The notes under the pieces: generated by a model
Told to the model about the DNA's origin: nothing
Seen by the model: only the letters and a program-made list of their open reading frames with translations
The model's database searches: none
Made by a program: the position numbers and the translations under genes
Shown here: positions 1 to 64,000 of the stretch, in pieces
How positions within the stretch are numbered: position 1 is the first letter of the stretch
Layout of the letters: the number at the start of each line of letters is the position of its first letter
NCBI GenBank assembly: GCA_963422365.1
Contig: OY729426.1
Location: 1,248,001 to 1,312,000 of the forward strand
DNA: 64,000 nucleotides
DNA from: Nitrospirales bacterium
Lineage (GTDB): Bacteria; Nitrospirota; Nitrospiria; Nitrospirales; UBA8639
Direction: 5' to 3'

Positions 1-694
1 CGGAGAAGTAGGAGAGCAGGTCAACGGCTATCTTGGTCTGCTGATCTTAGGGTTCGTGCTGTCCGGCCTGATCCTCTGGTGGCACCAGCGCAGGACCTTT
101 CGGCTATGATTGGCCCTGCCCCGGAGGATGTCGTCGGCTCATCTCATTCGGGCGCACTCCGCCATCGGGATCATCTTCGCAGCAGGGATTTTCTTGTTTG
201 TGTTCACCGGCGTGACCATGGTTTTTTATCGCCCCTTTATGACCACCATCACCGCCATTCTCGATTCGACTCTGCCCATGGTGCCTGCGGCGAGGGTCGA
301 ACCAACGGATCAGCCTGTCCAGCCGTGGACTGCGATCCTGGAAACAGTGGCGACGATGTTTCTGGACGGCAAGCTGGTCTATTATATTCCACCCCGTCAG
401 GACAACGCGGTCATGACTTTTCGAAAACGGATGCCCGGCGAATGGCACCCGAACGGCCGCTCGTTTATCCTGCTCCACCCCTATACAGGAGAAGTGCTCC
501 AAACCATCGATGCCCGACAGCAACGGCTCGGCATGCGTCTCATGGAAAAAGACTACCCCTTGCATGCCTCCAAAGTGGGCGGAACGCCCTATACCCTGGT
601 AGCACTCGGCACCGCTGGTGCCTTGATAGCGCTTGGGGTGTTCGGATGCCTGAGTTATTTCTTGAAGATCGTGCCTCATAGAAGAAAACATTGA
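1..694 (+). pseudogene. PepSY-associated TM helix domain protein, 5'-truncated by the window, with an in-frame TGA at 107-109
   Basis: The frame from nt 2 reads GEVGEQVNGYLGLLILGFVLSGLILWWHQRRTFRL*LALPRR..AHSAIG..LHPYTGEVL..YPLH. SGLILWW, H..IG and PYTGEVL are typical PepSY-TM motifs, and the same frame continues on both sides of the stop. Confidence 0.7.
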
Positions 695-959
695 GCCCCT
701 GCAGCTCGTCCGGATTGCCGGCCGCTTTCTGCTTGTGTACCTTGACCAGATGGAGACCTTTGGATAATGTCACGACGATCGTAGCAAGGAATAGCTAAGA
801 GCTATGTCGTAGCTGGCAGATCGGATGAGCCTCTAGGAGGTATCCGACCTTCTCTATTCGTCCCACTCTCTCAGGACTACCCTGGCTCCGGGCTTCCCCA
901 TATCTGGCCACTCCCCCGGTGCGGGGACTACCCGTCTTTCGCCGGATTGTCATCAGATT

Positions 960-989
960 GTCGGATGACGCTTCGCTCATCCGACCTAC
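960..989 (-). repeat. GTAG-type REP hairpin (GTAGGTCGGATGAGCGAAGCGTCATCCGAC), with a degenerate partner at ~819-850
   Basis: 5' GTAG followed by an imperfect GC-rich palindrome in the intergenic region. Confidence 0.65.
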
Positions 990-1109
990 GGGACATCGAG
1001 GAGTATTAAAGGTTTCCGAACTTATGCTCGACCGCTTTCCTCAATTGACTCAAAATTTGAGCCCTTGCTATCGTAACTCGGCTCGCGACCGTCTGGGAAG
1101 GAGGACACT

Positions 1110-1964
1110 GTGCACGCCAAGATCATTGATGGTAAGCGCTTAGCGCAGGACATTCGTGATGATATCGGCCGAGAGGTCAAGGCGTTTGAAGCGCAAACCG
1201 GCGTTTGTCCTGGTTTGGCGGTGGTGTTGGTCGGCGAGGATCCGGCCTCGGCGGTCTATGTTCGAAATAAAAAGAAGGCGTGTGATAGTGCCGGCCTGTA
1301 TGTGGCTGACCATCAGTTGTCCGCGAATACAAGCCAAGCCGAGTTATCAACCCTCATTCATCAGTTGAATGCAGATCCCAAGGTTCATGGGATTTTGGTA
1401 CAGCTTCCCTTGCCGGCGCATATTGAGAGCCAAGTCATTCTCAATGCCCTATCTCCCGACAAAGATGCTGATGGCTTTCATCCGTACAATATCGGCCGGT
1501 TGGTCGAGGGGGAACCGGTGTTTGTTCCGTGTACTCCCCAAGGGGTGATCCGCATGATTGAATCGACCGGCGAAACGCTTGCGGGGAAGCGGGCGGTCGT
1601 GGTCGGGCGGAGTCACATCGTGGGAAAGCCTGTTGCCATGTTACTCATGCATCAACATGCCACCGTGACGATTTGTCATTCACGGACAAAGGATTTGCCT
1701 GCCGTCTGCCGGGAAGCCGATATTCTTGTGGCTGCGATTGGCAAAGCCCAATTCATCAAAGGCGATATGGTGAAAGACGGGGCCATCGTGATTGACGTGG
1801 GAATTAATCGACTCGATGACGGCAGATTGGTCGGCGATGTGGATTTTGAGCAGGTGCGTGAACGCGCCGGCTGGATTTCCCCTGTCCCGGGAGGTGTCGG
1901 TCCGATGACCATTGCGATGTTATTAGCGAACACATTGGAGGGGGCTAGGCGAGCCGCGACATAG
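1110..1964 (+). CDS. folD: Bifunctional methylenetetrahydrofolate dehydrogenase/cyclohydrolase
   Basis: KIIDGK, YVRNK, GILVQLPLP, KDADG, PCTP and PVPGGVGPMT motifs; GGAGG RBS before GTG. Confidence 0.97.
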   Translation: MHAKIIDGKRLAQDIRDDIGREVKAFEAQTGVCPGLAVVLVGEDPASAVYVRNKKKACDSAGLYVADHQLSANTSQAELSTLIHQLNADPKVHGILVQLPLPAHIESQVILNALSPDKDADGFHPYNIGRLVEGEPVFVPCTPQGVIRMIESTGETLAGKRAVVVGRSHIVGKPVAMLLMHQHATVTICHSRTKDLPAVCREADILVAAIGKAQFIKGDMVKDGAIVIDVGINRLDDGRLVGDVDFEQVRERAGWISPVPGGVGPMTIAMLLANTLEGARRAAT

Positions 1965-1986
1965 TGGGAGCGACCTGAACACTGCT

Positions 1987-2877
1987 ATGCCTGCGCACCG
2001 AGCCACTCTCCACGATTCGTTAGCCCAAGGTCAGTTCACCGTGACCGTAGAGTTGAACCCCCCCAAGGGGACTGATGTGTCGGAGTTACTTGAGACTGCC
2101 AAGTCGTTAAGTGGTCGAGTTCATGGGATCAATGTGCCCGATAATACCGCCGCGGTGATGCGGGCGAGTTCGGTGGCCATCGCCCACCTTCTCTATCAAC
2201 AGGGGCATGACCCCGTGCTCCAACTCACATGCCGTGATCGAAACCGAATTGGCCTTCAATCGGATCTCTTGGGAGCCCACATTCTCGGTCTTCGTAATGT
2301 GCTCTGTCTGACCGGCGATAGTCCGAGCGTCGGCGATCATAAGGATGCGAAGCCGGTGTTCGATCTGGATACCGTTCAAGTCATGCATGCGGTGAGGGAA
2401 CTCAATCAAGGACGAGATTTATCCGGCAACGCATTAGAGGGGCATACCGCATTTTTTATCGGCGGTGCGGCGGCCCCGGGCACCGAATCGGTCGATCTCT
2501 TGCATGAAAAATTTGAGGCTAAAGTCAAAGCCGGCGCACAATTTTTTCAGACGCAAGCCATTTTTTCGGCGAAGCCTTTTCAGGCTTTCATGGAAGAGGT
2601 GAATCCCTATTCCCGTAAAATCTTAGCCGGGGTCCTGGTGCTCCGATCGGTCAAAATGGCAGAATATGTCAACGCGCATGTGTCGGGTATTCACGTTCCC
2701 GAAGAGATTCTGCAAGAACTTCGGAACGCTGGGGAAGCCCATGCATCCGAAGCCGGGATTGAAATTGCGGTGCGAACCATTCGAGCCATTCGTCCCTACT
2801 GTCATGGGGTGCACATTATGGCCGGCCGGTTGGCGAATCGACTTCCCGAGATTATCAGAAAGGCAGAGTTGAGATGA
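1987..2877 (+). CDS. metF: Methylenetetrahydrofolate reductase
   Basis: ELNPPKG, LTCRDRN, LCLTGD and KVKAGAQFFQTQ motifs. Confidence 0.92.
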   Translation: MPAHRATLHDSLAQGQFTVTVELNPPKGTDVSELLETAKSLSGRVHGINVPDNTAAVMRASSVAIAHLLYQQGHDPVLQLTCRDRNRIGLQSDLLGAHILGLRNVLCLTGDSPSVGDHKDAKPVFDLDTVQVMHAVRELNQGRDLSGNALEGHTAFFIGGAAAPGTESVDLLHEKFEAKVKAGAQFFQTQAIFSAKPFQAFMEEVNPYSRKILAGVLVLRSVKMAEYVNAHVSGIHVPEEILQELRNAGEAHASEAGIEIAVRTIRAIRPYCHGVHIMAGRLANRLPEIIRKAELR

Positions 2878-3662
2878 TGACGGTTCCAGAGTTTCAAGGC
2901 CACAAGGGGAAGAAAAAATTGGTGGTTGTGACGGCCTACGATGCGTTGTTCACTCGCATGATTGAACAAGCTGGAATCGACGTCATTCTGGTCGGGGATT
3001 CGCTGGGCGTCGTGATCCAAGGGAAAACGGACACGTTGTCGGTCACCATGGAAGATATGGTGTATCACACTCGGCTTGTGGCTCAAAGCCGGCAACAGGC
3101 ATTGGTCATCGCCGATATGCCGTTTATGAGTTATCAGGTCAGTGGGGAACAGGCCATGCACAATGCGGGTCGCTTGATCCAAGCAGGAGCCACGGCTGTG
3201 AAATTAGAAGGGGGCGACGCCATGGTGGATCGGGTTCGGGCCTTAACTAGGGTGGGCATTCCGGTTATGGGCCATATCGGCATGACGCCGCAATTCGTGA
3301 ACCGCTTTGGCGGCTACAAAGTTCAAGGAAGAGAAGAAGCCCAAGCCGAAACGTTGGTAACCGATGCCAAGGCGTTGGAAACAGCCGGGGCGTTTGCATT
3401 GGTCTTGGAGGCGATACCTTCGACCTTGGCGCAATCCATGACTCAAGTGGTCTCAGTCCCCACCATTGGAATCGGGGCGGGGCCCCACTGTGATGGACAG
3501 GTGTTGGTCCTGTATGACCTTCTTGGCTTGTTTGATGAATTTGTTCCCAAATTTGTCAAACCCTATGCCCACCTCAAAGCCGATGCCCTTCAAGCCTTAC
3601 GGCGTTTCAAGGAAGAGGTGGAATGTCAGAAGTTTCCCACTGATCGGGAAAGCTATCATTAA
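2874..3662 (+). CDS. panB: 3-methyl-2-oxobutanoate hydroxymethyltransferase
   Basis: TAYD, ILVGDSLG, DMPFMSY, VKLEGG and GHIGMTPQ motifs. Confidence 0.97.
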   Translation: MMTVPEFQGHKGKKKLVVVTAYDALFTRMIEQAGIDVILVGDSLGVVIQGKTDTLSVTMEDMVYHTRLVAQSRQQALVIADMPFMSYQVSGEQAMHNAGRLIQAGATAVKLEGGDAMVDRVRALTRVGIPVMGHIGMTPQFVNRFGGYKVQGREEAQAETLVTDAKALETAGAFALVLEAIPSTLAQSMTQVVSVPTIGIGAGPHCDGQVLVLYDLLGLFDEFVPKFVKPYAHLKADALQALRRFKEEVECQKFPTDRESYH

Positions 3663-3714
3663 CCAGTTTTCGGTATCGAAGTTCAGAAACCGTAGGTACT
3701 CCCAACCAGGAGGA

Positions 3715-3766
3715 GTAGAGCCTCATCTCATGCGGCCTAACAAGGCGTGACGAGATCGACTGCTAC
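3715..3766. repeat. Degenerate inverted REP doublet (GTAGAGCCTCATCTCATGCGGCC ... CTGCTAC)
   Basis: Matches the GTAGGGCCGCATCTCATGCGGCC family found elsewhere in the window. Confidence 0.55.
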
Positions 3767-3872
3767 ACAGAGGGGGAACTGGCGGGAGAAGACCAGTCCC
3801 ATCCTCCGATCAGGGATGGAATGACAAGGAACAGGAATCCGAGTGCCAAAGGTGGTGGACTCATACAGTCTA

Positions 3873-3901
3873 TTGACAAATAGTGAGGGGGAGCCTAGGA
3901 T
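3873..3901 (+). promoter_or_regulatory. sigma70-like promoter for purA
   Basis: TTGACA-17 nt-TAGGAT. Confidence 0.55.
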
Positions 3902-3974
3902 CGGTGGGTGGGCTCTGGCGTCAGTTGGCCGGGGCCTTTTTTGTGACTGTTTTCTGGAAAAGCCTGGTTGGCAC

Positions 3975-5303
3975 ATGGGAAATTTAGTGGTCATTGGGTC
4001 CCAGTGGGGGGATGAGGGCAAGGGAAAAATCGTTGATATTCTGGCCCAAGATGCGGATATCATCGTGCGTTTCCAGGGTGGCTCTAATGCCGGGCATACG
4101 GTCGTCACGAGAAAAGGCACGTTTGTTTTCCACTTAATTCCCTCTGGAATCTTGTCACGGGGGAAACGGTGTATTTTGGGAAACGGGGTGGTCATCGACC
4201 CGGGGGCTTTGATCGGAGAGCTGGACCAATTGGCTTCCCAAGGTATTAAAGTGGGTCAAAATCTGGCCATTAGTCAGCGCGCCCATCTGATCATGCCGTA
4301 TCATAAAGCGATCGACAAAGCCCTGGAAAAAGCGAAGGGCGCTCGTCGGATTGGGACAACCGGCAAAGGGATCGGACCGGCCTATGTGGACAAAATGGCG
4401 CGTATTGGGATTCGCGTGGGAGACCTGCTCGATCCTGAAGGGTTTCGGGAAAAAATAGAAAATAATTTAGTCGAAATCAACAGTTTTCTTCGGCACGTCT
4501 ACGGCGTCCGAGGGTTTCATGCCGATCGTATCTGTGAAGAATACCTTGCCTATGCCCAACGCCTGTCTTCTTTCATGACTGATGATTCTCTGCTCATCCA
4601 CAAGGCCATAGAAAGTGGACGTCGCGTACTCTTTGAAGGGGCCCAGGGGACGCACCTTGACGTGGATCTGGGGACGTATCCCTTTGTGACATCATCCAAT
4701 GCATGTGCTGGTGGCGCCTGCACGGGGGTTGGGGTGGGGCCGACAAGAATCGACGCGGTGCTGGGCGTCACCAAAGCCTATACCACGCGTGTGGGCAGCG
4801 GGCCGTTTCCCACGGAGTTATCCGATGATGTCGGCAGTAGTTTGCAAGAACGTGGGCAGGAATTTGGCGCCACCACTGGCAGAGCACGTCGGTGTGGATG
4901 GTTGGATGCGATGATTTTGCGCTATGCGGTCCGGGTAAATGGCTGCACCTCTTTGGCGGTGACGAAACTGGATGTGCTGGATGGGTCGCCGGAACTCAAG
5001 ATCGCGGTAGGGTATCGCCATCAGGGAAACCTGTATCGAGAGATGCCCGCCGATCCACGTATCCTCACGAATTGTGACCCCGTCTATGAAATGCTCCCCG
5101 GGTGGGCGGGGACGACCACCGGGGCGACGTCCTATAAAGCCTTGCCGGTCGAGGCCAAGCGATATTTGAGGCGCATTGAAGACCTGACTTCGTGTCCGAT
5201 CGATATCGTGTCGACGGGGTCTCATCGAGAACATACGATTATGCTGAAGAACCCCATGACGCAGACGCGCCCTCGTGTTAAACTCTCCAAAGTCAGTGCT
5301 TGA
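3975..5303 (+). CDS. purA: Adenylosuccinate synthetase
   Basis: QWGDEGKGK, GGSNAGHT, EGAQG and GATTGRARRCGW motifs; start placed at MGNLVVIG. Confidence 0.97.
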   Translation: MGNLVVIGSQWGDEGKGKIVDILAQDADIIVRFQGGSNAGHTVVTRKGTFVFHLIPSGILSRGKRCILGNGVVIDPGALIGELDQLASQGIKVGQNLAISQRAHLIMPYHKAIDKALEKAKGARRIGTTGKGIGPAYVDKMARIGIRVGDLLDPEGFREKIENNLVEINSFLRHVYGVRGFHADRICEEYLAYAQRLSSFMTDDSLLIHKAIESGRRVLFEGAQGTHLDVDLGTYPFVTSSNACAGGACTGVGVGPTRIDAVLGVTKAYTTRVGSGPFPTELSDDVGSSLQERGQEFGATTGRARRCGWLDAMILRYAVRVNGCTSLAVTKLDVLDGSPELKIAVGYRHQGNLYREMPADPRILTNCDPVYEMLPGWAGTTTGATSYKALPVEAKRYLRRIEDLTSCPIDIVSTGSHREHTIMLKNPMTQTRPRVKLSKVSA

Positions 5304-5343
5304 TTATTCTTGAACCACGTTCGTACCGTTGGAGATCAGTCGT

Positions 5344-5372
5344 TTGACAACCATTGGACTGGTTGTTAGCAT
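5344..5372 (+). promoter_or_regulatory. sigma70-like promoter for tRNA-Lys
   Basis: TTGACA-17 nt-TAGCAT just upstream of the tRNA. Confidence 0.6.
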
Positions 5373-5383
5373 CCGATTCGGGT

Positions 5384-5459
5384 GAGCCGCTAGCTCAGTT
5401 GGTAGAGCATCGCCCTTTTAAGGCGAGGGTCCTCGGTTCGAGCCCGAGGCGGCTCACCA
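5384..5459 (+). tRNA. tRNA-Lys(UUU)
   Basis: Acceptor stem GAGCCGC/GCGGCTC, D-arm AGCTCAGTTGGTAGAGC, anticodon loop CTTTTAA, T-loop GGTTCGAG, 3' CCA; 76 nt. Confidence 0.96.
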
Positions 5460-5633
5460 ATTATCAATAAAGTGACGAGCCCCCTACTCGTGTCCGATGA
5501 ACCGCCATAGGACAAAAGTACGTTCACGTCCTTCAGGGGCTGGACGAGCATAGGCTGAAGGAAAGCCCTCGTTCCTGACGGAAGGGTAAATGGCTTGCCT
5601 TGGGCAATGGAGAAATGATAAAGTTCCGACAGT

Positions 5634-5660
5634 AAAGTGGGCTTTCGCCCACTTTTTTTT
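5634..5660 (+). promoter_or_regulatory. rimP leader hairpin (terminator-like attenuator)
   Basis: AAAGTGGGC-TTTC-GCCCACTTT plus a poly-T run directly upstream of rimP-nusA-infB, the typical rimP-leader motif. Confidence 0.8.
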
Positions 5661-5717
5661 GCGTTGTTGTTCCCCCAGAGCTTATTCCAAAGGGCCAGAG
5701 GGCGTGGAATTGCGGAC

Positions 5718-6191
5718 ATGAACAGGCTGGGGAGCCAAGTCCATCACATCGCCGAGCCGATTGCCAAGGCCCTCCACCTTGAAATTGTCGAAGTCGAGTG
5801 TCACGGCAAGGGTGCTAGAACAATCGTGCGGGTGATTGTCGAGAAAGAGGGAGGTGTTGGGATTAAGGATTGTGAACAGTTTCACCATTCGCTGGCTCGA
5901 GCGCTTGATGTGGCTGACCCTATCCCCCACGCCTATCGTCTTGAGGTGTCTTCCCCTGGACTCGATCGTCCGTTGAAGCAGCGAAAGGACTATGACCAAG
6001 CGGTTGGACAAAACATTCGGGTCAAAGTCCATGACCCTATTCATGCGCATGGGACGTTTATCGGTCAGTTAGCTGAGGTCAATGACCAAGGTATTACCCT
6101 TCAGGTGCCGGTTCGAAAATCGCGAACATCTCGACAGGTGGCCCTTCTGTGGGAGGCTATCGCCCAAGCCAGACGCGAAATTGAATGGTAA
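5718..6191 (+). CDS. rimP: Ribosome maturation factor RimP
   Basis: YRLEVSSPGLDRPL motif; position upstream of nusA. Confidence 0.95.
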   Translation: MNRLGSQVHHIAEPIAKALHLEIVEVECHGKGARTIVRVIVEKEGGVGIKDCEQFHHSLARALDVADPIPHAYRLEVSSPGLDRPLKQRKDYDQAVGQNIRVKVHDPIHAHGTFIGQLAEVNDQGITLQVPVRKSRTSRQVALLWEAIAQARREIEW

Positions 6192-6254
6192 CGGAAAGAG
6201 GGTGACTTGGTCGGGTAAGCGCCGACTGAGTGGGGAGCAAGAAGAGGAGTGGTT

Positions 6255-7469
6255 ATGAAACGTGAACTGATGGCAGTCATTGAGCAAGTGGGGCGTGAAA
6301 AAGGCATTGATAAACATCGGGTGCTTGCGGCCGTGGAATCCGCGTTGCTGACCGCGGCGAAGAAACGGTATGGAAACAATGAAAATATTCAGGTCCAAAT
6401 CGACCATGACACAGGCGAAATTTTGGTCGTATCCTTAAAAACCATTGCGGAGCAAATTACCGATGTCAAGGCTCAGATTTCCTTAGACGAGGCACGGACG
6501 ATTGATGGAGAGGCTGAATTGGGAGATGAGATCGGGTCGTTCATCGACGTCGAGGAATTCGGAAGGATTGCGGCGCAGGCCGCGAAACAAGTGATCTGCC
6601 AAAAAGTTCGGGAAGCCACATGGGAGGCGGTCGAACGAGAATATTCGAAGCGAGAGGGAGAATTGGTTCACGGAATAATATTAGGACAGGAACGCCGGCA
6701 CTGTCTGGTGGAAATTGGAAAGACCGAAGCCTTATTGCCTGTTCATGAACAAATTCCCCGAGAGGTCCATCGGCGAGGCGACCGTGTTCGAGCGTTGCTG
6801 TTGGAAGTGCGCCGAAGTCCTAAGGATGTTCAGGTGATCCTGTCCCGAGCGCATCCGCAGTTTGTGGTCAAACTCTTTCAATTAGAGGTCCCGGAAGTCA
6901 CGGAAAAAATTTTGGAGATTAAAGGGGTGGTGCGTGAACCCGGGGATCGGACCAAGATCGCGGTGTCCTCCAAGGATAAAGCCGTTGATCCGGTTGGAGC
7001 CTGTGTCGGGATTAAGGGATCCCGTGTCCAGGCAATTGTGCGGGAACTCAAAGGGGAAAAGATTGATATCATCCCGTGGACGACAGATCCGCGAGTGTTT
7101 ATTGGCGAAGCGTTGAATCCGGCCTCCATTGAGAAAGTGGGCATCGATGAGGAGAAAAAGGCTGCACTGGTAGTGGTGGCGGACTCTCAATTGTCGTTGG
7201 CCATTGGCAAAAACGGTCAAAACGTACGCCTTGCCGCCAAATTAACCGGGTGGAAAATTGATATCATTAGCGTAAGTGAATATGAAAAAGAAAAACTCGA
7301 TCGAGAACGAGAAATAAAAGCCGCATTAGCTGAAGAAACCGCCGCGCAACTTGAACAAGAGGCTGGAACAGAGGGACTGCCGTCGGAACCTGAGCGTGAA
7401 GGGGAGAGCGGTGAAGCGCTCGAGTTGACATCCGAAGAGACCGTTGAATCCCTAGAGGCTTCCTCGTAA
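6255..7469 (+). CDS. nusA: Transcription elongation factor NusA
   Basis: FGRIAAQAAKQ, REPGDRTKIAV, DPVGACVG and LAIGKNGQNVRLA motifs. Confidence 0.97.
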   Translation: MKRELMAVIEQVGREKGIDKHRVLAAVESALLTAAKKRYGNNENIQVQIDHDTGEILVVSLKTIAEQITDVKAQISLDEARTIDGEAELGDEIGSFIDVEEFGRIAAQAAKQVICQKVREATWEAVEREYSKREGELVHGIILGQERRHCLVEIGKTEALLPVHEQIPREVHRRGDRVRALLLEVRRSPKDVQVILSRAHPQFVVKLFQLEVPEVTEKILEIKGVVREPGDRTKIAVSSKDKAVDPVGACVGIKGSRVQAIVRELKGEKIDIIPWTTDPRVFIGEALNPASIEKVGIDEEKKAALVVVADSQLSLAIGKNGQNVRLAAKLTGWKIDIISVSEYEKEKLDREREIKAALAEETAAQLEQEAGTEGLPSEPEREGESGEALELTSEETVESLEASS

Positions 7470-7481
7470 ATCTTGTGAATC

Positions 7482-10034
7482 ATGATGAGAGTCTATGAAT
7501 TAGCTAAGAAATTGGGCAAGGAAAATCGGGTCCTTATTGCCGAGCTGAGCAGAATGGGCATTGAGGTCTCCTCCCATAGCAGTGCCTTAAGTGAGAAGGA
7601 TATGCAGAAAGCCTTGAAAGCGTTTTCGGGGGAAGCGAGTGGGGAGACGGTGACGCAGAAGGTGGCTGGTTCGACCAAAACCGCCAAGAAAGCCCCCTCA
7701 CGGCCTTCAAGAGGACATGGCCAGGCCCTCGCGCGCGAAAAGGAAAAGGCTGCAGAAGAAGAAGTTCGCAAACCTGAAAAGAAACACATTTTAATCAAAC
7801 GGCGAAAAGAAGAAGTCGTACTTCCTCCTGAGCCAGACCTCTTGATGCAAGAGGGGCCTCTGGGAGATGGCAGCCGTCCATCTCTCCCTAAGAGCGAAAC
7901 GCCAGAATCGGGGTTTGTGGAATACGAGCCCCCAGAAGTGGCGGCTATGGCGCAGGCTGTAACTGCCGAACCAACGACCCCTGGCGTCTTGCCTTCAATC
8001 GAAGAAAAGGCTCCTCTCGTTGTGGCCTCTGAGCAGGGCACGACTCATCCTGAAAAAGACAAAGCGGTTGATGAGCAAGAAAAAGCCAAAGAAAATGAGA
8101 AACCGAAAAAAACTCGGAAAGCTGGAAAACCTCGAGATGCAGACCTCTTTGCTGAAATCTATGAAGACGCTGCTCGATGGCAAGATCTTCGTCCTCTTCC
8201 AACCTTGAGACGTGAAGAACGATCTCGGCATATCCCTTCTTCCACGTCTACCGAAATCACGAAACCGAGGAAAAAGACCGTCAAACTGTCATCCGGCATT
8301 ACGGTGAAAGAATTTGCGGAACACCTAGGCCTCCGTGCAGCGGAAGTGATTCGTCAGTTAATGGAAATGGGGGTAGGCCTCACGTTGAATCAACCCATGG
8401 TTCTGGATGCTGGTACGCTGATTGCTGAAAAGGTAGGGATTCAAGTTGAGATTCAGACGGAGAAAGAAGGTGAAGCGCTCTTAGAAGCAATCTTTGAGCC
8501 TGCGGCCGAGCCGAAATTCTTGCCTCGGGCTCCGGTTGTCACCATTATGGGGCATGTGGATCATGGGAAAACATCTTTGCTTGACGCGATTCGTCAGACC
8601 AGTGTGACTGAACAAGAAGCGGGAGGAATCACTCAACATATCGGAGCCTACTCCATTCAGGTTGGTGAGAAAAGTGTGACGTTTCTTGATACCCCCGGTC
8701 ATGAAGCGTTTACGGCCATGAGGGCACGCGGGGCACAAGTGACCGATATTGTGGTCTTGGTGGTCGCTGCAGATGATGGCGTCATGCCGCAAACCGTCGA
8801 GGCTGCCAATCATGCGCAGGCTGCCAATGTCCCCATCCTGGTGGCCATCAACAAAGTCGATAAACCAGGAGCCAATCCTGATCGGGTCAAGCAGGGGCTG
8901 TCGGAATATGGCCTCGTTCCTGAAGCCTGGGGCGGACAAACCATTTACGTGGAAGTGTCAGCCAAAGAAAAGCAAGGCTTGGAGACCTTATTGGAGATGT
9001 TATTGCTTCAAGCCGAGGTCATGGAGTTGAACACGGATGTGACCCGAACCACGAAGGGTGTCGTATTGGAAGCCCGATTGGATCGAGGCCGTGGTCCTGT
9101 CGCAACCGTGTTGGTCCAAAGTGGGATGTTGAAAGTCGGAGCCACGTATGTGATGGGCGCGATCAGTGGTCGTGTGCGAGCGATGGTGTCTTATGATGGA
9201 AAAAAAGTCCTTGAAGCCGGGCCCTCCACCCCCGTCGAGGTGATAGGATTATGGGGGTTGCCGGCTGCAGGTGATCAATTAGTCGTCGTCAAAGATGAGC
9301 GGGTAGCCAGAGAGATCGCCGAGTCTCGACAACAAACACTCCGTACGGCGGAGCTTGGTACCGGACCAAGCCGGCTCACGTTGGATGCGCTGTTTGCTCA
9401 AGGCCAAGAGTTGGACAAAAAAGAATTGGCGGTATTGATTAAAGCGGATGCCCAAGGGTCGGTCGGTGCCTTGTGCGAATCCATCGCAAAAATTTCCTCT
9501 GAGACTGTCGAGGTGCAGATTATTCATCGTGGCGTTGGGGGTATCACCGAATCCGACGTGTTGTTAGCGTCTGCGTCGAAGGCGCTTGTGATTGGATTTC
9601 ACATTCGTCCAGATCCCAAATCGGCGGCGCTTGCTGAACGTGAGGGCGTTGAAATTCGACTCCATACAATTATTTATCATGCGATCGCCGACGTCAAAGC
9701 GGCTGCTGAAGGGTTGCTGGAGCCTATCCTTACGGAGCGTGTGTTGGGACGCGCGGAGGTTCGACAGGTCTTTACGATCCCGAAAATTGGCGCCATTGCG
9801 GGCTCCTATGTCACGGATGGGCATATCGTCCGTGCGAGTGGGGGTATTCGCTTGCTACGGGATAGCGTGATCGTCTATGAAGGGAAACTGGGTTCGTTGC
9901 GACGCTTTAGAGATGATGTCCGAGAAGTGCAGCAGGGGTATGAGTGTGGGATCGCCATTGAAAACTTCAATGATATTAAAGTCGGCGATGTTATTGAAGC
10001 GTACGTTTTTGATAAAGAGCCAGCCAAACTGTAA
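7482..10034 (+). CDS. infB: Translation initiation factor IF-2
   Basis: RVYELAK N-terminus; [13 protein letters not shown] and NKVD GTPase motifs; GYECGI. Confidence 0.98.
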
Positions 10035-10101
10035 TCCTGTGTTGACCGGTCGTGGCGTGGTTGCAATGAGTCGTAGGTGTTGAGTGCCTTGCTGAGAACC
10101 C

Positions 10102-10383
10102 ATGGTCGTTGGGGTCTGTCGGATAGAATTGCATGTGCCCGAAGGGCATTCGCTGAAATCGAAACGGCAAATTCTGTCGAGCCTCAAAACGCGTCTCTGC
10201 CAGACATTCAGGGTGTCAGTGGCTGAGCTTGAAGATCATGATCTCTGGCAGCGATCCGTGTTGGGCATTGCCTGTATTGCGAATGAATCGGGTCACGTGA
10301 ATCGGGTGCTTGATCAATCGCTCAATATGATTCGGGCCACACCCACTTTGGAGTTATTCAATTTTCGAATAGAACTGTTGTAG
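10102..10383 (+). CDS. DUF503 (YlxP-like) protein
   Basis: MVVGVC..HSLKSKR..VSVAE..DLWQR; conserved position between infB and rbfA. Confidence 0.88.
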   Translation: MVVGVCRIELHVPEGHSLKSKRQILSSLKTRLCQTFRVSVAELEDHDLWQRSVLGIACIANESGHVNRVLDQSLNMIRATPTLELFNFRIELL

Positions 10384-10384
10384 G

Positions 10385-10819
10385 GTGGGAAGAAGCGTGA
10401 GTGTCGTGTCGAAGCCGACGTATAAACGATCGGTCAGGGTGGCTGATCAAATCAGAATGGAGGTCGCGGATATTCTTGCCAGAAAATGCAAGGATCCCCG
10501 GCTTCGGCTCGTGACGGTCACTGATGTTGAGATGAGTCATGATCTGCATGTCGCCCGCGTCTATGTTTCCTTGTTTGGGAACCGGGTTGATGAGGAAGAC
10601 ATCGGAAAGATTCTTAAAAATGCGACGGGGTTTGTGCGTTTGGAATTAGGTCGGCGCTTGGATTTGCGGTATACACCGGAGGTGGCATTCTGGTTCGACT
10701 CGAGTGGCTCGCGAGCAGACAAGATTGACCGGATTCTTGATGACGTGCTCCCCGTTGGCGATGAGTCTGGACGCGAGGGGGGGTGCAGGGGCGAATCCGG
10801 AGATGAGGGAAAGGCATGA
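10385..10819 (+). CDS. rbfA: Ribosome-binding factor A
   Basis: KDPRL..VTVTDVEMSHDL..ARVY, LRYTPE. Confidence 0.95.
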   Translation: MGRSVSVVSKPTYKRSVRVADQIRMEVADILARKCKDPRLRLVTVTDVEMSHDLHVARVYVSLFGNRVDEEDIGKILKNATGFVRLELGRRLDLRYTPEVAFWFDSSGSRADKIDRILDDVLPVGDESGREGGCRGESGDEGKA

Positions 10820-11808
10820 TGGCCGAAATGCTTGATGGGATTTCTTCCGTCTCTCGCGTGACATCGGCGACTCCACACGGAGTGCTGAACGTCTTCAAGC
10901 CAACAGGGTGGACGTCTCACGATGTCGTGGCCAAGGTTCGCCGTCTGCTTCAGATCCGTAAAGTGGGTCACGCCGGCACCTTGGATCCCGAGGCCACCGG
11001 CGTTCTTCCCGTCTTGCTGGGACAAGGAACAAGACTCTCAGCCGTTCTTGTGCATTGGGACAAAGAATATGAGGCTGTCTTGTGTCTCGGGCAAGAGACA
11101 ACAACCCAAGATGCTACGGGCGAAATTGTGAAGGACTGTCCTATCCACGGGCTTTGTCACGAGACCATTCATGCGGTGATTGGGCAATTTCAAGGTGAAC
11201 AGCAGCAAGTGCCTCCCATGTATTCAGCGGTAAAAATTGGCGGGCAACCGCTGTACAAAGCTGCGCGTTCAGGTCAAACTCTTGACCGCCCGGCGCGCGC
11301 TATTACCATTTACCACCTTGAGGTCAGGGCGCTGGCCTTGCCCTATGTGACCCTTTGGGTTCGCTGTTCCAAGGGTACGTACATTCGCACCTTATGTGCG
11401 GATATTGGCCAGAAATTGGGCGTGGGAGGGCATCTGAGTCAATTAACCCGAGTTCGAGCAGGGCCGTTCTCCCTTGACCAGGCGTTGCCACTTTGTGAAA
11501 TTGGAAGTGTCGAGGACCTCGTCAAACCCCACGCTTCTTTCCTGAATCTCGATGAGGCTTTAGCCGATCTTCCGGCGGTGATCGTTGATGACGCAATGGT
11601 GAGGAAGGTCTTAAACGGCACTCCTGTTTCAAAAACCGCAATTCGGTCGGAGGAGTCTCGTGAGACCCCTCCAGGAACGTTGATTCGGGTGAAAGATGAC
11701 AGGGGGCGGCTACTGGCCCTCGGCAAATGGGCCTCAGCGACGTCAACGCTGGATCAGCCGATACATCAATTACATATGGTCAAAGTGTTTGGAGAGAAGA
11801 TGTCTTGA
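10816..11808 (+). CDS. truB: tRNA pseudouridine(55) synthase
   Basis: KVGHAGTLDP, PPMYSAVK and CSKGTYIR motifs. Confidence 0.97.
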   Translation: MMAEMLDGISSVSRVTSATPHGVLNVFKPTGWTSHDVVAKVRRLLQIRKVGHAGTLDPEATGVLPVLLGQGTRLSAVLVHWDKEYEAVLCLGQETTTQDATGEIVKDCPIHGLCHETIHAVIGQFQGEQQQVPPMYSAVKIGGQPLYKAARSGQTLDRPARAITIYHLEVRALALPYVTLWVRCSKGTYIRTLCADIGQKLGVGGHLSQLTRVRAGPFSLDQALPLCEIGSVEDLVKPHASFLNLDEALADLPAVIVDDAMVRKVLNGTPVSKTAIRSEESRETPPGTLIRVKDDRGRLLALGKWASATSTLDQPIHQLHMVKVFGEKMS

Positions 11809-11874
11809 GAACAACGTCTGGTTCGCTGACACCTTTCCATGAAGAAGCCTGAAAAAAGGAGGAAGGAGGCTGGT

Positions 11875-12144
11875 ATGGTAGCGGTCAAGGAAGCAAAAGC
11901 AGAGATCGTACGGCGACATCAGGGTCATGAAGGTGATACCGGTTCCTCAGAGGTGCAAATTGCCTTGTTGACGAACCGTATCAACTATTTAACCGACCAT
12001 TTGCGTACGCATAAAAAAGACCATCATTCGCGACATGGGTTGCTGAGAATGGTCAGCCTTCGCCGACGCTTGTTGGATTATTTGCATCGAAAAAATGTTG
12101 ATCAGTATCGCGCTATTCTTGGAAAATTAGGGTTGCGGAAATAA
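11875..12144 (+). CDS. rpsO: 30S ribosomal protein S15
   Basis: [33 protein letters not shown] before ATG 11875. Confidence 0.97.
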
Positions 12145-12197
12145 CAAGGCTTCTCAACGGCTAAAGGTTCGCACGAAGGCAAGAAGGAGAGACGTAT

Positions 12198-14300
12198 ATG
12201 GTGCAAGCGGTTGAATTGGATATAGCAGGACGCAAGATGCGATTGGAGACGGGTCGGATGGCCAAGCTAGCCGATGGGGCTGTTTTGGCCTCCTATGGGG
12301 ATACCGTGATTTTGGCAACGGCAGTGGCTTCCAAGACATTGAAGCCGGATGTGGATTTTTTGCCGCTCACGATCAATTATCAGGAAAAAGCCTATTCGGC
12401 TGGAAAAATTCCAGGGGGATATTTCAAGCGAGAAGGGGCGCCATCGGAAAAAGAAACTTTAACAAGCCGGCTCATTGACCGGCCTATTCGCCCCTTGATC
12501 CCGAAGGGGTTTTCTTATGAGACGCAAGTCATCGTGTCGGTGCTCTCGGTCGATCAATCGATGACCTCGGAAGTGGTCGGGCTCACCGCTGCCTCAGCTG
12601 CGCTGGCGATCTCGGATATTCCCTTTGGCGGCCCGTTAGCTGGAGTGAAAATCGGACGAGTGAATGGTCAATTTGTGGTCAACCCCAATATGCAGGAGCT
12701 TCAGAACAGTGAACTCGATTTGGTGGTCGCCGGCACCAAGGACGCGATCCTGATGGTGGAAGCCGGGGCGAATGGGCTGTCCGAGTCTGTGTTACTGGAT
12801 GCGTTGGAGTTAGCCCATTCGGAAATCAAGAAGGTGGTTTCGAACATTGTCGAGTTGCAGACGACGGTGGGACGGACCAAGCGGGTTGTGCCGGTCGAGC
12901 CGGTCAGTGAGGAGTTGGAACGACAGGTGCACGAATCGGTTGCCTGCCCGATTCGAGAAGCCGTCCTCATAGCCAACAAAACCGATCGGCAAGAGCGGTT
13001 GGACCAAATCCTGGCCGCCGCGGTCGAAAAGCTAGGCGAAGAGGACCTAGTGCGATGTCGGCAAGTCAAAAGGGTCTATCATGATTTGGAATATCATGAA
13101 GTCCGAGAGATGATTCTGGAAAAGAAAGTCCGAGCCGATGGTCGGGGGCCTTCCGATATTCGGCCCATCGCATGCGAAACGAGTATTTTGCCGCGCACGC
13201 ATGGCTCTGCCCTGTTCACGAGAGGGGAAACCCAAAGCCTGGCTGTGGTCACGCTGGGGACCTCAGACGATGAACAACGCATTGATGCACTCGAGGGGGA
13301 GTATTTCCGCAATTTTATGCTTCACTATAATTTTCCACCGTTTAGTGTGGGAGAAGCCCGACCATTGCGTTCGCCTGGGCGACGCGAAGTTGGGCATGGG
13401 AAACTTGCGGAGCGTGCCTTGAAGTCGGTTCTGCCGGACAAAGAGGGGTTTCCCTATACCATTCGCATCGTGTCGGATATTTTGGAATCCAATGGCTCCT
13501 CCTCCATGGCCACGGTGTGCGGAGGCACCTTAGCCATGATGGATGCCGGCGTGCCCATTAAAAAACCAGTTGCGGGCATTGCTATGGGGCTCATCAAAGA
13601 CGGTGACCGTGTCCTTATTTTGTCAGATATTCTTGGACTCGAAGATCATGTGGGAGACATGGATTTTAAAGTGACGGGGACACGAGAGGGGGTCACCGCG
13701 CTTCAAATGGACATCAAAATCGAGGGGATCACCATTGATTTAATGCGGCAAGCACTCGAACAAGCCCGGGCCGGACGCCTGCACATTTTAGAAAAAATGC
13801 AGGAATCGCTCGCATCTCCTCGGGATGCTCTTGCGCCCTATGCCCCTCGAATGTATACGCTTCAGATCAAACCCGACAAAATTCGCGATGTCATCGGGCC
13901 GGGCGGGAAGGTCATTCGTAGTATCATTGCGGAATGTGGGGTCAAGGTCAACGTCGAGGATTCGGGTCTGGTGGCAATTGCGGCGGTGGACGAAGCTTCG
14001 GCCAATCAGGCGATTGAAATGGTCAACCGGTTGACGGAGGAAGCGATAGTCGGGAAAACCTATCTGGGGACTGTCCGAAAAATCGTCGATTTCGGGGCCT
14101 TCGTCGAAATTTTACCCAATGTGGATGGCTTGGTTCATATTTCACAATTAGCCCCGCATCGAGTCCAAGCCGTGTCCGATGAACTCTCGGAAGGGGAACA
14201 AGTCCTGGTCAAAGTCTTGGAAATCGACAGGCAGGGTAAAATTCGTTTGAGCCGGAAAGAGGCGCTCATGGATTCAGAACAGCCGTCTGCTGTTTCGTAA
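12198..14300 (+). CDS. pnp: Polyribonucleotide nucleotidyltransferase
   Basis: KIPGGYFKRE, HGSALFTRGETQ, SNGSSSMA; KH and S1 domains. Confidence 0.98.
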   Translation: MVQAVELDIAGRKMRLETGRMAKLADGAVLASYGDTVILATAVASKTLKPDVDFLPLTINYQEKAYSAGKIPGGYFKREGAPSEKETLTSRLIDRPIRPLIPKGFSYETQVIVSVLSVDQSMTSEVVGLTAASAALAISDIPFGGPLAGVKIGRVNGQFVVNPNMQELQNSELDLVVAGTKDAILMVEAGANGLSESVLLDALELAHSEIKKVVSNIVELQTTVGRTKRVVPVEPVSEELERQVHESVACPIREAVLIANKTDRQERLDQILAAAVEKLGEEDLVRCRQVKRVYHDLEYHEVREMILEKKVRADGRGPSDIRPIACETSILPRTHGSALFTRGETQSLAVVTLGTSDDEQRIDALEGEYFRNFMLHYNFPPFSVGEARPLRSPGRREVGHGKLAERALKSVLPDKEGFPYTIRIVSDILESNGSSSMATVCGGTLAMMDAGVPIKKPVAGIAMGLIKDGDRVLILSDILGLEDHVGDMDFKVTGTREGVTALQMDIKIEGITIDLMRQALEQARAGRLHILEKMQESLASPRDALAPYAPRMYTLQIKPDKIRDVIGPGGKVIRSIIAECGVKVNVEDSGLVAIAAVDEASANQAIEMVNRLTEEAIVGKTYLGTVRKIVDFGAFVEILPNVDGLVHISQLAPHRVQAVSDELSEGEQVLVKVLEIDRQGKIRLSRKEALMDSEQPSAVS

Positions 14301-14431
14301 GGGGATGTCGACAGTGAACATCCCCATCCTTCACTTCAAAATGGGTGAATGCGTGCGCAGGGAGGCGTACTGTATCTTTTCCACTTCCCTGTCGGATTTT
14401 TTTCACCACGCCAGTTTCAGGTATCGAGAAA

Positions 14432-15709
14432 ATGACCTGGACTCGTAAGATATTCCTCGACAATGGCATTCGCGTTGTCATGGAACGGATGCCGGCTCTC
14501 AAGTCTGTTGCGATGAGTGTCTGGGAAAATGTCGGCACCAGAGATGAAGGGCCTCAGCAAAAAGGTCTCGCCCATTTCCTTGAACATATGATGTTCAAAG
14601 GCACTCGCCGTCGATCGGCGACACAAATTTCTCATGAAATCGATAGCCTGGGTGGAGAGATGAATGCCTTTACCACTCATGAAACCACCACACTGTATAT
14701 CAAGGTATTAGATCAACAAATCGGGCAAGCGATCGACTTATTAGCCGATGTCTTCTGTCACTCCCGTTTTGATCGTAAGGAAATCGAACGAGAAAAACAG
14801 GTCGTATTGGAAGAGATCCGAGCGGTTCGAGACGACCCGGAAGATTTTGTTCAAGAACTGCATGCCAAGCAGGTGTTACGGGGACATCCTTTGGGGCGGT
14901 CGATTTTGGGGGATCAGGCCACCATCAAACGCATTCAACGACGCGATGTTCTCCAATATCTGGATCAACACTATCGTCCGGAGAAAACCGTGATTGCGGT
15001 GGCAGGGAATTTTGAGGTGGAGGAGGTGGCAGCCTTAGTCAATGCAGCATTCGGAAAGTGGAGCCCTGCTGGGAGCGAAGAGAATGGAGTGCAACGGCAA
15101 AAGCCTCCCCATGTGCGTGGCGGAGTCTTGGTGCACCAGAAACGGTTGGAGCAGGTCCATGTCTGTATAGGATTTAAGGGGCTTCCTCTGTCGCATCCGT
15201 CCCGATATGCAGCCTATACGCTGAACGCCCTGCTTGGGGGAGGGATGAGTTCCCGACTTTTTCAGGAAATTCGTGAGAAACGAGGCTTGGCGTATACGAT
15301 CTATTCCCAATTATCGAGTTTTTCAGATGGGGGGGTGTTGACCATTTATGCGGCGAGCAGTGCCAAAGAGGCACCCTCAGTGGTAGAGGTGGTGTGTCGA
15401 GAAATCAAAAAAATACAAAAACGTGGGCCTGTTCCCCAAGAATTGGAGCGAACTAAAAACCAATTAAAAGGGACCTTGATGCTGGGGTTGGAAGGGACCT
15501 ATGGGCGAATGAATAAGTTAGCCAAAGATGAACTCGCACAGGGGCGGTATGTGTCCCTTCAAGAACTCGTGTCTGAAATTGATCGTGTTTCCGTGCAAGA
15601 CATTCAAGCAATATGCCAAAAGCTCTTGGATTTTGACTCAATGTCCGTGACGGCGTTGGGACCCGTGGCTCAGGGAACCTTTCAGGAGAAGAATTTTGCT
15701 CACCCCTGA
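14432..15709 (+). CDS. M16 family Zn-dependent peptidase
   Basis: HFLEH inverted zinc motif, NAFT, LGGGMSSRLFQEIRE; typical neighbour of pnp. Confidence 0.93.
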   Translation: MTWTRKIFLDNGIRVVMERMPALKSVAMSVWENVGTRDEGPQQKGLAHFLEHMMFKGTRRRSATQISHEIDSLGGEMNAFTTHETTTLYIKVLDQQIGQAIDLLADVFCHSRFDRKEIEREKQVVLEEIRAVRDDPEDFVQELHAKQVLRGHPLGRSILGDQATIKRIQRRDVLQYLDQHYRPEKTVIAVAGNFEVEEVAALVNAAFGKWSPAGSEENGVQRQKPPHVRGGVLVHQKRLEQVHVCIGFKGLPLSHPSRYAAYTLNALLGGGMSSRLFQEIREKRGLAYTIYSQLSSFSDGGVLTIYAASSAKEAPSVVEVVCREIKKIQKRGPVPQELERTKNQLKGTLMLGLEGTYGRMNKLAKDELAQGRYVSLQELVSEIDRVSVQDIQAICQKLLDFDSMSVTALGPVAQGTFQEKNFAHP

Positions 15710-15739
15710 CAATCCGTTGCATTTTTCCTGGAAAGCCTC

Positions 15740-15768
15740 TTGACAACTTGCAACGGGATGAGTAGCAT
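15740..15768 (+). promoter_or_regulatory. sigma70-like promoter for the secreted-protein pair
   Basis: TTGACA-17 nt-TAGCAT, bracketed by the inverted repeat CCGTTGCA/TGCAACGG. Confidence 0.55.
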
Positions 15769-15942
15769 GGGCGACTCTGAATAAAGATGAGAGGGGGTCG
15801 AATCTGACCAAAAAATAGTGGGAAAGTGCGGGGGTTACTTTTGCATGCAACAGAGTAAAATGTCGTTGCAATTGAAAATTTTTTTGGTTAAAAAACACGA
15901 GTCGTTATTTTTATTATGTCATCCTAAGTAAAGGAGGGGGAA

Positions 15943-16491
15943 ATGAAGAAGTCATTTTTCCGTGGGGGAGTTCTGGGATTGCTCGCTGCAAGTCTGATGT
16001 TGTTTGGGTTTATCGGTCTGGCAGATGCCCAAAAGGGCCCCTGTTCCAGCAACAAAAAATGTAAGGGTGATCCAAATCAAGTTGCCAGTATCGGGGGCAT
16101 GGAACTCCGTGGGACAGCACCCTCAAGTTTAAAGGGTCGTGTTTATGCCCATTGGGCTGACAATCCGAGTGGAGAGATTCTCTTTGGCATTCAATATTGG
16201 AACACCAGCAACCCTGCCGAAGTCGGTGATCCTCTTGGGCGTGCTTCCGATGATCGGGACGTGTCAATTCCTGATCCGTTATTCGTCTGCTGTGGGTGGG
16301 GGTATCAAGGTGGTGAGGATCTAAACAATCCGTATGCTGGATGGTACAACCCACAAACAACGGTTCGGTTACGGGTCAAAGATTCCTCGTTGATGAAGCA
16401 GCTGACGGAAGCGTCACAAAATTTGGTGGCGATGGAAGTGCAACTCGACGGCAATACCGTCACGGGATTCAAAGTCCTCGCTAGCGAGTAA
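15943..16491 (+). CDS. Exported protein of unknown function (signal peptide, 4 Cys)
   Basis: Strong RBS AAGGAGG; N-terminal basic/hydrophobic/A-D-A signal peptide; 182-aa ORF. Confidence 0.8.
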   Translation: MKKSFFRGGVLGLLAASLMLFGFIGLADAQKGPCSSNKKCKGDPNQVASIGGMELRGTAPSSLKGRVYAHWADNPSGEILFGIQYWNTSNPAEVGDPLGRASDDRDVSIPDPLFVCCGWGYQGGEDLNNPYAGWYNPQTTVRLRVKDSSLMKQLTEASQNLVAMEVQLDGNTVTGFKVLASE

Positions 16492-16588
16492 CGAACGAAT
16501 TTTATGGAATAATAACATAAATAAAAGAAGAGGACTTATTTCAATTTCAAGAGTTTTTATTTTTAGCGTTTAAGAGGAGGAAGGAATT

Positions 16589-17242
16589 ATGAAAATGTGG
16601 AAATCAGGGTTAGCCGTTGTAACTGCCTTGATCGTGGTGGGTTGGATGGCCTCCAGTGCGCTTGCTATTGAAGCATTCCAAGAAAGGTTTGAGTGGGGTG
16701 ATCTCAGTAAAGGTACCTCTCTGCATGGCCGAGTGGCTGTTGTTGATCCGTACGAAAAGGCTGCTTGGGTAAATATTGCGGTGTTTGGGGGCAATGCCGA
16801 AAGTGGATACTATTGGCAAAAGTATTTTCCAGGAAATAATTTGAAAGTCTATCCTGCCAATGATGCGGTGTGGGGCAAACTCATGGCCTTAGGCAAAGCC
16901 TCGCACAGTCAGGCTGTGATGAGTGGGACTGAGCCTTCCAAATACGGCCTAGCTGATCTCGTGATTCAGGAGACTGACCAGAATCATCGGATCGTGTCGT
17001 CGGTCTCTGAAATTCCTGAGGTTGCCGGCACTCCGGACAACCCACGAAGTATTCATAGCCTCAGGTCAATTAGCGTCGTGGATTCTATTGACAACAACCA
17101 TTGGGCACAAAATAAGAAGATGCAGTATGATGTAATTATTCCAGGTGTGGGACCGATTTCTGGGTTTATCCCCTATTCCAATCAAAATCCTCATAGTTCA
17201 AAGGGGACAGCGGAAGGAAAGTTCGGGGGGTTGTTGCAATAA
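16589..17242 (+). CDS. Exported protein of unknown function
   Basis: GAGGAGG RBS; signal peptide ending A-L-A; 217-aa ORF followed by a terminator. Confidence 0.8.
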   Translation: MKMWKSGLAVVTALIVVGWMASSALAIEAFQERFEWGDLSKGTSLHGRVAVVDPYEKAAWVNIAVFGGNAESGYYWQKYFPGNNLKVYPANDAVWGKLMALGKASHSQAVMSGTEPSKYGLADLVIQETDQNHRIVSSVSEIPEVAGTPDNPRSIHSLRSISVVDSIDNNHWAQNKKMQYDVIIPGVGPISGFIPYSNQNPHSSKGTAEGKFGGLLQ

Positions 17243-17265
17243 GCTAACGTAGGCTTTCGCTAAAC

Positions 17266-17310
17266 AAAATGGCAGGATCTCTTTTCATGGGGGGGGGTCC
17301 TGCCATTTTT
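17266..17310. terminator. Bidirectional intrinsic terminator between the secreted pair and mutS
   Basis: AAAATGGCAGGA...TCCTGCCATTTT inverted repeat with A and T tails. Confidence 0.8.
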
Positions 17311-19949
17311 TATTTGGGATCGATGCGTTTTTGAATTTCAGCTAATCGATTTAACGCTTCCAGGGGAGTCATAGAGAACAGTTCTAATTGTTTGATTTCT
17401 TCAATCAAGGGATGGTGTTGGGGGGATGAGGAAGCGATGAGATCTGATTCCTGTTCATGAATCCTGACCCCCATGTTTTCAGAAGAAGAATTGTGTTCCA
17501 GTTGCGCTAACATTTCTTCTGCTCGCGCAATGACGGATGAGGGTAACCCCGCGAGTTTTCCTACATGGATTCCATAACTACGATCGGATTTACCCTGTTT
17601 GATTTTTCTTAAAAAAATGACCTGATCCTTTTCTTCTTTCACCACGACGGCGAGGTTTTGAACGCCTTCCAGAAATTTTTCTAAATCCGTCATTTCATGA
17701 TAGTGGGTGGCAAAGAGGGTTCTTGCTCCGAGTATCCGCTTGTCTTGAATATGTTCGGCGATCGCCCAAGCGAGGCTTAATCCATCGTAGGTACTGGTTC
17801 CTCGACCTATTTCATCGAGAAGAATAAGACTGCGAGCCGTGGCGACATGTAAAATTTTGGCGGTTTCCAACATTTCTACCATAAAGGTGCTTAACCCAAA
17901 GGCCAAATTATCGGAGGCACCCACCCGTGTAAACATTCGATCAATGATCCCGATTTTGGCTTCCGAGGCAGGAACAAAACACCCCATATGGGCCATGAGC
18001 ACAATAAGCCCGGTTTGACGCAAAAACGTGCTTTTTCCCGCCATGTTAGGGCCGGTAATCAAGAGTAACCGATGGGCATCAAAGTCCAGATAGGAGTCGT
18101 TGGGGACAAATCCTTCTGGCAAGTTGAATGTTTCAACAACCGGATGGCGTCCATTTTTTATGAAGATGATGCCTCCGTCATGCATGTCGGGTTTGATGTA
18201 TCGATTCCTGGAAGCCACCTCAGCAAAATTTGTGAGAATATCGAGCAGTGCCACCTGTTTGGCCATTTTTTGGATTCGGAAAACGTTGCGGGAAATATTT
18301 TTCAGCACCGACTGAAAACAGTTTTGCTCGGCACGTCGTAACTTCGCACTGGCCCCGGAAAGTTGGGCTTCAATCCGTTCAAGGTCTTCAGTTGTATACC
18401 GTTCGGCATTGACCAGTGTTTGTTTCCTTCGAAAATGCTCCGGCACACGAGACAGATTGGCTTTCGTCACTTCGAAATAGTATCCGAAAACATGATTGTA
18501 TTTGATTCTAAGCGAGTCGATACCGCTCTGCTTTCGTTCGCGTAGCTCTAAATCGGTCAACCATTGCATTCCATCACGAGTAATTTTTCGTAACTCATCG
18601 ATGGCGGGATCGAAGCCATCTTGAAAAATCGGTCCCTCTTTGGCGGAGGCCGGCGTACTGGGATCAATGGAGTCCTCAATGAGTGTGGTGATATCCGAAA
18701 GGGCATCCCACCGCTGCAACACGGAGCTGAGAAGATGATCGGCAATGCCGTCAAAAAGAAGACAAAGCTGCGGGAGAATTTGCAGAGATTCTTTTAAACG
18801 AAGAACCTCCCGCGGGGTTGCCGTTCCCATCACCACACGACTACTTAATCGCTCAAGGTCATACAGATCTTTTAAGAAAGAACGAATCTGCAAGCGAAGT
18901 TTCAGGTTTTCCATGAAAACGGAAACCGCATTGAGCCGGTGTTGAATAGATTTGCTGTCAATCAGAGGACGAACAATCCATTGACGGAGAAGGCGGCTTC
19001 CCATTGCCGTGACCGTGTGATCGAGAACCGACAGCAAGGTGGAATGTTTTTGATCGGGGTGCAACGCCTGGATCAGTTCCAGGTTACGAATGGTCATGGC
19101 GTCCAGATGCATTTCCCGGGTGGGTTCCCGGAGTTCCGGTTTCTGGATATGGTGGTGCTCCAGGGTAGGTTGGGTTTGCTTCAGATAATGCAAAATGCAT
19201 CCACCGGCCAGGACACCAGGACCGGCGGAAGAGAGTCCAAGCCCTTCCACGCCGGCCACCGCGAAATGAGACCGGAGCATGTCCTGCGACGCCTCCAACT
19301 CGAAATAGGCGGAAGGCTGCTCCGTCACGCGAGGTAACCGCAGGGGTTTCAACAGCGTTTGGACATCGGGCGCAATCGCCTCTGTTTTTTCTGGAACAAT
19401 CACTTCTTGAGGGCCAAGGCGAATGAGTTCGTCCAGCATTGCGTCCTGACTGTGGTCTCCGGAAAATTCCGCAATGAGAAACTGTCCAGTTGAAAGATCG
19501 ATCGTGGCCAGCCCAAAGTGGCAACGTGACTGTGCCGGAGTCGGTTGAACGGATAAGGCCGCCAGAAAGTTGGCCTCTTTGGCATCCAGCAACTCATCGT
19601 CGAAAACCGTGCCGGGTGTGTAGAGTCGTACGACCTCGCGTCGGACCAGTCCCTTGGCCGATTTGGGGTCTTCGACTTGCTCGCAGAGAGCAACGGTTTT
19701 CCCGAATTTCAACAATTTGGAAAGATAGCTCGTGGCCGCATGATACGGGATCCCACAGAGAGGGACAGGGTTGGGGCTATTCTTGTCCCTGGTCGCCAAA
19801 GCGATATTGAGAAGGGCAGAGGCCTCTTTGGCGTCCTGATAAAACATTTCATAAAAGTCACCCACTCGAAAAAAAACAATCGTATCCGGGTAGTGCTGTT
19901 TGATATCACCGTATTGTTTCAGCAGTGGCGTCAGCTCGGATTGACTCAT
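17310..19949 (-). CDS. mutS: DNA mismatch repair protein MutS
   Basis: TPLLKQY, FFRVGDFYE, TGPNMAGKST, DEIGRGTST and FATHYHE motifs; start at MSQSEL. Confidence 0.98.
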   Translation of the reverse strand: MSQSELTPLLKQYGDIKQHYPDTIVFFRVGDFYEMFYQDAKEASALLNIALATRDKNSPNPVPLCGIPYHAATSYLSKLLKFGKTVALCEQVEDPKSAKGLVRREVVRLYTPGTVFDDELLDAKEANFLAALSVQPTPAQSRCHFGLATIDLSTGQFLIAEFSGDHSQDAMLDELIRLGPQEVIVPEKTEAIAPDVQTLLKPLRLPRVTEQPSAYFELEASQDMLRSHFAVAGVEGLGLSSAGPGVLAGGCILHYLKQTQPTLEHHHIQKPELREPTREMHLDAMTIRNLELIQALHPDQKHSTLLSVLDHTVTAMGSRLLRQWIVRPLIDSKSIQHRLNAVSVFMENLKLRLQIRSFLKDLYDLERLSSRVVMGTATPREVLRLKESLQILPQLCLLFDGIADHLLSSVLQRWDALSDITTLIEDSIDPSTPASAKEGPIFQDGFDPAIDELRKITRDGMQWLTDLELRERKQSGIDSLRIKYNHVFGYYFEVTKANLSRVPEHFRRKQTLVNAERYTTEDLERIEAQLSGASAKLRRAEQNCFQSVLKNISRNVFRIQKMAKQVALLDILTNFAEVASRNRYIKPDMHDGGIIFIKNGRHPVVETFNLPEGFVPNDSYLDFDAHRLLLITGPNMAGKSTFLRQTGLIVLMAHMGCFVPASEAKIGIIDRMFTRVGASDNLAFGLSTFMVEMLETAKILHVATARSLILLDEIGRGTSTYDGLSLAWAIAEHIQDKRILGARTLFATHYHEMTDLEKFLEGVQNLAVVVKEEKDQVIFLRKIKQGKSDRSYGIHVGKLAGLPSSVIARAEEMLAQLEHNSSSENMGVRIHEQESDLIASSSPQHHPLIEEIKQLELFSMTPLEALNRLAEIQKRIDPK

Positions 19950-19956
19950 GAGGAAG

Positions 19957-20448
19957 TTACCTTGAGTCCGACATGATCGTGTGAAGAAGACCGTGACTCC
20001 ATGGTCCAAAGGCCTGAACCTGCACGCGACGCAAGTTTTTTCCTGTATGGAGGAACTGAATCGAAAGATAGTCCTCGGGCAACCACACCACAGGCAGTCG
20101 GTCAGCCCATTCAATGAGGACAACGAAGTCTCCGTTAAAATATTCGACTAATCCCGTGTCAGCCAACTCCTGAGAATGTTCGAGTCGATATAAGTCAACG
20201 TGGGCAAGCGTCATGGACCCAACGTATTCTTGGATCACGATAAAGGTCGGGCTACTGACGACGTGGGGGGCGAGCCCGGCCCCCCTGGCAACTCCGCGGA
20301 CAAACGTCGTTTTCCCTGAGCCTAATTCACCAACGAGCGCGATGACGGCACCCCTCTGAAGACGACGGCCGATGGTTGAGCCGAATGTCTCGGTTTGAGA
20401 GGGTGAAGCCAAGGCAAGGGTCCAGAGATCTTTCTGTTCAATTGCCAT
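19957..20448 (-). CDS. tsaE: tRNA threonylcarbamoyladenosine biosynthesis ATPase
   Basis: GELGSGKTT, SSPTF, HVDLYRL, IEWA. Confidence 0.95.
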   Translation of the reverse strand: MAIEQKDLWTLALASPSQTETFGSTIGRRLQRGAVIALVGELGSGKTTFVRGVARGAGLAPHVVSSPTFIVIQEYVGSMTLAHVDLYRLEHSQELADTGLVEYFNGDFVVLIEWADRLPVVWLPEDYLSIQFLHTGKNLRRVQVQAFGPWSHGLLHTIMSDSR

Positions 20449-20452
20449 ATGG

Positions 20453-22036
20453 TCAGACGGGAGCTTCTTCGCTGTCAGGGGGAGCGGCTTGAAGAATGTG
20501 GGTCATGGCCAGAGGAAGGTATGCAAAAAGGTCGCTAGCCATCAACCCTGGATACCCGTACGTGTGAGCCGCGAGGTCGCCTGCTAATCCGTGAAGGTAG
20601 ACGCCGCTTTGAGCCGCCTCCCATGGTGAGACCCCTTGTGCGAGCAAACCGGCGATGACGCCGGTGAGAACGTCTCCCATTCCAGCAGTTGCCATGCCGG
20701 GGTTTCCTGTTGGCGTAATGGAAGTCGATCCCTGAGGATGGGCAATAATCGTTCGTGCTCCCTTCAGTACCACGATGCTTGAATGGGTGCGGGCAAAGTC
20801 TTGAGCAATCCCTAAACGATTGTGGTTCACCGTTGCCGCTGTCGATTCACCAATCAGCCGCGCCATCTCTCCGGGGTGAGGTGTCACAATCGGGGATATT
20901 GGGCATGAACGGAGGAGACTCGTATGGCCTGCTAAGGCATTCAGCGCGTCGGCATCGATGACGCTCGGGCGGTCACATTGGGAGATCAGCATGCGAATCA
21001 CCTCAGCGGTTTCAGCGTGAGTCGAAAGTCCCGGGCCAATGCCGACCGCACTGCGAGATCGAAGAAAGGTGTGAAGCTGAGGCAGGGCTTGTCGCGACAG
21101 CGTGTGGTCTGCGGTTTCAGGGAGCGGCAAGGTCATGACTTCCAGAATGCTTGATGCAAGACTTGCCTGCACGCTGGCCGGCGCGGCCACAGTGACAAGC
21201 CCTGCTCCTGCTCTAAGGGCCGCTTTGGCCGCCAAGGCAGCGGCTCCGCTTTTTCCTGATGAGCCGGCAATGATCCCGGTATGACCAAACGTCCCCTTGT
21301 GTGACGAAGCCGCGCGTGTCGGCAGCCAAGGTCGAATCATGGCAGGAGTCAACATCTCGATGGGAATGCGCAGATCTTCGACATACTGATCGGGGATTCC
21401 GATATCGACACAATGAAGTCGTCCGACGTGATCAATGCCTGCTCCCAGAAAGAGCCCGAGCTTGGGATTCCCCAACGTGACGGTCAAGGTGGCTTGAACC
21501 GCCGTCCCTAGCATCGCTCCGGTATCCGTATGAATGCCCGAAGGAAGATCCACCGCAACAGTGGGAGCCCGTGAGTCATTCATGGCGTGAATAGCCTCAT
21601 AGTACGGGCCGGTGATCGGTGAAGACGTTCCGGTCCCCAGGAGCGCATCGACGAGAAAGTGGCTGTGCCGGACCAATTGGTGCATGTGAGCCGAGGAGGG
21701 GGCGCTCAAGGCATTCGATCGACCCGCTTCTCTGACAAACCGTTGATACATCAGTTTGGCATTGCCTTTGAGATCGCGGGTGTGCGCAAGCAGGCAGACC
21801 TGAACGGTGCTGCGCTTTTGACGCAGGAGTCTTGCGACGACGAACCCATCCCCTCCATTGTGGCCTTTCCCACAGAAGATCGTCACGGTTTTTCCATTCA
21901 AGGGACCGAAGGTCTCTTCCATGGCCGAAACTACGCCGGATCCTGCTCGTTCCATCAAGACCTTTCCAGGAACATCGGCTTCGTGGATCGTGCGACGATC
22001 GAGTTCTTGTATCTGGTGAGCGGTGACGATTTTCAT
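20453..22036 (-). CDS. nnr: Bifunctional NAD(P)H-hydrate epimerase/dehydratase
   Basis: LMERAG, GKGHNGGDG, DALLGTG, HKGTFG, TPHPGEM and ATAGMGDVL motifs. Confidence 0.95.
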   Translation of the reverse strand: MKIVTAHQIQELDRRTIHEADVPGKVLMERAGSGVVSAMEETFGPLNGKTVTIFCGKGHNGGDGFVVARLLRQKRSTVQVCLLAHTRDLKGNAKLMYQRFVREAGRSNALSAPSSAHMHQLVRHSHFLVDALLGTGTSSPITGPYYEAIHAMNDSRAPTVAVDLPSGIHTDTGAMLGTAVQATLTVTLGNPKLGLFLGAGIDHVGRLHCVDIGIPDQYVEDLRIPIEMLTPAMIRPWLPTRAASSHKGTFGHTGIIAGSSGKSGAAALAAKAALRAGAGLVTVAAPASVQASLASSILEVMTLPLPETADHTLSRQALPQLHTFLRSRSAVGIGPGLSTHAETAEVIRMLISQCDRPSVIDADALNALAGHTSLLRSCPISPIVTPHPGEMARLIGESTAATVNHNRLGIAQDFARTHSSIVVLKGARTIIAHPQGSTSITPTGNPGMATAGMGDVLTGVIAGLLAQGVSPWEAAQSGVYLHGLAGDLAAHTYGYPGLMASDLFAYLPLAMTHILQAAPPDSEEAPV

Positions 22037-22065
22037 GGCGAACCAAGCACGAACGTGCTAGGCAT

Positions 22066-22794
22066 CTAGCTGTGAAGAGATGAAGGAATTAAGGCTTTCA
22101 TTTCTCTGACGGCTCGTTCGAGTCCCACGAGAACTGCGCGGGAAATAAGACTATGACCGATATTGAATTCCACGATTTCAGTGATTCCCGTCAGACGTTC
22201 GATATTGTGATAGGTCAGGCCATGGCCGGCATTCACCTCCAGTCCTAACTGCTGTGCGAGGCGCGCTCCCTGCAGAAGGGCTTCGACTTCTTTCTGGATC
22301 TCTCGGGGATGGCGGCTATTGGCATATTTCCCAGTGTGAAGTTCGACGGCATCGGCGCCGACTTTGTGCGCGGCGCGGATTTGAGCCCGGTCCGGATCGA
22401 TAAACAAGCTGACCGGAATCTGGGCGTCGTGGAAGAGGCGAATCAGGGACGTGAGTCGCCTTCGATGCTCCGTCACCGCAAGTCCGCCTTCGGTGGTGAG
22501 TTCCTGTCGCCGTTCAGGGACCAGTGTGACTTTATCAGGACGGACGTGCAACGCAATCTTCGCGGTCGCGTCGTCTGCGGCCATTTCCACATTCAAAGCG
22601 GAAGGAGCCATATCCCGCAGCAGAGTCAGGTCTCGTTCTTGGATATGTCGACGATCTTCACGGAGATGGACGACCAAGCCATCGGCGCCTCCGAGGTCCG
22701 CCAGAACCGCTGCGGCAAGAGGGTCTGGCTCATGACCTCCTCGGGCCTGCCGAAGAGTGGCCACATGATCAATGTTGACGCCGAGCCGAGCCAT
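22066..22794 (-). CDS. pdxJ: Pyridoxine 5'-phosphate synthase
   Basis: [36 protein letters not shown]. Confidence 0.97.
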
Positions 22795-22960
22795 AATAAC
22801 CTTGCTGATCAATGTCGAAGTATCTGGGCCGAGGACCGTCTCATGTCCTTTTTCATTATGGCAAAACGGGCAAGGGGTCGCAATGAACCTTGCTCGATTA
22901 TCTCTGAGAGGGCCATGCTCCTGAAGTATAAGAAAAAATCTGAAAAAACAAAGCCTTTCA

Positions 22961-22989
22961 TTGACTGGGTGTAAGACCTCTACTACAAT
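22961..22989 (+). promoter_or_regulatory. sigma70-like promoter of the alaC-hom-thrC operon
   Basis: TTGACT-17 nt-TACAAT. Confidence 0.55.
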
Positions 22990-23057
22990 AACAGGTTATC
23001 ATAATGACCCGTCACAACAGTCAGGTTCCCTAAAAACAAGGGGTATTCTGCTGACCC

Positions 23058-24242
23058 ATGCAAAACTTTTTTCGCATTCAACGCCTTCCGCCCTACGTAT
23101 TTAGTCAGGTTGAGGAACTCAAAATTCAGGCGCGGCAGCGTGGTGAGGATATTATTGACTTTGGGATGGGGAATCCTGATCAAGCGACCCCCCCCCATAT
23201 TGTTGAGAAATTAGTCGAAGCTGCACAGAAAGGAAAAAATCACAGGTATTCGGCTTCTCGTGGTATTACGAGATTACGTCATGCCATCAGTACGTGGTAT
23301 GGGCAACACTATAATGTGGATATTGATCCCGAGACCGAAGCTATCGTGACGTTGGGCGTCAAAGAAGGACTATCGCATTTAGTGCTTGCGATGTTAGGGC
23401 CGGGCGACGTGGTGCTGACACCCACGCCGACGTATCCCATTCATATGTACAGCGTGATTATTGCGGGAGGAGAAGTGCGTGGCGTCGAGCTGCGTCCCAC
23501 TGACGATTTCTTTGAAAATCTCACGCGAGCCTATCGCCAAAGCCAACCCAGGCCTAAAGCCTTGATCATGAGTTTTCCCCACAACCCGACCACGAGTGTG
23601 GTGGATTTGGAGTTTTTTAAAAAAGTGGTGGCGTTTGCCCGTGAGCACAATCTCTATGTCATTCATGACCTGGCCTATGCGGACATTGTCTTCGATGGCT
23701 ATCGAGCGCCAAGTTTATTGCAAGTGCCGGAAGCGAAAGAAATCGGCGTGGAATTGTACTCGTTATCCAAAAGCTACAACATGCCTGGGTGGCGGGTCGG
23801 ATTCTGCGTCGGCAATCAAGACATCATTGCGGCCTTGACCAAGATCAAAAGCTATTTGGATTACGGGATGTTTCAGCCTATCCAAATTTCCAGTATTATC
23901 GCGCTCACGGGACCGCAGGATTGCGTGAAGTCCATTGTAAGTCAATATGAACACCGGCGTAATGCATTAGTCTCCAGCCTGAATCGTATCGGCTGGTGGG
24001 TTGATTATCCACGGGCCACGATGTTTGTGTGGGCTCGAATTCCCGCAACCTACGCGGGAATGGGTTCGCTCGAGTTTTCAAAGTTTCTTCTCCGAGAAGG
24101 GAAGGTGGCGGTGTCCCCGGGGATTGGATTTGGAGAAGGCGGAGATGACTATGTACGATTCGCGTTGGTGGAAAACGAACATCGAACGCATCAAGCCATT
24201 CGGGGCATCAAGGCCGCGTTAAAATTAGAAGAGCAACCATGA
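23058..24242 (+). CDS. alaC: Class I/II PLP aminotransferase (AlaC-like)
   Basis: [44 protein letters not shown]. Confidence 0.85.
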
Positions 24243-25555
24243 ACGGCGAAATCGGAATAGGCTTAGTCGGATTTGGCACCGTCGGGTCCGGGGCCGCGAA
24301 GATCCTGTTCAACCAGGCCGAGTTGATTGCGCGACGGGTAGGGGTGCCGCTGCGCTTGAAACGAATCGTGGATCGTGATGTCACGTCGGATCGTGACGTG
24401 GTGCTTCCCCAGGGCGTTCTCAGTACGGACCTCTCGGGACTCATGAAAGATGAGTCCATCGAGATCGTGATGGAATTGGTCGGAGGATATGATTTTGCGA
24501 AACGTGTCATGCTCGAAGCCATCAGCAAAGGCAAACATGTCGTCACCGCCAATAAGGCTTTGCTGGCGGTTCATGGGGAGGACGTGTTTGCCGCGGCTCA
24601 TCGTGCGGGTGTGGACGTGGGATTCGAGGCCAGTGTAGGTGGAGGCATTCCGATCCTTCGATCAGTGACCGAGGGGCTGGCGGCCAATCATTGTGCTTCC
24701 TTAGTCGGCATCATGAACGGCACCTCCAACTATATTTTGACTCAGATGAAACGCGAGGGACAGGAATTTCAAGATGCCCTGGCGGATGCGCAAGCCGCCG
24801 GCTACGCAGAGGCGGATCCGACGTTTGATATCGAAGGAATCGATTCCGCACACAAGTTGGCGATCATGGTCAGCTTGGCCTATGGAACGCCTGTCAACGT
24901 CAAGGAGATTTATACCGAAGGCATTCAACGATTGACGGCCTTGGATATTCGCTACGCATCGGAGTTGGGGATGACGGTGAAACTGCTGGGGCTGGCGAAA
25001 TGTTGTGAAGGCGGAATCGAAGCACGCGTTCATCCCACCATGATCGGCAATGCGGCGCCGTTGGCCCAAGTGCATGGAGTCTATAACGCCATTCACATCG
25101 TGGGCGATGCCGTGGGCGATGTCATGTTTTACGGGCAGGGAGCCGGTTCATTGCCGACAGGGAGCGCGGTCGTGAGTGACGTCATCGACATTGCGCGCAA
25201 CATTCGCAAGCACGCCTGTGGGCGTGTGCCGCCGACCTCGTTTCAAATGGACGGCAGAGTGCCGATCCCGATTCGCCCGATGGAAGAATTGACCACCCGC
25301 TATTACCTGCGCTGTATGGTTCCGGATCAGCCTGGGGTGCTTTCCAAGATTGCCGGCATACTCGGCAATCAGTCCATTAGTATTGCCTCTGTATTGCAGC
25401 AGGCTCGGCAAGAAGGCCAAACGGTGCCGGTTGTGATCATGACTCATCGCGCGTGCGAACGCTCGGTCCAAACCGCAATACAAGAAATCAATCGTCTGTC
25501 TTCGCTTGTTTCAGAGCCGGTGACGTTCATCCGGGTAGAGGATCAAGAAACGTGA
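24239..25555 (+). CDS. hom: Homoserine dehydrogenase
   Basis: [36 protein letters not shown]-terminal ACT domain. Confidence 0.97.
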
Positions 25556-25631
25556 CGTGGAGCAAGGGTGCCATTCATCGTGAGTCTCGGCACAGGACCT
25601 CCGTAGTGTTTGTAGGCGGTGAGAGAGCACG

Positions 25632-26690
25632 ATGAGGCCCTGGCGTGGAATTATAGAAGAGTTCAGAAAGTTTCTTCCGGTCACGGATCAGACCCCGGTA
25701 GTCACCCTGTGTGAAGGCCACACTCCCTTGATTCAAGCCAAACGGCTGGCCAAACAAATCTGTCCGCACGTCGACCTGTATCTCAAAGTCGAAGGAGCCA
25801 ACCCAACCGGTTCGTTCAAAGATCGGGGGATGACCTTAGCGGTATCCAAGGCGTTGGAAAAACACGCCCGTGCGGTCATGTGTGCCTCAACTGGTAATAC
25901 ATCGGCGTCGGCTGCAGCCTATGGCGGGCGGGCAGGGTTGCCGGTGTACGTGCTGGTGCCGGCGGGGAAGGTGGCTTTAGGAAAACTGGCGCAAGCGATG
26001 GCGCATGGGGCCATCGTGATTCAAATTGAAGGCAATTTCGATCAGGCGCTTTCAATCGTCAAGGACTTGTGTGCGAACGAAGAATTTGAACTCGTCAATT
26101 CGTTAAACCCCTTTCGCTTAGAAGGACAAAAAACCGCGGCCCTGGAAGTTTGTGATCAGTTGGGCCGCGCGCCCTCGTACCATTTTTTGCCGGTGGGCAA
26201 TGCCGGCAATATCTCGGCGTATTGGAAGGGGTACAAGGAATACCATACGGCGGGACAAATCGCGCGATGCCCGAAAATGATGGGCTTTCAGGCCCAAGGG
26301 GCGGCGCCGATTGTTCGAGGCCATGTGATCGAACAGCCCCAAACCGTGGCGACGGCCATTCGGATTGGCAATCCTGCAAGTTGGCAGCTGGCGCTGCAAG
26401 CGGTGGAGAAATCTTCTGGAGCGATTCAGATGGTGACGGATGAAGAAATTCTCGGGGCGTATCAAGTGCTCGCCAAAGAAGAAGGCGTCTTTTGTGAGCC
26501 TGCTTCTGCGGCCTCGGTGGCTGGATTGACCAAGTACAGCCGGGCAGGGTTGTTGCCTGAAGCCGCCACAGTCGTCTGCACGTTAACCGGCCATGGACTG
26601 AAGGACCCTGATATTGCCGTTGAGATCTCACCCAAAGCCCGGACGGTCAAAGCCACACGGGAAGATGTTCTCTCGTTGCTACGACCCTGA
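25632..26690 (+). CDS. thrC: Threonine synthase
   Basis: NPTGSFKDRG, CASTGNTSAS, PVGNAGN, LTGHGLKD. Confidence 0.96.
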   Translation: MRPWRGIIEEFRKFLPVTDQTPVVTLCEGHTPLIQAKRLAKQICPHVDLYLKVEGANPTGSFKDRGMTLAVSKALEKHARAVMCASTGNTSASAAAYGGRAGLPVYVLVPAGKVALGKLAQAMAHGAIVIQIEGNFDQALSIVKDLCANEEFELVNSLNPFRLEGQKTAALEVCDQLGRAPSYHFLPVGNAGNISAYWKGYKEYHTAGQIARCPKMMGFQAQGAAPIVRGHVIEQPQTVATAIRIGNPASWQLALQAVEKSSGAIQMVTDEEILGAYQVLAKEEGVFCEPASAASVAGLTKYSRAGLLPEAATVVCTLTGHGLKDPDIAVEISPKARTVKATREDVLSLLRP

Positions 26691-26812
26691 GCGCAAGGTA
26701 ACGACTCCCGTTTCCTGCCTGATGAGATCCCGCAGTGACAACCAGATTTCTGTTATGTGTCGGGCCGCATCCCATGTGGCCCAGGATAGGCAACGACGTG
26801 TGGGAACGCCTC

Positions 26813-26908
26813 GGGGCGCATGAGATGGCGCCGCGACAGAGAGTGGGAAGAGGACGGGATGAGGCACGTCCCTGACCCGTACTCCGATACAGGGGATCCC
26901 GCAACGAC
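26813..26908 (-). repeat. Two degenerate REP elements, one with a hairpin inserted in its loop
   Basis: Reverse strand reads GTCGTTGCGGGATC[CCCTGTATCGGAGTACGGGTCAGGGACGTGCC]TCATCCCG, then GTCGCGGCGCCATCTCATGCGCCCC. Confidence 0.6.
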
Positions 26909-26934
26909 AAAAGAAGCAGAAAAAGGCACCACGC

Positions 26935-28176
26935 ATGGCACTGTTCATCCAAAAGTTCGGCGGAACGTCTGTTGGGAATATTGAGCGAATCCACTGGATT
27001 GCCGAACTGATAGAACAAACCTATAGAGCGGGCAACCAAGTCGTGGTGGTGGTGTCTGCCATGAGTGGGGAGACGGATCGACTGTTGCGGCTTGCCCATG
27101 AAATCACCCCGCAACCGGATGACCGGGAACTTGATATGTTGTTATCGTCTGGAGAGCGTGTCCCCATTGCCCTGCTGGCGATGAAACTGCGGAGTCGTGG
27201 AATCAATGCGCGTTCATTTACCGGGCGCCAAGTTGGAATCGTGACCAACAGTTCGCACACGCGGGCCCGTATTGCGAAAGTGATGGCCGATCCCGTGAAA
27301 CAGGCCCTTGCCAAAGGGGTCCTGCCCATTGTGGCGGGGTTTCAAGGCGTCAACGAACGCGCGGAAGTCACCACGCTCGGAAGAGGGGGGTCGGATCTGA
27401 CGGCCGTTGCGTTGGCCGCGACATTGCAGGCGGACCAATGCGTCATCTTTACCGATGTAGATGGAGTGTACACCACCGATCCCAACGTCGTTCCCTCGGC
27501 CAGGCGGATTCCGAAACTGTCCTATGAGGAAATGCTGGAGCTGGCGAGTTTAGGGGCGAAAGTGCTCCAGGCACGTTCCGTCGAATTTGCAGCGAAATAC
27601 CACGTTCCGGTACAAGTAAAATCGAGTTTTCAGGAAGGGGAAGGCACACTTGTGACGCATGAAGACGTGGATATGGAACAGGCTGTGGTGTCCGGGGTCA
27701 CAGGCGATCGGAACCAAGCCAAGATTACCGTTGTGGGCGTTCCGGACCGCCCGGGTATTGCCGCGAACGTATTTGGCGTCGTGGCGGGAGCCGCCATTGT
27801 GGTAGATATGATCATTCAAAACGTGAGCCACCGGGATGCGTTAACGGATATTTCCTTTACGGTGCCACGGAGCGATCTGGCGCGTGCAATGGCCTTAGTC
27901 AGACAGACAGCCGACGAAGTTGACGCAAGGGCTGTGGAAGTCAAGGAGGAGATTGCCAAGGTATCGTTGGTGGGAGTCGGCATGCGGTCCCATTCGGGAG
28001 TGGCCGCCCGGATGTTCCAAACGCTCGCACGCGAAAAAATTAACATCATGATGATCAGTACGTCAGAAATTAAGATTTCCTGCGTGTTGGATGAGGAGGC
28101 TGTCGACAAAGCCGTCCGAGCTCTTCATCAGGAATTCGGGCTGGACAAGGCCTCTGAAAACACCGAGACTCCATGA
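26935..28176 (+). CDS. lysC: Aspartate kinase
   Basis: QKFGGTSV, VVSAM, TTLGRGGSD, TDVDG; two ACT domains, ISTSEIKIS. Confidence 0.97.
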   Translation: MALFIQKFGGTSVGNIERIHWIAELIEQTYRAGNQVVVVVSAMSGETDRLLRLAHEITPQPDDRELDMLLSSGERVPIALLAMKLRSRGINARSFTGRQVGIVTNSSHTRARIAKVMADPVKQALAKGVLPIVAGFQGVNERAEVTTLGRGGSDLTAVALAATLQADQCVIFTDVDGVYTTDPNVVPSARRIPKLSYEEMLELASLGAKVLQARSVEFAAKYHVPVQVKSSFQEGEGTLVTHEDVDMEQAVVSGVTGDRNQAKITVVGVPDRPGIAANVFGVVAGAAIVVDMIIQNVSHRDALTDISFTVPRSDLARAMALVRQTADEVDARAVEVKEEIAKVSLVGVGMRSHSGVAARMFQTLAREKINIMMISTSEIKISCVLDEEAVDKAVRALHQEFGLDKASENTETP

Positions 28177-28285
28177 AGCAGCCTTGAAAAAGAAAACGTG
28201 ATTCGAGTATGTACGTAGAGACGGACCTTCTGCAGAACGGCTTTCAGGCGATCGTGCAAGTCCGAAGCCGATACAGATTGAGAAC

Positions 28286-29899
28286 ATGATGACGGATTTG
28301 ACCCATTTGGAAATCTACGATACCACGCTTCGAGATGGCGCTCAGGCCGAAGATGTGAGTTTTTCGGTTGAAGATAAAGTCCGCATTGCGCAGAAGCTTG
28401 ATGAGTTAGGCGTCCATTTCATCGAGGGAGGATGGCCCGGAGCGAATCCTCGAGATAGAGAGTTTTTTCAGGCCATCCGGTTGATTCCGCTTCAACACGC
28501 GAAAATTGTGGCCTTTGGCTCGACCCGAAAGGCCAAACAATCAGCCGACACCGATGCCAATCTGCAAGCGCTCTTGGCGGCGGACACCAAAATCATCACC
28601 GTTTTCGGGAAAAGCTGGACCTTGCATGTCACGGAGGCGTTAGGCACCTCGTTGGAAGCCAATCTCGAACTGATTCGGGATTCCATCGCGTACTTGTGTG
28701 CCCATGAGAAACAGGTGTTTTATGATGCGGAACACTTTTTTGATGGGTTGAAGGCCGATTCCGCCTATGCGATGCAGACGATACAAGCGGCAACCGATGG
28801 CGGCGCCGAACGGATTATTCTCTGCGACACCAACGGCGGTACCATGCCGTGGGAGATCCAATCCATGTGGGCGCAGGTGAAGCAGGTGTGTCGGGTCCCG
28901 TTGGGCATTCATGCGCATAATGACGCGGAAATGGCGGTGGCCAATACCTTGGTGGCTGTGCAGCAGGGAGCCCGACAAGTGCAAGGAACGATCAATGGGA
29001 TCGGAGAGCGATGCGGGAACGTCAATCTCTGTTCCGTCCTGGCCAATCTCGAGTTAAAGATGAAGACCGAAGTATTAGGAAGCGATCGGATCCGGCAACT
29101 CCGGAATGTCTCCAATTTTGTTTCGGAAACTGCGAACCTCCTGCCGAATAAGCGGCAACCCTATGTCGGGGATGCGGCGTTTGCCCATAAGGGGGGGGTG
29201 CACATCCATGCCGTTCAGAAAAATGCCCAAACGTATGAGCATGTTGCTCCGGAATTAGTGGGCAATCGGCAACGGGTCCTGATTTCGGATAATGCCGGGC
29301 GAAGTGGGGTGGTCCGGAAGGTAGAAAATTTAGGCTTCAGCCTCTCCAAAGAGCATCCGCATCTCCAAGAACTGTTGGCCCAACTCAAGGGCCTGGAACG
29401 AGATGGCTACCAGTACGAAGGGGCTGAAGGATCATTCGAGTTACTGGTCCGAGAAGCAATGGGAACGCATCGTCCCTTCTTTGAACTGTTAGGCTTGCGG
29501 GTCATCGTCGAGAAACGACATGCCGATAAGGGGCTGAGTACAGAAGCCACAGTCAAAGTGAAGGTCGATCATATCGTGGAACAAACAGCGGCAGAGGGTG
29601 ACGGACCTGTCAATGCGCTGGATAACGCCTTACGGAAAGCTCTCGAAAAATTCTACCCCGAACTTCGCGAAGTCCAGTTGTTGGACTACAAAGTGCGCGT
29701 GTTGGCGGGTCGTCACGGGACCGGATCAAAGGTCAGGGTATTGATTGAGTCCGGCGACCAGAAGAGTACCTGGGGCACGGTGGGCGTTTCAGAAAATATT
29801 ATCGAGGCCAGTTGGCAAGCCTTGGCCGATAGCATTGAGTATAAGCTGTTAAAGAGCAAGCCCGATGAGACGGTGGAATCGAGTAGGGGGTCATCCTGA
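28286..29899 (+). CDS. cimA: Citramalate synthase (alpha-IPM synthase family)
   Basis: YDTTLRDGAQ, EGGWPGANP, YDAEHFFDG, HAHND, AFAHKGGVH, WGTVGVSENII. Confidence 0.9.
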   Translation: MMTDLTHLEIYDTTLRDGAQAEDVSFSVEDKVRIAQKLDELGVHFIEGGWPGANPRDREFFQAIRLIPLQHAKIVAFGSTRKAKQSADTDANLQALLAADTKIITVFGKSWTLHVTEALGTSLEANLELIRDSIAYLCAHEKQVFYDAEHFFDGLKADSAYAMQTIQAATDGGAERIILCDTNGGTMPWEIQSMWAQVKQVCRVPLGIHAHNDAEMAVANTLVAVQQGARQVQGTINGIGERCGNVNLCSVLANLELKMKTEVLGSDRIRQLRNVSNFVSETANLLPNKRQPYVGDAAFAHKGGVHIHAVQKNAQTYEHVAPELVGNRQRVLISDNAGRSGVVRKVENLGFSLSKEHPHLQELLAQLKGLERDGYQYEGAEGSFELLVREAMGTHRPFFELLGLRVIVEKRHADKGLSTEATVKVKVDHIVEQTAAEGDGPVNALDNALRKALEKFYPELREVQLLDYKVRVLAGRHGTGSKVRVLIESGDQKSTWGTVGVSENIIEASWQALADSIEYKLLKSKPDETVESSRGSS

Positions 29900-30019
29900 T
29901 GACTGTTCTTGACAAATCCAGTGCCCGTTCGAGAATTGGCAGGGGGGGCAATCCCGTGAATCCCTCGCGAACAAAAACGACCCAGATCGAAGGAAGTAAC
30001 CACAGGGTCCGCCGAGACG

Positions 30020-30295
30020 ATGCGTAAAGCTGATATTGCCAATCACATCTGTGAACAAGTAGGCGTTTCCAAAACCGAGGCCATGGATTTGGTGGAGTAT
30101 GTCTTGAATTGCATGAAAGGCGTGCTGCGCAAAGGCGAAGCGGTGAAAATTGCGGGATTCGGAAATTTTATGGTGCGAAGCAAGGGAGAGCGTAAGGGAC
30201 GGAATCCTCGAACCGGTGAAGAAATTGCCATCACCCCTCGACGGGTGGTCACCTTTCGAGCAAGTCAAATCTTCAAAAGAGAAATGAATTCGTAA
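30020..30295 (+). CDS. ihfA: Integration host factor subunit (IHF-alpha-like)
   Basis: GFGNF..RKGRNPRTGEEI.ITPRRVVTF; upstream of MerR and tRNA-Pro. Confidence 0.85.
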   Translation: MRKADIANHICEQVGVSKTEAMDLVEYVLNCMKGVLRKGEAVKIAGFGNFMVRSKGERKGRNPRTGEEIAITPRRVVTFRASQIFKREMNS

Positions 30296-30352
30296 GGCCA
30301 TACGCCAACCTCATGCATCGGCAGGGAGGGAGGCCTTTGTTGGGAATACCCC

Positions 30353-30730
30353 ATGGCGAGTAAATTCCCGGACAAGGTGTTTTATAAGATTGGTGAAGTC
30401 AGTACGATTACGAAATTGCCGGCTTCCGTGCTTCGTTTTTGGGAATCCGAGTTCAGCTTCCTTCGTCCTAGAAAGAGTCAGGGGCGACACCGGGTATATG
30501 ATAAACAGACGATCGAAACCGTTCTGGAAATCAAACGGATGCTCTATGAGGAAGGCTATACCATTATGGGCCTCAAACGGTACTGGCGCCGTCGACGAGT
30601 GCGCAGCCAGGAGAGCACGTCGATTTCAGGTGGGCAGGTGCAGCGAATCAAAGAGGAGCTCCAAGATATCTTGGATATGTTAAATACCTCGAGTCATCAA
30701 AAGACCCAGCCAACGACTTATCCGCATTAA
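30353..30730 (+). CDS. MerR-family HTH regulator
   Basis: PDKVFYKIGEV..LRFWESEF..LYEEGYTI.G. Confidence 0.9.
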   Translation: MASKFPDKVFYKIGEVSTITKLPASVLRFWESEFSFLRPRKSQGRHRVYDKQTIETVLEIKRMLYEEGYTIMGLKRYWRRRRVRSQESTSISGGQVQRIKEELQDILDMLNTSSHQKTQPTTYPH

Positions 30731-30779
30731 ACCGAAGAGAGGTTGAGACCTACCCTTTTTCCAGTGGTTGAATCATTGT

Positions 30780-30856
30780 CGGGGCGTGGCGCAGCCCGGT
30801 AGCGCACTCGCTTGGGGTGCGAGAGGTCGGCCGTTCAAATCGGCTCGCCCCGACCA
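30780..30856 (+). tRNA. tRNA-Pro(GGG)
   Basis: CGGGGCG/CGCCCCG acceptor stem, anticodon loop TTGGGGT, GTTCAAAT, CCA end; 77 nt. Confidence 0.96.
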
Positions 30857-30916
30857 TGATTGCCGATCTTCCCGTTTTCATGATAAGTGCTGCTCAGCAT
30901 GACAGATGAAAATCTT

Positions 30917-31070
30917 GTAGGGCGCTATCCCTGTTCTGAGGCCCGCACAGGCCTCATGGCGATTGTAGCGGCGGGATCTCATCCCGCCTTCTTCCGGACG
31001 GCAGAAGCCTGCCCTTGGCCTGATCGGGGGATGCGGCCCTACGAGATTCTTTCGCTGCGCTCAGAATGCC
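30917..31070. repeat. Cluster of three GTAG-REPs (two with loop insertions) plus a GATTCTTTCGCTGCGCTCAGAATG hairpin
   Basis: GTAG at 30917 and 30965 (GTAGCGGCGGGATCTCATCCCGCC); an inverted copy ends in CTAC at 31042. Confidence 0.75.
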
Positions 31071-31134
31071 AATAGAGGGCTGATAATAATAACTAAGGGC
31101 ACAGACCTCTGGCAGTCACGATGCGCGCGCGGGG

Positions 31135-31389
31135 TCAGGCTTGAAGATCATCATCATCTTCGATGAGATCTTCGCTCTCCGGCATGCCATAAGCCACAAA
31201 TTTCGCATATGACAGATAAATGCTGCTACTGTCTCTCATGGCCTTTGTTCCGGCGGTCATGCGTTCGAGTTTGTTGGCATCCGCCCCTTCTGTGGATTGG
31301 AGAGAAATCAGATATTGATCAAGGACCTCATTGTAGCGTTGCATGGAACGTTCAACTTCTAAGTAAGCCGGCATTAACTGGTCGTGCAT
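31135..31389 (-). CDS. Small conserved-looking hypothetical protein (helical, acidic tail)
   Basis: GGAGG RBS before ATG (MHDQLMP...); protein-like composition. Confidence 0.7.
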   Translation of the reverse strand: MHDQLMPAYLEVERSMQRYNEVLDQYLISLQSTEGADANKLERMTAGTKAMRDSSSIYLSYAKFVAYGMPESEDLIEDDDDLQA

Positions 31390-31497
31390 GAGCGTACCTC
31401 CCAAATGTAGCGCACCACCATACACAAGGCGCCTCCCAGGGTCAATATCCATCAACTTGTATCATTGAGGATCCGGGGAGGAGACGACGCCAAGATC

Positions 31498-32280
31498 ATG
31501 AACTGGGAACTCCAGATATGGGCCTTGCTCCTTCCCACACCTATCATGATCGGGCTGTGGCTGGGATATCGATGGGTGCATCGGAATGCGGCGTTAGCGG
31601 ATATGGGTTTTTGTGTGGGGTTTGGCCTTGTGGCCATGAGCTTCGGTCTGATGACCACAGGTGACGTGAGTCATCGCCTGGTGGTGGTGACTATGGCAAC
31701 GGGGTATGCGGTTCGCCTCGCGGTATCTATTGGGGCCAATCGAATCCTTGGTGTTGCCGAGGATCAACGGTACCAGTCTCTTCGTAAAAAATGGGGCAGT
31801 CAGGCCGAACTCTATTTCTTCACGTACTTTGTAGGACAAGCCGTTGCCATCGCCGTCTTGTCGATTCCCTTGTTGGTCCTGATGTCGAATCCTGACCCCG
31901 CATGGACTGTGTGGGAAGTCTTGGGGGTCGTCATCTGGACTCTTGGGGTAGGAGGGGAAGCCGTAGCGGATTATCAATTAAACCGATTTCGGCAAGACCC
32001 CGGCAAGAGAGGGAAAACCTGTCGACAGGGTCTGTGGAGATATTCTCGGCACCCCAATTACTTTTTTGAAGGCGTGCACTGGTGTGCCTATGTGGTGATG
32101 AGCACCGGATTGCCCGAATGGTGGCTGACGCTGTTGGGCCCGGTCGTCATGATTGGAGCCTTACTCAAAGTGAGCGGAATCCCTTTGGCTGAAGCACAGG
32201 CAGTAGCCAGTCGGGGCGAGGCATACCGAGAGTATCAACGGACCACCAATGCGTTCATCCCATGGTTCCCCAAGGACTAA
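31498..32280 (+). CDS. DUF1295 / steroid 5-alpha reductase-like membrane protein
   Basis: ED.RY, EAVADYQL..F, GLWRYSRHPNYFFE, YQRTTNAFIPW. Confidence 0.9.
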   Translation: MNWELQIWALLLPTPIMIGLWLGYRWVHRNAALADMGFCVGFGLVAMSFGLMTTGDVSHRLVVVTMATGYAVRLAVSIGANRILGVAEDQRYQSLRKKWGSQAELYFFTYFVGQAVAIAVLSIPLLVLMSNPDPAWTVWEVLGVVIWTLGVGGEAVADYQLNRFRQDPGKRGKTCRQGLWRYSRHPNYFFEGVHWCAYVVMSTGLPEWWLTLLGPVVMIGALLKVSGIPLAEAQAVASRGEAYREYQRTTNAFIPWFPKD

Positions 32281-32285
32281 CCTGC

Positions 32286-32328
32286 CTCATGCGGCCTGGA
32301 AGAAGCGGGATGAGATCCCGCCCGACTC
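32286..32328. repeat. Degenerate REP doublet remnant
   Basis: CTCATGCGGCC...GCGGGATGAGATCCCGC. Confidence 0.6.
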
Positions 32329-32430
32329 AAACAGTCCTCGCCGGATAGTCGGATTCGGTGCTTAGGAGCAGCCACGCCCAAGGCGGGGGCAGAACGATGA
32401 TCTGTCACGACAAGTGAGAACACGGGGTGC

Positions 32431-32637
32431 CTAGTCGCCCTCAGGCTCGCTACTTCCGTGTTGATGGGTCACTTCGTCTTCTTCAAAGAGTTCGGCCATT
32501 TCTTGGGCAAGGACATCGTCTTCATGAGGAACCGACACGACAGGAATGTCCTTTTTGGCTTTAGGCGAGTCCGGCGAAGCGTCATCCTTGTCAGGAGTCG
32601 GGGCTTGGGGTGAGGTGGAGGGCTCAGAGTCGTTCAT
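32431..32637 (-). CDS. Small acidic/disordered hypothetical protein
   Basis: Follows the zinc-ribbon gene with an AGGA RBS; 68 aa. Confidence 0.55.
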   Translation of the reverse strand: MNDSEPSTSPQAPTPDKDDASPDSPKAKKDIPVVSVPHEDDVLAQEMAELFEEDEVTHQHGSSEPEGD

Positions 32638-32649
32638 GAGATTCCTGAC

Positions 32650-33018
32650 TTATTCAAAGACTTCCAAAAAAGACTGTTCGGTAAAGGAATGTTGGCAATG
32701 TTCGCAGGTCACAAAATAAAGAGACTCCCGCACGGACATGATAATGCGAAAGTCAAGCGTGACCCCCCGATGGCTGTACAGGGGACAGGAAATTGCTCTG
32801 AGCCAGTATTGCACGTCAGGCTGGGTTTGGAGATAAAACTCCATATCCGTGTAGACCGGAAAGTGATAAGAGCAGTCCAAGCAGATGCCCTGCCATTCCC
32901 CGTCGTCCTTCATGGATCGGCTATCAATGCCAAACCGACTCTTTTTGCATATGGCGCATTTTGCATGGCTGAGTCGGTTTTGAACGTATTGGACATCGAG
33001 TCGGGACACCGTTATCAC
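32650..33018 (-). CDS. Cys-rich double zinc-ribbon hypothetical protein
   Basis: CAIC, CLDC, CPLY (degenerate) and CEHC motifs. Confidence 0.75.
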   Translation of the reverse strand: MITVSRLDVQYVQNRLSHAKCAICKKSRFGIDSRSMKDDGEWQGICLDCSYHFPVYTDMEFYLQTQPDVQYWLRAISCPLYSHRGVTLDFRIIMSVRESLYFVTCEHCQHSFTEQSFLEVFE

Positions 33019-33141
33019 CTGCGTGCTGATGGAGGGTGAGGATTTTTCAGCAGTATAGAAGCCTTAGAGGGTTCGCGCAACCGAGCGGCCCATCAGGGCG
33101 GGATTTCTGCTAACCCGTTCGTTCGTGTCAGGAGGATCGCC

Positions 33142-33969
33142 ATGCCAGAACTTCCAGAGGCCGAAGTGGTTCGGCAGCAATTACACGCAGCCTTGGTTGG
33201 GTCCACGATTGATGATATCTGGATCGGACGGGAAGATATCATACGGCAAGGCATTGAGTCTCGTTCTTGGTATTCCGGCGCGCGCGTTGTCGAGGTGCAG
33301 CGGCATGGGAAGAGTCTGGTCCTTATCTGTGAGCGAGACGCCGAGAAACGGGTGGTGGTGGCAGAACTTGGCATGACGGGTCTGTTGCTCTTCACTCGTG
33401 CATCGGTGCCAAGCGATAAGCATGTGCATATGGTCATGAGGCTGGTCAATGGCCTGCAGCCGGAGTTGCGGTACTGGAATGCCCGTCGATTCGGACGGTT
33501 GTATCTACTGGATCAAATGGCTTGGACGGCCTATCAGCAACGCCGCTTTGGTCGTGATCCGTTGACAATGACCGAGGAGGATTTTGTGGCCTTGATCAAA
33601 TCCTGCCGTGGCCGCGTGAAGGCCGTGTTGTTGAATCAACAACGGATCGCCGGCATTGGGAATATCTATGCCAATGAACTGTTGTTTCGGTCCGGCATCC
33701 ATCCACACGCCCGTGGAGATCGCGTCTCGAAGAGAAACCTCCACGTGTTGTTTGAAGAGATGCAACACGTGCTACAGGAAGCGATCCTCATGGGAGGATC
33801 GTCCATTCGTAATTTTTTGGCGCCGGACGGGAGCCCGGGACAATTTCAGAGTCGGCATCTGGTGTATCAAAAAAAAGGCGAACGCTGTCCAAACGGGTGT
33901 CGGACGAGAATTCAGGCTCTCATGGACGAACGCTCGTCGTTTGTTTGTCCGACTTGCCAGAAGCGGTAA
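33142..33969 (+). CDS. mutM: Formamidopyrimidine-DNA glycosylase
   Basis: MPELPE N-terminus, R.GK, LGMTG, AGIGNIYANE, C-terminal zinc finger. Confidence 0.95.
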   Translation: MPELPEAEVVRQQLHAALVGSTIDDIWIGREDIIRQGIESRSWYSGARVVEVQRHGKSLVLICERDAEKRVVVAELGMTGLLLFTRASVPSDKHVHMVMRLVNGLQPELRYWNARRFGRLYLLDQMAWTAYQQRRFGRDPLTMTEEDFVALIKSCRGRVKAVLLNQQRIAGIGNIYANELLFRSGIHPHARGDRVSKRNLHVLFEEMQHVLQEAILMGGSSIRNFLAPDGSPGQFQSRHLVYQKKGERCPNGCRTRIQALMDERSSFVCPTCQKR

Positions 33970-34108
33970 GGTGAACGTTCTGTTTATTCCTCTTGCCTGT
34001 CTTGGCGGTAGGCCCTGCCTGTGTGACGGATCTTTTGCTTGTGGGCCCGTGAGCCCCTTTGTTACAATATCCCAACGTATTTTGTCTCCCTTGAACCAAC
34101 ACGCGTAC

Positions 34109-35086
34109 GTGCGAAAAGTTACATTTCGTGAAGGGGTCGATCTTGCCAATCTGTTTGGTCCGAGAGACTTACATCTCCGGTTGATTGAAGAGAGCCTTCA
34201 CGTACGTGTGTCGGCCCGTGGCGGTGAGGTGACCCTGGAAGGGCAGCCCGAAGCGGTCGGTCGGGCCGAAGGGCTGCTGTGCGAATTGGCCGAACGCACA
34301 CTCGGCCGGCGCCGGATACGATCAGAAGACGTCACCCGAGCCCTCAAGGCGACGGAAGGCACCCAGCCCGAAACATCTTCCTTCCTGGATGCGGCGCACA
34401 TTCTCACGCCCAAAGGGTGGGTCGTTCCGAAGACCCCCTCGCAGCAGAGGTATCTCGAAGCCATTCAGCAACATGACTTAGTGATCGGCATTGGTCCGGC
34501 AGGAACGGGGAAGACGTATATGGCCATGGCCATGGCGCTGGCGGCGCTGACGAAAAAAGAAGTGCAGCGGATCGTCTTGGCGCGCCCGGCTGTGGAGGCC
34601 GGGGAGCGATTGGGGTTTCTTCCGGGGGACATGTTCGCCAAGGTGCATCCTTACCTGCGTCCGTTGTATGATGCCTTGTATGTCATGATGGATGTGGAGC
34701 GAGCGAATCGCCTGATCGAACGAGGGGCCATCGAAATGGCGCCCCTGGCGTTTATGCGAGGCCGGACCTTAAACGAGGCGTTTGTCATTTTAGATGAAGC
34801 CCAAAATGCCACGGCAGAACAAATGAAGATGTTTCTCACGCGGTTGGGATGTCATGCCAAAGCCGTGGTGACCGGAGATATTACGCAAGTCGATTTGCCG
34901 CCCGAGCGCCCTTCGGGGTTGGTTCAAATTTCTGAAATATTGCGAAACGTGGACGGGATCAAATTCGTGTATTTCCAAGATCGTGACGTGGTCCGACATC
35001 GGTTAGTGCAAGAGATTATCAAGGCCTATAACCAACATGGAAACGGAACGGGCACGGGTCTGGCTTCTCCGGCAACCGATGAATGA
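34109..35086 (+). CDS. phoH: PhoH-like ATPase
   Basis: GPAGTGKT, RPAVEAGERLGFLPG, FMRGRTL, DEAQN, DVVRH; start approximated at GTG. Confidence 0.93.
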   Translation: MRKVTFREGVDLANLFGPRDLHLRLIEESLHVRVSARGGEVTLEGQPEAVGRAEGLLCELAERTLGRRRIRSEDVTRALKATEGTQPETSSFLDAAHILTPKGWVVPKTPSQQRYLEAIQQHDLVIGIGPAGTGKTYMAMAMALAALTKKEVQRIVLARPAVEAGERLGFLPGDMFAKVHPYLRPLYDALYVMMDVERANRLIERGAIEMAPLAFMRGRTLNEAFVILDEAQNATAEQMKMFLTRLGCHAKAVVTGDITQVDLPPERPSGLVQISEILRNVDGIKFVYFQDRDVVRHRLVQEIIKAYNQHGNGTGTGLASPATDE

Positions 35087-35091
35087 ACGTG

Positions 35092-35132
35092 GTAGAAGCC
35101 TGTCCCCGCAGGCTTTAGCGGGGATTTATCGA
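35092..35132 (+). repeat. REP-like element with an inserted TCCCCGCAGGCTTTAGCGGGG hairpin
   Basis: GTAGAAGCCTG[hairpin]ATTTATCGAGG. Confidence 0.4.
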
Positions 35133-35202
35133 GGAACAGGACTGCGCTGTTCCTTCCATCAATCCGGGTGAATGTTCTTTTGCCCCGGCCCCTGAGTGAT
35201 TC

Positions 35203-35658
35203 GTGTCTGTCAGTATTCAGTGCCAATTGAAAAGTGTGTCGGTTCGTCAGAGGACACTTCGTCGCATAACCATGACACTCTTGCGGCTCCTTGACGAGGC
35301 CGAGGCCGAAGTCTGTATTGGGTTGGTCGGCGATACGAGGATGCAACGGTTGAACCGAACGCATCGGAATCAGGATCGCACCACGGATGTCTTGGCGTTT
35401 GCCTATCGTGAAGCCCCAACCGGTGTTTCTCCTCTACTCGGGGATATTGTGATTTCGGTTCCCACGGCCAGACGCCAAGCTAAAGCGTTGAGCCATTCCT
35501 TGGATGAAGAGGTGCTGCGATTGCTGATTCATGGAATGCTGCATGTGGTCGGCTATGACCATGAGCGGAGCAGTCGACAGGCGCAACGTATGCGACGAAA
35601 GGAAACGGAGCTTTTTCAAACACTCGCCCCCGTGCCGACGTTGGTGGTTGAAGCCTGA
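35203..35658 (+). CDS. ybeY: rRNA maturation endoribonuclease YbeY
   Basis: TDVLAF, LGDIVIS, HGMLHVVGYDH. Confidence 0.95.
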   Translation: MSVSIQCQLKSVSVRQRTLRRITMTLLRLLDEAEAEVCIGLVGDTRMQRLNRTHRNQDRTTDVLAFAYREAPTGVSPLLGDIVISVPTARRQAKALSHSLDEEVLRLLIHGMLHVVGYDHERSSRQAQRMRRKETELFQTLAPVPTLVVEA

Positions 35659-35670
35659 TGCGTGAATCTT

Positions 35671-35708
35671 CCCCCTCGCCCTAGAGGGAGAGGGCTGGAG
35701 TGAGGGGG
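35671..35708. repeat. CCCTCNCCC...GGGAGAGGG...GTGAGGG small palindromic element
   Basis: Intergenic GC-rich hairpin of a widespread MITE-like shape. Confidence 0.45.
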
Positions 35709-35752
35709 ATATGGTCAACAGATGAGCGAACACATACGGGGATCACAGCACC

Positions 35753-36670
35753 ATGGGCTGGATTAATCGACTGAAAAAAGGGTTGGGTCAAACGCGAAAA
35801 GGCATCCGGCGCTCGTTGATGCGATTGATGGGACGCGGCCTCGATCCCGAGGTGTTGGAGGAAGTCGAAGCGTCGTTGTTAGGAGCGGACATCGGCGTTC
35901 GCACGGTGGATCGTCTGATAGAACGGCTTCGGGTGACGGGGGAGAGAGATCCTCAGGAATCCATTCAGGAGTTGAAACAGGCGATAGTGGACATGTTGGC
36001 GTCCGTGGAATCGAAGTCGATTGACGAGCTCATCCGAACGGGCCCCAAACCGTTCGTGATTTTGGCGGTGGGCGTTAATGGTGTGGGGAAAACCACGAGT
36101 ATGGCGAAATTGGCCGGCCGACTGCGCAAGCAGGGGTTGACCCCGCTGCTTGTGGCGGCGGATACCTTTCGGGCTGCAGCCATCGAACAGTTGGAAGTGT
36201 GGGGCAAGCGAGTCGGGGCCGATGTGATTAAGCACCGACAAGGGGCGGACCCGTCGGCCGTGGTGTTTGACGGGCTTGCCGCTGCAAAAGCCAGGGGCGT
36301 GGACGTCATGTTGATCGACACAGCCGGCCGGCTTCATACGAAAGTCAATTTAATGGATGAACTGAAAAAAATGAAACGGATGCTTGATCGTGAATGTCCT
36401 GGGGCTCCTCATGAAGTGTTACTCACGCTTGACGGCACCATCGGGCAAAATGCCGTGGCCCAAGCCAAGCAATTTCATGCAGCCCTCGGCGTCACGGGAT
36501 TGGTCCTGACAAAGCTGGATGGGACGGCAAAAGGCGGGGTCGTGGTGGCCATTGCCGAGGAATTAGCCATCCCTGTTCGCTTGATCGGAATTGGCGAAAA
36601 GGAAGAAGACTTGCAGGACTTTCATGCGCAGGCCTTTGCCGAGGCCCTCTTGGAGGTCAACCCTTCATGA
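35753..36670 (+). CDS. ftsY: SRP receptor FtsY
   Basis: GVNGVGKTT, DTFRAAA, DTAGR, TKLDGTAKGG. Confidence 0.97.
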   Translation: MGWINRLKKGLGQTRKGIRRSLMRLMGRGLDPEVLEEVEASLLGADIGVRTVDRLIERLRVTGERDPQESIQELKQAIVDMLASVESKSIDELIRTGPKPFVILAVGVNGVGKTTSMAKLAGRLRKQGLTPLLVAADTFRAAAIEQLEVWGKRVGADVIKHRQGADPSAVVFDGLAAAKARGVDVMLIDTAGRLHTKVNLMDELKKMKRMLDRECPGAPHEVLLTLDGTIGQNAVAQAKQFHAALGVTGLVLTKLDGTAKGGVVVAIAEELAIPVRLIGIGEKEEDLQDFHAQAFAEALLEVNPS

Positions 36671-38831
36671 GGCGGGCAGGCGTAATAATCGGAGGCGTGT
36701 GGGGAATCAGTGTCCTCATGAGCCTGACCGTGCAAGCCGCCGTGACCATTCAGCATCACGATTTGCATATCGAACTCCGGCCCGAGAGCCACACGATCAT
36801 TGCTCGCGATACGATCCAATTGGCCGGTTGTCCGGATGCCGAGCAGATGGTTCACGTGCAATTAAACCCGGATTTGGAAATCGAAGAAATCGTGTTGGCA
36901 GATGGACCGTTACTGTTTTGGGAGGAATCTCTGCATTCGGGTACAAACAAACAGGGAGCACCGCGATGGACGCGCACCATAGCAATCCGACTGCCGGAGG
37001 TGTCTTCTTCACGTGACGCCATGCGCGTGCACATATCCTATCGTGGGCACATTCAGGATGCGCCCGCGGCTTCGCCGGGCCTGCGGTTTGTTCGCCCCGA
37101 CAAAACCTTGGGATATATCGGTGAAGAGGGCGTCTATTTAACCTCGGAAACCGCCTGGTACCCCGACATCCCTGGGTCGGTTCCCACGTTTCTCGTCACG
37201 GCGACCGTGCCCACAGGGTGGAGAGCGGTGACTCATGGTCAAGAAGTCTCCTTGACAAAAGGGAAGACCACGGCGACATCCGAGTGGAACGTGCGCGCCC
37301 CAACCGAAGCCTTGACGGTGGCGGCGAATCGATTCGTGAAACAAGCGGTGCAATGGAAAGGCATTGAAGTGGCAACGTATCTGTTTCCCGAGGACGCGCA
37401 TCGATCCGATCAGTATTTGAAAGCCACGGTACACTATCTCGACTGGTATACGAAACGGCTCGGCCCGTATCCGTTTCCCAAGTTTGCGGTCGTAGAAAAT
37501 TTCTTTCCTAGTGGCATCGGGCTGCCGTCCTTCACGTTGTTGGGCAGCCGGGTGATGAAGCGAGGCTATACCCAACCCTATTCCCTAGGGCATGAGGTCG
37601 TGCATTCGTGGTTGGGGAACTCGGTGCATAATCATTTCAAGACGGGCAATTGGGTGGAAGGGCTCACGACCTATTTGGCCAACTATTATTACGACGAACG
37701 GATGGAGGGTGACGAAAAGGCAGGGGCGCATCGCAGACGGATGATCATGGAATATAATTTGTACGTGCAGTCGGCTGACGACTATCCGGTGGTGAAATTT
37801 CATCATAAAGAGAACCGCGTGGATAATGCGATCGGATACCAAAAGACCGCCATGATTTTTCACATGTTACGGCGCGAACTCGGCGACAGGGACTTTTTCC
37901 AGGCGATTCGTACAATGATAGCCGACTATTCGGGCAGGTATGCCGATTGGCCTCAGTTGCGGCGGGTGTTTGAAGACGCGTCGGGGAAAGAGTTGTCATG
38001 GTTCTTTACCCAATGGGTGTACGGGAGCGGAGCGCCGCACCTCCGGATTGCTCAGGCACACGTCGCACGCGATCCCCGAACGGGCTATTGGGTATCCATA
38101 AAGGTAACGCAAAAGGGCACTCCCTATCGCCTGCGCGTTCCCGCGGTGATTCAGTTGGAACAAGGGCGGGAGTATCGCACCTGGTCGATATTCGAGGAAA
38201 CGACCAAACCATGGCCCTTTGGGTTCCGGCTAAACCCATTCGATTACAACTCGATCCGGCGCATCAGACCTTTCGGCGGCTCGATCGTCACGCCATGAGT
38301 CCGGTTCTCAATGGATGGGTGACAGACCAGCGTCGAGCAGTGCTGTTGGCTTCGACCACGTCAGAACCCGAGCAGCAGGGCTTGCAACCGGCGATTAACC
38401 GGATCCGATCGCAAAATGACGACACGGCATGGTTGGATGAACGGACCTCATCGATCGAGGCGCAATCGGTGTTGGCCATGGGCCATCCCCAAACCAATCC
38501 ATGGATTGGCAGAATCCTTCAATGGTGCGGTCCGCAGGTCAGGCTGCGTGAACAGAGCATGACGATTCAGGGAACCACGTACAAGGGGGACGGCGTGGCC
38601 GTGCTCGTGAACTGTGCCCATCCCGGATATTCCGAACACGTGGGCACGGTATTTTTTGGATTTTCCCCCCGGGCCATTCACGGGCTTTCCAGGTTACTGT
38701 TTTTTTATGGATGGGATAGTTATCTTGTGTTTGAAAATGGAAGGGTCATGGCTCGCGGTTTGTTTGATGCACCCACGGCGGATCTGACGGTCGCGTTGCA
38801 CGAAGACGAAGGGGAACAATGCACACCATGA
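36667..38831 (+). pseudogene. Exported M1-family (gluzincin) aminopeptidase, frameshifted near 38175-38185
   Basis: HEVVH-x18-E motif (WVEGL); protein-like sequence continues in another frame (HLVDIRG..LDPAHQTFRRL..FFYGWDSYLVF) to 38831. Confidence 0.75.
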
Positions 38832-39934
38832 GACAGACGGGAACATTCAGGTGGATAAGCGGATGGATGGGAAGAGTGGCCTTGTGTGTCCCCATCTTGG
38901 CCTCAGGCGGAATGCCGGCCCTGGCCGACGAATCGTCACCTGGTTTCGACAAAGTCGAACGGCATTTGCGCAATATCCGGCAACTCACCGTGGGCGGCAA
39001 AAATGCCGAAGCGTATTTTTCCTTTGACGGGTCTCGGTTGATTTTTCAATCGACCAAGGATCCGGCCAGCCAAACGATCGGATCCTGCTATCAGATGTAC
39101 GTGATGGATCTACACGGTGACAATATCCACCGGGTAAGCACGGGGTACGGCGGAACGACCTGCGGATACTTTTTCCCAGGCGGACGGCGGGTCCTGTATT
39201 CCTCAACCCATTTGGCTGGGTTACAATGTCCGCCCAAGCCCAAACCTGGCCCCAACTATCGTTGGGTCTTGGATGACCATGAAATTTTTTCTGCGCGCCT
39301 GGATGGCCGAGAACTTCAGCGTCTCACGTTTTCGCCGGGATACGACGCGGAGGCCACGGTCTCTCCCAATGGAAAACAGATCGTCTTTACGTCCGTTCGG
39401 GACGGGGATCTTGATCTGTATTCGATGAATATCGACGGAACTGGCGTCAAGCGGCTCACCAAGGACATGGGCTACGACGGCGGGGCGTTCTACGCTCCCG
39501 ACGGCAAGCGGATCGTGTATCGGGCCCAGCACCCCCAAACGCCGGGTGAACGTGAGGCCTATCAGGCCTTACTGAACCGGAATCTGGTCGAAACGGGGAA
39601 TCTGGAACTCTTCGTGATGAACGCCGATGGGTCGGGGAAACAACAAGTCACGCGGAACGGCGCCTCGAACTTTGCGCCGTTTTTCCACCCTGACGGCCAC
39701 CGGATTATTTTTTCCTCGAGTGGGGATAAGGCTGCACAAGCAAAAGGCCGGACGTCGTTTCATGTATATATCGTGGATGATGATGGCACGGGGCTGGAAC
39801 AAATCACCCATGAGGGGCACTTTAATAGTTTTCCCATGTTTTCTCCCAACGGCAAGCTGTTGGTGTGGGTCTCCGATCGCAATACAAAGGGACAAGGCGA
39901 ATATAATGTGTTTCTCGGTGATTGGGTACGCTGA
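38819..39934 (+). CDS. Periplasmic TolB-like PD40-repeat beta-propeller protein
   Basis: Signal peptide; repeated AYFSFDG / SPNGKQIVF / APDGKRIVY / HPDGHRIIF / SPNGKLLVW. Confidence 0.9.
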   Translation: MHTMRQTGTFRWISGWMGRVALCVPILASGGMPALADESSPGFDKVERHLRNIRQLTVGGKNAEAYFSFDGSRLIFQSTKDPASQTIGSCYQMYVMDLHGDNIHRVSTGYGGTTCGYFFPGGRRVLYSSTHLAGLQCPPKPKPGPNYRWVLDDHEIFSARLDGRELQRLTFSPGYDAEATVSPNGKQIVFTSVRDGDLDLYSMNIDGTGVKRLTKDMGYDGGAFYAPDGKRIVYRAQHPQTPGEREAYQALLNRNLVETGNLELFVMNADGSGKQQVTRNGASNFAPFFHPDGHRIIFSSSGDKAAQAKGRTSFHVYIVDDDGTGLEQITHEGHFNSFPMFSPNGKLLVWVSDRNTKGQGEYNVFLGDWVR

Positions 39935-40237
39935 CTTTCGAGTTAAGGGTAGAGAACAGAATCGATACGACAGATAGTTTGAAATAGTTTCTCAGAGAAA
40001 ACAGGAAACGAGAAGCAGGCTCAGAAATACCATCGAAGGCGATGCGGATTGACAAAATTCTAAGCCGCCCCGGCGGGCCGGGCTGAAAGCCGGCTCGCCC
40101 TCAGGAGCCACCCCGAGGGGCTGTGCACATGTCTGCCTGAACGAAGACAGGTGTGGTGGCATTTTGCTATAAAGGAATAAACTCAAATCCTCCTAATTAA
40201 GGCAGTCTGAACCGACCTGGCAGCATCCAGGAATGTC

Positions 40238-41263
40238 GTGTCTCGATTCAAAGCCCTCAGTGCACTGTTTCTCTCCGGCGGTCTGTCCATTGTCTGTCTG
40301 TATCAGATCTCCCGATTAGACTTTCAGGCGACTCTCTTTATTCGGTCCCTTCATCTCCCCTTTGTGGAACATCTGGGGAACGTCGGCAATCGGTTGGGGG
40401 ACGGACTCACATTGATCGTCCTGTGCGCGGGGTTGTGGGGGATCGGATCTCTCTGGGGAAAAAAGGCGTTTCAACGGGCAGGGATCGATGGGTTGATCGC
40501 GCATGGTCTGGCCGGGATTGCCGTGCAAACCCTCAAGCACCTTATCGGACGTCCCCGTCCACGGTTTGCGCATCAAGAGGCTTGGGAATATGGCCCCTCA
40601 TGGCAAGTGGGGCTTGATGCGTTTCCTTCCGGGCATGCGGCAGCCTCGTTTGCCGTGGCCGCGGTGCTGGCTCGCTATTTTCCCAAAAGCGCGGGGCTGT
40701 GGTTCGGCGCAGCCTTCTTTGTCGGTGCGGCTCGTGTGGTTCGCGGTTCCCACTTTCCCACCGACGTGCTGGGTGGGGCGGTGCTGGGGTTTCTCATCGG
40801 CTACGTGTGGGCGCGTCCCCTTCGAGAATGGCGGTCGAATGTTGTACAAGCGTTGCCGCAAACCCTCCCGTTCGTGATCGGCGGTTGTGCGCTGTTCTGG
40901 AGCATCTTCAGTCATCCGGCCCCAAGTGACGTGGCAAACGGCCTATTCTGGACCGGGCTGCTGGTGTGTACGTTAGGGGTCGGTGTTCGGTGGAGAATGG
41001 CCTGGAAATGGAATGGGAACGTCCCCCAGAGCGTTTCTCGAACAGTGTTTGCCAATGTCATGATTGCGCTGGGCATGGCGATCAGTACCCAAGTGTTGTG
41101 GGTGATCATGGTGACCCTCTTGGCCTGTGTCGCCTGGTGGATGAAAGATCAGTCGGATCGCAAACCGGCGGAAGCCTCGATGTTGCTGCACGAAGCATGG
41201 CTCACGAGTGCGTTGGTCATCGTCATGGTGACATTGCGGGGCCTCCACGGTTTTGTGCCATAG
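40238..41263 (+). CDS. PAP2-family membrane phosphatase (LpxE/LpxF-like candidate)
   Basis: K..IGRPRP, FPSGH and ARVVRGSHFPTDVLGG PAP2 motifs. Confidence 0.88.
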   Translation: MSRFKALSALFLSGGLSIVCLYQISRLDFQATLFIRSLHLPFVEHLGNVGNRLGDGLTLIVLCAGLWGIGSLWGKKAFQRAGIDGLIAHGLAGIAVQTLKHLIGRPRPRFAHQEAWEYGPSWQVGLDAFPSGHAAASFAVAAVLARYFPKSAGLWFGAAFFVGAARVVRGSHFPTDVLGGAVLGFLIGYVWARPLREWRSNVVQALPQTLPFVIGGCALFWSIFSHPAPSDVANGLFWTGLLVCTLGVGVRWRMAWKWNGNVPQSVSRTVFANVMIALGMAISTQVLWVIMVTLLACVAWWMKDQSDRKPAEASMLLHEAWLTSALVIVMVTLRGLHGFVP

Positions 41264-41270
41264 CAGGCAA

Positions 41271-42998
41271 TCATCCATGCTCCTCTGGAGTGTCGTTCCC
41301 CACTGGCTCACGGGACAAGAGGAGAAAACCGTATCGCTGGAGAATTGGCTGAAAAGACGCGATGGGGTGGGGAAGGCGCTCACGAAGGTTGGCTTGCAGG
41401 ATGACCATGATACGGCCGTCCTTTTTGACGTGCGGTAAGAATTTTTCGTGTTCGCCCGGATTAATGAAATGAACGTTCCGTTTTGCATAAAACGTTAATG
41501 ACGGGAGTTTTCGTCCATATTGAATGAGCGTGTCATCAGGACCCAGATTGAATCCGGCGATGGTCGCCAATTCCTGGGGAGGGTTGAGGAAATATTTTCC
41601 GAAGCGCGGCAGGGCAAACAGAATCACGATGAGAAGAAACAGCCCCATCATCCCCGACAGGACCCAAAAGGCCCGTGGCCGACGGGTCTCCTTCCAAACA
41701 ACGTGACGAAAGATCGCCACGCCCAGAAACACGACGACTCCCAGCACGATCGGCGTCGCCCCTAGGCCGATCTTTCCTGCGGCCGGAAAATGCACGGCAA
41801 TGTGTTGTCTCAGGCTTTCATAGATGACCGGGGCGGAAACCAGCACAATGCTCAGAACGTATCCGGTCACAAGGACGAGGCGCGTCGAGACGGTAAGGCC
41901 TGCAGGCCAGGCGTTCTTTAAGAAACGAGACCAGAGGACGGCCACCAACAGAGCGGACGGTGGATACAGAGGCAGGACGTAGTGGGGAAGCCGGGTGGCG
42001 GAGATGGTGAAAAAGAGAAAAATGCCTGAGATCCACAGGGCGCAGAATAACAACAATCCCGGCTCACCTCGCGCGTCCGTGACTCCCGTCCGAAACAACT
42101 TCCACTCTTTCAGCGTGTGCCATAAGGCGGCCGGCAGCAATCCACTCCACGGGAAAAAGCCGAGCAGGAGAATAGGAAAATAAAACAGAAGCGTCCCGCC
42201 GTGCCCCTCCATGGGATTCGCAAATCGTCCGGTCGTGTTGGCTTGGGCCGCGGCGGCATAGTCCGCGCCATGGATGGCCAGCATGGCAAGGTACCAGGGC
42301 GCGGCAATGAGGAAACAGAGTGCCCAGCCGAGCAACGGTCTGCCGTCTGCGAAATAGGTTTTCCACTGCCGAGTGAGGGTCAGATAGGGAACGACGCCCA
42401 ACAAGGGAATGAGAAGACCCAACGGTCCTTTGGCTAACGTGCCCAGCGCCATGCCAATATAAAACAGCCACAGGAAACGCCGGTCGCGACCCGTGCCGCG
42501 AAACCCCAGCCAGAAGCTGTAGGTGGCCAGTGTGGTAAAAAAAACCAATTCCGGGTCGGTCAGGACCAAGCGGTGAACGCCCACGAATTCCACATTCAGC
42601 AGGAGGATGAGTGAGCCACACAACGCGAGGCCTGGTCCAAGCACACGATGAAGAAAGAGGTATTGGAGAACGAGCAGTGCGAGTCCGAAGATGGCGGATG
42701 GCAGCCGAGCCGTTACGTCATTCACGCCGAACAGGGCATAGGTACTGCCGATGACCCAATAGGCCAAGGCTGGTTTGGCGTAGCGCGGCTCGTAATTCAG
42801 GGTGGGTGAGATCCAGTCGCCGGTTTCGAGCATTTCGCGGGCGGCCCCTGCATTGCTGCCTTCATCACGATCGGTCAGGCCCATGTCGCCAAGTCCGAGC
42901 AGGAGCAGCAGCCCCCCGCAGATGAGCAGAAACATCAGATGAAAGGTGCGCGTGGAAAACGGGGTGGAGTGGGTAACCGGCACGGAAGGATCAGTCAC
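41271..42998 (-). CDS. ArnT/GT83-like lipid-linked sugar transferase
   Basis: DRDEG..AAREM, PRYAKP, ARLPSA, LAKGP, APWY, TRLPHYVLP. Confidence 0.9.
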   Translation of the reverse strand: MTDPSVPVTHSTPFSTRTFHLMFLLICGGLLLLLGLGDMGLTDRDEGSNAGAAREMLETGDWISPTLNYEPRYAKPALAYWVIGSTYALFGVNDVTARLPSAIFGLALLVLQYLFLHRVLGPGLALCGSLILLLNVEFVGVHRLVLTDPELVFFTTLATYSFWLGFRGTGRDRRFLWLFYIGMALGTLAKGPLGLLIPLLGVVPYLTLTRQWKTYFADGRPLLGWALCFLIAAPWYLAMLAIHGADYAAAAQANTTGRFANPMEGHGGTLLFYFPILLLGFFPWSGLLPAALWHTLKEWKLFRTGVTDARGEPGLLLFCALWISGIFLFFTISATRLPHYVLPLYPPSALLVAVLWSRFLKNAWPAGLTVSTRLVLVTGYVLSIVLVSAPVIYESLRQHIAVHFPAAGKIGLGATPIVLGVVVFLGVAIFRHVVWKETRRPRAFWVLSGMMGLFLLIVILFALPRFGKYFLNPPQELATIAGFNLGPDDTLIQYGRKLPSLTFYAKRNVHFINPGEHEKFLPHVKKDGRIMVILQANLRERLPHPIASFQPILQRYGFLLLSREPVGNDTPEEHG

Positions 42999-43314
42999 GA
43001 GCTGTTCGCGTTCGCTGTCTGGAGATCAGCATCAAATTCCGCAGGTAGACGAATGTGCCGGTTCCCTGTCCGATAATAAAAACCGGGTCGTGGCGATAGA
43101 TGGCATACGACAACACGATCAGGCCGCCGGCCAGACTCATGTACCAAAAAGCCATGGGGATTTGACTTTCTGCTTTTCGTTCGGACGCGATCCACTGAAC
43201 AACCCAACGAGAAAAAAACAGGCTTTGCCCGAAAAATCCAATGCCCAGCCAGAGGCTCTCCATCGGCGTCAGGTTGACGAAGTAAGCGCTTATGCCGGAC
43301 AGGAGTTCGCTCAT
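42991..43314 (-). CDS. Lipid-A-disaccharide synthase N-terminal (LAB_N) domain small membrane protein
   Basis: GFFGQ.LF.SRW.VQW.ASE....IP.AFWY.SL.G...Y....DPVFI.GQ..Y.RNL. Confidence 0.88.
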   Translation of the reverse strand: MSELLSGISAYFVNLTPMESLWLGIGFFGQSLFFSRWVVQWIASERKAESQIPMAFWYMSLAGGLIVLSYAIYRHDPVFIIGQGTGTFVYLRNLMLISRQRTRTARD

Positions 43315-43423
43315 TGATCAAGAGAAAGGCTATCGCGTTTTTGTCGCGGTGTCATCCCCGCTCGCCTGTCTACCGCCAGGCAGGGGCAGGGACATGCCTC
43401 ATGGCCCGCTCTTCCGGGCCGCA

Positions 43424-43852
43424 TCAGATGACGGTCAACGAGGCTGCAGTTGCCTTCTTTGCAGCACCGATTGGAATGGAGCGGTCAAAGGTGATAAACC
43501 GGCACTCGTTTTCGACGGCCAGTGCCAGAAGATCAATATCCGTGAGCTGACGGGGACTCAGCAAACGCCCATGGTCAATGGTGTCAGGGTTCAGAAGACT
43601 GACGTTATCCGTGAGAAAGCGATGATGCTTTGTGGAAACCGCTTTTTGCAGCCTTGCGACCATTTCAGTCACGTGGACGGCGTGAGGATAGCGAGGTTGT
43701 GACATCATCCTGAGACAGCCGTTCTGGGTCAATGGGCAGGAAGCCCACCCATGGGCGATGTTTTCTTCCAACCATCCTGTGGTCTCCACGTGGTGGACAT
43801 GATCTTCATCGAAGAGAGCAATCAGGACGTTGATATCCAGTAATGCCCTCAT
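43424..43852 (-). CDS. vapC: PIN-domain toxin (VapC-like)
   Basis: ALLDINVLIAL..DH.HH, CPLTQNG, QLTD..LLALA..FITFD. Confidence 0.9.
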   Translation of the reverse strand: MRALLDINVLIALFDEDHVHHVETTGWLEENIAHGWASCPLTQNGCLRMMSQPRYPHAVHVTEMVARLQKAVSTKHHRFLTDNVSLLNPDTIDHGRLLSPRQLTDIDLLALAVENECRFITFDRSIPIGAAKKATAASLTVI

Positions 43853-43855
43853 TGT

Positions 43856-44104
43856 TTAATCGCCCAATTCCTCCCTGAGCGTATTAATAGATTGATTGGT
43901 CACGATGCCACCACGGGAAGGAACAGGCTGGAAACCATACATGCCCCTGTTCAATGCTTCTCTCGTGTGTGCACGGCTGGCACGCGTGCTCATGGCTTGG
44001 CGCAACAATTCCGAAATGACCTGACCGGCTGTCTTGTGTTCCCGTTCCGCCAACTCTTTCGCTGCCACAAGTAGTTCGGTATCAATGTTCAAGGTTGTAC
44101 GCAT
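43856..44104 (-). CDS. vapB: RHH-type antitoxin (VapB-like)
   Basis: MRTTLNID..LL.AAKELA...TAGQVISEL.R; directly upstream of the PIN gene. Confidence 0.85.
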   Translation of the reverse strand: MRTTLNIDTELLVAAKELAEREHKTAGQVISELLRQAMSTRASRAHTREALNRGMYGFQPVPSRGGIVTNQSINTLREELGD

Positions 44105-44127
44105 CACGTGTCTCCACACATCAGATA

Positions 44128-44170
44128 ATGATAGATGCATCGTGCATCAAGCATCAAGCATCTTCAGCAT
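44128..44170 (-). promoter_or_regulatory. Tandem GATGC repeats (~7-nt period), probable antitoxin operator
   Basis: gatgcatcgtgcatcaagcatcaagcatcttcagcat immediately upstream of vapB. Confidence 0.5.
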
Positions 44171-44250
44171 GGATTGGTTGCCGCTTCGAGGATTTCCGTC
44201 GTGAGTCTGATTGAACCCGGATCACGGCGATAGGGAGAGGCCGGCGCGGG

Positions 44251-45024
44251 TCATGGCGAATCGTGCGAGGCAGCGCCGGCGGAATCAGGCGGCGTCGGCA
44301 CCACGGTATATCGCAAACATCGCTTTTGCATCCATCGGACAGCCAGGAGATCGTACAGGCCGGCAAAGAGGCGATTGCCGATTCCGTATTTGGAAGACCC
44401 ATGGGCTCGCGGGAAATGTTGAACCGGCACTTCGGTCACGGAAAACCCGTACATCTTGGCGAGCACGGGGAAAAACCGGTGCATGTTGTGAAAAAGGGGA
44501 ATCCGCTCGATCACCGGACGCCGAAAGATTTTCAAAGAACAGCCGGAGTCGTGAATGCCGTCGCGGAGTACGATGTTCCGAGCCAGGCAAGCAAGACGTG
44601 ACGAGAGTCGCCGAATGAGCGTGTCGAGCCGTTGCCGACGGTGTCCACACACAAGATCGTAGTCCTTTGTCAACGGAAGCAGGCGGGAAATATCCGCGGG
44701 ATCGTATTGAAGATCGCCGTCCAGTGTGGCAATCAATTCGCCCTGGGCGTGGCGAAAGCCCGCAGCAAAGGCTGCGGTTTGCCCGTGATTACGATCGAAA
44801 TGAATCACCCTGACCTCCGGGGTGTGGTGGCGGATCTCATCTAACAGAGCGGCACTGCCGTCCGTGCTGCCGTCATCCACGTACAAAATTTCAAATGGGG
44901 CGCTGCGCGACGGCTCCAGGCTTCCTAAGACCTTCGTCAGTTGAGAGGTTAACGTCTGAAGGTTATCCCGCTCATCCTTGATGGGGATCACCGTGGAGAG
45001 CCAGGGCGGGGGGGAGTGAATCAT
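44251..45024 (-). CDS. GT2 polyprenyl-phosphate glycosyltransferase (ArnC/RgtE-like)
   Basis: VDDGSTDGS, NHGQTAA..AGF, TLDGDLQ.DP.DI, DSGCSLK.F, MHRF.P, H.PR..G.SKYG. Confidence 0.92.
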   Translation of the reverse strand: MIHSPPPWLSTVIPIKDERDNLQTLTSQLTKVLGSLEPSRSAPFEILYVDDGSTDGSAALLDEIRHHTPEVRVIHFDRNHGQTAAFAAGFRHAQGELIATLDGDLQYDPADISRLLPLTKDYDLVCGHRRQRLDTLIRRLSSRLACLARNIVLRDGIHDSGCSLKIFRRPVIERIPLFHNMHRFFPVLAKMYGFSVTEVPVQHFPRAHGSSKYGIGNRLFAGLYDLLAVRWMQKRCLRYTVVPTPPDSAGAASHDSP

Positions 45025-45210
45025 ACGCGGTGCCGGGGCAAGAGGTTCGGTTTCATGTGAAGGGTATCAACGCTGAGGCGCGTTTCGAAAGAGGAGGAAT
45101 GTTTTTCACGAAGCTGGTTGCCTATTCTACGCATCGCCCTTAGACGGGTCAAACCCGTTTCTGGAGCAGGAGCAGCTGTGCCGATGCGGAAGGACGCGTC
45201 ATGCGGAGGT

Positions 45211-45837
45211 TCAGGTTTTCGGCGTAACCGTGAAGTGCAAGATGCCCATGCGGGTGACCTCGTTGGCCTCGAACCCCACAAATATTTCGACTCGGTAGAG
45301 TCCTGGAATCCAGCCTTCTTGCGACGGCGCAAAGAACTTGAGGTAGCCGCTTTCATCTTCCACCGTCAGATAGACGGTTTCTTCATCGGTGAAGGTCTCC
45401 CCGGACAACCCCGGCACTTTTTCCGGAAATAAGCGCCCGATGACTTGATACGCGGTATAGTGCTGAAACACCCGAAACACGACGTGAACCGCCAACGCAT
45501 CTGAAGGGAAGACCTCGGTTGGATGGATGGGGTAATAGCGGTGCCCGCGCCGAAAATCAAAATCTTCTTCAAAGCGTTCCGCGAGGGTGATATGAAGAAA
45601 CAGTCCCCCGGGTGTCTTGTCCTTGAGACGAGACGAGTCAGGTGTCGGGTTCTTGTAATAGTCCAATGGGGTGGGAGCGATTTCCTCCGGACTCAGGGGA
45701 ATAGTATCGAACTGGGCAAAGCCGTGCTGTGTTTCGTTGGGACTAAAGGGAGCCGGGGGCGTGTCTTGGGCCGGGACCGGACCCGAAAGGCACAGGAAGC
45801 AAAGGGCGACGTACAGAAAATGATTCCAGGGTGCCAT
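45211..45837 (-). CDS. Exported hypothetical protein with a C-terminal Ig-like fold
   Basis: Hydrophobic N-terminus; GW.PG.YRVEIFV beta-strand pattern; start uncertain. Confidence 0.65.
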   Translation of the reverse strand: MAPWNHFLYVALCFLCLSGPVPAQDTPPAPFSPNETQHGFAQFDTIPLSPEEIAPTPLDYYKNPTPDSSRLKDKTPGGLFLHITLAERFEEDFDFRRGHRYYPIHPTEVFPSDALAVHVVFRVFQHYTAYQVIGRLFPEKVPGLSGETFTDEETVYLTVEDESGYLKFFAPSQEGWIPGLYRVEIFVGFEANEVTRMGILHFTVTPKT

Positions 45838-45869
45838 CCCTGCTCGGGGGCAGGGAGAGGCCTTGTCTC

Positions 45870-45946
45870 GCCGGATCCAACTCTGTGTAGCGCGGGATCT
45901 CATCCCGCCTTCTTCCTGGCTGCAGAGGATGCCGCTGCTACAGGGA
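45870..45946 (+). repeat. 77-bp direct repeat copy 1 (contains a GTAG...CTAC REP doublet)
   Basis: 5 mismatches against 46571-46647 by manual alignment. Confidence 0.85.
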
Positions 45947-45952
45947 CATACC

Positions 45953-46407
45953 TCATGGCACTTTCTCATAAAACTGCTCGCAATCTATCTGGTCAACAAT
46001 AGGGTGATTCGCCATGTACTCGCGGATCTTATTGAGAGCGGCTTCATTTCGAATGACATGGTCATCATAATTGGACTGCCAATATGGAAGGGCCTAATCC
46101 CCATGCCCGCGTTACCCACGACTTGAAAACCTGAATGACTCGACCAAGCGGTTTATCCGACGATTGAAAAATAAAAATCACATGCAGGTGATTCGGCATC
46201 ACCACGATCTGATCGATTGAGACACCAGAGAAAAATCGAAGAATTTGTTCTGTTTTTTGTTGAACCAGGGCTTTGGTTTGGGGGGGGTGCAAATCGTGGG
46301 GTTCTATGCTTCGTACAAAGGGTCACAAAATGGTATCCGTTTCCACGGTAGTCATAATGACGTAATCGAAGGGGTTGGCGGTCTCGCAATCGGAAACTTT
46401 TTTCCAA
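45953..46407 (-). pseudogene. REP-associated tyrosine transposase (RAYT / Y1_Tnp HUH family), two frameshifts
   Basis: Across three frames: RLRHYDY..GYHFVTLCT / MPNHLH (HUH) ..FKS.. / WQSNYDDHVIRNE....IREYMANHP; frameshifts at the G8 run 46280-46287 and at ~46082. Confidence 0.88.
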
Positions 46408-46570
46408 TCTACTTTTCTTTTTGTCATCTGATCCAGGCATCATGTGTATAGGCTCAGAAAAGAGGCACCATGAGATGGCGCCCCTGCAATTCATAGGAAT
46501 CGGCAGCGTCTTACGCTGCCCAGGTATCAATGCGTAGCCGCCGCACCATATGCGCCCATACAGGGATGGT

Positions 46571-46672
46571 GCCGGATCCAACTCTATGTAGCGCGGGATC
46601 TCATCCCGCCTTCTTCCGGGCCGCAGAAGATGCCGCGGCTACAGGGAAAGGCCGCATGAGATGCGGCCCTAC
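46571..46672 (+). repeat. 77-bp direct repeat copy 2 plus an inverted REP GGCCGCATGAGATGCGGCCCTAC
   Basis: Direct repeat of 45870-45946, followed by a perfect family-B REP at 46650-46672. Confidence 0.85.
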
Positions 46673-46802
46673 GCATTCATTGAATGATGCCGTGACTATA
46701 ACAGGCAGAAGCGTTCCCTTGCGAGGCGAAAAACGCCTTTGATACAATCGCCTTCCTTTCAGGGTCGCGTCGTCAGATCCGAATCATAAATGAGGCGAGT
46801 GT

Positions 46803-48245
46803 ATGGTTGATGGAGTTGCTGCGCAAGTTGCTGAGAATGAAGAAGCGTTACCCCAATTATTAGGGGAGTTTGCGCCGATCGATGTCTGGCAACAGCATAT
46901 GAATACCGTGTTCTATGGTCTGCGAGGCGAACGCCTGCGGGAACTCTATCAAACCTTTGCCGCGGCTGATTACCGCTTGGCGTATGCCTTGGCCGCGGAT
47001 TACGTCCAACGGGCCACCCAACGCCACAAAGCCATTCCCGATACAGGAGCCACCCCACTTACCATAATGGAATGGGGATGCGGCAATGGCAATTTGGCCG
47101 CCTGCTTTCTGGATCACGTCAAGGCCCTTGATCCAGGCGCAACGCTCTATCCGCGTCTGCAGTACGTGCTTGTTGATGCCTCGGATACCGTGCTGGCAAG
47201 CGCCAGGGCGAATGCGGAGTTGGCCAAGCATCAGGACCGCGTGCAATTCGTTCAGGCCACGGTGAACGAGCTGCAATCGTATCGCGATGGATCGGTCGAT
47301 CGGATTGTGTGCAATGAATTGTGGAGCGAGTTGCCCACCAAACTCTTGCTGCGCAAGGCCGGGGATGTGATGGAAGAACACATCCGCCCCAACTTAAAGG
47401 AAACCAGACTCAATGACTTTCCTGATTGGCCGGGCTTCGTTCAGGCATTCGAGCAAGCCGATATCGCCGGGCTCAAAACGCTCCCGACCTTTCTGGAGGA
47501 CGTGGTGTGGGAACGGGAGTATCACAACGTCGAGGCCAAAGACCTTTCGTTCCGTCGCCTGATTACGGATTTCTTGAAACTCTTTGACGAAGAACTCTTG
47601 ATGCCCGTGAATATCGGTGCAGCCTCTTCCCTCAAAGAAGCATATCGGTTGCTGGCCCCGGATGCGCTCGGGTTCAGCAGCTTCGATGCCGGCACGGCAG
47701 ACGAGGCCGTCCTCAATGATCCGGAAAAACCCTGCTACAACCTCGTGGGCGGACAATTCAGTTTTATGGTCAACGTGGCGTTGCTGGAAGACGTGGCCGG
47801 ACAGGTCGGCGGCGGGCAGGTGACGGTCGAGCCGCAAAAAGAATTTGTCGGAAGAAGCCTCGGGGTCAACGTTATGAGTTTCATGGACGTGCTGGCCTCC
47901 CATCCGAACGTGCCGCAAGACGGACCATGGGACATTGATCGATTGATCTTGAAAACCATCGAGGCGGTGAATGCCGGCTATACGAGTCCCTATGAACGAA
48001 CCATCGAATTGCCCATTGCGCCTACGACCCCGGAGGAGACCCGTCGGGAGTTGGAGCAACTGCTGGAACGACAGTCAAAGCACGGAATCGCGGATACCGT
48101 GGCCTACCTCACGGAAGAGGAGGTCATGCGCGTGGTGGGTCCACTGGAAGCATTAGGCTACGACCGAGGCATTCTCCAGGCCGCGTTCATGGCCCCGCCG
48201 CAACCCGTTGATTATTTCCATTTCCAGATGGTGCCGAAAAAATAG
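46803..48245 (+). CDS. SAM-dependent methyltransferase (MidA/NDUFAF7-like)
   Basis: EWGCGNG.LA, Y.LVDAS, CNELWSELP, FD.G. Confidence 0.75.
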   Translation: MVDGVAAQVAENEEALPQLLGEFAPIDVWQQHMNTVFYGLRGERLRELYQTFAAADYRLAYALAADYVQRATQRHKAIPDTGATPLTIMEWGCGNGNLAACFLDHVKALDPGATLYPRLQYVLVDASDTVLASARANAELAKHQDRVQFVQATVNELQSYRDGSVDRIVCNELWSELPTKLLLRKAGDVMEEHIRPNLKETRLNDFPDWPGFVQAFEQADIAGLKTLPTFLEDVVWEREYHNVEAKDLSFRRLITDFLKLFDEELLMPVNIGAASSLKEAYRLLAPDALGFSSFDAGTADEAVLNDPEKPCYNLVGGQFSFMVNVALLEDVAGQVGGGQVTVEPQKEFVGRSLGVNVMSFMDVLASHPNVPQDGPWDIDRLILKTIEAVNAGYTSPYERTIELPIAPTTPEETRRELEQLLERQSKHGIADTVAYLTEEEVMRVVGPLEALGYDRGILQAAFMAPPQPVDYFHFQMVPKK

Positions 48246-48350
48246 GCCGCCTCCCTGGTCACCCGTCTGCCGACCGGACATGGCACAGGCAGGCGCCCCG
48301 GACGTGCCTCATGCGGCCAAGAAGAAAGCGCAATGGGATCGCGTCGCTGC
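48244..48350. repeat. REP doublet with nested hairpin insertions
   Basis: AGGCCGCCTC[...CCGTCTGCC...CACAGGCAGGCG...GGACGTGCC]TCATGCGGCC, then an inverted degenerate REP. Confidence 0.6.
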
Positions 48351-48509
48351 AAGAGGAACCAAGGGCCGAAAAATATGCGAATGATAAAGATTGATCCGGA
48401 ATGCGAGCCCAGAGAATGGCGGAACAGATAGAACGAAGGATGATGTGGAGTTCAGGCGTACAAAACAGGAAAAGATTGGTGGCGTGAGAAATAACGCGGA
48501 GACGTCAGA

Positions 48510-49283
48510 TTACATCGAAGCAGGAGAACGCTTGAGAGTCAACGCTTCATCTATTTCATCGATGATTGTTCCCGCAGCTTTTTTTCTGTCCGGAGCATTG
48601 AGAATGGGTCTGCCCACAACGAGGTAATCGGCCCCCCATTGTATCGCTTGACTTGGGGTTGTCCATCTTTCGTGATCGTCTGATCTGTTTCCCAATGGAC
48701 GAATGCCGGGACTCACAATGAGTGTATCAATGTGTTTATCCGTGAAGTCTTTTCGACAGGCCTGAATGGCATCTCCTGACACAATCAGCCCGTCGCACCC
48801 TGCTGCGATAAGGGACCGACCGTTTTTCAGGATCAGGTCGGTGACACTCGAGACTTCATAGGCTCTCAACGTCCGTGCCTCTGGTCTCGCACTTGAGAGT
48901 AATGGGACGCCAAGAATTTTCGGATACTCACTGCCGTCTCGTGCTCGTACAGCCGTTGAAATCACTCCGGATTCGATCTCAGATGATGCCGGAACTCCCA
49001 ATGTAATAAATTGAATCCGATACGTCGAACACACGTTGACAAATCGTGTAATCGTATTGCCAATATCTCCGGCAACCTTCAAATCAAGAAAGATGCCGCC
49101 GTGCCCCGATCGTGTTTGCTGTACCTCTTTCATGAGCTCAAGGATATTCCCTGCCAGGATCAACTCCAGCCCAATCTTGAAGAACAACACATTATCAAGT
49201 TGTTTCACCAACTCGATCGCTTTTTCATGAAGCGGAACGTCAAGCGCAACGATCAATCGATCTTTCCCGGATTTCGTCTGCAT
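48510..49283 (-). CDS. pyrF: Orotidine-5'-phosphate decarboxylase-like protein (divergent)
   Basis: RLIVALD, FKIGLEL, FLDLKVAGDIGNT, VSPGIRP, DDHER..TP..AI..GADYLVVGRPI; start uncertain (49283-49319). Confidence 0.8.
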   Translation of the reverse strand: MQTKSGKDRLIVALDVPLHEKAIELVKQLDNVLFFKIGLELILAGNILELMKEVQQTRSGHGGIFLDLKVAGDIGNTITRFVNVCSTYRIQFITLGVPASSEIESGVISTAVRARDGSEYPKILGVPLLSSARPEARTLRAYEVSSVTDLILKNGRSLIAAGCDGLIVSGDAIQACRKDFTDKHIDTLIVSPGIRPLGNRSDDHERWTTPSQAIQWGADYLVVGRPILNAPDRKKAAGTIIDEIDEALTLKRSPASM

Positions 49284-49658
49284 TTCCACGTGAGTGCCCA
49301 TTTCCGTCACACTGTGCATCCGGTGTATTCGTGGCGATTCGTCACCGGCATGATCTGCTCATTACCACTAGTGGTGAACCCTGTCAATGGTTGGGGGGCT
49401 ATATAGTACGGTAGTCGTGTGAATTCGTCCAATGTTGGACGAATTCAGCGAGAATGGCGGCTCAAGGTCTTGACAACCCCAAGGCCACCTGCGAATGGGA
49501 CAATCTGAACGAACGGGGTGAAGAATCACCCGAGGGTCCGTTGGCATAGAATGCCCTTTATTTTTTTGTGGACTTTTTGATCGTATGCGAGTATATTCCA
49601 ATCATTTAGTACTTTCTGAGTGAAAGCTGAAGCGAGAGTCCTAACAAGAGGTTGAAAG

Positions 49659-49964
49659 ATGATTGGTTCCTTTGGGTGGATGGAATTATTACTCATCCTG
49701 TTCATCGTCCTCATTATTTTCGGGGCGGGAAAAATCCCGCAACTGGGAGAAGGATTAGGAAAAGCCATCAAAGGGTTCAAAAAGTCGATTAATGAATCGG
49801 ACGCCATGGACGTGACGCCGCAGGAAGATGCGGGCATGGGAACAACGGGGTCACCGCAGCCGCCGGGCCAAATCAACGAGCCGGCCGTGGCGCAAAACGC
49901 CGTACCACCGTCAGGAGAACCCGCGCAACAGCCGCAGCCGGCAACGGAAAACAGGCAGGCATAA
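49659..49964 (+). CDS. tatA: Twin-arginine translocase TatA
   Basis: [37 protein letters not shown]. Confidence 0.92.
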
Positions 49965-49985
49965 CGCACAAGAAACAAGATCTGT

Positions 49986-50067
49986 GTAGGGCCGCATCTC
50001 ATGCGGCCATGGACAGGCAACCACACGCAGAAACGCATGGCGGCGCAAATGAGATGGCGTCGCCACC
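49986..50067. repeat. REP (GTAGGGCCGCATCTCATGCGGCC) with an inverted degenerate partner
   Basis: Perfect family-B copy at 49986-50008. Confidence 0.8.
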
Positions 50068-50088
50068 TGGAACTTGGTGTGAAGAGCG

Positions 50089-50382
50089 ATGTTTGGCTTA
50101 GGGGCAATGGAAATCCTGATTATTTTGATCATTGCCTTTCTGTTGTTCGGGCCCAAGGAATTGCCGGAAATCGGAAAGCAGGTAGGGAAAGCCGTCAGGG
50201 GGTTCAAGGAAACCGCGGATGATTTACGACAGTCGGTCGAGCCGGAAATTCAGACGATTCAGCAAGAAGTGAAAATGGTGGAACAGGATCTGCAATCATC
50301 CATGAAAGAAGCGGAAGACTCCATCAAGGGCGCAGGCGATGCGGCCTCAGCCGGGATCAACGAAGGAAACAAACCTGCGTGA
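50089..50382 (+). CDS. tatB: TatA/TatB family subunit (TatB-like)
   Basis: MFGLGAMEILIILIIAFLLFGPKELPEIGKQVGKAVRGFK. Confidence 0.75.
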   Translation: MFGLGAMEILIILIIAFLLFGPKELPEIGKQVGKAVRGFKETADDLRQSVEPEIQTIQQEVKMVEQDLQSSMKEAEDSIKGAGDAASAGINEGNKPA

Positions 50383-50412
50383 TGTAGCCGCCGCATGGTA
50401 GGCCATGAATAT

Positions 50413-50497
50413 GCAGGGCGGTATCCCGTGTTCACCTGTCTGCCTGCCTGACGCGGTGCACCGGCAGGCGAAGCCCCTGACGTACCTCATGCGGTTC
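50413..50497 (+). repeat. Degenerate REP with nested hairpin insertions
   Basis: GCAGGGCGGTATC[CCGTGTTCA-CCTGTCTGCC..CGGCAGG-CGAAGCCCCTGACGTACC]TCATGCGG. Confidence 0.55.
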
Positions 50498-50562
50498 TAG
50501 GATTAAGGCCGAATAGAGAGCGAAATGAACCGTATCGAAAAATCATCAATCAAAAACACAGA

Positions 50563-50691
50563 CCGTATCATTTTTGACACGGACTTGAAAGGGTTGACCT
50601 GAGCCTTGGAGAAAAAAAATAAATACATTCAAGGTATTGCAATGAAATAAATTTTGGCATACATTTGGCATACATACATTTGGCATACATT
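50563..50691 (+). promoter_or_regulatory. Candidate sigma54 promoter (TGGCATACATTTGGCA) within a triple TTTGGCATACA repeat, with an upstream palindromic enhancer-like site
   Basis: GG-N10-GC spacing within 50655-50670; CCGTATCA-N4-TGACACGG at 50563-50582; AT-rich spacer between them. Confidence 0.5.
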
Positions 50692-50983
50692 GTAGAGAAA
50701 TAACGGGCATCAAAACAGATCAGGGAACTCAATTTACCAAAGGAGGTGTGGGGAAATCAGAAAGAACATGTCTCCGAAGGTCTTCTTCGGAGAAGGGGAC
50801 ATGGTATCCGGATAAGAGCTGGAATCCAGGTCAGAATGTTCCGAAGGAAAATGAACACAGGCAAGAAAAAATTTGTAAAATTTCGCAATAATAATGTTTA
50901 CTGAAAAGAAGACATGATCGTTGGCCGGCAAGAACAACGTGCTGCGGCTGGGGGGGGATTAACATTTACAGGAGGAGTCTCAA

Positions 50984-52474
50984 ATGAAAAAATTCGACAA
51001 TGTTATCATGTGGGCAATGGCTGCGGTCCTGATTGCAGGGCTGACGGCCGTTCCGGTTTTTGCCGAGAAAACCACTCCGGCCACGGATAAGAACTCGGCC
51101 GTGCCGGCCGTGCCGCGCGCGATTCCGGATCTGATTCCATATACCAAATTCGATCCGCCGACAAGCAAGCTGTTCGACATCAACAAACTGACCATCTCTG
51201 GCGACCTCAGGGTACGCCCGGAATTCAGAAACAACAATAATTTTGGTGCTGGAAAGAGCAATACGTTTTTCGTGCAGCAATGGGTGCGGCTGGGCTTCAA
51301 CTATTCCATCTCGCCGGACGTGACCTTTTTCTTCCAGCCCCAGTATTCCAAGAATTGGGGGAGAGGCGGGGTTGGCACTGGGGGCACGAGGAACTTAGAT
51401 GCCCTTTCGACCGACGGTAATATCTTTGCCAGACAAGCCTTCATGCTGGTGCGGAACTTCCTGGTGCCGAACCTGACCATCAAAGCCGGACGTCAGTTGG
51501 TGGTCTGGGGCAACCATCGCATGTTCGGGCATTTCGACTGGAACAATAGGGGATGGTCTCACGATGGCCTCACCGCGAACTACCAGCTCGGCAAAGGTGC
51601 CAGCCTGCAAGTCGGCTGGTTGCGGACGGATGAGCAAGACTGCGCGAATGCTACCGCAGGGGGATGTAACGCAGGGAGTACCAATAAAGCCACAGATGAT
51701 GCCGACCTGGTCTACGTCCGGGCGCCCATGAAAGTCGCGGGTCTGGTTCTGGAGCCCACCTACATCTGGCATGGCGGCGGAACTGGTCTTAATGTTGATG
51801 CTCCTCGTCCTCCCGATCAATCCCGGCATACCGTCGGAGGTCGGGCTGTCAAGAAGATGCCTTTGGGCGGTGCCCGCCTGGATGCCACCGTCGAAGGGTA
51901 CTACCAATTCGGGGAGATCGCCGATCCTACAGGGTCTGGCCGGAACGCGGACATCTCGGCCTATGCCTTCCACGTCGATGGGGGTATCACCCTGCCGGTG
52001 CCCATGCAGCCTCGCCTGAGCGCCGAATACAATATAGCGTCAGGTGATGATGATGCTGGTGATGATGACTTCGGAGGGTTTGATCAATTGTACCCCACCA
52101 ACCATATTCACTTCGGGTACATGGACCGCATGTCCTGGAAAAACATGATTCATTATGCGTTCGGTCTTCAACTGCGGCCCACCAAGGACAGCCACTTCGA
52201 AGTGACCGGACACATGTTTGCTCTCAACGAGGAAACCGACCACTGGTATGGTGCTGCCCAAACTCCCGTTATGCGGTCAGCGGGGACCAATACCGAGGAT
52301 GATATAGGCAGTGAAGTTGACGTGGTCTATACCCATTTCTTCACGCCCGGCAATCACGTAGCCTGGCAAATCGGAGGCGGTGTTTTCATGGCCGGTGACT
52401 ATGTCGATAACCAGCGTGGAGGAGATGCTTCCGATCAAAGCTGGGGCTATACCCAACTCTGGGTGAATTTCTAA
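50984..52474 (+). CDS. Alginate-export (AlgE-like) family outer-membrane porin
   Basis: Signal peptide; G.LR.RPE, GRQLVVWG..R.FG..DW, ASGD, FDQLYPTNH...GYMD; C-terminal Phe; strong RBS. Confidence 0.88.
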   Translation: MKKFDNVIMWAMAAVLIAGLTAVPVFAEKTTPATDKNSAVPAVPRAIPDLIPYTKFDPPTSKLFDINKLTISGDLRVRPEFRNNNNFGAGKSNTFFVQQWVRLGFNYSISPDVTFFFQPQYSKNWGRGGVGTGGTRNLDALSTDGNIFARQAFMLVRNFLVPNLTIKAGRQLVVWGNHRMFGHFDWNNRGWSHDGLTANYQLGKGASLQVGWLRTDEQDCANATAGGCNAGSTNKATDDADLVYVRAPMKVAGLVLEPTYIWHGGGTGLNVDAPRPPDQSRHTVGGRAVKKMPLGGARLDATVEGYYQFGEIADPTGSGRNADISAYAFHVDGGITLPVPMQPRLSAEYNIASGDDDAGDDDFGGFDQLYPTNHIHFGYMDRMSWKNMIHYAFGLQLRPTKDSHFEVTGHMFALNEETDHWYGAAQTPVMRSAGTNTEDDIGSEVDVVYTHFFTPGNHVAWQIGGGVFMAGDYVDNQRGGDASDQSWGYTQLWVNF

Positions 52475-52544
52475 GCATGTCATGAATCTGTAAAGAGGCC
52501 GCATCCCCACAGTACTTATGCGGTCAGATTCAATCTCTCTCCCG

Positions 52545-52583
52545 ATCCCCGCTGAGGTTCATCCCTCAGCGGGGATTTTTTTT
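52545..52583 (+). terminator. Intrinsic terminator of the porin gene
   Basis: ATCCCCGCTGAGG-loop-CCTCAGCGGGGAT followed by a T-run. Confidence 0.9.
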
Positions 52584-52586
52584 GAT

Positions 52587-52608
52587 GATTGTATACAATT
52601 ATACAATC
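52587..52608. promoter_or_regulatory. Perfect AT-rich palindrome, possible operator
   Basis: GATTGTATA-CAAT-TATACAATC upstream of the Panacea gene. Confidence 0.4.
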
Positions 52609-52755
52609 GTGCCGAAATATCCGCTTGAATGATCTCATCAATAGGCTTGACATCTGGAGTTGATGGCGTGATCTTCATGTAAACACCGTCCTCTATGAGC
52701 GAAACCCTGAACTGTCAAGTCGAACCAACCATCTCGGAATATCCGAAAGAATGAC

Positions 52756-53274
52756 ATGAAGCACGACGCACGGACTGTCGCGAATAGTCTGATCGAGAAG
52801 GGTCGCAATGCTGGCGCCCCTCTGACTCCGTTGCAGAGTGATGAATTTTGTGCAGATGTCACGCTCGCTGAAGTCGCAATGCTGGCGCCCCTCTGACTCC
52901 GTTGCAGATCATCAAGCCGGTCTACTTCTGTCACGGCCGGATGCTCGGCTTGTATCGACAGCCGTTGATCGAACAGGATGTACAAGCGTGGCTCTATGGT
53001 CCCGTGGTGGCCGAAGTCTACCGGGAGCTAAAAGGAGATGGCGCGGGACTCCGGTCACGGCCCATATCGAGGCGCCGGAAGAGGCATTCGACGAGTTCGA
53101 AGCCGACCTGATCGGGCAGGTCTACGAGAAATATGGTCCGCTCCCAGGTATGGCCTCGTCTCAGCTCACCCACGCTTCGCGTGGTCCTTGGTTTGGCACG
53201 GGGAGGGAAAAAACTCGGTCATCCCGAATGAATTGATCCATGTGTATTACGCCGAACAGGCGAATGCTCTATGA
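52756..53274 (+). pseudogene. Panacea (SocA/GepA, DUF4065) antitoxin, disrupted by a 71-bp repeat+insert and two further frameshifts
   Basis: Reconstruction: MKHDARTVANSLIEKGRNAGAPLTPLQ|IIKPVYFCHG..PLIEQDVQAWLYGPVV / ..VYEKYG...SQLTH...PW / ..VIPNELI..YY. Confidence 0.85.
52802..52908 (+). repeat. Exact 36-bp direct repeat pair around a 35-nt spacer (single CRISPR-like unit, ectopic)
   Basis: GTCGCAATGCTGGCGCCCCTCTGACTCCGTTGCAGA at 52802-52837 and 52873-52908; spacer at 52838-52872. Confidence 0.85.
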
Positions 53275-53623
53275 ATGATCACCGACGAGATGTTTCGGAG
53301 CCGCCGGATCATCTGAGCTATCATCCCGATCCGACTAGTCTCGCCGAGTACAACGCACTTGCCACACAAATCGATCTCGAAGAAAAAACCAACAAGCACC
53401 GGCGCACCGAACAATTCCGCGACCTTTTTTCTCGTGGTATACAGGGGGTGATTGTCCTAGCAATCAGCGTGGCGGTTGTGACGTTGCTGGTGGTGGCCTG
53501 GCACCACCAGACGCCGGCAAATTGGCACTGGCTGACCGACAAGCAGCTTGCTGATCTCAGAACCTTCATCTTTAGCGGTGCAGTCGTTAAGCGCGGTGAC
53601 GAATCATATTCGACGGCACACGT
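53271..53623 (+). pseudogene. Small 2-TM membrane protein coupled to Panacea (putative toxin), apparent +1 frameshift near the 3' end
   Basis: ATGA overlap with the Panacea stop; TM-VVAWH...WHWL..KQL..L-TM; removing one A after GAVV gives SAVTNHIRRHT*. Confidence 0.55.
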
Positions 53624-53817
53624 AAGCATAGTCGGATTTTTGTGTCGTCATTCCGAATACGTTTGATTTTCACTCCGTAATGAAATGTTGTTGGAATTTC
53701 GAAGACCGGACGAGAAAATCGACTTGACCTTGCATGTTCAGGAAAGGCTGGTGTCACTGGAAACGCGGATGTCGGGCTTATGAAACTCGGACCTGAGCTG
53801 AGACGGCCTGGAAAACG

Positions 53818-53865
53818 GGCGGGATGAGATCCCGCCGCTACAAAAGATTGTTTCTGTAGGGCCAT
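53818..53865. repeat. REP elements (family A inverted at 53818-53841; truncated family B at 53856)
   Basis: GGCGGGATGAGATCCCGCCGCTAC; GTAGGGCC. Confidence 0.75.
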
Positions 53866-53875
53866 AGAAGTGTGA

Positions 53876-54220
53876 TTGTATCAGGAAATATACGACGAAA
53901 CGGGAACACTCGTTGAAATCCACTACAAATCTCCAATTGATTATGGCCATCCAAAGGCCGAAGAATGAAGGCAGTGATGAGTTGTGGATAAACTTGCCGC
54001 CTATTTGCACCATGAGCTTTCACTTTCCAGTCTCGTGACGTGTGCGGAAACCGCCTTCATAGACGGTGAATTTGACCACAGCCATTTCAGAGACATTCGA
54101 GACGTTGTGGCTAGGTTGGGGACCGCCGACGTACGAGCGTTTGGCCTGACCTGGGAAGACTGCGAACAATTGCTCCGGCGATTAGGGTATGCAGCACGTA
54201 TCCATATCGAAGCAACCTGA
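53876..54220 (+). pseudogene. Remnant of a two-gene module of small conserved-looking hypothetical proteins
   Basis: C-terminal fragment YQEIYDETGTLVEIHYKSPIDYGH* (53876-53968), then DKLAAYLHHEL...RLGTADVRAFGLTWEDC..LL..LGY (53984-54220). Confidence 0.5.
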
Positions 54221-54278
54221 CAAAGAAACAAGTACGGTCTCTTCTTCTAAGGATTCTCTTGCGTTCTCTCTCTGGAGT

Positions 54279-54363
54279 CACCTGTCTGCGTGCGGACACG
54301 CACAGGCAGGCAGGGCCATGCCTCAAGCTGCCTGGAAAAAGGCGCTATCAGATGTCGCCCTAC
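54279..54363. repeat. CCTGTCTGC..CAGGCAGG hairpin within a REP doublet
   Basis: CCTGTCTGCGTGCGGACACGCACAGGCAGG, with an inverted REP ending in CCCTAC at 54363. Confidence 0.6.
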
Positions 54364-54453
54364 AATAGTCTTGCACATCACCCCGTCGGAGCAGGCTTCT
54401 CCCCTTCCTTTATCCTTCTTCCTTCATAGAGTCACCCCCCCCGGGGGGGGAAA

Positions 54454-56454
54454 TTACCGTGCGAGCGGAATGGTTAAGAGCGGGGAAGAGGACTGAAGCA
54501 GGATGGTGATCTCGTTCGATTCGGAAGCATCCTCGAGAAATTCCCCCACGGTGATGGTGCCGTTTTGATTGCTGTCCGCACTGCCTAGAAGCCCTGCCAG
54601 GACACCGGCAGGTTCGTCGTTTCCTTTCCCCCCTGGCAGTTTGCGAAGCTGGATCACGGGGGTGTGGTCCTGCTGAGAGATGCCGCTGGTCCAGCGAACG
54701 GGGAAGACTCCGGCGGCAAAGGGGTTGTGCTTCCCCAGCGGCGCAACGGGTGTGTCGAGGATGAGCAGGGTTAACCGGTTTTGGAGTTTCCCTAGGAGTC
54801 GCTGAAGCGTTCGTAGGGAGATCAACTCTTTGGTTGATGCATCCGGCGATCCTTCATAGGGCAATAAATAGACTTCGCCGTTCGTCTGGTCCTTTACGGC
54901 CTGGCCGGAAACATACACCATCAGGACGGATTCCTTGCCGATTCGTTGACGAACCCACGTGAGCAGCGACTTTTCAATATCTGATTGTGTGGCCTGGTTT
55001 CCCTGGAGTACGTGGATGTTCTGATCGGTGAACAGACTGGTTGTTTGGAGGGTATCCCGTAATGCCGTCAGGAGGCCTTGGGGGGTGCGATAGGCCTGCG
55101 GCCAGTCTTGTTGATAGGCATCCATCCCGATGAGCATGGCCACGTACGCATCCGTGGCAGGAGGCATTTCCTTTGTCTCCGTGGGAGGACGCTTCTCCTG
55201 AGTTGTTGTGGCAGGCAGCCTCGGTTCCTGGATGGGTGGCTGCGGTTTTGCTGTGCCGGCTTGAATGACAGGTGGTGGTGCGGTGCCTGGCTGGAGAGGT
55301 GCCACAATACGGTGAGACCCGATGGGTGATCCGTCTTCGAGTTGCAGCGCGACCACCAGCTCTGCCTTTTGTTCGGGAACGTTGAGCGGCATGCGTCCTC
55401 GAATCTCCGTGGTTCTGGTTTCTCCGGGCTGGAACGTGCCCATGGAGATGGGAAGCGGTGTCATTTGGGAAAAGGCCTCTACCAGGGTCGCGTTTCCCAC
55501 CACGTTGGCATTGGCCGTGGTGATGGCGATGCTTCCCATGTTGGTGGCTTCAATCATCAGGACAATGGCTTCTCCGCCTTCAAGAATCAGATTATCGTTG
55601 CCATCCTTCAGCATCGTGCGAAAAATAAGGAATGGTCGGTTGATTGGTGTGCCGGGAGATGAAGCCTGGGTTGCGAATTGGGGTGTGGATCGAGCGAATG
55701 CCGGTTGCCGATCCTGGGACGCCGTCAGTGGTTGCGGGCTGCCGTTCTTGATCAGTTCCGGCACCACTCCCACGAGTTGTTCGGCCAGTTCCGCTGCCGC
55801 GCCGTTGATTTTCCCATCGTATTGTCCGGTTGCGCAGGATACGGATTGGCCGGTGAGGGATGGAGCCCAGATCCTGACCTGGCGGTTGAAATGTAAAGGG
55901 GTTTGAGCCAGTTCGACTCCGTTTTTATCGATAAAGACCGCTCGAAGCTGGAGGTTGACGAAGGCTAAATAATTATCCTCCTCTGCCATGCGGTCGACTT
56001 CCTGGAAGGATTGGCCGACCAGGCTGATCTGGATGATCAAATCGCTCGGTTGTATGGCTTGTACGGCTTGTCCGGTTCCTGTATAGGCCGTGACGGCCTG
56101 AAATGTTTCCTGTCCCTTTCTGAGAAAGGTCTGGAGAATACTCTCTCCTGTTTTCAGCGTATACGGAAGGTCGCACGCCTGAATTTCGAGTGTGGCTTCC
56201 GTGACGCTCGGATCAAAGGCATATGCCACCGAGATGGGGATGGCCGGTTCCTTTGGTTGTTCTTTTTCAAATCCCAGGCGAGGCATGCTGATATCAGGGA
56301 AGCCCAAGTCCGGAAAACTGATGTCAGGCGCACTCACGTCCGGAAGGTATTGACAGCCTGAAAACTGGAGAAGCGAGAAGAAAAGAAGGGGCCTCACGAG
56401 GGCGCATATCTTCAGATACATAACACGTAAACTACCTGATGCTTTCACTGGCAT
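54454..56454 (-). CDS. Lipoprotein with a central Ig-like domain and a C-terminal caspase-like (C14) domain lacking the catalytic dyad
   Basis: AGGAGG RBS; lipobox FSGC; AMLIGMDAY..L.G.QAT..DI, YVSGQA, YLLPYE, LILDTP, AD.NQNG.IT. Confidence 0.7.
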   Translation of the reverse strand: MPVKASGSLRVMYLKICALVRPLLFFSLLQFSGCQYLPDVSAPDISFPDLGFPDISMPRLGFEKEQPKEPAIPISVAYAFDPSVTEATLEIQACDLPYTLKTGESILQTFLRKGQETFQAVTAYTGTGQAVQAIQPSDLIIQISLVGQSFQEVDRMAEEDNYLAFVNLQLRAVFIDKNGVELAQTPLHFNRQVRIWAPSLTGQSVSCATGQYDGKINGAAAELAEQLVGVVPELIKNGSPQPLTASQDRQPAFARSTPQFATQASSPGTPINRPFLIFRTMLKDGNDNLILEGGEAIVLMIEATNMGSIAITTANANVVGNATLVEAFSQMTPLPISMGTFQPGETRTTEIRGRMPLNVPEQKAELVVALQLEDGSPIGSHRIVAPLQPGTAPPPVIQAGTAKPQPPIQEPRLPATTTQEKRPPTETKEMPPATDAYVAMLIGMDAYQQDWPQAYRTPQGLLTALRDTLQTTSLFTDQNIHVLQGNQATQSDIEKSLLTWVRQRIGKESVLMVYVSGQAVKDQTNGEVYLLPYEGSPDASTKELISLRTLQRLLGKLQNRLTLLILDTPVAPLGKHNPFAAGVFPVRWTSGISQQDHTPVIQLRKLPGGKGNDEPAGVLAGLLGSADSNQNGTITVGEFLEDASESNEITILLQSSSPLLTIPLAR

Positions 56455-56592
56455 GCAACCTCCTCTCAGTGCTTCCTTTTTCACTCCACACAGGAAATGG
56501 CTTGATCTGTCTTGACTTGAGCATACATTGACAGGCGTGCAGGAGAGGTTGGGACATCTGTGTAGGGGCACATCTCAAATGAACAGGAAGAA

Positions 56593-56616
56593 GGCGGGAT
56601 GAGATCCCGCCGCTAC
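56593..56616 (-). repeat. REP family A (GTAGCGGCGGGATCTCATCCCGCC)
   Basis: Perfect reverse copy; a degenerate forward REP start lies at ~56562. Confidence 0.8.
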
Positions 56617-56904
56617 AAATCGAATTGGCGTTGGTCGACGCGCATGCCTGGCACGTGTTGATCCGAGTTGACGGTTATGCCTGGGCTTCGTTGGACCGGC
56701 TCGATGTGCCCCTTGAGTCCAATGTGTTCCCGGTGGTTCGACGAAACCCGGAGGATCCGCCTCTTTACCCCAGGAAGGAAGAAGATGCTCATGATGTCGT
56801 CATGCGAGCGGTTGCCGGCAGTGATGCCGTGAATCAGGCGGTGATGCATTTGAAAGAAGCCTGGGGCCGGTCCTGAACCGGAACAGGGCCGTTTGCTTTT
56901 CCCT

Positions 56905-57141
56905 TCATGAACAGGTAGGGCCGCATCTCATGCGGCCAAAGAAGGCTTCAACTTCGCTGACTTCGACGTGATCTGGAAGGCCTTGGGCCAGGCTGGTTTT
57001 GAGACTGGCAAGAATGGCTTCTTGACTGTTGGCTAACGCTTCTTCGTGGGTTTGTCCTTGAGAGACACAGCCGGGCAGGGCCGGACAATTGACGACAGAA
57101 TACCCAGCTTCGTCTTGTTCGATGGTGACAAGAAATCGCAT
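56905..57141 (-). CDS. hicB: HicB-family antitoxin (orphan; 3' end runs into a REP)
   Basis: F.VTIEQDE.GY..V.CPALPGCVSQG.T.EEALAN..EAI; REP at 56915-56937 overlaps the C-terminus. Confidence 0.8.
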   Translation of the reverse strand: MRFLVTIEQDEAGYSVVNCPALPGCVSQGQTHEEALANSQEAILASLKTSLAQGLPDHVEVSEVEAFFGRMRCGPTCS

Positions 57142-57190
57142 GGTATTCTCCTTTGGACTATGATCTCTAGCCTAACCCAATAGGCGGTGT

Positions 57191-57688
57191 CTAGCGATAA
57201 TTGACGAACTGCAGGTCGATGCCGAAGTCTTCTTGTTTCAGAAAATTGATGACGGCCTGCAGTTCGTCCTTGCTCTTGCTCTGCACGCGCACGTGGTCGC
57301 CTTGAATCTGCGACTGCGCTTTGAACTTTTTTTCCTTCATGCGCTTTGCAATGGCCTTGGCTTTGTCTTCGACAATCCCGCTTTGAATCGTGACGTGTTG
57401 CCGAATGGTCCCCCCAAGGGCTTGTTCCACCTTGCCGTAGTCGAGGGCTTTCAACGACACGCTTCGTTTCACGCATTTTCCCTTGAGGATGTCGATGACC
57501 GCCTTGAGTTTATAGTCGTCGTCCGCCGCGACTTCCAAGAGGTGGTCTTTTTCCTTGAGCGTGACCCTGGATTGCGACCCCTTGAAATCGAATCGCTGAC
57601 CGATTTCTTTCATGGTTTGATCAACCGCGTTTTTGACTTCTTGCATGTCAACCGTGGATGTCACATCAAAAGAGAACGTATCCGCCAT
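57191..57688 (-). CDS. yajQ: YajQ family nucleotide-binding protein
   Basis: SFDVTS..D.QEV.NA, RFDFKG, QIQGD.VRV..K.KDELQ, LQFVNYR. Confidence 0.95.
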   Translation of the reverse strand: MADTFSFDVTSTVDMQEVKNAVDQTMKEIGQRFDFKGSQSRVTLKEKDHLLEVAADDDYKLKAVIDILKGKCVKRSVSLKALDYGKVEQALGGTIRQHVTIQSGIVEDKAKAIAKRMKEKKFKAQSQIQGDHVRVQSKSKDELQAVINFLKQEDFGIDLQFVNYR

Positions 57689-57711
57689 GAAGCCGTCTCC
57701 TTTATGAATGG

Positions 57712-57804
57712 AGTGGCTGCATCTTCTGTTGCCCGGGAAAGGCGCCATGAGATGTCGCCGCTACAAGAAAGATGAAATTCCGTAGGGCCGCATCTTCTGC
57801 GGCC
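57712..57804. repeat. REP cluster at the boundary of the defence island
   Basis: GGCGCCATGAGATGTCGCCGCTAC (57741-57764) and GTAGGGCCGCATCTTCTGCGGCC (57782-57804). Confidence 0.75.
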
Positions 57805-57861
57805 TGGAAAACCACGCAGTAGAAAGTGCGTGGTTCCATGGATGTCTGATGACGAGGTTGA

Positions 57862-59066
57862 TTATTGTTTCTTCCATAGCGTCACCTTGAACTGCTCTTC
57901 AGTCGGTTCAAAATCCGGTTCGCTCTTATTGTGTTGTCGCATTAATGGAATGACCTTTCGGCGAATACCTATACCCTGATCTTCAATGTAGCCGTAATCT
58001 CTAAAAATCCTGACGGACGACGGATTGCGTTGTGATTGCGCACCGTTCTTGATTTTTTCGGTTGTCATGCCATTCGGCAGAGCGCCGGGGCTGGTTATTT
58101 CCATGCGATTATTGTAGACGACAACGCGTACATAGTCTCGTTTTGTCCAATCTCTGTGAACAAAAGCATTCATCAACAGCTCTCTTATGGCCTCAAACGG
58201 ATAATCCCAAACCCGTCTGCGACTCATTCCCTGTAGTGTCTCATGACTGATAAATGGTTGAACGAGTGTGCTTACTTTCTCATGCAATGCCGGCTCAACG
58301 GGGTCATGAGCGCCGCCGCTTCCTCGGCGTTCCAGCAAAGGAGCGTCCAATATTTTGTCAAATATCGTGCTGTACTCCTTATCGTTGCCGTCATAAACGG
58401 AAAGCCTTACGCCGGCTTGTGGTAGTCTCAACTGAGGTTTTTTGCAAATAACGCATAAGCAAAATAGCTACAAGCAAGGGGTGTAGCGTCTCCGACCAGA
58501 ACGCTGTGGTTACTCAGCATTTCCTGCAAATCTTCATCCGGAGACTGTCCCAGAATATCTCGAAAATATTCCGTGTAACGCTGTTCATCTAAATCTGAAA
58601 TGGAAGATCCGTGTACGGGAAATTTTTCCGCGGCTAACAGTCCCCCCGAAGCGAACAGGCGGGCTTGTTGCTCAAGTCCAGCCAACTGGCAGGTGTTTCC
58701 ATAACGGACGTAAATATCTTTACGGTCGTTGTGCTTAAGAACATAGGGTTTGCTCGTACCTTGAGGAATTTTTACGACGGCCACGCGCTTTCCTTCAATG
58801 CTGATTTCCTCATAATCGGGTAATATAAATGGATGAACGTATCTGCCGATGACCGTATCCATCAGCCACTCCTGAAGGTTATTCCGCTGGATGCCGCTGA
58901 TGTTGCCGTCATCCTCGACACCAACCAAAACGATACCGCCGTTCATGTTGGCGAAAGCAACGACTTCTTTGGCAACTGTCTCGGGACGCTCATCATCACG
59001 CTTAAACTCCAGCTTTGCGCCTTCATCTTGAACAATGAGTTCTAACAAGTCACTTTTCAGCATCAC
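57862..59066 (-). pseudogene. Schlafen/AlbA_2 domain + HATPase-like (RecG C-terminal-like) protein, split at an A6C run (pseudogene or -1 frameshift)
   Basis: EGAKLEFK, VAFAN..GG...VGVED (AlbA_2); second frame YP.EAIRELL.NA.VHRD, EI.SPG.LP, RNP, G.GI; junction GCA AAA AAC at ~58437-58445. Confidence 0.8.
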
Positions 59067-61754
59067 TTAATAACCGTATTTGTGTCTGCGCATTTCAAAG
59101 GCGGTTTTACCACCTTCTAAGATTTCCGCCGCTTGCTTTTGCACTTCCGGCTTATCAATTCCACCTTCTTCTTCAACCTTTCCTCCATTCTTATCGCTAT
59201 GCAATATCGCAATCAATTCAGCATCACCAAAAACCGGAATGTTGGCATTGTGAGTTGCGAAAATGAATTGTCGCTTGGTTTTGAATGTCCTCAAATCACG
59301 CACAATGCGATCAGCAATGAAGGCATTGTCCAGATGATCTTCCGGCTGATCAACAATCAGCGGATCATCACGATTTAACAAAAGCAGGTTAAGGATAGCG
59401 GTGCATTTCTGACCGGTGGAAAGATCATTTAGTGATTTATAATTTTCCTCTCCATCGTGGGCAATGTTCAGTTGAATCTCAATCTTATCCTTTAGCTCAA
59501 TCTCTTCCAATTCCAATCTTTTTTTCAAATCGAGACTCAATAATCTGCTTATAGTACTATTTTGTAATCCATCATTACCGTATCTATCGATAAAAGCCTG
59601 AACATTTTTTTCTTCTATCCATTCCGACCAAGCTGACAAATCCAAGTCAGTTATTCCATCCAGCCACCTTATTTTAGCTTCGCCTATACCTTCGATGCCG
59701 ATCAGGAAATCTTTCAGTGGTTGCAAAACACCTAAACGCTTCACGCGGAGCCTTACTTTCCCCTTCAGTTCATCCTGATTTAGCTTCTTAGCAGCCTTTT
59801 CCAAACCATCAAAACGCTCAAAGGCAGTATTGCGATATTCTTCCAAAAGCGTTTCTCTCTCTTTTTTAAGAGTTTCTATCAGCTTCTTTTGCGTCTCGTA
59901 TTCTGTCTTTTGCCTTTCTATGCGTGTCAGTTGCTTGATAATGTCGGTGTATTCTTGTCCTAACGTGCTACCTGTCTTTCCCGCTTGTTCAGGTAGCTGG
60001 GCTATTGCCTGCTGTAACTCGTCTTTGATTTTATCGACTTTATCATGCCAATCTTTTTCTAAACCGACATATTTGCCTTGGACATCTTCAAGATGTTGCC
60101 CAGCTTGTCGAACCAATCTATCCAATTGGTCTTTCAGAGCCTTAAACATCTTCTGCACTTCTACCAGAATAGTCTTGTTGGGCAAGGGATCAATCCTGAC
60201 ATCCTGCAAAAATTCCAGATCAAACACTTCTTCGTAGTTCCTGATCCATGTTTGAACCTGATCAAGCTGTTGTTGAATGTCTGCCTGGATACTGTTTTCT
60301 TTTTCCAAAAGTTTAGTATTTTTTAATTTCTCTTCTATGCCCAGCCTTTGAAATAGCGTTATCTCTTCTTTCAGTTTGAGTTCCTGTCGGACCGCATCAT
60401 TCAACCGCTCAAACTCTTCATCTGCCTTGATCCGTTTATCCCTGTTGATCGCCAGTTGGCGTTTGATCTCACGGAGATCTTTATCAAATCGGTGACTATC
60501 AGGTAAAAAACTGCTGATCAACGTCAGTTTGGCAGCATCGTCTTTTTCAATCTCCAGTATCTCGTTTTGCCCCAACAACTCAACTGCAGGCAGAATATGT
60601 TGAGGGGTGAGATGAGAAAGCTCTCCCTGCTCATTTTTTACTTGCGCTTGCTCACCGAACCGCTTGCTGATCGTGTAACGCTGACCCGATTGTGCCTTTG
60701 ATGTGACGCTTAGGGTGATCTTTGAATCACCGAGGTTTTTTTTACGAAACGCGTCCAATGTGTTGCTATCTTGCCCCCGTACAGGCATATCCAAGACGTA
60801 ACGTATACCCTCAATCAAGGTAGATTTTCCAGTACCGCGACCACCGATAACAGCGTTCAAATGTTTAGAGAAAGACAGCTTGCCTTCTGTAAAAAACCCG
60901 GCACCTTGCCACTGGATGGACTCAATGACCGAATAAGGCGTCTCTGGAATATCGTGATTCAGCCGGATGCGGGACTCAGGATCATGGAACGCCTGTTTGA
61001 AAGCCTCGAATGTAGGCTCTGTCATTTTCACCAGACAGGAAGCAGAAGGGTCTGATAGCGTTTTCGGTTCATCTATATCCTTGGCGTTGATAACAACAAG
61101 AGGTTTTTTTCTTTTATAGTCAGGGTTTATATTTTCAATGATCTCCCTGTATTTTTTTAAGTCCTCTTGTTCTACCAACAAGTCTTTTATCCTGCCCGGG
61201 ATCTGTCCGGCCACGACTAATTCCTCTTTTTTCCACAGATGAACATAGTTTCCACCACTGCCATCCAGCTTTAGCAGGCCATTTGTTCCGGTCATGTGTG
61301 CGGCGTACCAAAAACCTCCTTGCTCATTGCTCACCTTGTCTGCGATTTGTTCACAGCTTAATGAAGATGGATGGGTTGGTTCTTGATCGAGTTCGGCGCT
61401 GTTTTCTCCCATCAACTGCCCAAGATGCTGATTGAGTGTTGCCAGGGAACGATCATCAGGGTAGAGACAGACCATGTGAATTTTTTCAGAACTGGCAATC
61501 TCAAATCCTGGAAACACGGTGACGCCGTTCTGTTGCAAAAGATTTCGTAACCCTTCTGAGTCTTCAACTTTTCCATGATCCGAAAGACCTACAACCTCGA
61601 TATGATTGTCCCGGCACTGCTGCAAAATTTGTTGGTTGTACTCCACTTCTTTTGTGGGTGCCACTCCTTGATACCCAGCGGCATAGCTAAAGGGATTCAC
61701 CTGCAGGGCGCACTTGTAAAAACGCGCTCCTTGATATTGAATGTCGGTGCTCAT
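59067..61754 (-). CDS. PHP-like domain + SMC/ABC-type ATPase (Ppl/TrlF-like putative anti-phage protein)
   Basis: N-terminal LSDH, FPGFEI, IH; Walker A GGRGTGKST, long coiled coil, LSTGQ signature, IVDQPED, FIFATHN; AT-richer than its flanks. Confidence 0.85.
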   Translation of the reverse strand: MSTDIQYQGARFYKCALQVNPFSYAAGYQGVAPTKEVEYNQQILQQCRDNHIEVVGLSDHGKVEDSEGLRNLLQQNGVTVFPGFEIASSEKIHMVCLYPDDRSLATLNQHLGQLMGENSAELDQEPTHPSSLSCEQIADKVSNEQGGFWYAAHMTGTNGLLKLDGSGGNYVHLWKKEELVVAGQIPGRIKDLLVEQEDLKKYREIIENINPDYKRKKPLVVINAKDIDEPKTLSDPSASCLVKMTEPTFEAFKQAFHDPESRIRLNHDIPETPYSVIESIQWQGAGFFTEGKLSFSKHLNAVIGGRGTGKSTLIEGIRYVLDMPVRGQDSNTLDAFRKKNLGDSKITLSVTSKAQSGQRYTISKRFGEQAQVKNEQGELSHLTPQHILPAVELLGQNEILEIEKDDAAKLTLISSFLPDSHRFDKDLREIKRQLAINRDKRIKADEEFERLNDAVRQELKLKEEITLFQRLGIEEKLKNTKLLEKENSIQADIQQQLDQVQTWIRNYEEVFDLEFLQDVRIDPLPNKTILVEVQKMFKALKDQLDRLVRQAGQHLEDVQGKYVGLEKDWHDKVDKIKDELQQAIAQLPEQAGKTGSTLGQEYTDIIKQLTRIERQKTEYETQKKLIETLKKERETLLEEYRNTAFERFDGLEKAAKKLNQDELKGKVRLRVKRLGVLQPLKDFLIGIEGIGEAKIRWLDGITDLDLSAWSEWIEEKNVQAFIDRYGNDGLQNSTISRLLSLDLKKRLELEEIELKDKIEIQLNIAHDGEENYKSLNDLSTGQKCTAILNLLLLNRDDPLIVDQPEDHLDNAFIADRIVRDLRTFKTKRQFIFATHNANIPVFGDAELIAILHSDKNGGKVEEEGGIDKPEVQKQAAEILEGGKTAFEMRRHKYGY

Positions 61755-61776
61755 AGACTCATCTCCATCACCGAGG

Positions 61777-63729
61777 TCAGCAACATTTTCCTGCCGGGAG
61801 CCGAATGCCTTCGCCATCGACAATTTCCGTAGTGGTAGAGGGCTGTTTCAGGATCAGGTACCGGTACCATTTTATCGCGCTCTCGGTCAGGACAATGAGC
61901 GCCAATACGGCGACCAGCCCAACCAGTGCCGCATTCAGCGTCATCGTGATGCGCACCACCGAGTCCGAGGCGGTTCGTGCCTGATCCAGAAAGATCCACC
62001 ACAGGTCATAGCAGCCCGTTAAGGTGATGATGCCTACGAACATCATCGGCACGGCCGTCACCCAGAGGTAGCGGGCCTTGCCCATTTTGATGAAAAGGGT
62101 CGTGCCGATACATAACGCCAGGGTCCCCAATAACTGATTGGCGGTTCCGAACATGGGCCAGATCGTAGAGATCGTTCCCGTGGCGATTAACCAGCCCCAC
62201 GCCCCGACCACGAGTGCGCTTGAACCTATGACGCCGGGCCACCAATTGATTCGACGAAGCGGAGCATAGACGCGTCCGCCCATTTCTTGCACGAGGTAGC
62301 GAGCCACGCGAGTGCCCGCGTCGATGGTCGTTAAGATAAACAGCGCTTCAAACAGGAGTGCGAATTGATACCAATAGGCCATGAGCCCGGCCATCCCGGG
62401 CAGGGCGGAAAAAATCCAGGCCATCCCGACGGCCAACGACACCGCGCCTCCCGGACGGCCGGAGACGTCCACTTCGACTAGTCGCGAGAGTTCATGAATG
62501 TTTGCAACGGGAAACCCCGTGGCCGCAAGTGCATCGGCCGAGAGGCGCGTATTAATCGCAAAATAATCGCCCGGGATGAGCAGGGCCGCCGCGATCAACG
62601 CGACCACCCCGACAAAGCTTTCCAATAACATGGCTCCATAGCCCACCATGGCCTGAGATTCGCGGGCAATCATTTTCGGCGTGGTTCCCGATGACACGAG
62701 AGAATGGAATCCTGAGATGGCGCCGCATGCGATGGTGATAAACAAAAAGGGAAAGAGGGGGCCGGGGATAATCGGGCCTCCTCCGGCGATAAATCCCGTG
62801 ACCCTGGGCATGTGCAGGTCAGGGGCCAAAACAATCACGCCGATTGCCAGCAACGCAATGACCCCGAGTTTCATGAACGTCGAGAGGTAGTCTCTTGGAA
62901 CCAACAGCATCCACATCGGGAGCACCGAAGCAAGCAATCCGTATCCGGCTAACAGCCAGACTAACGTGGTCCGGTCGTGGGAAAACCATATCGCAAGGTC
63001 CGACTGCGCGACGACTTGGCCTAAGGCAACGGAAAGGAAAAGAAGCATGATGCCCATGAGGGACATTTCTCCAATGCGCCCGGGCCGAATGTGATGATGA
63101 TACCATCCCATGAGAAAGGCGATGGGGATGGTCATGGCAATTGTAAACGTGCCCCAAGGATTGGCAACGAGCGCGTTGACCACGGCCAGCCCTAGGCCGG
63201 CCAAGGCGACAATTACGATAAATAACACGGCCACGGCCGTGGCCGTGCCGGTGACCCACCCGATCTCTGCGCGTGCGATTTCCGGGAGGGAGCGGCCATT
63301 GCGACGCAACGATCCGACCAGAATGACAAAATCCTGTACCGCGCCGGCCATCACGGCCCCGATCACAATCCAGAGAAACCCCGGCAAAAACCCGAACTGT
63401 GCCGCCAACACTGGACCCAATAATGGCCCGGCGCCGGCAATGGCGGCGAAATGGTGTCCGAAGAGCACGTATTTGTTCGCGGGATAATAATTGGTGCCGT
63501 CCTGGAGTCGAAAGGCGGGGGTCAGGCGCTCATTATCTAATTGCATGACTCGGCGGCCTAAAAACCCACCGTAAAACCGATAGGCCAGCACATAAAAGCA
63601 GCCGGCTGCCGTCACTAACCAGAGCCCATTGACGTTTTCTTCAGGGTTCAAAAGTCCGGTGACAAAGCCGAAGGAAACGGCGCACAGGATGGAGACGAGA
63701 ATCCATGCGGTAGTTCTCACCGTCTTCAT
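61777..63729 (-). CDS. cstA: Carbon starvation protein A (peptide/pyruvate transporter family)
   Basis: FGHHFAAIAGAGPLLGP, LLVPRDYLS, ITIACGAISGFH, LTTIDAGTR, IWPMFGTANQLL. Confidence 0.95.
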   Translation of the reverse strand: MKTVRTTAWILVSILCAVSFGFVTGLLNPEENVNGLWLVTAAGCFYVLAYRFYGGFLGRRVMQLDNERLTPAFRLQDGTNYYPANKYVLFGHHFAAIAGAGPLLGPVLAAQFGFLPGFLWIVIGAVMAGAVQDFVILVGSLRRNGRSLPEIARAEIGWVTGTATAVAVLFIVIVALAGLGLAVVNALVANPWGTFTIAMTIPIAFLMGWYHHHIRPGRIGEMSLMGIMLLFLSVALGQVVAQSDLAIWFSHDRTTLVWLLAGYGLLASVLPMWMLLVPRDYLSTFMKLGVIALLAIGVIVLAPDLHMPRVTGFIAGGGPIIPGPLFPFLFITIACGAISGFHSLVSSGTTPKMIARESQAMVGYGAMLLESFVGVVALIAAALLIPGDYFAINTRLSADALAATGFPVANIHELSRLVEVDVSGRPGGAVSLAVGMAWIFSALPGMAGLMAYWYQFALLFEALFILTTIDAGTRVARYLVQEMGGRVYAPLRRINWWPGVIGSSALVVGAWGWLIATGTISTIWPMFGTANQLLGTLALCIGTTLFIKMGKARYLWVTAVPMMFVGIITLTGCYDLWWIFLDQARTASDSVVRITMTLNAALVGLVAVLALIVLTESAIKWYRYLILKQPSTTTEIVDGEGIRLPAGKCC

Positions 63730-63756
63730 GGTGCTTCAGGAAGATGACTCCGTGGA

Positions 63757-64000
63757 TTAGGCCGGCTGCGAAAACGAGGGCTTGCCGAATTTTCGTCGAA
63801 TGGCATTCATGGCTTGGAAGACCAGGGGTTTCGTGAGAAGCCAATGCTCGATCGAGCGTTTGCCGGGAAAATCGAGTAAGGATACTCCAATGACCATGGT
63901 GAGTAAACCTTGGCCCGGGAGGACGAGCATAGCAATCCCTGCCAAGAGAAAGACGAGGCCGACCGTGTTTTTGACGGCCATGCCGACGTAGCGCAGAATC
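63757..64000 (-). CDS. PGPGW-like small membrane protein (5'-truncated by the window)
   Basis: KN..G...LLAGIAMLVLPGQGLLT..IG.SLLDFPGK. Confidence 0.75.
   Translation of the reverse strand, partial: ILRYVGMAVKNTVGLVFLLAGIAMLVLPGQGLLTMVIGVSLLDFPGKRSIEHWLLTKPLVFQAMNAIRRKFGKPSFSQPA

Follow-up and report, generated by a model that had tools for sequence, protein, structure and literature searches.

What placed a short stretch of DNA between two identical 36-bp copies inside a toxin-antitoxin gene of a Nitrospirales bacterium is the question raised by the locus described here. The window (the whole stretch analyzed, 64,000 nucleotides) corresponds to C1:1248001-1312000 of a genome assembled as one contig of 2,495,695 bp.

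The duplicated stretch in the Panacea gene

The features of the locus, in window coordinates, are as follows.
52544 to 52577, + strand: terminator-like hairpin 3' of the upstream alginate-export-family gene, setting that gene apart from the Panacea pair
52756 to 53274, + strand: Panacea (PF13274, SocA-like) antitoxin pseudogene with the 71-bp insertion and two further frameshifts
52802 to 52837, + strand: target duplication, copy 1 (native Panacea codons ~16-27), repeat-like when read on the - strand
52838 to 52872, + strand: spacer-like 35-nt insert
52873 to 52908, + strand: target duplication, copy 2, same sequence as copy 1
53271 to 53625, + strand: partner gene, hydrophobic with likely membrane-spanning segments, a candidate PanT-type toxin, frameshifted near 53588

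The two 36-mers are identical at 36/36 positions with a start-to-start spacing of 71 bp, which bears out the exact duplication around a 35-nt insert described in the sequence-only reading of this DNA. The unit can be divided as 36+35 or as 35+36, a one-base ambiguity that arises because the match of the insert to its donor continues one G further. The 71-bp insertion shifts the Panacea frame and leads to a stop after 46 codons. The duplicated stretch had been taken for native coding DNA, and protein and DNA alignments agree, the stretch being present as a single copy in homologues. In four intact Panacea homologues (72-80% identity) residues 17-27 have two alignments to the window, each in a different frame, and each of the five homologous DNA loci that aligned, of eight examined, has one copy of the 36-bp stretch. 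Directly 3' of the stretch the homologue flank has 12-20/21 matches to the native right flank compared with 2-6/21 to the insert. A same-species or same-genus empty allele was not found, with the Panacea locus matched by DNA in 0 of 40 relatives (three of the 40 match the insert only) and 0 of 600 candidates confirmed in a metagenome scan. Distant Panacea proteins of 31-51% identity occur in 6 of 37 relatives. Elsewhere in the window, the product of a yajQ-like gene shares 88-95% identity with proteins from Nitrospirales genomes.

Panacea (PanA-PanT) toxin-antitoxin pairs have membrane-targeting toxins according to the accessible text of PMC8832971. Like the pairs described there, the locus has a small hydrophobic partner, itself conserved, after its PF13274 gene, and a homologue of the partner lies 3' of Panacea in 3 of 14 homologous loci. 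Unlike in those pairs, neither gene is intact, both being frameshifted, and the partner is a candidate toxin. The further Panacea frameshifts, near 53043 and at 53180-53200, are also present in read-derived contigs, which show no differences there. The original proposal had been that the insertion inactivated the antitoxin or hit one already dying. The second alternative is somewhat favored by the other frameshifts in the gene and its partner, the first less so, and the insertion probably hit an already decaying gene pair. Invariant Panacea columns are changed at 11 of 93 positions, and the unit shows no differences between its copies or from its donor; were the insertion the first lesion, zero differences in the 107-bp unit would have P 0.004-0.07. 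This dating test is weak, with a noisy leave-one-out control in which intact homologues themselves differ at 2/65, 5/68, and 16/79 columns.

The proposal also depended on the junctions being real, and these are carried by contigs derived from three sequencing runs, both junctions in X3 and X4 and the left in X5. In X4 the depths are 72.3 and 70.9 at the junctions, 72.0 and 73.8 in the flanks, 140.8 in the repeat, and 150.8 in the insert, as would be expected of an insertion present in virtually every copy together with a single donor site. A 359-nt contig from X5, a run of a second study, spans the left junction, and the left only among the matches listed. In X3, from the same study as X4, the junction depths are 162/166 compared with 267/260 for the flanks (~62%), and the repeat depth of 320 (~1.2x flank) is a poor fit to a full or a mixed population; the dip is absent in X4. 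An assembly chimera would be compatible with the X3 depths and with a comparison that rests on contigs and no raw reads (X9 and X10 gave 0 reads from the ~1% of each run sampled), but the flank-level depth of both junctions and the doubled repeat in X4, together with the junction from the other study, leave it a negligible probability. The Panacea gene is not covered in runs X6, X7, and X8, and one of the runs may be the assembly's own source.

Source of the insert and the native CRISPR-Cas systems

The insert is identical at 35/35 positions to C1:1728878-1728912, 428 kb away on the same chromosome, and the donor is the 5' end (codons ~6-17, - strand) of an EcoAI-family hsdR gene. An hsdR paralogue at C1:701697 matches the insert at 29/35. 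As a spacer the insert would be self-derived and not phage or plasmid DNA. Outside the insert, donor and target agree for 0 nt on the left and 1 nt on the right, so that no homology is present at the junctions to guide recombination or a template switch. An isolated distant copy exists for 1,018 of 2,495,660 genomic 35-mers; once CRISPR repeats, genes for repeat proteins, and a small number of paralogue or palindrome pairs are subtracted, two type I-C self-targets and the insert/hsdR pair are left. A 7-mer common to the insert and the downstream sequence had been noted as a hint of duplication and would favor duplication in place or a chimera formed with a paralogous Panacea gene. It is a coincidence, because the insert aligns exactly to distant hsdR and not to a Panacea paralogue or adjacent DNA; this exact donor, the 29/35 match of the hsdR paralogue, and the poor fit of the homologue flanks given above refute a local origin, which we regard as having next to no probability. 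Near the truncated hsdR paralogue lies a SMODS/DncV-like nucleotidyltransferase gene (L013:3330-5020), possibly marking a CBASS-type defense locus.

Arrays and cas1 genes with a geometry of about 36 and 35 were anticipated elsewhere in the genome and are present in three systems, with repeats of 36-37 bp and spacers of 33-39 nt.
Type I-C: cas3, cas5, cas8c, cas7, cas4, cas1c, and cas2; 100 repeats of 37 bp; spacers 33-38, mode 35
Type I-G: cas8g, csb1, csb2, cas4g/cas1g, and cas2; 26 repeats of 36 bp; spacers 35-38
Type III-A: cas10, csm2-5-type genes, cas6, two cas1-like genes, and two cas2; 5 repeats of 37 bp

Cas1c and Cas4g/Cas1g score above the NCBIfam cut-offs, a cas2 gene is found in each system, and all five genomic cas1 matches are at CRISPR loci, the cas loci lying 200-530 kb from the unit. 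The duplication of 36 bp compares with native repeats of 36, 37, and 37 bp, and the insert, at 35 nt, has the length most frequent among I-C spacers (41/99). A broken cas4/cas1 fusion is located just downstream of the I-C array (L011:1711-2900, C1:883200-884600), and the III-A locus (L012:3724-6054) has the order cas2-cas1-(short cas1-like)-cas2, a doubled adaptation module. The genome also encodes three HU/IHF-family genes.

Two leader-end (cas-proximal) I-C spacers, at L041:721-830 (C1:875220-875329), match the chromosome exactly, indicating that self DNA has recently been captured in this genome; an exact chromosomal match is absent for the other 126 native spacers. One donor of these spacers is a conserved gene of an arginine cluster, presumably argG, and the other, at C1:691110, is flanked by TTC on its opposite side. 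Both donors lack an upstream TTC and a C at -1, so in these two cases the last C of the repeat is not derived from the PAM. Among the loci examined no non-self protospacer was found for the native spacers, and one of 473 I-C spacers from relatives matches G000. The hsdR donor likewise has no canonical PAM, the upstream triplet being TCC or GGC. The PAMs listed for types I-C and I-G in the accessible part of PMC8482600 are TTC/TTN. The insert begins with TTC on the - strand, a post hoc observation expected in ~1 in 32 cases by chance and given no weight.

In - strand reading with 3' anchoring, the target itself resembles the native repeats. It matches the I-C repeat at 18/37 positions, including 15 of the last 21 (0.17% of genomic windows equal it), the III-A repeat at 18/37 (0.15%), and the I-G repeat at 15/36 (2.2%). 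The likeness is modest, with a corrected value of ~0.02 after 12 comparisons, and these matches do not single out any one system. The trinucleotide CAA occupies positions 5-7 from both target ends, a post hoc observation that holds for 0.04% of 36-bp windows; the I-C and I-G repeats have it likewise at their spacer-side end. The calculated folding energy of the target is -6 to -7 kcal/mol compared with -18 (I-C), -15 (I-G), and -4 (III-A) for the repeats, and an Rfam search of the unit gave no match. A functional CRISPR array was considered and rejected, as the unit has two copies, no strong hairpin, and no adjacent cas genes. A working crRNA from the unit is unlikely because, in its repeat-like orientation, the unit runs antisense to the gene and a strong hairpin of the I-C/I-G kind is missing, which would explain how a perfect self-match is tolerated.

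Further duplications of similar spacing

A scan of the 2.5-Mb genome for isolated two-copy repeats (at least 33/34 identical, periods 45-130, outside arrays) returned seven rows, which represent five independent loci after merging two elements present twice each. Three of the five, the Panacea unit among them, have periods of 71, 72, and 73 (binomial P 0.003 for the array range of 70-75). The other two of these three are as follows.
Scar A, C1:153083 (L006:3084-3189): 34-bp duplication and 38-nt insert, in frame in a helicase-like/HTH gene
Scar C, C1:1761160 (L007:4161-4270): 37-bp duplication (one mismatch) and 36-nt insert, at the 3' end of a HAD gene

Scar A is single copy in the relatives G053 and G003. 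Scar C is inside an integrase-bearing island, its site DNA has no orthologue in 37 relatives, and its far copy and flank resemble homologue C termini, the HAD gene gaining a new C terminus. The inserts of both scars have no match in the genome, nor does that of scar C in genome_contigs or that of scar A in viral_contigs. Their repeat likeness is weak, with best values of 1.1% and 2.9% that are not significant after correction. A relaxed scan for older scars gave, among the matches listed, mostly coding repeats and REP-linked units. A 41-bp duplication with a pyrimidine-rich 40-nt insert (period 81) occurs at C1:1663325 and C1:1740118 as part of a repeated element, and a long repeat-protein region is found at both contig ends (C1:11000-44000 and C1:2448000-2482000), which may be an overlap left untrimmed or a real duplication.

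Degenerate direct repeats of ~35-40 bp with periods of 72-78 also accompany REP-like palindromes, at the following positions.
L160, C1:417764
L161, C1:754813
L162, C1:689879
L163, C1:1729033

These duplications are likely driven by REP-associated transposition. As REP palindromes also arrive with duplications of ~35-40 bp, the geometry alone is not unique to Cas1. An origin of the REP scars themselves as Cas1 products is disfavored, the units being 77-245 bp long in the cas1-less genomes G046 and G003 as in G052 (first 30 sites checked of 84, 104, and 296, respectively). Of the 38 genomes of the genus, 21 carry cas1. Two overlapping open reading frames at window 46065-46581 on the - strand, without a Pfam match, carry by eye what we take to be the motifs of a broken RAYT/Y1 transposase.

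Integration weighed against repair and transposition

Capture of a short fragment, joining of its ends to both strands of a target, and duplication of the target by gap filling follow from the established chemistry of Cas1-Cas2. Applied to the Panacea gene, an integrase would have captured a 35-36-nt chromosomal fragment from hsdR, the two 3' ends of the fragment would have been joined to opposite strands 36 bp apart in two transesterifications separated by one repeat length, and gap filling would then have duplicated the 36-bp target. The ectopic spacer acquisition put forward in the sequence-only reading is supported by the match to native geometry, the distant donor, and the contig-borne junctions, and the insertion is very probably an off-target integration by one of the genome's own Cas1-Cas2 enzymes, an assignment drawn from the geometry. 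A gene pair already in decay, and a unit that would yield no working crRNA, are the likely reasons why the scar was kept. Counting against integration are the lack of a canonical PAM, which the two self-derived I-C spacers share, the 34-bp duplication of scar A, the weak likeness of scars A and C to the repeats, the missing same-species empty allele, and the similar duplications seen with REP palindromes. Among the three systems type I-C is tentatively placed first, given the best 3'-half match and its two newest spacers being self-derived. Type I-G, with the only repeat of exactly 36 bp, is a possible but somewhat less favored source, and type III-A, which needs no PAM, is rather unlikely; the duplication is 1 nt short of the I-C and III-A repeat length, which counts against both.

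A repair event, either a template switch or end joining at a staggered break, could have copied 35 nt from hsdR and duplicated the target, and the chromosomal donor and missing PAM are what such an event would leave. It is nevertheless improbable, as the junction homology is 0-1 nt, no reverse transcriptase match (PF00078) is present in the genome, and nothing in repair fixes the unit at 71-73 bp although three of five isolated near-exact duplications are so spaced. A casposon would be a large element with terminal repeats that carries a stand-alone Cas1; this candidate was rejected as all five cas1 matches belong to CRISPR loci.

A further alternative is that a REP-associated tyrosine transposase (RAYT/TnpA-REP, HUH family) nicked near a REP and moved the fragment, duplicating the target in the process. 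The donor is 149 bp from the center of a REP-like palindrome, a proximity shared by 0.6% of random positions and noted post hoc, and on the - strand the insert begins at a C/T step, the TnpA-REP cleavage site reported in the accessible text of PMC8266576. Degenerate flanking repeats with periods of 72-78 are found at 4/59 REP-like sites compared with 7/1500 random positions, and empty alleles exist in relatives for at least two REP-linked duplications. However, insert and target contain no REP, only 1/4 parental cut sites is C/T, PF01797 has no match in the genome (three candidates, none at E<=0.001), the REP-linked duplications of relatives have periods of 77-245 with cas1-less genomes included, and the resemblance of the target to the repeats is left unexplained. 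From the part of PMC3733652 available, GTAG/CGTC REPs are reiterated together with adjacent DNA that varies in length. The systems of PMC3733652 and PMC8266576, as far as described there, are alike in producing short insertions with duplicated flanks, and REPs are present in this genome too; they differ in that REP inserts hold the palindrome and vary in unit length, whereas the antitoxin insert has none. A REP/RAYT unit was rejected for the antitoxin insertion with no palindrome in the unit and no intact Y1 transposase match, and transposition of this kind has a low probability comparable with that of repair. A coupling of CRISPR adaptation and REP biology, in which REP-side nicks would supply self prespacers, the 72-78-bp REP scars would be older off-target integrations, and Cas1-Cas2 would spread REPs, is also improbable; the donor starts at a C/T step ~120 nt 3' of a REP.

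Off-target integration by Cas1-Cas2 is known from Escherichia coli, where overproduction of the type I-E enzyme led to non-canonical spacer integration and neo-CRISPR loci (Nivala 2018, as cited in the accessible parts of 10.1101/148544, PMC7054753, and PMC11788318). The two cases share a spacer-sized insert outside an array and a duplicated repeat-like target. They differ, as far as those sources describe, in that the E. coli loci arose under laboratory overproduction, whereas the Panacea insertion is natural and at full depth in one sample; the host, a member of the Nitrospirales, carries I-C, I-G, and III-A systems, the insert matches the cell's own chromosome, and 36 bp are duplicated. In Thermotoga profunda the III-A Cas1-Cas2 without HU integrates off target in vitro, according to the portion of PMC13769266 available, a class 1 integrase other than I-E likewise using non-canonical sites; in that portion the result is in vitro only, whereas HU/IHF-family genes number three in the present genome, and clear scars likewise only three. 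The accessible text of a 2018 preprint describes natural off-target integration and array seeding as unclear, with circumstantial evidence in two species beyond E. coli. No paper documenting natural scars of such a kind was found in a search that mostly did not reach the subscription literature. What is new here is the exact hsdR donor 428 kb away.

Off-target spacer integration is an error shown in the laboratory and rarely recorded in nature, and as a natural example the Panacea unit is unusually clean: its donor is exact, homologues give the empty state, and contigs support the insertion. With three clear scars in 2.5 Mb, CRISPR adaptation would act as a low-rate insertional mutagen, which would have remodeled genes by a frameshift (Panacea), an in-frame insertion (scar A), and a new C terminus (scar C). 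The three defined target sites and three integrases provide the basis for a direct assay of specificity, and the locus bears on whether off-target integration occurs in nature and seeds new arrays.
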